Positions 1 through 32,000 of a stretch of DNA of 32,000 nt are shown here, piece after piece (position 1 is the stretch's first letter; the number at the start of each line of letters is the position of its first letter). The position numbers and the translations under genes were made by a program. The DNA comes from Candidatus Heimdallarchaeota archaeon B3_Heim. GTDB taxonomy: Archaea > Asgardarchaeota > Heimdallarchaeia > Hodarchaeales > Hodarchaeaceae. The DNA is taken from the NCBI GenBank assembly GCA_003144275.1, contig NJBF01000008.1, positions 30,001-62,000 on the forward strand, given 5' to 3'. The notes below the pieces were generated by a model that worked only from the letters and a program-made list of their open reading frames with translations, did not search any database and was not told where the DNA came from.

Positions 1-7
1 TCATCAT
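1..7 (-). CDS. Probable start of a gene running off the left edge (partial)
   Basis: Minus strand reads AGGAGA-ATT-ATG-ATG-A, an SD-like site just upstream of ATG at 7. The same bases (ATGATGA) also match a box C motif, so the call is ambiguous. Confidence 0.35.
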
Positions 8-200
8 AATTCTCCTATTCTTGCAGAAAAGATTTGACTTTAAGTATGATTTTTTAGTAAAAAAAATCAATTTTGAAATGGAGTAAAAAACCCTCTTTTC
101 GTGATATTCCTTTCGTTACCAATGATAATTGCATTTAGGTATTGGAAAAGGAAAATTCATTGATTTACTCTAATGAGCTGGTGCTGAAATGTTCGTGCAA

Positions 201-629
201 TTACGAATCTAACCTCATTCTTTTTGAGAAATAGCACACTTCTTCCCATTGTTTGTATCCTGCACCAATAAAACACTGTTTACTCACCAAATTATTAGCA
301 AAAATTAACGCACTGTAGACCTCAATCCCTTCCTCATCAAATAAATATTCTTCTGCCGCTAGTAAAAGTTCTTTACCGATACCCTGATTCTGGTAATCTG
401 GATGTACTGTTAATCGATTTATCCACCCCTTTCTATTGTCATGTGAAACCAATACTACTCCTACTAACTTTTCACTTACTAATTTCCCCAATAACACTAC
501 ATTAGCTGATTCTATTTGATCTTTCATCTGATTTGGATGATCCCGTCCTTCTACCCGCGGTTTTAACCCCACTTTCTCCCATAATTTTAGTACATCAGCA
601 TATCTTGCTAGAGAAAGTTTCTGAATCAT
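201..629 (-). CDS. GNAT family N-acetyltransferase
   Basis: Acetyl-CoA binding motif A (RLTVHPDYQNQGIGKELL), preceded by HDNRKGWI; 142 aa single-domain size. Confidence 0.9.
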   Translation of the reverse strand: MIQKLSLARYADVLKLWEKVGLKPRVEGRDHPNQMKDQIESANVVLLGKLVSEKLVGVVLVSHDNRKGWINRLTVHPDYQNQGIGKELLLAAEEYLFDEEGIEVYSALIFANNLVSKQCFIGAGYKQWEEVCYFSKRMRLDS

Positions 630-644
630 TATTTCCTGCTCTCT

Positions 645-1412
645 TTATTGTTTTTCTCTTAAAGAGTTCCATACAGCCATAAAAGCAGACGCTTTTTCTA
701 AATCAATAGGTGAATGCAAATTAGTGGGCTCGTACTTTAATGAACTTCCAATGATCACTCCTGAAATAAGAGGAAAAATAGTACTTACATTATCAACAGT
801 CACTCCGCTTCCCAATATCGGTTTGTGTTTGGTTCTAGAGACAAAATGGGTTAACGTATCTAATGGGAGTAGCGCACCTGTTTCTCTCCCCGATAATATT
901 ATTGCGTCTGCTCCACCACGATTTAGCGCATTTTTTGCTGCTTCATCCAAGGTAAATTGTCCAAGAGGTGTAGCATGTTTTACTCCAATATCAGCAAGTA
1001 TCAAAACTTTAGATTGGAGAACCTGTTTTTCTTGAATAACTTGTGAAGCAACACCCTCAATTATTCCTTGATCTGTAACATACGCACCTTCCCATATATT
1101 ACAGCGAATAAAACTCGCGTGATTAATCGTGGCCATTGTTATGGCTTGTAAACACGCATTTCTCAGAATATTCACTCCAACAGCTATTGTAGGAACTGAA
1201 TCTATGATTTTGTTCACTATTTTACTCATTAACAAAAATTTGGCGTCAGAAATTCGTGTCTTGGGAAAGGGAGAATCATGAAAATTTTCTATGAGTAACG
1301 CGTCAAATCCAGCCTGCTTTAAAGTTAGAGCATCGGCTATACTTATTCTGAATGCTTCATCTAAATTAAATTCTGGTGATACATAACTTTCAAATGATGG
1401 GAGATGTATCAT
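645..1412 (-). CDS. BtpA/SgcQ family TIM-barrel protein
   Basis: Family motifs MIHLP, LIENFHD.PF, GVNILRN, ADIGVKHA, GGADAIILSG.ETG, GSGVT, G.IIGSSLK. The conserved KPIIG strand lies upstream of the ATG (see findings). Confidence 0.9.
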   Translation of the reverse strand: MIHLPSFESYVSPEFNLDEAFRISIADALTLKQAGFDALLIENFHDSPFPKTRISDAKFLLMSKIVNKIIDSVPTIAVGVNILRNACLQAITMATINHASFIRCNIWEGAYVTDQGIIEGVASQVIQEKQVLQSKVLILADIGVKHATPLGQFTLDEAAKNALNRGGADAIILSGRETGALLPLDTLTHFVSRTKHKPILGSGVTVDNVSTIFPLISGVIIGSSLKYEPTNLHSPIDLEKASAFMAVWNSLREKQ

Positions 1413-1532
1413 CCCAATTATTGGCTTCTGAGTTAAGTCTAGAGGATGTTTAGGTGTCGGTACTTACTTCACTTCCAATTAAGTGTTCCGCTTTAACCAT
1501 ATCTAATATTATTTCTTAAATTCCCCCTCATT

Positions 1533-1547
1533 GGAAAAGTTGTTAAA
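1533..1547 (+). promoter_or_regulatory. Candidate BRE + TATA element for the C/D sRNA and ttuA transcript
   Basis: Purine-rich GGAAAAG (1533-1539) followed by TTGTTAAA (1540-1547), about 28 nt upstream of box C. Position fits an archaeal promoter; sequence match is imperfect. Confidence 0.35.
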
Positions 1548-1570
1548 GGTATCCAAAAACAGAAATGACT

Positions 1571-1647
1571 TGCTATGATGACGGTTTTACCGGCTGAACT
1601 AAACATTTTACTGTTTAGAGATGATGAGTACTGGCAAACTGATCATA
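1571..1647 (+). ncRNA. Box C/D 2'-O-methylation guide sRNA
   Basis: Four consensus boxes in order in an intergenic gap: C ATGATGA 1575-1581; 12-nt guide CGGTTTTACCGG 1582-1593; D' CTGA 1594-1597; 7-bp stem CTAAACA 1599-1605 / TGTTTAG 1612-1618; C' ATGATGA 1621-1627; 11-nt guide GTACTGGCAAA 1628-1638; D CTGA 1639-1642. Ends are approximate. Confidence 0.9.
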
Positions 1648-1660
1648 TAGATGAATTCAA

Positions 1661-2596
1661 ATGACTGCATGTAATTGTGGAGCTTTAGGAGAATATAAAG
1701 ATCCATTCAATCCATATTCTCTCGAATATTGCTCTTCTTGTTTTTCAGCTTACCTAGAAAAAAAAATTCTGCGGGGAGTGCGGCGTAGAGTTAGGGGGCA
1801 TCCGATCGCTGTAGCCGTATCAGGAGGAAAAGACAGCTTAGTATTACTTAATGTTCTATATTCATATCAAAACGAGCTTAAACTATCTTCTTTAATTGCA
1901 CTAATCCTTGAAGAGGAAATACCAGATATTCAGCAGGAAAGACAGAAAATAATCCAATACTTACATAAACACTATTCAGATTTGCCTATTAACATTGTCA
2001 AATATTCGGAGTTATTTGGCCATACTCTACCTCATCTTGTCACTATAAATGACAGCAAAAAACTTGGTTTTACACCGTGTAGCATTTGTGGAATATTTCG
2101 CAAACAGGCTCTTTTTCAAATGAGTTTACAAGCGGGTGTTGATTTCATAGCTCTTGGAACGACATTAGAGGATGAAGCTAGTACCATCATCCTGAACATT
2201 ATTCGAGGGTTTCCAACTCTCTCTCCAACCCAAAACTCATATTCCAATGATTCTAATACTCAAAGATTGCCGCAACGTATCAAACCTTTAGCCCGAATAT
2301 CAGAAGACTTAATACGTATCTATATTCGGATTAAGAATATTCCTATAATTTCTCAAACATGTCCCTATGCACAGAGATCTTTAAGGTCTGAAATTACGGC
2401 TTTTATTTCGACATTGAAAGATCGTGATCCACAAGGATCTTTCCTTTTTAATATCCTAAAAACAAAGAATGATTCTGAGAGAAAAACCTCTTTTCCCCAG
2501 AATACTTACCACTGTACGCGATGTCAGATGATCTCACATCATTCTCTTTGTCCAAGTTGCCGTATATTATCTAATTTATTGGAATCAAGCTTTTAA
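1661..2596 (+). CDS. ttuA: TtuA/Ncs6 (CTU1)-like tRNA 2-thiouridine synthase, PP-loop ATPase
   Basis: PP-loop AVSGGKDS; central CSIC plus CPYA supply the three Fe-S cysteines; N-terminal and C-terminal Cys-rich Zn-finger motifs (CSSC, CTRC..CPSC). The usual GHNxDD motif reads GTTLED. Confidence 0.85.
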   Translation: MTACNCGALGEYKDPFNPYSLEYCSSCFSAYLEKKILRGVRRRVRGHPIAVAVSGGKDSLVLLNVLYSYQNELKLSSLIALILEEEIPDIQQERQKIIQYLHKHYSDLPINIVKYSELFGHTLPHLVTINDSKKLGFTPCSICGIFRKQALFQMSLQAGVDFIALGTTLEDEASTIILNIIRGFPTLSPTQNSYSNDSNTQRLPQRIKPLARISEDLIRIYIRIKNIPIISQTCPYAQRSLRSEITAFISTLKDRDPQGSFLFNILKTKNDSERKTSFPQNTYHCTRCQMISHHSLCPSCRILSNLLESSF

Positions 2597-2722
2597 CTTC
2601 TTTACCTTATTCAATTTTGGTTTATTGTGGGGGGACAAAATTATTTGAGTAGTAAATTATCATCATTGACTATTCTATTCTCGCATAAAGTGTCACATGA
2701 AGTATTGAAACAGGTGAAGTTC

Positions 2723-4594
2723 ATGCAAGAGCAACTCTTCTTTGATTTACGGAAGGCACTAGCGCAAAGAAACATGGACGAGGTCAATTCTATATATGAA
2801 AGCCTTCCAGAAGAAGATCAATTAATTAGTTCCCATGAAAAATATTGGTATCTCAGGATTGAAGCTGAAGTCCATCATTTCAGACGAAGCAGTTCCCAAG
2901 CTCTACCATTTATCGAAAGAGCTCTAATTCTTGTACCGAAATTATCTCTGACTCATTCACAACTTGGAAGTCTTAACGGCAGATATGCTTCTTGCTTGTA
3001 TAAGACAAAAAGCTATAGAAAGGCATTAGAATACTATACAAATGCAAAAGAGTATAGTGAAACAGATATTCCAAGAAATTTTTATTATAAGTTAAAAATC
3101 CTGGAATGTTTGCTGGTACTTAATCAAAAATCAGAATTTTCCACCTTTTTCTGGGAGATAATTGAGAGTTTATTCGCTCTCCAACTCTCAAAAGTGTGGA
3201 ATCACCATCTCAACTATGTATGGGATCTAGTCACAATTCTTCAGAGAAGTAAGTTGTTTAATGAGATCAAAAATCTGTTGCATGACTACTCCCCAAAAGA
3301 AACTAAGGAATATTCAACATCATATTTATATTTTATTTTTGCTCATTTATCACGTTCAGAAAACGAATATAATGAGTTGATTAGACATATATCGGCAAGT
3401 CTGGAACATTTCCGTGATGAATGGAATCCAATTGACCAAAAGAATCTCTTGGTAAATTGTGCAAGTTTAGTTAAATATCCTTTCAGCGACTTTCAAACAG
3501 CTAAAACACTTTTGGATAAAGCCTTGACATTAAGTCCAGACCCCGATGGTTGGCGAATACATATTCTAAATTCTTTAGGATCAGTACTTCGGTTTACAGG
3601 AGATTATTCACGTGCTATCCGTCTACTTGAGGAGTCTATTAAACTTAGCATGCAGCAGGATAACCTTTGGCGATTAGGATTTGCATATAATACGTTAGGA
3701 ATGATTTATACGCTTTTAGGTAAAAATAAAGAAGCAAAAAATTCGTTCGAATCGAGCTTGGAGTGTAATACTAAAGAAAATAACTACACAGGGAAAGGAT
3801 ATACTTATGGATCTATGGGATGGCGTGAATCTATCTTAAGTAACTATAAATTAGCAGAAGAATTGTACACCAAGAGTATTGCCTCTTTTGAGAAATATGG
3901 AGATACTCCGCCAATTATTTTACTGGCAAAGGCAGAAGTCCTTTCGAATATTTATGCTGCAATGGACCCAGAAATTCAAAAATTACTTGACAACGCTCAG
4001 CATAGAATTTGGACAAGTAAAAAGAGATTAGATCAAGGTAGGTATTACATTGCTCTTGGTAATATATCTCTTAATTTCAAGAATTTTCCTCAGGCAGAAC
4101 ATAATTTCTTAGAGGCTATAAAACTCACTGACATCTATGAGGTAAAATCTCAAAGCCTATTAGGAACTATAAAGGTAAAAACAAGTCTTTACATCAAAAA
4201 TGAGGATCCAGAATGTCTAAAACAAGTAAAAAGAAGTTTAACACAGCTTAAAAGCATAACACGAGAAAACTCCCTACTATGGGCAGAAATGAACCTAATT
4301 TCGGCTATAATTGATATGTCAGAAGGAAATCTAGAACGGGCTTCCCAAAATTTATCTTCCTTGCGCTCTTATTCTGAAACACACAAACTTAAAGGGCTTT
4401 CTTCACGTATAACAAAGCAAGAAGATACCCTAACCATCTATTTAAGGTACAGAAAAATCCATGATCATTTTCAGGATCTACCTAAGCAAGAAGATCTAAA
4501 GACACAATCGTTAATGGATGTAATGGAGTATCTGAAAACAATTTCGCATTTATTAAGCTCATACTTATCAGTCTCCAAACCTAAAAATCCATAA
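2723..4594 (+). CDS. Large tetratricopeptide-repeat protein
   Basis: Repeated TPR consensus (ILNSLGSVLRFTGDYSRAIRLLEESI; AYNTLGMIYTLLGKNKEAKNSFESSL; YYIALGNI). Start moved from 2627 to ATG 2723 because of SD AGGTGA at 2712-2717. Confidence 0.85.
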   Translation: MQEQLFFDLRKALAQRNMDEVNSIYESLPEEDQLISSHEKYWYLRIEAEVHHFRRSSSQALPFIERALILVPKLSLTHSQLGSLNGRYASCLYKTKSYRKALEYYTNAKEYSETDIPRNFYYKLKILECLLVLNQKSEFSTFFWEIIESLFALQLSKVWNHHLNYVWDLVTILQRSKLFNEIKNLLHDYSPKETKEYSTSYLYFIFAHLSRSENEYNELIRHISASLEHFRDEWNPIDQKNLLVNCASLVKYPFSDFQTAKTLLDKALTLSPDPDGWRIHILNSLGSVLRFTGDYSRAIRLLEESIKLSMQQDNLWRLGFAYNTLGMIYTLLGKNKEAKNSFESSLECNTKENNYTGKGYTYGSMGWRESILSNYKLAEELYTKSIASFEKYGDTPPIILLAKAEVLSNIYAAMDPEIQKLLDNAQHRIWTSKKRLDQGRYYIALGNISLNFKNFPQAEHNFLEAIKLTDIYEVKSQSLLGTIKVKTSLYIKNEDPECLKQVKRSLTQLKSITRENSLLWAEMNLISAIIDMSEGNLERASQNLSSLRSYSETHKLKGLSSRITKQEDTLTIYLRYRKIHDHFQDLPKQEDLKTQSLMDVMEYLKTISHLLSSYLSVSKPKNP

Positions 4595-5097
4595 CGAAAG
4601 CAAATGAATCTTAAGTGAAAACAAAGTGTTCTCACGAGCATAACGAATTGATCTTGGATCCACCCTCCCACAAATCCCTATTTGGCTCCCAATTATACCT
4701 CTCTTTTCATGTTATCCATGATTTGCATTCTACTCTAGCCAAAATCAGCAGAATGTTAGCAATCTCTAATCTTGGGAATTCTGAATCATTTACCAAAGAT
4801 TCAGCTCTTTTTTCCTTTGTGCTCATAGTTCTTTGCGAATTAATCTATTAGCATCTTTGGGTCGTCTAAAATATCTTTCGGAGGTTTATATACTTCTTAA
4901 AAAGGACAACAAAATTCTCCCTGTACGATTAATATTCTCCAATCGCTCGATTGACTTTCTCCTAAGGAGGAAGAAAATAAGTTTCATCTCCATAAAATAA
5001 ATCTCAGTTGCTCTCTTCTTAATAAAGGAATAAACTGGCTTTGAAAAGATAGTTAAGATCGGGTTGGATATTGGTGAGAAAACGTCACAAGTGGAGA

Positions 5098-6255
5098 ATG
5101 AATTCGATGAGAGCTGAACTACGCAACTTTTTCCCAGTCGTTAATAAAGCCATATACTTAAACCATGCAGCAATTGGACCTTCGCCTAAACCCGTAACAG
5201 ACGAATCTCAAAAGTGGGTCCATCACAAATCCTATGGAGATATGTATTTTTCTCCTCTAAGTCAGATGTATGAAGATCTGAATCTTGATCGTGATATATT
5301 AGGGAAGTTAATCAACGCTCGCTCACCAAGGGATGAAATTTCATTTAAGTATAATACTAGTTATGGTTTAGCTGCTATCGCAGAAGCAATTCCCTGGGAG
5401 AAAGGAGATACCATCATTCTAAATTATTTAGAATATACTTCTAATTCCTATACATATCAAGCATTAGCTCGAAAATTTGATCTAAAAGTAAAGACTATTC
5501 CCCATATAAATGGTGTGCTACCTTTAGATAAATTTGAAGCGGCCCTGGATCAGACGACAAGGCTTGTAGCAATATCACATGTGCAATTCAGTAATGGGTT
5601 CCGTACTGATCTTGAAGCACTAGCTTCTCTTGTCCATGAAGGAGGAGGAGAAATAATTGTAGATGGAATTCAGTCTTTGGGAGCTATACCTCTGGATGTT
5701 CAAAAGTCTAACATTGACTACTTAGCCGCAGGAGGATACAAATGGCTTTTAGCCCCCTTAGGAACGGGTTTTCTATATGTACGGAAAGATCTTGCTGAAA
5801 GCTTACAGCCATCTCTTATTGGAAGTATGTCTGATGCGACACCAATGAATCTTTCTCATCATCATTATGTCCCTGGACCTGCAGCTAAACGGTTTCAGGC
5901 TTCGCTAGGACCAAATGCATACCTTCTTGCCGTAGCAGTGAAATTTCTTTTGGATATTGGCATAAATAATATCTTCAATCATATATTAAGCCTAACTGAC
6001 ATCATTATTGAATTCATTCGAGACAACTCTAATTTTGAATTAAATTCTCCCGTTGAAGATATTAAAAATCGGAGTGGAATTATTAATTTCAAATGCCCTA
6101 ACGCGGAAGAGATTGTAGTACGTTTACGAAAGCTAGAAAAACCGATCGCTGTTTCTTATCGTGAAAAAGGTATCAGGATCTCCCCACATTGTTATAATAC
6201 AGAGGAAGAAGTGAGAACCTGTTTAGAAACTATTGCTCAATTAAGTTCTCAATAA
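5098..6255 (+). CDS. PLP-dependent class V aminotransferase (selenocysteine lyase/C-S lyase-like)
   Basis: YLNHAAIGP, SHVQFSNG, VDGIQSLG, PLP-lysine motif GGYKWL, IRISPHCYN. No catalytic Cys-loop motif of IscS/SufS seen. Start is ATG 5098 or 5107. Confidence 0.85.
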   Translation: MNSMRAELRNFFPVVNKAIYLNHAAIGPSPKPVTDESQKWVHHKSYGDMYFSPLSQMYEDLNLDRDILGKLINARSPRDEISFKYNTSYGLAAIAEAIPWEKGDTIILNYLEYTSNSYTYQALARKFDLKVKTIPHINGVLPLDKFEAALDQTTRLVAISHVQFSNGFRTDLEALASLVHEGGGEIIVDGIQSLGAIPLDVQKSNIDYLAAGGYKWLLAPLGTGFLYVRKDLAESLQPSLIGSMSDATPMNLSHHHYVPGPAAKRFQASLGPNAYLLAVAVKFLLDIGINNIFNHILSLTDIIIEFIRDNSNFELNSPVEDIKNRSGIINFKCPNAEEIVVRLRKLEKPIAVSYREKGIRISPHCYNTEEEVRTCLETIAQLSSQ

Positions 6256-6264
6256 ATATAGTGA

Positions 6265-6927
6265 CTATTTACTAATTTTTGTTTCTTCAAGTATTTTGAC
6301 CTTTTTCACAGGGACGCCACTGTAAAAGCTATTCGGATCTAAGATTGAATGAGGTGGAATAACAGAGCCATATCCAACTATGGTGTTATCACCAATTATA
6401 ACTCCAACTCCCAGTATACACCTAGCACCAAGAGTAACATTCTTCCCAATTTTCACTTTTTTGCGGTGAAGTACTCCATTTTTAATATAATGCCCAGAAA
6501 CGATTGCGTCAGTACCAATTAGCGTATTTTCGCCTATATCAAATAAATCTGGATCCCACAGACGAGTTAATATTGAAACGCCTTTTCGACGTTTAAATCC
6601 AAATAATCTATACAAAAAATCTGGTGAGGGAGTGTGGATGAATAATTTACTGGATAAATTCAACGCGATATCTAAAGAAGTTTCTTGAATAGTCCATAGC
6701 ACAAGCCCTAATCCTCTGATCTCCCCCTCTTTTACCCTCATAACTGTTCGTGCAGATTTATTTATTGCTACTAAGAGAATGATCGAGAGAACGTAGGTAA
6801 CAAAGATTGAAAGAATAAGAGTAACTATCGGATGCAGATTCAAAAATTCCATTTGGAAATAAACCAGCACGAAAACCATCAGTAACACGAAAGAGAGAGT
6901 TAGTTGGATCAAAAAAAATAGTGGCAT
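6265..6927 (-). CDS. Membrane-anchored hexapeptide-repeat (left-handed beta-helix) acyltransferase-like protein, paralog B
   Basis: Two N-terminal hydrophobic helices, then repeats IGENTLIG, IGKNVTLG, IGDNTIVG with a His in SGHY; terminal YSGVP. Confidence 0.8.
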   Translation of the reverse strand: MPLFFLIQLTLSFVLLMVFVLVYFQMEFLNLHPIVTLILSIFVTYVLSIILLVAINKSARTVMRVKEGEIRGLGLVLWTIQETSLDIALNLSSKLFIHTPSPDFLYRLFGFKRRKGVSILTRLWDPDLFDIGENTLIGTDAIVSGHYIKNGVLHRKKVKIGKNVTLGARCILGVGVIIGDNTIVGYGSVIPPHSILDPNSFYSGVPVKKVKILEETKISK

Positions 6928-6932
6928 CTAGA

Positions 6933-7607
6933 CTACTCCACTTTCCACACGCTTTCTCCATGCCAATCTCTTATCCGTTTTATTGGACTTCCTGCATAAA
7001 TTGAGTTGGCTTTCAATATTCTCTTTGCTGGAATCACTGAATTACTGGCAACTATGACATTATCTTCTATTGTAACTCCTGGTAATATAATTGTTCCAGC
7101 TCCAATCGTGCAATTTTTACCAATGACGATTCTCTTGCGAAAAAGTTCTCCTTGAGATATGGCATGAGCACCAATGATACAACCTGTTCCAATAGATGTA
7201 TTTTCACCTATATTCAATAATTCTACATCCCATATCCGAGTATAAATTGCCGCTCCCTTTCCAATCTTGGCACCAAACAACTTGTAGAAAAGTGAGGGAA
7301 ACATCTGATTGATAAAAAGTTTATTAACGAAGTAGTAGGCTGTGTCAGCGGCAGTCATACCTACACCCCATAAAAATTGATCACGGCCAGTTAAGATGCC
7401 CTCCTCGTTTTTCATAAGCATTCGTGCCCCTTTATGAATAATTGCCAGAAATATTAAGCCAGTGAATAGAGTAAAAGTAATGGATGAGATTAATGATAAG
7501 AACAAATCATCACGAAATACATCGCTGTAGAAAAAGTCGAAATATTGAACCCCGATAAAAATGACAGACGACAGTAACACAATTTGAAATAAGACCCAAG
7601 CAACCAT
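6933..7607 (-). CDS. Membrane-anchored hexapeptide-repeat acyltransferase-like protein, paralog A
   Basis: Two TM helices, FGAKIGKG, IGENTSIG, GAHA, IGKNCTIG, YAGSP. SD AGGTGA overlaps the upstream stop codon. Confidence 0.8.
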   Translation of the reverse strand: MVAWVLFQIVLLSSVIFIGVQYFDFFYSDVFRDDLFLSLISSITFTLFTGLIFLAIIHKGARMLMKNEEGILTGRDQFLWGVGMTAADTAYYFVNKLFINQMFPSLFYKLFGAKIGKGAAIYTRIWDVELLNIGENTSIGTGCIIGAHAISQGELFRKRIVIGKNCTIGAGTIILPGVTIEDNVIVASNSVIPAKRILKANSIYAGSPIKRIRDWHGESVWKVE

Positions 7608-7617
7608 CGTTAATCAC

Positions 7618-9285
7618 CTAGACATCAAGATTCGTAGATGGAGATAAATGGCCAAATACTTCTTCTGCAATATCCACGGCACCATCAAACACACTGCGCG
7701 CCCCATTCCAAGTTGCTAAGTATTGGCAATATTCTTCACAAAATCTCTTTTGAAAATCGTGTAAGGCCTTTTTTAGCTCTGGATCATGTTTATTGCTAAA
7801 AATCACTGCCGATATTCCAGTTTTATTATCTTTATCAGTTATGATGAAATGTTTGCCGTGTCTAACCAGATTTAAATCTCCTTTTTCTTTCATCATCTCA
7901 TTCATAAATGAGGAAACTGCAGTTAGTGCTCCTGAAAGCAATGTGAGCTCAATATTTGTGTCTACCTTTTGTTTGAAAACATAATCGAATAGTGGAAGAC
8001 CACCTTCTTCAATCACCATAAGTAGCGTGAAATCTAACGGTTCATAACTATCTGTTGTCCAGAACAAGGGAAAAGCTGCGAAAATTGCTAATATTATTAG
8101 AACATATATTACAAAATCTAAATCCCCAAGGAGAGGAACTAATAACCAATGACCTACGCCATACCCCGCACCGAGACCAAATGCTAGCGATATAAATCCT
8201 AGGGCATAATATCGGCCTAAACCATCACGGGGGGATAAATCAGCCCACAAGGATGAATCTAGGGTAGGGTGGATTAATGCAAAAGAAAAACCAATAGTTA
8301 GGGCAGATATTATGAAACTTGCTTCTGAATGTTCAAGGCCAAGGATCATTGCAGAAAACACGATGCCATAGATAGCAAGGACGATCAAATTTTTTCTCCC
8401 TATCTTATCAGCTAAAATTCCAGCCGGTATAACAAGAATTAAGTCTCCAATCAGCACTAAAATCCAAAATAACTTATCAACAGTAAATATTTGTTCTCCA
8501 AGTGCTGGAAATTTAAAAATTTCAGTTATATTAAGCACAGATCCTATTAAAGGAAATATAGCGATAGAAATACCTAACATACAATACAATAAGAAGTGTG
8601 TACTAAAATATGCTTGTACAGATCTTCGTCCAACAATTTTCCTGAACTTTGTAGGCCAAGCATCTGGAATCCAGTATTTCAAGTCTCGTGAGAGTAAATA
8701 AAAGATTGCAGTCAGAATCAGTCCTAAAACACCTATTCCAGGGATAATTACAACCCAACTATTGCTTAAGGGATCAGAGGAACTATAATTCGAAGAAAAT
8801 TCATTTCCAACCACTATACTAACTAGGACAACAAAAATAAAGACAAAAATGGCTGTGGAGTAAGTTTTTCCTCGTGACGTCGAATCAGTTAAACCAGCAA
8901 ATAAAGTTCCACTACTCGTAAGGAGAATTGCAAAAAAGAACACAAGTCCCACGAGAGATAATGAGAATAAGATGGTTGAATTAATGAAAACAATGAATAG
9001 GATTGAAGTTATGGACGCTCCCAACATACCAATCATTATCCCTTTCTTAAGAAATTCAGGATGAGAATCAAGATAATGGCCAGTGAAATAAAGTACAAAA
9101 ATGGCGAGGAGAAGGAGAATGCCGAGAATAATTATCCCAAAGCCCATAAAAGGATTATCCTCTGATTGTTCAACATAATCTAATATATCAAATGAATAGA
9201 TTAATAGTAATGTTGCAGCTAGGCACCAAGTGAAAGTACTGGGTATTATAATTAGAAAAAATTGTTTTACATTCATATAGATCAT
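7618..9285 (-). CDS. MFS transporter fused to a C-terminal longin-like domain
   Basis: About 12 hydrophobic segments with MFS motif A (GILADKIGRKNL), then about 135 soluble aa with a longin-like pattern (LLMVIEEGGLPLFDY..LLSGALTAVSSFMNE..FQKRFCEEY..WNG..VF). Confidence 0.8.
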   Translation of the reverse strand: MIYMNVKQFFLIIIPSTFTWCLAATLLLIYSFDILDYVEQSEDNPFMGFGIIILGILLLLAIFVLYFTGHYLDSHPEFLKKGIMIGMLGASITSILFIVFINSTILFSLSLVGLVFFFAILLTSSGTLFAGLTDSTSRGKTYSTAIFVFIFVVLVSIVVGNEFSSNYSSSDPLSNSWVVIIPGIGVLGLILTAIFYLLSRDLKYWIPDAWPTKFRKIVGRRSVQAYFSTHFLLYCMLGISIAIFPLIGSVLNITEIFKFPALGEQIFTVDKLFWILVLIGDLILVIPAGILADKIGRKNLIVLAIYGIVFSAMILGLEHSEASFIISALTIGFSFALIHPTLDSSLWADLSPRDGLGRYYALGFISLAFGLGAGYGVGHWLLVPLLGDLDFVIYVLIILAIFAAFPLFWTTDSYEPLDFTLLMVIEEGGLPLFDYVFKQKVDTNIELTLLSGALTAVSSFMNEMMKEKGDLNLVRHGKHFIITDKDNKTGISAVIFSNKHDPELKKALHDFQKRFCEEYCQYLATWNGARSVFDGAVDIAEEVFGHLSPSTNLDV

Positions 9286-9508
9286 ATCCTGGGACGTTTA
9301 ACTAATTTTGGAGGTGAATCTCTATTTCTAGGAGGGAATCTCGTTTTATTGCTATAAATATTTAATTAGGATAAAGAGATTAAATTCTTTATTCAGGTTT
9401 ACCACAATATATCAAGGCAACAAATAAACCTTAAAAGGTTCTATCTTGACGAAACTCTTTTGGGAAATATCATATTTAATATAGACTATACTACGGAAGC
9501 CAAACAAA

Positions 9509-10558
9509 TTGACAACAATTGACATTTTGAACTTACTCTCCGAACTTGTGGATATTGCAGGTCCTGTTGGACGAGAAGAGGCAGTTCAACATTTTTTAGC
9601 AAGTAAATGGGAAAAATTAAACTTTAAAACTGAAATTGATAAGATAGGAAACCTATACGGACGAATGAACGGGAAGGGCCCTCATTGGGCAATCGTGTCA
9701 CATTCTGATACAATTGGGTTTATTGTACAACAGATCTTAGCGAATGGCTTCCTGAAAATGGCGTTCAATACTGCTGCGACCACTCCCGACGCGCGATTTC
9801 TTGCAGGATCCACTCTACGTTTTCTCACCAATAACTCAAAAAACATTCTAGGTTACTTCGGATTAAGAAGTGGTCATCTTGCAGGAATTGAGGGAAAGAA
9901 AAAAGCCGTTTTGTTTGATGATATGTTTGTAGACGTGGGAGTAAGTTCAATTAAGGAAGTTACTGATTTAGGAATAGATATTGGTACTCCAGCAGTTTTT
10001 TATTCATCTGTGCAACAAATTCAAAACAATATTGTTGGCCCTTCGATGGATAATCGTGTTGGATCGACCATTCAAACTATTCTTGCTCAAAATTTGAAAC
10101 AAAACAATATTCAACCAAATTTAACGTTGATTTCGACCGTTCAAGAGGAAATCGGAATGAAAGGGGCAGCTGCTGCAGCTAATAGGGGAGACTTTGATGG
10201 AGTGATAAACTTAGATGTGGGGTTAACTGGAGATATTCCTCCTTCAAAGAATGATTACCTTTCAACTAAACTTGGTTCTGGACCGATTCTTGTTGTGAAA
10301 GACTTTTCAATTCACTATTCCCATTCACTCTTTACAATGATTGCTAAACTCGCAGCGCAAGAAAATCTTCCATTCCAGAGAGCCGTATTCAAAAACTACA
10401 ACACTGATGGTATGTATTTCTTCATGAATGGACAACCAACAATTACTATTTCCGTACCATGTAGATACACTCACACGAACTTTGAAACAATTAAGGTATC
10501 TGATGTTCTACATACGATAAATCTCTTGGAAGCGGTGCTTTCAGCATCCTTGACCTAG
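9509..10558 (+). CDS. M42 family (TET-type) aminopeptidase
   Basis: Metal ligands HSD, DNR, QEE, D(V)G and terminal RYTH; TTG start. Confidence 0.9.
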   Translation: MTTIDILNLLSELVDIAGPVGREEAVQHFLASKWEKLNFKTEIDKIGNLYGRMNGKGPHWAIVSHSDTIGFIVQQILANGFLKMAFNTAATTPDARFLAGSTLRFLTNNSKNILGYFGLRSGHLAGIEGKKKAVLFDDMFVDVGVSSIKEVTDLGIDIGTPAVFYSSVQQIQNNIVGPSMDNRVGSTIQTILAQNLKQNNIQPNLTLISTVQEEIGMKGAAAAANRGDFDGVINLDVGLTGDIPPSKNDYLSTKLGSGPILVVKDFSIHYSHSLFTMIAKLAAQENLPFQRAVFKNYNTDGMYFFMNGQPTITISVPCRYTHTNFETIKVSDVLHTINLLEAVLSASLT

Positions 10559-10613
10559 AAAATACATTTACAGAAATGATCATGACAATAAATTTACTAT
10601 AAATTACCTGCGT

Positions 10614-12326
10614 GTGCTCAAAGTGAATCAGAATAAAATAATTCTTGTAAAATTGGGTGGAAGCTTGATTACCTATAAACAAGACGAGGATCGAATTAAA
10701 GAGTATATACTGATTATTGAACGATTTCGATGTGGAGCGGCATCATTAGAAGACTTAACGGCATCAATATCCCATCTCCTGAATACAAGTACACTTAAGG
10801 AGATTTTTCGCACACTCAACATCTATATCAAAAGTAATTCTGCCGCTAAAGTTATCGTTATACACGGAGCAGGTTCTATTGGGCATTCTCTTGTTTTACA
10901 TCTCCTGAAAACAGAAACAGATTTAGAGAATGTCTATCCCGTTATCAAACTTGCAGTTTCCATTCAGAACCAGTTAATTACAGGATTAGGCATCCAACTA
11001 GGTCTTAATGCGATTTCGCTTTCGTCTCATCAAATCATGCTCGGGTATCCCACTGATAAAACCTCATCTCCCCGAATGGATGCAGCGGATTTATCAACCC
11101 TAGAAACAATAGTCAGCAATACAGATTCTGTTCCTATATTTTTCGGAGATGTAGGACTTACTCAGGGAACGCATACGGAATTACTAGGTGAATGGAAAGT
11201 CTTCTCTGGGGATTTAGTACCAAACGCGCTTGCACGAAGTTTCTTAAATTTAGAAATTGAAAAAGTGATATTCTTAACGCAAGTCGAGGGAAAAATGACT
11301 GGTATTTACTCAAAAGATCCACGTTTGGCTGATTCCGAACTGATTACACGAATTGAGGTAGGATCTCGTGCAAATCGATATTTCAATTCCAATAATCACG
11401 AAATCCATTTTCAAAAGAATGCGAGTAAGTCAAAATATGATGTAACGGGAGCGATGGAAGAGAAATTAAGAAATTTGATAGACTTAGCTTATCAAAATAT
11501 CACTAGCTGGGTTATTGGGTTTGAAGAATTTGATAAAGCTTTACGAGGAGAAGCAGTAGGAACTAGAGTACTGCCTGACAAAGAACTTGATACTAAAGTC
11601 GTTTTTCTAGGACGAGGAGATGCGTTTGGTTCAGGTGGATTCAAAAGTGCATCGATCTTTGTTGAACTTAAAAATAAAATTCTTTTACTAGATTGTGGGC
11701 CTCATACACTTCAGGCGCTAAAAGCATCTGGGAGAGATACTACTCAAGTTGATTGGATTGTGATCACCCACTTTCACGGAGATCATTTCGGAGGAATTCC
11801 TTATTTTTTACTAGAATCTACTTTTCAAGTACAAAGAAAGAAACCTTTGACAATATTTGGGCCTCCTGGAATTGAAAAAGCGGTAAATGATCTGTTCACG
11901 ACATTGTATAAGCGAGAAGCATCTAAAGCGCGTCCATTCCCTATTGTATACCAAGAAATTACACCTGATCATTCCTTTGAAGATGATGAGATATCAATAA
12001 AAGCATTTTCTATGAATCACACACCAGAGGCACAAGGGTACAGGTTACATTGTAATTCCACTATTATTGCTTATACAGGCGATACAGGATGGACGGATAA
12101 TTTGATCCCATTAATTTCTGACGCACAACTAGCAATTATAGAATGTAATTTCTACCAAAGTCAATTTGAAACTCATTTAAATTGGGAGGAGATCCTCAAA
12201 ATATATCACCTAGCTGAGAAAACAGCGGTAATTCACTTGGGAGCTGAAATGGTTCCAGAAATAAATACCTTGATTGGAGAAAAAGGACTTTTGATTCCAC
12301 TAGAAGGTCAAACTATAAGAATCTGA
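10614..12326 (+). CDS. Isopentenyl phosphate kinase-like domain fused to an MBL-fold (RNase Z superfamily) hydrolase
   Basis: N-domain VKLGGSLITYK, IHGAGSIGH, PIFFGD, FSGD, DVTGAM..KL. C-domain FLGRGDAFGSGG, LLDCG, THFHGDH, YTGDT. One continuous frame. Confidence 0.85.
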   Translation: MLKVNQNKIILVKLGGSLITYKQDEDRIKEYILIIERFRCGAASLEDLTASISHLLNTSTLKEIFRTLNIYIKSNSAAKVIVIHGAGSIGHSLVLHLLKTETDLENVYPVIKLAVSIQNQLITGLGIQLGLNAISLSSHQIMLGYPTDKTSSPRMDAADLSTLETIVSNTDSVPIFFGDVGLTQGTHTELLGEWKVFSGDLVPNALARSFLNLEIEKVIFLTQVEGKMTGIYSKDPRLADSELITRIEVGSRANRYFNSNNHEIHFQKNASKSKYDVTGAMEEKLRNLIDLAYQNITSWVIGFEEFDKALRGEAVGTRVLPDKELDTKVVFLGRGDAFGSGGFKSASIFVELKNKILLLDCGPHTLQALKASGRDTTQVDWIVITHFHGDHFGGIPYFLLESTFQVQRKKPLTIFGPPGIEKAVNDLFTTLYKREASKARPFPIVYQEITPDHSFEDDEISIKAFSMNHTPEAQGYRLHCNSTIIAYTGDTGWTDNLIPLISDAQLAIIECNFYQSQFETHLNWEEILKIYHLAEKTAVIHLGAEMVPEINTLIGEKGLLIPLEGQTIRI

Positions 12327-12338
12327 AACATCTATCAC

Positions 12339-12581
12339 TTATTTTTTGGTTGGTTCGAGTTTCCAAACAATATTTTTTCTTTTTCCGTCACCTGATTGAA
12401 CTACACTATAAGAAATTTTTCCATCCATTCGCATTTGGGTTAAAATCATGGGTATCCTATCGGCACAGTCTTGATTAAAGATACTTACACGATCAACAAT
12501 TTCAGTAGTAGTAGCTTCATGGAGTTCAAGTAAAACGACCTCTATCCATTTTTCTGTTCCTGAGGTATCTGGGCCGTCCAT
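12339..12581 (-). CDS. Small winged helix-turn-helix-like protein
   Basis: 80 aa with an upstream GGAG; three-helix pattern followed by a beta-hairpin ending IVWKL. Fold inferred by eye. Confidence 0.55.
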   Translation of the reverse strand: MDGPDTSGTEKWIEVVLLELHEATTTEIVDRVSIFNQDCADRIPMILTQMRMDGKISYSVVQSGDGKRKNIVWKLEPTKK

Positions 12582-12839
12582 TCTACTTAATTCTCCAATT
12601 TCTTTTCTTTCAGAGTAATAGATTATACATCTTATATTTTATCGTGATCCTTCTGTCAATACCTCGAAATGGTATTTAATACAGTTACCTTTTATTTGAA
12701 ATAATTTATCAGAGGGAAATGAATACTATCCATCATACGATTTCATTAAGACTATATAATGAGAAAAAGGGTAAAAAGTACCAAATTACCGCTTTAGCTC
12801 CAATCAAGTAAGTGTATCAAACCTAAGTCAAATGATGTA

Positions 12840-13418
12840 ATGATTTTTGGAAGGAAACGAATGGTGAAAAACGAAATTAAGCATGTATTAAAGATACTGT
12901 TACTTGGGGACGGGGCGGTCGGAAAAACTTCACTAATCTTAAGGTTTATTGAAAATAAATTTAAGGATGAGTATTCAGTAAGTTTAGGGGTTGATTTTCT
13001 CACTAAAACGATTACCTTTATTGATGAGGATGATATTAAACGAATAGTCTCCTTACAAGTTTGGGACATAGCTGGACAGGCAAGGCATGTATCATACTCC
13101 CATCTCTACTTAAAAGGAGCCTTGGGAGCATTTTATGTATTCGACCTGACGAGAAAAGAGACTCTTGAACAGATTCAGAATCGTTGGCAGCTTCAGGCCC
13201 TTAAAGCATCACCTAATCATTTGGGTATCCTTATAGGAAATAAAGCAGATTTAATCAAGGAAAGAGCAATATCCAAATCGCAGTTAAAAAAAATTGTCGA
13301 TAGTATGCACGTTATTGAGATATTTGAAACCTCTGCAAAGACAGGTAGAAATGTCAACAAAGCATTCCAAAAATTAACAACAGAAATTCTCCGGGTCAAA
13401 CCAAAAAAGTTCCTGTGA
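12840..13418 (+). CDS. Rab-like small GTPase
   Basis: G1 GDGAVGKTS, G2 region YSVSLGVDF, G3 WDIAGQ, G4 NKAD, G5 ETSAK. No C-terminal cysteine prenylation motif. Start may be ATG 12861. Confidence 0.93.
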   Translation: MIFGRKRMVKNEIKHVLKILLLGDGAVGKTSLILRFIENKFKDEYSVSLGVDFLTKTITFIDEDDIKRIVSLQVWDIAGQARHVSYSHLYLKGALGAFYVFDLTRKETLEQIQNRWQLQALKASPNHLGILIGNKADLIKERAISKSQLKKIVDSMHVIEIFETSAKTGRNVNKAFQKLTTEILRVKPKKFL

Positions 13419-13427
13419 AGTGAAAAT

Positions 13428-14198
13428 ATGTCTCCATTAACTGAATTTAAAGCAGTAAAAGCTTTTTTCATCTTTGAGAAAGACCAGGGCACTACTTTAT
13501 TCACACGATCCTATGAGCGAAGTTCAACTGCTCCTGATGCTCATCTTGTTGTTGCATTTTTAACCGCGATGTTTTCTTTTGCTAAAACTTCATCCTTGAG
13601 TGATCTGAAAGTAGTAGATATGACAGACATTCGATTTTCCTTCATAGAAAAAAATGGATTAATTTTTGCCGTTTTAGTTTCCCCCCTTGTCTCTCCACTT
13701 GATATCCAATTTAAATTATCTACAATTGCGAGTTTATTCTTTTCAGATTATGGAAATCAGTTAAGCTCGATTGATATTGTCGATACAGAAATGTTTTCTG
13801 ATTTTAATGACTCTGTTGATGAAATTTTCGGGGGAGAGACTCGGCAAATGCTTAAATCATCAAAAAATGCCGCCTTGTTTTATTTAAAAAAATTAGTTTC
13901 CAAGGAAGAAACAGGAGCACGGGGTGCCATGATATTATCATTTACGGGAGATATTCTACTTGAGTACAAAATGGACCAACCCCGAATGGCAGCCGCGATT
14001 CGTATTTTGAATGTTGGTACGTATATGACGAACCTACGTTATTTGGTTGTAGCATCAGAATCAACTAATCTTGTTGCGTATAAAATAAGTGAAGGCCTAC
14101 TACTTGCGGTCGATGGCCATCCTTCATTCGGACTTGAAGATTTAGTTGTCAATGTGTCCGAAACTGTGAAACAAATTAAAGAAATTATTCCTCATTAA
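13428..14198 (+). CDS. Longin-like plus roadblock/LC7-like two-domain protein
   Basis: N-half FFIFEKDQGTTLF..LVVAFLTAMFSF..FSFIEKNGLIFAVLV (longin pattern). C-half GARGAMILSFTGDILL..LVAYKISEGLLLAV (roadblock pattern). Starts 9 nt after the GTPase stop. Confidence 0.7.
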   Translation: MSPLTEFKAVKAFFIFEKDQGTTLFTRSYERSSTAPDAHLVVAFLTAMFSFAKTSSLSDLKVVDMTDIRFSFIEKNGLIFAVLVSPLVSPLDIQFKLSTIASLFFSDYGNQLSSIDIVDTEMFSDFNDSVDEIFGGETRQMLKSSKNAALFYLKKLVSKEETGARGAMILSFTGDILLEYKMDQPRMAAAIRILNVGTYMTNLRYLVVASESTNLVAYKISEGLLLAVDGHPSFGLEDLVVNVSETVKQIKEIIPH

Positions 14199-14388
14199 TT
14201 ATGAATAATTTACCTTTCTTACTTCTTTCAAGAAAACCATAACAATAGATAATTGGATACCTTGTCTAAGCCGATAAGTATGCGGGAACTAGACAGAAGT
14301 TAGTGGATAACTTTTTATTCTTGCCCACCTGATAAATGACAATTAACCTACTACATAGTTGTCCAATCTTGCACAAGGAGAGAAATTC

Positions 14389-15126
14389 GTGAAGAAGAGA
14401 GTATTGCCTTTAACCACAATCTTCTTATTGTTTTTGACATATAATGCCATTGTTTTCGCAACAAATAGTGAAGAAACCACTATAATTGTAACAACACAAA
14501 TTAGTCCAATTGGTCCAATTTTCGATTCAGATCTTGACTGGAAGGTAGCTGTTGGGGATAGTATGAGGTATACCTTCACAAAATTATTTGATCTTAACGA
14601 TTATGATGAAGATGGAAGTCCTTATACGCAAAAAATTTCGTTTGTAGCAGAAAATGGTTCGGAGATAGAATTATCCATAAGAGAAGGCTCACAACTTCTC
14701 TGTGAGATTGTAACTCTCGATGAATATGCAACAATTCAGTTGACACTTGATGGTATAAAATCCGAACCTAGTGAGGGGGGTGGTAGTTTTGTTACTAAAA
14801 CTACTGATAACAGGACATATTGGGAGGAATTTGCAAAGCAAGCAAATACTGAATTTCAAAATGTAACAGTGGAAGGTAATTTGGTAGTTTATCGGTCTGT
14901 TGACAACTGGGATGATAGAACCTATTATTCTATGTCTAAAATAAACTGGAGAACTGGTTGGTTCAGTTACATTTACCAGAAAGAGATGAATGGAACACAC
15001 ACCCTAACAGAAATGGAAGTATCTACTGAAGTTCCTGTACTTACTCCAGGATTCGAAATTTCCCCCTTGCCTGTATCGCTAGTGTTGTTTTCCATCTACA
15101 TCTGGAGAAAAAGAAGAAAGGAGTAA
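14389..15126 (+). CDS. Secreted/cell-surface protein with PGF-CTERM-like anchor
   Basis: Signal peptide MKKRVLPLTTIFLLFLTYNAIVFA (GTG 14389, SD AGGAG 14376-14380); acidic Thr-rich body; C-terminal TPGFE + hydrophobic helix + WRKRRKE. Confidence 0.8.
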   Translation: MKKRVLPLTTIFLLFLTYNAIVFATNSEETTIIVTTQISPIGPIFDSDLDWKVAVGDSMRYTFTKLFDLNDYDEDGSPYTQKISFVAENGSEIELSIREGSQLLCEIVTLDEYATIQLTLDGIKSEPSEGGGSFVTKTTDNRTYWEEFAKQANTEFQNVTVEGNLVVYRSVDNWDDRTYYSMSKINWRTGWFSYIYQKEMNGTHTLTEMEVSTEVPVLTPGFEISPLPVSLVLFSIYIWRKRRKE

Positions 15127-15346
15127 CCACCAAGCACCGATAGTATCGTAGTTTTTTGTTATTCTAATATAATGCGTTCTCTGAAGAACCATTGTTTCAG
15201 TTAATATTGGAGATTGAGAGTTTACTCCTCATCAGCTATTATGACCTTGATGAGCTTCTTTAGGGACATCTTCAACAAATTATTGAACTCATATGGTAAG
15301 ATCAGTCCAGTCGGTCTCCAAGGCAAGAGACAAGTGGTGTATGTAC

Positions 15347-16057
15347 ATGAGACTGAAAGTCAAAATTCGTTTAGGCTTTTATTTTTTCTTTACTGCAGTG
15401 GTTTTTATCTCTGTTTTCTTACCTGAGGTTTCCCTCTTATTCATTATTGCCCAAAATGTAGAGAATTTTTGGTTGTGGATTGGAATTGCTCTTATTATGC
15501 CAGTAACTTACTTTTTATCCATAATCGTTTTTGGGATACTTCATTCACAGGTAATTTGCAAAGCTTTTCTTCCCCCAATAAAAGCTGGTTCCTATTCGCA
15601 TGGTTCGGACATTGCATACCTTTATTCTGTTGCCATTGTTTCACCTAGTATCTTCAAAAGCATGCTAAAAGCCTTTAGTTTTGTACCCCACCTTTATTCA
15701 TTGCTTATTGGAAAGTTTCTATCACTATATGGGCTAAAAACTGGAAAAAATGTGTATATTTCATCGGGAACAATTCTTGATTCCCATCTTGTGTCCATAG
15801 GTTCAGGGAGTTTAATTGGAATTCGATCAATTATATCAGCCCATTTAACGGAAAGTAACAACTTAATTCTATCACCTGTCACTATTGGGAAAAACGTTAC
15901 TATTGGAGGTAATTCAATAATCACACCTGGAGCTACAATTGGAGATAATGTTATTATTGGAATTAATTCATTAGTGAAAAAGGATCAGGTTATTCCATCG
16001 AATACTATCTATGCTGGAACCCCTGCTGTATTTATTCGTGATAATATAACACAATAA
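15347..16057 (+). CDS. Membrane-anchored hexapeptide-repeat acyltransferase-like protein, paralog C
   Basis: Two TM helices, YGLKTGKNVYIS, ISAH, IGKNVTIG, IGDNVIIG, YAGTPA. Start is ATG 15347 or 15341 (GTGGTG upstream) rather than 15293. Confidence 0.8.
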   Translation: MRLKVKIRLGFYFFFTAVVFISVFLPEVSLLFIIAQNVENFWLWIGIALIMPVTYFLSIIVFGILHSQVICKAFLPPIKAGSYSHGSDIAYLYSVAIVSPSIFKSMLKAFSFVPHLYSLLIGKFLSLYGLKTGKNVYISSGTILDSHLVSIGSGSLIGIRSIISAHLTESNNLILSPVTIGKNVTIGGNSIITPGATIGDNVIIGINSLVKKDQVIPSNTIYAGTPAVFIRDNITQ

Positions 16058-16231
16058 GTAGAACTTTGTCAGTAGAATCAAAAATTATTGGAATTTCCAG
16101 AAATTAGTCAGAACTAGTTTGGAATTCGTAATCAAAAACCTCAAGAAATGTCATTAATTGTCGTAATACAGTAATTAGAATTAGATATAGGATTTTAAAT
16201 TACACTTCTTCCGAACTATGAGTGTGTTCAG

Positions 16232-16708
16232 ATGTCAGATGCGTCATTTTTCTTACAACCCCCATTTAGTGAATTTCCTTTCAATACTTTTCCTCAATTA
16301 ATCGATAAATTAGAATATCTTGGTCGAGATGAAGAACAAACCCCCTATGAGATCTCCCCTGGAACTGATCTGTGTATCAGTGATACTTATTACTCGTTAG
16401 GCTTTTTAACTTATCTTGACTCTTATGGCAGAGTTCTTTCAGACGGTGGAAAATGGTTCCTTGACCCCAAAGGAAAGCCATTACCTGAAAAACCATACCG
16501 TTTTGCTTTAATATCTGATGCTATATTAATTCTTGAGGAACTATTTGATGGTGCGAAGAGTGCACAAGATCTTCATGAGAAAATATCTAATCTTTCAGAA
16601 GAAGAGATCACAAATTATCTGAAAATTTTTGCCTTGATTACTCAAAAAGGAAAAGTAATACAGGAAGCCAAAGGATGGGACGCATCCTATGTGCTTAAAG
16701 ATTGGTAG
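16232..16708 (+). CDS. Hypothetical protein, possibly tandem winged-helix
   Basis: 158-aa ORF with protein-like composition; C-terminal LEELFDGAKSAQDLHEKI..EEITNYL..KGKV..KGW resembles a winged helix. Confidence 0.6.
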   Translation: MSDASFFLQPPFSEFPFNTFPQLIDKLEYLGRDEEQTPYEISPGTDLCISDTYYSLGFLTYLDSYGRVLSDGGKWFLDPKGKPLPEKPYRFALISDAILILEELFDGAKSAQDLHEKISNLSEEEITNYLKIFALITQKGKVIQEAKGWDASYVLKDW

Positions 16709-16832
16709 CTCTTAATTTCCACTAATTCCTGACCAGCAATACTTACAAGAAAATCAGTTTCTTTGTAGTTGCGTAATCTTATTCTTTCTAATGAGAAGTA
16801 AACCTGATCAGAATAACAATTTAGGTGTTAGT

Positions 16833-17897
16833 ATGGTTAATTTTGATTTAAATTCGTTAAAACAGACCCAACGTGAATTATCCGAAATTATTGGCGTTTC
16901 AGGACATGAAGCACCTGTTGTTGATTATATAAAAGCCCAAATTGAAGGATTAGTCGATAAAATGTGGGTTGACCCCTTGGGTTCATTACTGGTGGTAAAA
17001 AAAGGAGCGAATCCAACGGAGAAAATTTTGCTTGATGCACACATGGATGAAATTGGATTTATGATAAGCTATATTGAACCTAAAGGATTCTTACGTTTTG
17101 TCCCAATTGGCGGATGGGATAGTCGTATATTACTTGGCCAAGCCGTTAAAATTCTTGGAAAGGACAATAGAACATATGATGGCATAACTGGATCTAAACC
17201 TCCTCATTTAACTACACAGGAAGAACGTAAAATTGCTGTAAACATCTCGGATATGTACATCGACACAGGAATGTCAGCAGAGCAAATTGATAAAGCAGAA
17301 ATTCATATTGGATCAGTAGGAACCCTATATGATCCGTTTGTCGAATTTCCAAACGATATGATTAGAGGAAAAGCTTTCGATGATAGAACAGGAGTAAATG
17401 TCCTAATTCAAATAATTAAAGAATTTTCAGAAATAAAACACGAGGATACACTTCTATTTAGTTTTACTATGGGAGAAGAAGTAGGAGGTAGAGGTGCAGG
17501 TCCTGCTGCTTTCTCTTTGGATCCAACATTAGCGATAGCAATCGAAAACACAACTGCTGCAGATGTACCAGGAATTCGTGATTCAGAATGTCCAGCATAT
17601 ATTGGAAAAGGGCCAGCAATCTCAGTTGCAGATCGATCAATGATCGCACATCCCAAAGTCAATAATCGATTAATTTTGAATGCAGAACATGAGAAAATTC
17701 CTTTTCATATGAAAAAACCGATCTTTGGGGGTACAAATGCTGGTATCATTCATAAATCACGGGCAGGTATTCCATCCTCGGTTGTTTCCGTACCTTGTCG
17801 TTATATTCACTCACCCACATCCTTATTATCATTAAATGACATTTACCATACAGTTCAATTAATCTCAGCATTTATTCGTAATCCTACGTCTTCTTGA
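16833..17897 (+). CDS. M42 family (TET/FrvX-type) aminopeptidase
   Basis: AHMDEIG, KAFDDRTG, GEEVGGRGA, IENT, RYIH. Start moved to ATG 16833 (AGGTG at 16823-16827). Confidence 0.92.
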   Translation: MVNFDLNSLKQTQRELSEIIGVSGHEAPVVDYIKAQIEGLVDKMWVDPLGSLLVVKKGANPTEKILLDAHMDEIGFMISYIEPKGFLRFVPIGGWDSRILLGQAVKILGKDNRTYDGITGSKPPHLTTQEERKIAVNISDMYIDTGMSAEQIDKAEIHIGSVGTLYDPFVEFPNDMIRGKAFDDRTGVNVLIQIIKEFSEIKHEDTLLFSFTMGEEVGGRGAGPAAFSLDPTLAIAIENTTAADVPGIRDSECPAYIGKGPAISVADRSMIAHPKVNNRLILNAEHEKIPFHMKKPIFGGTNAGIIHKSRAGIPSSVVSVPCRYIHSPTSLLSLNDIYHTVQLISAFIRNPTSS

Positions 17898-17993
17898 TTG
17901 CTGGAAATATTGGAAGTTTTGTTCAAGTAAGAATTTAATCAGATGCAAAGAATCATAAATAGGTGAGGTTAGAGATTTGGCAATGAATGGAGA

Positions 17994-20369
17994 TTGTGGA
18001 TATTGACTGAAGAATCAGTAATTTGGGATTTAAAAGATATCAAGAGTAAAGATCCTGATGTAAAATGGACTGCCGTTAATAACCTCAGTAAGTTCCTGAA
18101 TAATAACCCTGAGAATTTCCGTTCTCGGATGATCATTAAATCATTTCTAACAATGATTAACGATCCGCATGCTGGTATACGGGAAACAATTTTTTCAACA
18201 TTGATACAAAAACTTCAACCCCAGCAATTAGAAGGGTTAATAAAGCGTGGATTGGAAGATTCAAGTCCAAGTATTCGTTCGCTAAGTTTAGAATGGTTAA
18301 ATTCCACGAATCACAGCTCTGTCACTTCACAAGCAGTATTAGCACTACAAGACCCGAGTGAGGCCGTCTGTAAAATAGCACTAGATATTGTCGTTGCACG
18401 GAATATCAAAGGTGTGGAACAGAGACTGTTAGAACTACTTAAGAAAGAAAAAGGTGGCCTACGGCGAACTGTTATTTACGCTCTAGGAAAGATACAGACT
18501 GCTGAAGCTATAGGTACTCTAATTGAAATAATGAGGAATCCTGATTTTGACGATTGGACCAGAAATCAAGCTAGCTCTGCATTAGAACATTTAGGAGGAA
18601 AAGAATTAGTAGTTCCTTTTATTGAAAATTTAACTGATGAAAATGATTATGTCCGTCAAACTGCTGCAGCCTTTCTAAAGAAAAATGAAAGTGATGTCAC
18701 TTCGGTAATTTTAATGAACGCAAAATTGGATTATGTTGCACTAATTCAACACGCCACCTCAGTCACTAAACAGGATTTTAGTTTGACGGTAAAAACGCTC
18801 AAAACTCAAATGTCAGAAAGTATTCATTCATTAAATTTACAGCTTCAGGAACGTGAGAAATTTTCTCTGACTGATCTAACAGAAGAATGGGGAGCATCTA
18901 TTATTGCTTCAAGAATAATTCTTGATGATTTCTTAGATCTGAGGCTTTTTCCACAACCTGAAGACGTTTATTATACTGAAAAGGGATTAAAGAGTATTTT
19001 AAAGGACAAATTTGCAGAAAAGAACTCTCTTGTACTTAAAGATGTTATACAGGTTCCCCCACTCGACAGAGTAGATCACGAGATTATTAAGGAATTATTA
19101 AGCACCATTGAGGATATTAAATGTGTTTCTTCAGATTTATATATTCTTGATCAAACTTTTATTGAAATATCAGAGAATTTTGGTATAAGTGGTCTATTAC
19201 CTTTACAAAAAATTAGCACTGATTTACACCAATCTTTAGAAGTCGTTTCACGAGAATTTAAGGAAAATTTAGTTCCCAATGATAATGGCTGGTTAAATAA
19301 TAAGGATGAATATCTAACCCTTAAGTTTATAAGTCAAAAATCACTGGAATTTCTTAACCAATACCATATAATTGATTTAAATCAATTTCTGGCGAGTTTA
19401 GGGAGTCCAAAAGTTGAATTCTCAATTTTGAGGAATATAATTGAACGACACTCGCAAGGTAAGTGGTTGGACGATATCCAAGTATATATTACTAGTGAGG
19501 AATTTAAAGAAATCGAAGAAAATTCTATTAGAATTGATGAAGAGCGAGTCAGTCATTTAATCTCAGCTATAAACATGAAATTTCCTAAATTTCTAGAAAA
19601 TTTGCAGAAAGTACTGGAGATAGACACATATCAATCTTCAGAAGGTCAATTGATTTCATTAGAAAGTCTATATCCTCTAATTCATCAGGAAATTGAAGAA
19701 AAAAAATATATTATACTCGAAGAATTTCTGAAAGAGAATAGCCTAGAATCAAGTGTAAAATCTATGATTCTAGAATATCTAAATAAGAATTATCAAGGAA
19801 GAACTGATGAAAAGGTTGCTCATTTTTGCACAAACGAATTATTACGAGAAGTACAAAAAGAATTTCAGAATCAGACTAGGATTAATTATGATGTTCTTGG
19901 ATTCAAACTTAATCTACCAATAAACATAATGCAAACTATTATTCTAAATATTCTGAAAATATCTGGAATCCATAATAATCTCGGAGAATTTATTACCCTT
20001 GAAGGAGTAAAAACCGAGTATACACAAATTATTGCTCATAAAGCAGAGTTTCCTATGGCAACTCTTCTAGAAATTCTCGAAGTTATTGATAATCAAAAAG
20101 CTGTCAGAATTATCGAAGATAAAATAAAATCAGATCCAGCGATTTATTTATCCGTAAATGGTAGACAAATCCGGACCCACCGTCGGGGTATTGAAATTGT
20201 TAATAGATTTCTAAAAAGATCCACCAACCTAACAAGAAGGAGTATTTCTTTTTCGGAAATTAGTCAAGAAACAGAAATTTCTCAACCTGACATAGAAACA
20301 ATTCTCAATACTCTTGTAGACAAAAATCTAGTGCCTGGAAGAGTTGAAAAAAATAAGTACGTTCAATAA
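17994..20369 (+). CDS. HEAT-repeat protein with a C-terminal tandem winged-helix array
   Basis: First about 230 aa are HEAT/PBS-lyase-like repeats (LEDSSPSIRSLSLEWL, LRRTVIYALGKI, LTDENDYVRQTAAAFL). The remainder has about 55-60 aa periodicity and ends in a PCI-like wH (ISFSEISQET..LVPGRV). Confidence 0.75.
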   Translation: MWILTEESVIWDLKDIKSKDPDVKWTAVNNLSKFLNNNPENFRSRMIIKSFLTMINDPHAGIRETIFSTLIQKLQPQQLEGLIKRGLEDSSPSIRSLSLEWLNSTNHSSVTSQAVLALQDPSEAVCKIALDIVVARNIKGVEQRLLELLKKEKGGLRRTVIYALGKIQTAEAIGTLIEIMRNPDFDDWTRNQASSALEHLGGKELVVPFIENLTDENDYVRQTAAAFLKKNESDVTSVILMNAKLDYVALIQHATSVTKQDFSLTVKTLKTQMSESIHSLNLQLQEREKFSLTDLTEEWGASIIASRIILDDFLDLRLFPQPEDVYYTEKGLKSILKDKFAEKNSLVLKDVIQVPPLDRVDHEIIKELLSTIEDIKCVSSDLYILDQTFIEISENFGISGLLPLQKISTDLHQSLEVVSREFKENLVPNDNGWLNNKDEYLTLKFISQKSLEFLNQYHIIDLNQFLASLGSPKVEFSILRNIIERHSQGKWLDDIQVYITSEEFKEIEENSIRIDEERVSHLISAINMKFPKFLENLQKVLEIDTYQSSEGQLISLESLYPLIHQEIEEKKYIILEEFLKENSLESSVKSMILEYLNKNYQGRTDEKVAHFCTNELLREVQKEFQNQTRINYDVLGFKLNLPINIMQTIILNILKISGIHNNLGEFITLEGVKTEYTQIIAHKAEFPMATLLEILEVIDNQKAVRIIEDKIKSDPAIYLSVNGRQIRTHRRGIEIVNRFLKRSTNLTRRSISFSEISQETEISQPDIETILNTLVDKNLVPGRVEKNKYVQ

Positions 20370-20395
20370 TACCTATTTTGTGGACAAACAGGAAA

Positions 20396-21115
20396 ATGAG
20401 CAATCCTCTAACCATAATTGTAGATCATCGAGAACCTGCAGAAATTAAAAAGAGATTAATTAAATTAGGTATGGAGATCAAGGAAGAACAGTTAGACATC
20501 GCCGATTATGTCTTATCTGATACAGTTGCCTGTGAACGTAAGACAGGAGCAGACTTAATCTCTTCAATTATGGATAATCGTCTTTTTGAACAGATAGATA
20601 GATTAATTGAAACATACGATCAACCAATATTAATTGTAGAGAATTTAGAAACGGCATTCGAACGTACTGAATGGAAAAAGCGAAAAAAACATGTTTTTGG
20701 AGCCTTAACTTATATATTTTTGAGAAGACAAGTACCAGTCGTACCTACTACTCGGAAGAGTGAAACGGCTATTCTTTTAAATCGAATCGCATCCTGGACG
20801 CAAGAAGAAAAATCTGACCCCTTGATTGCCAGAAAATCTCCAAAAAAACGGACACTTAGAGAAGATCAGCTATTCTTTCTTCAAGGATTGTACAATACTG
20901 GACAGAAAAAAGGAGAAATTTTACTCGATTCGTTTAAGAATAGTCCAGAAAAAGTATTAAATTCGATTCTCCAAACAGATGTAGTGTATACGAAAACAGG
21001 TAATCCTAAGGGACTCGAAGGACCAATGAAATCTCTAGAAGGATTTGGTCCAAAATATGTAATACAAAATCAACGTTTACTTCGATCCTCGGCGAAAGAT
21101 GAAGCAAAAAAATAA
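20396..21115 (+). CDS. xpf: Short-form XPF/ERCC4 structure-specific endonuclease
   Basis: IVDHRE, ADY, catalytic ERKT..DL..SI.DNRLFEQ, two HhH motifs (QGLYNTGQKK; EGFGPK). No fused helicase. Confidence 0.9.
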   Translation: MSNPLTIIVDHREPAEIKKRLIKLGMEIKEEQLDIADYVLSDTVACERKTGADLISSIMDNRLFEQIDRLIETYDQPILIVENLETAFERTEWKKRKKHVFGALTYIFLRRQVPVVPTTRKSETAILLNRIASWTQEEKSDPLIARKSPKKRTLREDQLFFLQGLYNTGQKKGEILLDSFKNSPEKVLNSILQTDVVYTKTGNPKGLEGPMKSLEGFGPKYVIQNQRLLRSSAKDEAKK

Positions 21116-21131
21116 TCACTTTCATTCATTG

Positions 21132-21395
21132 TCAATGCCAACTACACTGAACTTGTTCATCAAAGGCACGCAAATCCGTTAAATCCTTATTTGCTTCACG
21201 AAGGAAATTTATAATACATTCCACTGGTTGAATCTTTGTACAAACAGTTATCCAGGCGCAATCCAATTCACAAAATGGAAAAGGCATTATTTCCAGCTTT
21301 TTTCTTATTCTATTCAGCTCTTCCATAAGGAGTCTGTGTGTTGAACTATGTGACTTACCTACTCTTCCAAAATCGAGCTTAAAATCGGAATTCAT
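21132..21395 (-). CDS. Small hypothetical protein with a Cys cluster
   Basis: 87 aa; C-x3-C-x5-C-x7-C (CELDCAWITVCTKIQPVEC); TATA-like TTTTTATAAA at 21436-21427 upstream on the minus strand. Confidence 0.6.
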   Translation of the reverse strand: MNSDFKLDFGRVGKSHSSTHRLLMEELNRIRKKLEIMPFPFCELDCAWITVCTKIQPVECIINFLREANKDLTDLRAFDEQVQCSWH

Positions 21396-21524
21396 TTCAC
21401 AGTCAGGTTCTTAGAAACATATAGGATTTATAAAAACTTCTATGACATTTATATAGGAATACACAGAGAGAGATCACTGATTATGACGAAAATGAACATT
21501 TCGGCTGCACACAGAATGATCATT

Positions 21525-22331
21525 TCATTTGGGCATTTCATAACTGTAGCTGAGATCTGGGAATGATTTGTTTCGTACTTCTTTGTTATACTCTTGGATT
21601 GCAGATAATATCTGATCCTTGAGATTAGCGTATCTTTTAACAAATTTAGCCTTGAAATCAAAATAACCAAGCATATCATAAGTTACCAGGACTTGTCCAG
21701 AGCAATAAGGGCCAGCACCAATCCCAATAGTGGGAATAGATATCGATTCAGTAATTTCTTTAGCAACTTCCCATGGAATAGCTTCTAATACTAATGAAAA
21801 AATTCCTGCTTCCTCTAAAGCACGAGCCTCTTCAACTAACTTCTTTGCCGTTTCTTCTGATCTACCTTGTACCTTAAACCCACCGAATTTATGAAAAGAC
21901 TGAGGTGTTAAACCCAAATGGCCCATGACAGGAATTCCTGCATCCAATATTCCTTCAATCGCTGAAATACGTTCACTACCTCCTTCTAGTTTGATAGCTT
22001 CAGCACGTCCTAATTGCATCAGTTTTACCGAGTTTTTAATTGCTTCTTCACGTGAGACTTGAAACGTTCCAAAAGGAAGATCTCCAATCACCATGGCTGA
22101 TTTGGCACCCCTAGCTACAGCTTGTGTATGTCGGATAGAATCTTCCAAAGTTACCTGTAGGGTGGTTTTTTGGCCGTAAACTACCATACCCATAGTATCG
22201 CCTACTAAAAGCATGTCAGTTTCAGCCTCATTAAGAATAGAGGCCATTACATAATCATACGCTGTAAGCATAGTAATTTTTTTTCCAGAATCATACATTT
22301 CCATTATATCTAATACTGTTTTCTTTTTCAA
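21525..22331 (-). CDS. panB: 3-methyl-2-oxobutanoate hydroxymethyltransferase
   Basis: MLTAYD, LVGD, GDLPFG, KLEGG, GHLGLTPQS, IGIGAG. TTG start with SD AGGTGA at 22341-22336. Confidence 0.97.
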   Translation of the reverse strand: MKKKTVLDIMEMYDSGKKITMLTAYDYVMASILNEAETDMLLVGDTMGMVVYGQKTTLQVTLEDSIRHTQAVARGAKSAMVIGDLPFGTFQVSREEAIKNSVKLMQLGRAEAIKLEGGSERISAIEGILDAGIPVMGHLGLTPQSFHKFGGFKVQGRSEETAKKLVEEARALEEAGIFSLVLEAIPWEVAKEITESISIPTIGIGAGPYCSGQVLVTYDMLGYFDFKAKFVKRYANLKDQILSAIQEYNKEVRNKSFPDLSYSYEMPK

Positions 22332-22340
22332 ATCTTCACC

Positions 22341-23123
22341 TCATATTACTAATTTATCACTAGTCGCTAAAGTATTCAAACGCTCTGACATAAACTTTAA
22401 AGCATCTTGTAGAAGTTTTTCATTACTATAGTGTTTCAATCGCTCTTTCAGTTGATTTTTGGGGAGTTGAACGAATTCCTCGGCATATTTTATCATTTCA
22501 GGTACTGCTCTGATTAAATTATTCGTAATCGAAACGTTTGCTGTGAGCGATGTACGAGATATTGGATTAAGATCAACAGTTACAACCGATTTATTCATTC
22601 GCCTTAAAGCCTGAGTGCGATCTCCATCCTCTAATGGCACAAACACGCAATCTGAAATGGCAATACCCCTAGAATCTACTATACGTCTAAGATGAGAGAT
22701 TTCTGCTATAGTTTCTTGATATTCTGGATCAAGTCCTAATATCAAACCAGCCCCTGCGTCTATTAATTTCTTTTTTATCGCCTGTTCTCTCTCCTGTGAT
22801 CGATAAAATAGATTAATTTCAAGTGGAGCTTTTAGAATGTTGCTAAGATCTACAATTTCCTTCGGACATAGAGCTGCGACATTTCCGTTCACAGAAATTA
22901 TGGGTTTACCCGCTGAAAGAAGATATAGTACAGCAAATTCTTCCTGTTTGAGGGCAAACTTTGGAGTATTCTCACCCAGGATATAATCAAAAGCCTCGCC
23001 TCTTCCATGAGCGATTAGTCCTGCCTCTGCAACAATTTTTTGATGCATCCCACTAATGATAGCATCTCGAACGGTCAACGATACATAACATGGGTGATCT
23101 TTTGGAATTTCATGATTTGACAT
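22341..23123 (-). CDS. pps: Archaeal 4-phosphopantoate--beta-alanine ligase (phosphopantothenate synthetase)
   Basis: AHGRGEAFDYILGE, ISVNGN, VPLEDGDRT, DLNPISRT. ATG 23123 shares a base with the upstream TAA (TAATG), so it is preferred over 23153. Confidence 0.95.
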   Translation of the reverse strand: MSNHEIPKDHPCYVSLTVRDAIISGMHQKIVAEAGLIAHGRGEAFDYILGENTPKFALKQEEFAVLYLLSAGKPIISVNGNVAALCPKEIVDLSNILKAPLEINLFYRSQEREQAIKKKLIDAGAGLILGLDPEYQETIAEISHLRRIVDSRGIAISDCVFVPLEDGDRTQALRRMNKSVVTVDLNPISRTSLTANVSITNNLIRAVPEMIKYAEEFVQLPKNQLKERLKHYSNEKLLQDALKFMSERLNTLATSDKLVI

Positions 23124-24007
23124 TAACTTGTCCTCTTTATTGTTGTTGTACATATAGTTTCTGGATGAATTAGGTCAGGAGAGATATTCACCTCAGCCAG
23201 TTCGTCTTCTTCATGATAAAATAAGAATAAAGCATCGCCTAACATAATTTGGGCACCGATAACATTTGTAGGAAGATTGGTCAATATAGTTTGAAGTTGA
23301 GGAGACCACAATTGGACCCCACGAGTAAATTCTGATGTATAATGAACAAAATGATCGAATTCAGGTTCTTTAATTAAAGCCTCAATTAATTTCGAGCTAG
23401 TCCTATTGACCGATACTCGTCGTACTGGATCTGATAATATGGAGGAGGTGGAAATAGTTCCTAAGGATACAGTAGCAAATTTCCAATCATCTTCCTTACG
23501 CATAGCTATGGTCTTACCATATCCAGGAGCACCTTCCTTGGTTCGTATTTCTAACCCTCCTTGAAATAAACCAATCACATCACCCAAACCGGATTTTGTC
23601 AAGACTTCTGCTTTATGGGCAACTTGAAATAACTCAAGAGTGCTTAAGTCAAGCTCAAAATATTCATTTATGCAATAAGCTGTTCCCAAAGCTCCAGCAG
23701 CAGAGGCACCAAAACCACTCTTGGTAGGTACTTCGAAATTATGACTTATGAGAAAGTTTCTTTGATCTCTCTCGGGAACTAGTAAATTGATAATTTTAAC
23801 TGTTACCATAGAATTCGATAATGCTTGTTGTTGCTCATTAAATAGTACAATTACTGAGGAGCTATCAGATTCCTGTATCGAAGTCGTTACTCCTCTTTGT
23901 ATGGATATACCAGCCCCCCTTGATCCAATTTTTAATAATTCGCTAGATTGGTCTATTATTTCAAAAAGTCCAGTGAGATGGGCAGCTACCCAGAATTCAG
24001 ACTTCAT
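23123..24007 (-). CDS. pok: Archaeal pantoate kinase (GHMP kinase family)
   Basis: AAHLTGLF, GSRGAGI, GHMP loop PTKSGFGASAAG, SGLGDV, GG.EIRTKEGAPG; position within the CoA operon. Confidence 0.92.
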   Translation of the reverse strand: MKSEFWVAAHLTGLFEIIDQSSELLKIGSRGAGISIQRGVTTSIQESDSSSVIVLFNEQQQALSNSMVTVKIINLLVPERDQRNFLISHNFEVPTKSGFGASAAGALGTAYCINEYFELDLSTLELFQVAHKAEVLTKSGLGDVIGLFQGGLEIRTKEGAPGYGKTIAMRKEDDWKFATVSLGTISTSSILSDPVRRVSVNRTSSKLIEALIKEPEFDHFVHYTSEFTRGVQLWSPQLQTILTNLPTNVIGAQIMLGDALFLFYHEEDELAEVNISPDLIHPETICTTTIKRTS

Positions 24008-24025
24008 GGTTAGATTAACTCAAAT

Positions 24026-24943
24026 CTAGTGATGATTTCTTTCGAGATGTCGGATCAAATCTGTAATTGCCGAATTAATAGGTGCGTTCAATCCATATGA
24101 TCGACTTTCTCTTGCAATAAATCCGTTCATGAAATCGATCTCTGTGCGACGTCCTCGTTCAACATCCTGAAGCATACTGCACTTATTATCTTGAGTTTTA
24201 TTGATCACTTCTTTAATAAAATCACGAGAAGCAGAAAAATCTTCATCTGGAAGAAGATGAGTTGCTAGCGCTATTCCTTCATCTAAGATTGCATTAAATA
24301 TACGTACAAAAGATGGCCGCTTCAATATTTCACCATTCTTCGAATGAAGTATTGTACCCAGAGGGCAGATGGCAGCATTAGCAAGGAGTTTATACCACAT
24401 TTTCAGCTGGATATTCTGAGTTTCCTTAATTTGAAAACCCGAAGAAGAAAGAATTTTTTCGACTTGACTACTAAATCCGTTTCCTTTACCTGAAACAATC
24501 CCAAAAGAAGTCTTACCGAATGCAACATGTTTTACAACAGCTGGTTGTATCAACTCTGCTGCTTCTGTAGTAACGGCTCGATAAATTGGATTTTCTGGTA
24601 AGACTTTTTTAAATATATCCTCATTTCCCATTCCATTCTGGATTAAAAAAATAGGAGTTTCAATATTTAAGCCGTTAGATAAAGATTCTGCTACTGTTTG
24701 ATTATCGTAAGCTTTTGTAGTAACAAATATTGCATCAGAATTTTGTTTAGTCGGGTTGTATTCAGTTTTTGCTGGGAAATATGAAACAATATTGGTTCCC
24801 TGTTCTAGAATTGTGAGTCCTTTTTCTTGGATTTTTTTTATGTGAGCTTTTCGTCCTACAACATCGACATCAAATCCTGAGTAGGCAACTCTTCCTGCAA
24901 ATAAAGAACCGATACTTCCTGCTCCAATAACAGATATATTCAT
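24026..24943 (-). CDS. panE: 2-dehydropantoate 2-reductase
   Basis: Rossmann GAGSIG, TKAYD, QNGMG, KLLANAAI, SMLQD..RRTEIDFMNG. Confidence 0.95.
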   Translation of the reverse strand: MNISVIGAGSIGSLFAGRVAYSGFDVDVVGRKAHIKKIQEKGLTILEQGTNIVSYFPAKTEYNPTKQNSDAIFVTTKAYDNQTVAESLSNGLNIETPIFLIQNGMGNEDIFKKVLPENPIYRAVTTEAAELIQPAVVKHVAFGKTSFGIVSGKGNGFSSQVEKILSSSGFQIKETQNIQLKMWYKLLANAAICPLGTILHSKNGEILKRPSFVRIFNAILDEGIALATHLLPDEDFSASRDFIKEVINKTQDNKCSMLQDVERGRRTEIDFMNGFIARESRSYGLNAPINSAITDLIRHLERNHH

Positions 24944-26193
24944 TGTAAATCCTTCCTCCTATTGAACTCTACTGAAATTATATTTGCTAGCTCATGCCCG
25001 AGAGTTTGCTTTGACCCCTTTAATTCAAGAACTTCCTGCTGGTCTCTTACAATGAATAATTCATTAGTTTTGGACACAAATCCTTTATTTGCTTCTCCAA
25101 CCCAATTTGCACACACAATATTCACTTTATTCTCTTCTAGAAACTGAGCTGCACGAGAAATCAGTTTTTTTTTACTAATACCAACTTCTGCCTTATAGGT
25201 AACAATAAAGAGAGACGGAAATTCGTTTCTTATTGTCTTCACAATCTTCATTGTAGGTTTTAACGAAATTGATAATTCATTCTGGCGGGACGGAATCTTT
25301 CCTTGTTGAAAGGTTGGTTGATAATCAGCTACAGCAGCTACAGAAATTAGCCCATCCACCTTTCCATTCGATAGTTGCTCTTTTACTTGCTGGTACATTT
25401 CGGAGGTAGATCTAACCACCGTTACTGAAGACGAAATAAGTTTCTGATCTATTGTATTTCCTTCTCCGAGGATGAATGAAACGTCTGCACCTAGCTTCTG
25501 CAATGCTTTTACAACATAAAGGGCTGACAATCCACTGGAAGGATTGGAAAGGAATCTAACATCATCAAAATACTCACGAGTTGCTCCACCCGTCACAATA
25601 AATTTAGTACCTTGTAACGGACGAGGAGCACTTAATAATGAAAATATCTGATCCATTAATCTCTCTAAGGGGGGAAATTTGTGTTTTTTCTCCTCTTCAT
25701 CACTTGAGAGAAAGTGTACGTCTAAGTGCTTGAGATACTCCATGTTTTTCTGGGTTATAGGGTTGTCAAGTAATACATTATGGGCTGCAGGAACGATAAG
25801 GCACGGAATATTTGCTCCAATGCTGGCTAAAGCCGTTAAAGAAACTGGACCATCAGCAACCCCAGATGCAAGTTTAGAGATGGTATTAGCCGTGGCAGGA
25901 CACAGTAAGTATAAATCTACCTTTTGTTCTGGATCCACGCTCCACTTAATATGTTCGGATAATCCTGAAATTTCAGTATAAGGAAGTTTGCCCATTGACC
26001 ATGTCAAAGAATCGACAGTAACAAATCGTAAGGCATCTTCAGAAAGAACTACAATAGGTTCTCCAGAATGACGAAGAATTTCCCGCACTAAATGGGGGGT
26101 TTCGATTGCAGCGATCGAACCTGTAACGCCAATTAGGATACGCTTACCCTCTAAAAGCTTACCCTTGGTTCCATAAATTTCGGCGATGCTCAT
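24940..26193 (-). CDS. coaBC: Bifunctional phosphopantothenoylcysteine decarboxylase/synthetase
   Basis: GVTGSIAA, PATANTISKLASG, TGGATREYFDDVRFLSNPSSG, AAVADY, KAE. ATGA overlap with panE. Confidence 0.95.
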   Translation of the reverse strand: MSIAEIYGTKGKLLEGKRILIGVTGSIAAIETPHLVREILRHSGEPIVVLSEDALRFVTVDSLTWSMGKLPYTEISGLSEHIKWSVDPEQKVDLYLLCPATANTISKLASGVADGPVSLTALASIGANIPCLIVPAAHNVLLDNPITQKNMEYLKHLDVHFLSSDEEEKKHKFPPLERLMDQIFSLLSAPRPLQGTKFIVTGGATREYFDDVRFLSNPSSGLSALYVVKALQKLGADVSFILGEGNTIDQKLISSSVTVVRSTSEMYQQVKEQLSNGKVDGLISVAAVADYQPTFQQGKIPSRQNELSISLKPTMKIVKTIRNEFPSLFIVTYKAEVGISKKKLISRAAQFLEENKVNIVCANWVGEANKGFVSKTNELFIVRDQQEVLELKGSKQTLGHELANIISVEFNRRKDLQ

Positions 26194-26517
26194 TATAAAA
26201 GGTTCCTAGCGTGTATTACATTTCCTTAGTGCTCTATTGATATTTTATCCTATTATTCTTTTAAGAATCAGGGTTATGCATGGAAAATTTGAATATACAG
26301 AATATACTTTCATTCTTTCACAAAGTATTTACAAATTAAACATCCAGAATACTCTGAGTGAAAACTGGTTTACGCAATCCTATCTCCAGATTAGAAATCA
26401 TATTTTGAATAGCTGAAAAATGGTGAAAACTCATAAAGACATAATATTGACCGATCTGTACTAGGGAATAAGTAAGTTAATGCTATATTCTTAATAAAAG
26501 CACATGAGAAAGTATTA

Positions 26518-27348
26518 ATGGCAATTCTTCAATTTATTTGGGAACCTATAATAACAGACCCTATTCAAGCTGTATTAGCAGTAGCTTTTTCCTTTTTTGT
26601 TGGAATAATCTCTTCTGCATTGGGTGTTGGTGGAGGTTTTATTACTACTCCATCTTTATTCATTATGGGTATTGATGAAGCTTACGCTGTTGGTACTGCA
26701 CTATTCATGATAATTTTCACTGCATTATCTTCCACATTTGCATATTCTCGTCAGAAAGGATTAATTGAATTTCGATCTGGCTTTTTAATAGCGACTACAA
26801 CGATAATAGGATCGGTTTCAGGTAGTATTACAAGCTCCATATTAGCGGTTGAAGATCCACAGCTATTCCGTATTGTTTTTGCCGTGTGTCTAATTCCTAT
26901 AGCTATTAAAATGATTTTTTACCCAAAAGAAAGACGAACAAAACCATTTGCTGAAGAAGAAATTGAACACGATAATATAATATGGTATGGATTTGAAAAA
27001 CGTGAGATATATTCAACAGCATTCGGTCTCATTGCAGGATTTTCGTCGGGATTATTAGGCATTGGTGGGGGAGTTGTAATGGTTCCTATACTTGTCACAG
27101 TTGGCAAAATACCTATGCATAAAGCAGTAGCAACTTCAATGTTCATTATGATCTTTACAAGTATCGCTGGAGCAGGAGTAAAATTCACCCAAGGACAAGC
27201 ACATCCCGATTTAGCACTTTTTCTCGTTATAGGTATTGTTCTAGGAGCACAAATCGGTGCTAGACTTGTGAAACGAGTTAATACAATTCATTTACAGCGA
27301 GTATTCGGATTTATGATGATTATTGCTCTTATTTCCATAGTTCTCTAA
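26518..27348 (+). CDS. TSUP (TauE/SafE) family transporter
   Basis: Duplicated motif GVGGGFI..P / GIGGGVVMVP, AVGTAL / AVATSM; about 8 TM segments. Confidence 0.92.
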   Translation: MAILQFIWEPIITDPIQAVLAVAFSFFVGIISSALGVGGGFITTPSLFIMGIDEAYAVGTALFMIIFTALSSTFAYSRQKGLIEFRSGFLIATTTIIGSVSGSITSSILAVEDPQLFRIVFAVCLIPIAIKMIFYPKERRTKPFAEEEIEHDNIIWYGFEKREIYSTAFGLIAGFSSGLLGIGGGVVMVPILVTVGKIPMHKAVATSMFIMIFTSIAGAGVKFTQGQAHPDLALFLVIGIVLGAQIGARLVKRVNTIHLQRVFGFMMIIALISIVL

Positions 27349-27581
27349 GACTCACTATTCATTCACTTGGAATTATGTGAATAAACACTACACAAAGGGA
27401 ATATAATCCAATTCTTGAAGTTTTAAAAGCCTATGAATATAAAGCTTGATTGTATTGATTATATGGGATCAGCATTAATCAGTCTGTAGTCAAGTGTATT
27501 AGACTGTGATAAGCTTTTCGAGTATCCAAACAAGTATAGTTAATTAAAACCATACAATTCTTCCAACGCTAGGTGCTAATG

Positions 27582-27968
27582 ATGAAGGGTGACTCTATTC
27601 TAGTTGTAGATGATGAAGAGGATACTGTAGAATTAGCGAGAATGGTTTTAGAATTTGAGGGTTATCGTGTATTTTCCGCTAACAACGGACAAGAAGCAAT
27701 AGATTTCCTAAAAACTCAAGATGAAAAACCGAACTTAGTTCTACTAGATGTCCTCATGCCGAAAATGGATGGATTAAAAGTGTGTAAATGGATTAAAGAA
27801 AATCCACACCTCAAAGAAATCCCAGTTCTCTTATTTACTGCTAAAGTTGGGAATAAGGATCGTATTGCAGGGGAAAAAGTTGGTGCAGATGCTTACATTG
27901 CTAAACCATTTAGTGCTGATGATCTACTAGGCTTAATTCAAACACATATTGATAAAACAAGATCATAA
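27582..27968 (+). CDS. Single-domain CheY-like response regulator
   Basis: ILVVDDE, phospho-acceptor LLDVLMP..DG, TA, AKPF. Start is ATG 27582 or 27579 (AGGTG at 27571-27575). Confidence 0.95.
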   Translation: MKGDSILVVDDEEDTVELARMVLEFEGYRVFSANNGQEAIDFLKTQDEKPNLVLLDVLMPKMDGLKVCKWIKENPHLKEIPVLLFTAKVGNKDRIAGEKVGADAYIAKPFSADDLLGLIQTHIDKTRS

Positions 27969-27985
27969 TTTGAAATTTTTATAGA

Positions 27986-28309
27986 TTATTCAATGCTTTC
28001 TAAGTAGAGGGCAGCAGAGGGAAATAACTTTGTTATTTGCTGATTAAATTCTGCGGTTCGGTTTTTCACATTAATTGACACTTGAATATTCCCATCATTA
28101 TGGGTAAAAAAAAGATGGATCAATATATTTGGAGGGTGTTTTTCTTCTAAATATCGAAATGAGAACTTGTTAACTAATTGGTGATTTAAAATTTTCAAAA
28201 ATTCTTCTTCAGTGAAACTTAGAAATATGGTGTTTGGGGTTTGTTGATGGCCGTCTAAAAGTTGAACATCATCAGGCAAAAACTCTAGGAATGAATCCAA
28301 AGTTGTCAT
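27986..28309 (-). CDS. Small protein resembling a truncated NuoC/EchD-type subunit
   Basis: IHLFFTH..ISINVK..QITKLFPSAALY parallels the NuoC pattern YHF..SI..L(F/Y)PAA.WYERE, but ERE..MFG is absent. ATG directly abuts the FAH stop. Confidence 0.45.
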   Translation of the reverse strand: MTTLDSFLEFLPDDVQLLDGHQQTPNTIFLSFTEEEFLKILNHQLVNKFSFRYLEEKHPPNILIHLFFTHNDGNIQVSINVKNRTAEFNQQITKLFPSAALYLESIE

Positions 28310-29104
28310 TTAATCAACTCCGACTGTAAGAGTTCCAATTTTCTCAATTGAAGCTTGTAAAAAATCTCCACGATCAAACTTAGCAACTCCTTCTGGGGTG
28401 CCAGTTGCAATTATGTCCCCTGGTTCCAGTGTAAGAATGGTACTACAATATTCGATTATTTGGTCAATTTTATGGAGCATATCTCTTGTATTTCCATCCT
28501 GACGCACTTCATCATTCACCTTGAGCCTAATAGAAAGTGAATGTGGATTTGGAATTTCATCAGGTGTTACAATCATCGGTCCTATAGGACAAAATGTATC
28601 AAAACCCTTTGCGATAAACCAAGGATGGCCTTTTTCCTTTGCTTTCGACTGGATATCTCGTGCGGTGATATCCAATAGTATTGTATAACCAAAAACGTGT
28701 TTAAGAGCTTGTTCCTTAGAAATGTTCTTACCACCTTTTCCGATAACTATTGCCAATTCAACTTCATGATGGACTTCTTGTGTTTGCTGCGGAATGATAA
28801 TCCTGTCACTTGGACCTATTACAGAGGAAGGTGGTTTTAAAAATAAAGGGGGGAATGGAGGTAGTTTTGCAGGATGGATACCCATTTCTAGAGCGTGAGC
28901 AGAATAATTCTTAGCCAGGCATACGATTTTTGGTGGAATAATTGGTAGCTGCAGGTCAGGGATATCGGTCAATGTTATGCTCCCCGTACTCTCAAATAGT
29001 GACGGATCAGTAATGAATGGAAATATACTGCCCATAGTTGGAAATTTCTTTATCTCATGGTTATTAGACGCTACCACCGATCCTTGACTCATTCCAATCT
29101 TCAT
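28310..29104 (-). CDS. Fumarylacetoacetate hydrolase family protein (FAHD1/YcgM-like)
   Basis: IVCLAKNY..H, FLKP, HHEVELA, DITARD.Q, KGFDTFCPIGP, GDIIATGTP.GV. Confidence 0.95.
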   Translation of the reverse strand: MKIGMSQGSVVASNNHEIKKFPTMGSIFPFITDPSLFESTGSITLTDIPDLQLPIIPPKIVCLAKNYSAHALEMGIHPAKLPPFPPLFLKPPSSVIGPSDRIIIPQQTQEVHHEVELAIVIGKGGKNISKEQALKHVFGYTILLDITARDIQSKAKEKGHPWFIAKGFDTFCPIGPMIVTPDEIPNPHSLSIRLKVNDEVRQDGNTRDMLHKIDQIIEYCSTILTLEPGDIIATGTPEGVAKFDRGDFLQASIEKIGTLTVGVD

Positions 29105-29334
29105 TAAATTCCCTTCTCTTATTTTTCCGATGAATTAAAGAAAGTCTGCATACACTTTTCTGAGAATGAAAGACAGGAATTTAATCTTATCTCTCTAATA
29201 TCTTTCATATCCAGATTAGATATTGTAATTTCCTCGTTTTTTCGGGAAAATAATACAAGAATTCAATTAAACAGGTTCTATATCTAGGGTATTGAATATG
29301 ATTTTCTAAATGACTTATTGATTGAGGCTGAAAG

Positions 29335-30261
29335 ATGAAAGTTCTTGTCACTGGGGGAGCTGGTTTTGTAGGAAGCCATCTGATAGAAGAGCTACTAGTT
29401 CAAGGTCACGAAGTTGTTTGTTTAGACAATTTTACCTCTGGAAAGAGAATAAATCTCGAACCCTTTAAAGAAAAGATCACACTTATTGAAGGGGATATAT
29501 TAAATCTTAAGGATGTGCAAGCAGCTCTTGAAGATGTAGAATCAGTTTATCATTTAGCAGCTCAAATTTCTGTAACCCAATCTGTGCGCAATCCCCTCCA
29601 TGATGCCTCAATAAATATCAATGGGTTCATCAATATATTAAATACGATCCTAGAAAGTTCAGTGAAACGGGTTGTATATGTTTCCACAGGGGGAGCAATT
29701 TATGGGGAACCTCTTCACATACCCGCGTCAGAAACAACTCCTGAAGAACCCATTTCTCCCTACGGGTTGAGTAAGTTGGTAGGTGAAAAATATCTGAAAT
29801 GGTTCAACGCTACTCATGGCCTTTCATATGCGATTATTAGACCAGCCAATATCTATGGACCCAGACAAGATCCATTGGGAGAAGCAGGAGTAATTTCAAT
29901 TTATTTAGGAAGAATGTTGAACAAAAAACCCCTGGAGATATTTGGTGATGGATCTGACACTCGAGATTATGTGTACGTCAAAGATATAGCAGCTATCTGT
30001 ACAACCGCTATGGCCTCCAACGTCGATGATACTTACAATGCTGGAACAGGGATTCAAACAAGTTTGAATGAATTAGTAGAAATAATCGGAGAAGTCACTA
30101 CACTTCCTATAAAGAAGGTGTTCAAACCTCCAAGACCAGGAGACGTCAAAAAAATTGCTTTAGATATCACTAAGGCAAAAAAAATTCTCAAATGGACACC
30201 ACAGACAACATTTAACACAGGTATTCAAAATACATGGGATTGGTTCAAAAATACACACTAG
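29335..30261 (+). CDS. galE: NAD-dependent epimerase/dehydratase (UDP-glucose 4-epimerase-like)
   Basis: VTGGAGFVG, HLAAQ, STGGAIYG, SPYGLSK, R.ANIYGPRQ, GDG..TRDYVYV.D. Confidence 0.85.
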   Translation: MKVLVTGGAGFVGSHLIEELLVQGHEVVCLDNFTSGKRINLEPFKEKITLIEGDILNLKDVQAALEDVESVYHLAAQISVTQSVRNPLHDASININGFINILNTILESSVKRVVYVSTGGAIYGEPLHIPASETTPEEPISPYGLSKLVGEKYLKWFNATHGLSYAIIRPANIYGPRQDPLGEAGVISIYLGRMLNKKPLEIFGDGSDTRDYVYVKDIAAICTTAMASNVDDTYNAGTGIQTSLNELVEIIGEVTTLPIKKVFKPPRPGDVKKIALDITKAKKILKWTPQTTFNTGIQNTWDWFKNTH

Positions 30262-31265
30262 CTTTCAATCAGGGTATTTATAAACGTCATTTTATCTTCC
30301 AACCATTCCTCATTGATTTCTGTTCCACCAAACCAAGTCCAGAAAGATGCAACTACCCATGGATCTAATTTCACGTCTAATCTTGGACTCTGTGCCACTA
30401 GAAAGAAGGCCTGCCAAAGTTCTCCGACTGCAGTTTCAAATAGTCGACTTGCTACGGAAACGGTTTTCCCGTTGTTTCTGATATCCATACTCTGGTTAAG
30501 TCGAAGCTCTGACTCATTTATTGATACAAAAGCTGATAAAATCCACATTTCACGATCAGTACGCAAATGTTGTTGGAATAACCGATCAGCTAGAAGCTCT
30601 AATTCTTGACGTGCATTAGATAACCTCGCAGGATTAAAGTGAGAAATCCGTAAGAGCTGGTTAAAAAAATCATATAGATTCAAATCAGCATTTCTTAAAG
30701 AATCAAGTAAAAAAGGGGCGGTTCCTAATCCAAACGCGTTTTGGTTCATTAAAGGAATACATATGGCTTCCTCCGCTGCTTTAATTAGCCAGATATATGC
30801 ATCTGCAATCATATCTTCCTGAATTCGATTTTTTACTCGCCCTAAAAGCATCCTAGCTGTTTGCCTTTTCAAATCAATTACTTCTGGTTGCCATTCAACA
30901 TGTTCAGCTTGAGATTTCCAGTCATCCAATTTCCCCCGAGGGTCGTATATTATGTCACTGGATTGTAAAAGTCTCATAACTGTTGCAACTTGCCAATAGG
31001 GAACATTTTTGCCCTTAAGGACGTCTTCGAAAAATCCTCGTGGGGATAGTGTTAGTTTTACTTCAATATCGGAGAAGTCCTCTAAGTCTGTTAAAGTAGT
31101 CTCTTTTAAATCACGAGTTTTTTCTCTAATAGCCCAAAAGACGATTCTCGAATCTAAATTGTCGTATTGATCATGGATTAAAAATCTTCCAAGTTCCTGA
31201 TCCTCTGTTGTTATCCTTGTAAGTAAAATTTCGATAATTTGATTAATAATCTGCTGATCTACCAA
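30258..31265 (-). CDS. Hypothetical protein, possible degenerate nucleotidyltransferase fold plus helical domain
   Basis: 335-aa ORF; IIYDPRG motif at the domain junction as in Pol-beta-type NTase families, but no GS..DxD catalytic motif seen. Confidence 0.55.
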   Translation of the reverse strand: MVDQQIINQIIEILLTRITTEDQELGRFLIHDQYDNLDSRIVFWAIREKTRDLKETTLTDLEDFSDIEVKLTLSPRGFFEDVLKGKNVPYWQVATVMRLLQSSDIIYDPRGKLDDWKSQAEHVEWQPEVIDLKRQTARMLLGRVKNRIQEDMIADAYIWLIKAAEEAICIPLMNQNAFGLGTAPFLLDSLRNADLNLYDFFNQLLRISHFNPARLSNARQELELLADRLFQQHLRTDREMWILSAFVSINESELRLNQSMDIRNNGKTVSVASRLFETAVGELWQAFFLVAQSPRLDVKLDPWVVASFWTWFGGTEINEEWLEDKMTFINTLIES

Positions 31266-31387
31266 TAATTCATCTCCAAATCATTATGGACTACCTATAG
31301 GAATCCTCTTTCAATCACTTATTCGATTCCGAATTCTTTTAAAAAATCTCTTACCTTTATACTAATCGACAAATATAGGTGTATTCT

Positions 31388-32000
31388 ATGTCCAAGGTCC
31401 ATTTGAGTCAAATATTGTTATTCTTATTATGTTCCCCAATTACACTGATTGTCGGTCAATCATTTATTACTGAAACTGCATCTATTCCCGCTCAAGAGGC
31501 ACTTCCCGAGAGGATAAAGGTAGATATAACATTAAATGTCTTAGTTGTCTTAATGGAGCTTTCTGACGATCCACACCATGAAACTCACACTGTTCAACAT
31601 TTTACTGATTTATTTTTTTCTAATGAATCCTTTAGTATTCGTCAATATTATATAAATTCATCTTATGGCTCAGTGGATTTATCTGGAGATGTACTTGGAT
31701 GGTTTCAGGCAGTAGAGCCTCTTTCTTATTATGGTGGGGGTACACGTATGCCTCCTGGTCAGGACACAAATCCAGATTTACTTGCAGGGGAAGCATATGA
31801 ACAAGCCTTGGATGTTGGTAAAGACCCCCTAAGTTACGATTTATTTGTAGTAATTCATTCGGGAGATGGTCAAGAATACTCGGGAAATTCAAATGACATT
31901 TGGTCGCATCAATGGGGGGTATCCACAGACTCTGGTTGGGTAGCTTATTCTATGAACCATGAATATGTGGATTATAGCACTCCTTCTCATGAGCTAGGAC
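31388..32000 (+). CDS. Secreted M6 (immune inhibitor A-like) metalloprotease, partial; absent from the ORF track
   Basis: Hand translation from ATG 31388 stays open to the window edge: signal peptide, SIRQYY..SSYG, VIHSGDGQE..DIWSH, ending HELG (start of the HExxH zinc motif). SD-like AGGTG upstream. Confidence 0.9.
   Translation, partial: MSKVHLSQILLFLLCSPITLIVGQSFITETASIPAQEALPERIKVDITLNVLVVLMELSDDPHHETHTVQHFTDLFFSNESFSIRQYYINSSYGSVDLSGDVLGWFQAVEPLSYYGGGTRMPPGQDTNPDLLAGEAYEQALDVGKDPLSYDLFVVIHSGDGQEYSGNSNDIWSHQWGVSTDSGWVAYSMNHEYVDYSTPSHELG

What the first reader, a model, noticed from the sequence alone, without database searches (positions are those of the whole stretch)
1575..1597. Unannotated C/D guide RNA predicted to methylate SSU rRNA U531, matching a conserved eukaryotic site
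Seen: four perfect C/D boxes with 12- and 11-nt guides. The D' guide CGGUUUUACCG is the reverse complement of CGGUAAAACCG, which fits the conserved 530 loop (C528-G538, E. coli numbering; archaeal GCGGUAANACCG), 11/11 if N=A and 10/11 if N=U. The first base before D' would be unpaired, as is usual. By the established D+5 rule, A1589 pairs with U531. Established: yeast G577 and human G626 correspond to G530, and the adjacent Um578 (snR77) and Um627 (SNORD65) are C/D-guided. Inference: an Asgard guide for the same decoding-centre ribose methylation, possibly ancestral to the eukaryotic one.
Basis: partly seen in the sequence, partly recalled or inferred. Interest (0 to 1): 0.8.

Follow-up and report, generated by a model that had tools for sequence, protein, structure and literature searches.

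The report
Heimdallarchaeial C/D guide RNA for 16S U531
This is very probably a real box C/D guide RNA of a Hodarchaeales (Asgard) archaeon, predicted to direct ribose methylation of 16S rRNA U531 in the decoding centre, the nucleotide that yeast, plants and humans methylate with snR77/SNORD65; common descent with those snoRNAs is not shown.

Summary
Window 1575-1642 (+) carries C, D', C' and D boxes with 12- and 11-nt guides. It is the only locus in the 3.95-Mb genome that fits a strict four-box pattern; shuffled genomes gave 0.

The genome's own 16S reads GCGGUAAAACCA in the 530 loop. D'-guide positions N2-N11 pair with it 10/10, both flanks are unpaired, and N5 (A1589) faces U531.

The RNA is single-copy. 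A covariance model found it in 20/21 genomes of the same genus (Hodarchaeota/Hodarchaeum records) and 30/31 Heimdallarchaeaceae. It found none in 31 genomes of five other Heimdallarchaeia families, and a relaxed pattern gave only chance-level hits in other Asgard families.

The 10-nt guide core never varies, while N1, N12, the flanks and the neighbouring protein (39-43% identity) do. The terminal stem and a D'-C' hairpin covary. Fibrillarin, Nop5 and L7Ae genes are present.

The D guide pairs only 6-7 bp with the opposite strand of helix 18, so its role is uncertain.

U531 equals yeast Um578, human Um627 and Arabidopsis Um580, a LECA-level snoRNA clan. Homology to that clan is untested beyond a negative Rfam scan. 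No RNA data exist. Verdict: a new member of a known kind, with an evolutionarily interesting target.

The parts
1540..1549 (+). Candidate TATA-like promoter element (TTGTTAAAGG), about 30 nt upstream of the C box
   Evidence: Inference. Most genus homologues carry TTAAAT(A)-like A/T boxes 28-36 nt upstream of the C box. The element is weak in this genome, and no transcript data exist.
1571..1574 (+). 5' flank, the weak 5' half of the terminal stem
   Evidence: In alignment A2 the two innermost terminal pairs (columns 8-82 and 9-81) are kept in most homologues. The 8-pair stem scores 0.58 for covariation against 0.25 in shuffles (0/500) and at most 0.21 when slid. In this genome only G1572-C1644 and U1571-A1645 can pair.
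1575..1581 (+). Box C (AUGAUGA)
   Evidence: The positions UGA.GA are invariant in 16 distinct genus sequences.
1582..1593 (+). D' guide of 12 nt. N2-N11 (1592-1583) pair with 16S 528-537, and N5 (A1589) faces U531.
   Evidence: Searches show 10 contiguous Watson-Crick pairs with the own 16S. The core GGTTTTACCG is invariant in every homologue of both families, while N1 and N12 vary.
1594..1597 (+). Box D' (CUGA)
   Evidence: The box is CUGA in most of the genus, with CAGA, CUGG, CCGA and (in G021) CUCG variants. In Heimdallarchaeaceae it is mostly degenerate as xxGA; G235 keeps CUGA.
1600..1619 (+). Internal hairpin between D' and C': a 7-bp stem CUAAACA/UGUUUAG with a 6-nt loop. It would close C'/D' as a full K-turn rather than a K-loop.
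   Evidence: Every homologue folds into a hairpin here, with different, compensating stem sequences: CCAAUCG/CGAUUGG, CUUACG/CGUAAG, CCUACAA/UUGUAGG and CCCUAUAA/UUAUAGGG. Heimdallarchaeaceae have 2-4 bp versions.
1621..1627 (+). Box C' (AUGAUGA)
1628..1638 (+). D guide of 11 nt (GUACUGGCAAA). The core CUGGCAA is conserved, and the target is uncertain.
   Evidence: The core is invariant in the genus; Heimdallarchaeaceae have CUGGCAC or CGGCACC. The best own-rRNA matches are short: 16S UGCCAG at E. coli 516-521 (6 bp, N5 = C518) and own-16S 1060-1066 UUGCCAG (7 bp). No match in 22 tRNAs, the own 23S 5' part or a congener's 23S.
1639..1642 (+). Box D (CUGA)
   Evidence: The box is CUGA or CCGA in the genus.
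1643..1647 (+). 3' flank, the weak 3' half of the terminal stem
   Evidence: Many genus and Heimdallarchaeaceae homologues have an oligo-T run here; this genome does not.
1661..2596 (+). Context: a PP-loop ATPase gene (PF01171) that starts 19 nt after box D
   Evidence: The order BtpA(-), sRNA(+), PP-loop(+) is kept in 13 of the 16 distinct genus loci examined, while the protein falls to 39-43% identity.
645..1412 (-). Context: a divergently oriented BtpA-family gene upstream

Best explanation
Window 1571-1647 (+) encodes a box C/D sRNA of about 77 nt. The proposed mechanism follows.

The RNA assembles with L7Ae, Nop5 and fibrillarin. L7Ae binds the terminal C/D K-turn and an internal C'/D' K-turn that is closed by a hairpin. 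The 12-nt D' guide forms a 10-bp duplex with nascent 16S rRNA at E. coli positions 528-537, the 3' side of the 530 loop in helix 18. Fibrillarin then 2'-O-methylates U531, the nucleotide opposite the fifth guide base upstream of D'. U531 is next to the decoding nucleotide G530.

The D guide makes a short 6-7 bp contact with the opposite strand of the same helix (514/516-521). It more likely acts as an accessory or chaperone contact than as a second efficient methylation guide.

Shown here: the boxes, the complementarity, the conservation, the covariation and the presence of the protein genes. Inferred: expression, RNP assembly and the methylation itself.
For: - Four canonical boxes with 12- and 11-nt guides, at the only strict four-box locus in the genome, against 0 in shuffles.
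- Ten contiguous Watson-Crick pairs between N2-N11 and the own 16S 530 loop, with an A-U pair at N5. About 0.3% of random 12-mers do as well.
- Single copy, found in 20/21 genus genomes and 30/31 Heimdallarchaeaceae by covariance model; the relaxed patterns agree on these two families.
- The guide core is 100% conserved, while N1, N12, the spacer, the flanks and the adjacent PP-loop protein (39-43% identity) diverge.
- The internal hairpin keeps pairing through compensatory changes. The terminal stem covaries: 0.58 against 0.25 in shuffles, 0/500.
- Fibrillarin and Nop5 are adjacent on contig C57, and two L7Ae-family genes are present.
- Sub-threshold Rfam hits are almost all archaeal C/D families: sR14, sR5, sR21, sR17, sR1, sR3.
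- A/T-rich TATA-like boxes sit about 30 nt upstream, and oligo-T follows box D in many homologues.
- Helix 18 is a known hotspot for archaeal guide-directed methylation, including double guides aimed at both of its strands (PMC4644070).
Against: - There is no transcript, RNP or methylation evidence. No RNA run holds the locus.
- No Rfam family reaches its gathering score.
- The terminal stem in this genome is only about 2 bp.
- The target is invariant across the phylum, so there is no guide-target covariation. Conservation of the guide shows constraint, not which RNA imposes it.
- The D guide has no convincing target, and its N5 register shifts between lineages (G517, C518 or C519).
- A congener's 23S offers a 12-bp alternative for the D' guide, though with two G-U pairs.
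- Most of the own 23S is unassembled, so it could not be screened in full.
Confidence: 0.75

Rival explanations
1. The RNA is a genuine C/D sRNP that works mainly as a folding chaperone for helix 18. It holds both strands of the 530 loop apart during assembly, and U531 methylation is absent or incidental.
For: Both guides are complementary to the two strands of helix 18 in every lineage: the D' guide to 528-537, and the D guide to 514/516-521. Dennis et al. propose such chaperone roles for double guides (PMC4644070). Conserved guides with deliberately non-methylating geometry are known in Pyrobaculum (PMC6009581).
Against: The N5 pair is a perfect A-U inside an optimal 10-bp duplex, with canonical spacing to D'. 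That geometry is expected to methylate. The D-guide pairing of 6-7 bp is no better than chance; a 7-mer match in about 4.5 kb of rRNA is expected about 0.27 times.
Confidence: 0.1
2. The D' guide's real substrate is another RNA. One candidate is 23S near the E. coli ~1995-2006 region, where the congener G001 reads CCGGUGAAACUG. The 16S match would then be secondary.
For: The G001 23S site gives 12 contiguous pairs with this guide, counting two G-U pairs. The own 23S is largely unassembled, so it was not screened in full.
Against: The 16S duplex is 10/10 Watson-Crick, against 8 Watson-Crick plus 2 G-U pairs in the same N2-N11 core. N1 and N12, which would extend the 23S duplex, vary freely among homologues. 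The 23S site is missing from Ca. Heimdallarchaeum aukensis 23S, although that genome has the same guide.
Confidence: 0.05
3. The element is a cis-regulatory K-turn leader of the downstream PP-loop (tRNA thiolase-like) gene, bound by L7Ae, rather than a trans-acting guide.
For: It ends 19 nt before the start codon. In this genome it has no oligo-T terminator. The synteny holds in 13 of the 16 distinct genus loci examined.
Against: In G001, G016, Ca. Hodarchaeum mangrovi and all Heimdallarchaeaceae examined, the RNA is not next to this gene. In Heimdallarchaeaceae it abuts a convergent C69 dipeptidase gene. A leader would not need an invariant 10-nt complement to 16S. Many homologues have their own oligo-T tract.
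Confidence: 0.04
4. The match is chance: intergenic sequence that happens to resemble C/D boxes.
For: None beyond the lack of expression data.
Against: Shuffled genomes give 0 strict matches. The RNA is conserved in about 50 genomes of two families, with covarying stems.
Confidence: 0.01

Closest known systems
Archaeal double-guide C/D sRNAs against helix 18: Sac sR115, Pca sR28, Tte sR114, Iho sR21 (Dennis et al. 2015, PMC4644070)
   Same: All have the four-box architecture. The D' guide pairs with the 3' strand of the 530 loop and the D guide with the 5' strand of the same helix. The RNP is L7Ae, Nop5 and fibrillarin, and the N+5 rule applies.
   Different: Those guides aim at A535 (D') and G515 (D) in E. 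coli numbering. Here the registers are shifted by 4 and about 3 nt, giving U531 and C518 (G517 or C519 in some lineages). Position 508 of their consensus numbering, which equals U531, appears nowhere in their held supplementary tables. Here the D guide pairs only 6-7 bp. The D'-C' spacer is a 7-bp hairpin instead of a short K-loop. The hosts are not Crenarchaeota or other hyperthermophiles.
Eukaryotic snoRNA clan CL00057: snR77 (RF01181), HBII-135/SNORD65 (RF00571), AtsnoR77Y
   Same: The predicted methylated nucleotide is the same: Um578 in yeast, Um627 in human and Um580 in Arabidopsis, all equal to E. coli U531 next to G530 (PMC2794176; PMC3511168). It is the same class of guide RNP. An internal stem between D' and C' is common in eukaryotic snoRNAs (own knowledge).
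   Different: No detectable similarity: neither Rfam model appears at E<=10 on window 1400-1800 (401 bases). The eukaryotic target reads GGUAAUUCC and the Asgard target GGUAAAACC, so the guides differ at two positions. Whether the eukaryotic guide sits upstream of D' or D was not checked. The genes here are free-standing and intergenic, not intronic or polycistronic.
Rfam archaeal sR14 (RF01145) and sR21 (RF01137)
   Same: These are the best sub-threshold cmscan hits. sR14 scores 19.6 bits over C box, guide and D' box; sR21 scores 16.1 bits over 1571-1647.
   Different: Both fall far below their gathering scores of 38 and 45 bits. The similarity lies in the boxes and a few guide letters, so this RNA is not a member of either family.

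Membership tests
Archaeal box C/D sRNA (methylation guide) | Box C (RUGAUGA) near the 5' end and box D (CUGA) near the 3' end | tested here: met
   AUGAUGA at 1575-1581 and CUGA at 1639-1642, conserved in homologues.
Archaeal box C/D sRNA (methylation guide) | Internal D' and C' boxes with guides of about 10-12 nt between C and D' and between C' and D | tested here: met
   CUGA at 1594-1597 and AUGAUGA at 1621-1627, with guides of 12 and 11 nt.
Archaeal box C/D sRNA (methylation guide) | Guide complementary to a stable RNA over about 9-10 bp or more, with a Watson-Crick pair at N+5 | tested here: met
   The D' guide forms 10/10 Watson-Crick pairs with the own 16S 528-537, with A1589 opposite U531 at N5. 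The D guide does not meet this feature; its best match is 6-7 bp.
Archaeal box C/D sRNA (methylation guide) | K-turn or K-loop geometry with a terminal stem | tested here: inconclusive
   The terminal stem covaries across the family but is only about 2 bp in this genome. The internal hairpin is conserved with compensatory changes. The three-dimensional K-turn and L7Ae binding cannot be tested with these tools.
Archaeal box C/D sRNA (methylation guide) | The host encodes L7Ae, Nop5 and fibrillarin | tested here: met
   Fibrillarin E 7e-81 and Nop5 E 2e-66, adjacent on contig C57; two L7Ae-family genes.
Archaeal box C/D sRNA (methylation guide) | Expressed as a discrete small RNA, with the target nucleotide 2'-O-methylated | not testable with these tools
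   No RNA run holds the locus.
Archaeal box C/D sRNA (methylation guide) | Match to a curated Rfam C/D family at its gathering score | tested here: not met
   No gathering-level hit in the window and only sub-threshold archaeal sR hits. This is expected for a new guide family, because Rfam C/D models are guide-specific.
snR77 / SNORD65 clan (CL00057), as an orthologue | Guides methylation of the nucleotide equivalent to 18S Um578/Um627 | tested here: met
   Met by prediction only: N5 is U531, which equals yeast U578 and human U627.
snR77 / SNORD65 clan (CL00057), as an orthologue | Sequence or covariance-model similarity to RF00571 or RF01181 | tested here: not met
   Neither family is listed at E<=10 on window 1400-1800 (401 bases).
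snR77 / SNORD65 clan (CL00057), as an orthologue | Same guide position (D' or D) and shared accessory features | not tested
snR77 / SNORD65 clan (CL00057), as an orthologue | Phyletic continuity in the archaeal lineages nearest to eukaryotes | tested here: inconclusive
   Found in Hodarchaeaceae genus g1 (20/21) and Heimdallarchaeaceae (30/31). Not found in the sister family f2 of the same order (0/2; fragmented genomes of 80-85% completeness), in four other Heimdallarchaeia families (0/29), or in other Asgard classes.

The most novel reading that the evidence does not exclude
This Heimdallarchaeial sRNA would be the archaeal orthologue of the LECA-level snoRNA clan snR77/SNORD65/AtsnoR77Y. 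Guide-directed Um531 next to the decoding nucleotide G530 would then have existed already in the common ancestor of Hodarchaeales, Heimdallarchaeaceae and eukaryotes and been inherited vertically. That would be one of very few individual guide RNAs traceable across the archaeon-to-eukaryote transition. The stem-closed internal C'/D' K-turn would be a eukaryote-like trait that arose in that lineage.
Probability: 0.2. Interest if true: 0.85.

Novelty: new member of a known kind. Interest (0 to 1): 0.58.

Why it matters
Individual snoRNA families have so far been traceable to LECA but not beyond. Hoeppner and Poole (PMC3511168) found only about three positionally equivalent archaeal guides, none for Um578/Um627, and could not exclude convergence.

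This guide is near-universal in two Heimdallarchaeia families, including the order that record names identify as Hodarchaeales, which is often placed closest to eukaryotes. It is aimed at exactly that nucleotide. That gives a concrete test case for continuity of the rRNA modification programme. Um531 could be sought by RiboMeth-seq or cryo-EM, which should become feasible as Heimdallarchaeia cultures and enrichments appear.

The locus also adds unannotated C/D sRNAs to Asgard genome annotation. It shows a family with a stem-closed internal K-turn and, in Heimdallarchaeaceae, a long terminal stem. If the site turns out unmethylated, or the match convergent, the finding reduces to one more ordinary archaeal guide RNA against the helix 18 hotspot.

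Tried and rejected
- **Expression.** The look-up of sequencing runs listed 20 runs (19 holding part of the stretch), all DNA metagenomes from marine sediment, cold seep or seawater, and no RNA holder. Read laying was therefore not used, and this says nothing about expression.
- **Rfam.** No family reaches its gathering score in the window.
- **Structure from the MAFFT alignment.** RNAalifold on A1 found only a trivial 3-bp fold inside the guide, because the hairpin arms were misaligned. The spacers were folded one by one instead.
- **D-guide targets.** The full 11-mer complement occurs once elsewhere in the genome (C32:55542), at a site that was not examined further. There is no match in the 22 tRNAs aragorn finds with introns allowed, and none in the own 23S 5' part or the G001 23S. 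The G028 23S holds UGUGCCAG, 8 bp with that genome's own guide, but the site is not conserved in the genus. The own-16S site at 1060 (UUGCCAG, 7 bp; 8 bp in G001) does not fit the Heimdallarchaeaceae guides.
- **Own 23S.** Only the 5' 1150 nt and 3' fragments are assembled.
- **Guide-target covariation.** It cannot be tested, because nearly all Asgard 16S read GGUAAAACC.
- **A U534-type guide in other archaea.** A strict-pattern scan of one genome per GTDB species found no GGTATTACCG guide in an archaeon. All 12 archaeal hits were this family, and the 8 bacterial hits lacked C' and D boxes. Guides with degenerate boxes would have been missed.
- **Literature.** Searches turned up no published Asgard C/D sRNA catalogue.
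- **Bacterial promoter/terminator scan.** Not run, because it does not apply to archaea.

Full report
**1. The observation**

Window 1571-1647 (+) lies in a 248-nt gap between a BtpA-family gene (645-1412, minus strand) and a PP-loop ATPase gene (1661-2596, plus strand). Its parts are:

| Element | Sequence | Coordinates |
|---|---|---|
| Box C | AUGAUGA | 1575-1581 |
| D' guide (12 nt) | CGGUUUUACCGG | 1582-1593 |
| Box D' | CUGA | 1594-1597 |
| Spacer (23 nt) | 7-bp hairpin CUAAACA/UGUUUAG | 1598-1620 |
| Box C' | AUGAUGA | 1621-1627 |
| D guide (11 nt) | GUACUGGCAAA | 1628-1638 |
| Box D | CUGA | 1639-1642 |

A strict regex for this four-box layout, run over the whole 3.95-Mb genome on both strands, returns this locus only. 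Three shuffled genomes gave none. Allowing one mismatch in D' and C' changes nothing.

**2. The target**

The window is G000:C4:30001-62000, and the genome's single assembled 16S lies on contig C88. Its 530 loop reads GUGCCAGCCGCCGCGGUAAAACCAGC.

- Guide bases 1583-1592 (N11-N2, counted from box D') pair with E. coli positions 528-537 through ten contiguous Watson-Crick pairs.
- G1593 (N1) faces G527 and C1582 (N12) faces A538, so both ends are unpaired.
- To my knowledge this is the geometry seen in solved archaeal C/D RNP-substrate structures: a 12-nt spacer forming a 10-bp duplex.
- The fifth base upstream of D', A1589, pairs with U531 (U466 of the extracted 16S).
- About 0.3% of random genomic 12-mers reach a 10-nt match in this register to the assembled rRNA.
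- Of the eight C-box/12-nt/CUGA occurrences in the genome, two reach it. This locus is one of them.

**3. Conservation**

BLAST against 40 relatives found clear homologues in the same genus. A strict-pattern scan of one genome per GTDB species gave 20 hits.

- The 12 archaeal hits all share the full architecture. They come from records named Candidatus Hodarchaeota, Ca. Hodarchaeum mangrovi, Heimdallarchaeota bin272 and bin6, Heimdallarchaeota MAG_8, Promethearchaeota, and one 'uncultured archaeon' record.
- The 8 bacterial hits lack C' and D boxes and are chance matches.
- Relaxed patterns and a covariance model built from 27 sequences agree on the distribution.

| Group | Genomes with the RNA | Source |
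|---|---|---|
| Own genus g1 (family f1) | 20/21 (the miss is 71% complete) | |
| Family f3 | 30/31 | |
| Families f2, f4, f5, f6, f7 of the same class | 0/31 | |
| 28 other Asgard families | 5/286, all with mismatches inside the guide; the reversed-pattern control gave 4 | |

Family f3 is Heimdallarchaeaceae. G028 is Ca. Heimdallarchaeum aukensis, identified by an exact protein match.

The 10-nt core GGUUUUACCG is invariant in all homologues, whereas N1 and N12 take all four bases. Within the genus the gene order BtpA, sRNA, PP-loop is kept in 13 of the 16 distinct genus loci examined. The PP-loop protein drops to 39-43% identity while the guide stays identical.

The internal hairpin is kept with entirely different stem sequences. 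The terminal stem is 8-9 bp in Heimdallarchaeaceae and about 2 bp in the genus. It covaries at 0.58, against 0.25 in shuffles (0/500) and at most 0.21 when the partners are slid.

Many homologues have a TTAAAT(A)-like box about 30 nt upstream of box C and an oligo-T run after box D, which suggests an independent transcription unit. This genome lacks the T-run, so it may read through into the PP-loop gene.

**4. Machinery**

Fibrillarin and Nop5 genes lie side by side on contig C57, and two L7Ae-family genes are present.

**5. The D guide**

The D-guide core is conserved: CUGGCAA in the genus, CUGGCAC in Heimdallarchaeaceae genera g4, g7 and g16, and CGGCACC in g8.

- All versions are complementary to the 5' strand of the same helix 18, GGUGCCAG (E. 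coli 514-521), but over only 6-7 bp.
- The register shifts between lineages, giving N5 = G517, C518 or C519.
- A 7-bp match is expected by chance about 0.27 times in 4.5 kb of rRNA.
- A second 7-8 bp site at own-16S 1060 (UUGCCAGC) fits the genus but not family f3.
- No tRNA or 23S site was found.

I read the D guide as an accessory or chaperone contact next to the D' target. This is an inference. The layout parallels the crenarchaeal double guides Sac sR115, Pca sR28, Tte sR114 and Iho sR21, which aim at A535 (D') and G515 (D) of helix 18 (PMC4644070). Here the registers are shifted by 4 and about 3 nt.

**6. Rivals**

- **Alternative D' target.** A site in a congener's 23S (12 pairs, two of them G-U) is weaker in the N2-N11 core. 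It is not backed by conservation of N1 or N12, and it is absent from Ca. H. aukensis 23S.
- **K-turn leader of the PP-loop gene.** This does not fit the loss of that synteny in three genus species and in all f3 genomes examined, where the RNA abuts a convergent C69 dipeptidase gene.
- **Chance.** Excluded.

**7. Comparison with what is known**

U531 is the neighbour of the decoding nucleotide G530. Its eukaryotic equivalents Um578 (yeast, snR77), Um627 (human, HBII-135/SNORD65) and Um580 (Arabidopsis, AtsnoR77Y) form a clan that Hoeppner and Poole trace to LECA (PMC2794176; PMC3511168).

That study found archaeal positional counterparts for only a few LECA snoRNAs, and not for this one. The 489-sRNA compilation of Dennis et al. 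lists predictions at A532 and A535 but nothing at consensus position 508, which equals U531, in the supplementary text held. I found no published catalogue of Asgard C/D sRNAs.

The RNA is thus a new family of a well-known kind, aimed at a site not previously predicted for archaea in the sources I could read.

Orthology with CL00057 is not shown.
- The Rfam models RF00571 and RF01181 do not appear even at E<=10.
- The target is invariant in Asgards, so convergence on a universally conserved loop in a known methylation hotspot is a live alternative.
- The RNA was not found in the sister family of the same order or in four other Heimdallarchaeia families.
- In its favour, the last common ancestor of Hodarchaeales and Heimdallarchaeaceae would also be an ancestor of eukaryotes under phylogenies that place eukaryotes beside Hodarchaeales (own knowledge of Eme et al. 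2023, not checked here).

**8. Verdict**

| Question | Answer |
|---|---|
| Observation | Confirmed |
| First reading | Supported, with "possibly ancestral" left open |
| Genuine C/D sRNA that guides Um531 | Confidence 0.75 |
| Orthologue of snR77/SNORD65 | About 0.2 |
| Novelty | New member of a known kind |
| Interest | 0.58 |

This scan had already noted the same stretch twice, as a guide RNA upstream of a tRNA thiolase gene and for its stem-closed C'/D' motif. It had also noted other candidate C/D sRNAs in this genome.

Noticed in passing
L004:3498-3825 and L004:12431-12734 (G000 contig C65); also L038:2020-2330 (G010:C12): There are stand-alone copies of the last 250-330 nt of 23S rRNA (Rfam LSU model positions 2721-2973, including the sarcin-ricin loop). 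They are not attached to the rest of a 23S gene. Two lie about 9 kb apart inside contig C65, and one lies inside a large contig of a congener. Further copies sit at the ends of contigs C65 and C9. They could be duplicated attachment sites of integrated elements, a split rRNA gene, or assembly artefacts; this is unexplained.
   Followed up: partly
L071 (G007:C9:2000-4300), between the 530 loop and the UUGCCAGC segment of 16S: In this congener the two 16S landmarks are about 1350 nt apart, against about 600 nt in the other genus members. This suggests an insertion or intron of about 750 nt in the 16S gene.
   Followed up: no
G000:C21:~71990-72050 (+) and G000:C21:~25180-25230 (-): Two more C/D-like loci turned up. 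One has ATGATGA, a guide and a non-canonical D', then ATGACGA-CACCGTCCCAGT-CTGA. The other, ATGACGA-CAGTTGCACTTA-CTGA, has a 10-nt core that matches the own 23S 5' part at position 875. The genome therefore holds several guide RNAs that the strict four-box pattern misses.
   Followed up: partly
window 1648-1660: A conserved AGATGA(G/A) motif lies between box D and the PP-loop start codon in most genus homologues. It could be a ribosome-binding element or an extra C-like box. The sub-threshold Rfam sR5 hit used it as a box.
   Followed up: no
16S rRNA of the phylum (own copy: L001): Nearly all of the 129 Asgard genomes with a hit (of 301 sampled) read GCCGCGGUAAAACC. That is A at E. coli position 534, where to my knowledge bacteria and most other archaea have U. 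Rare G or C variants occur.
   Followed up: yes
window 2627-4594 (+): A 655-aa tetratricopeptide-repeat protein is encoded directly downstream of the PP-loop gene.
   Followed up: no
L075:1587-2948 and L080:1574-2965 (Heimdallarchaeaceae): In family f3 the sRNA's 3' end abuts the 3' end of a convergent C69-family dipeptidase gene. This conserved neighbourhood differs from the one in the Hodarchaeaceae genus.
   Followed up: partly
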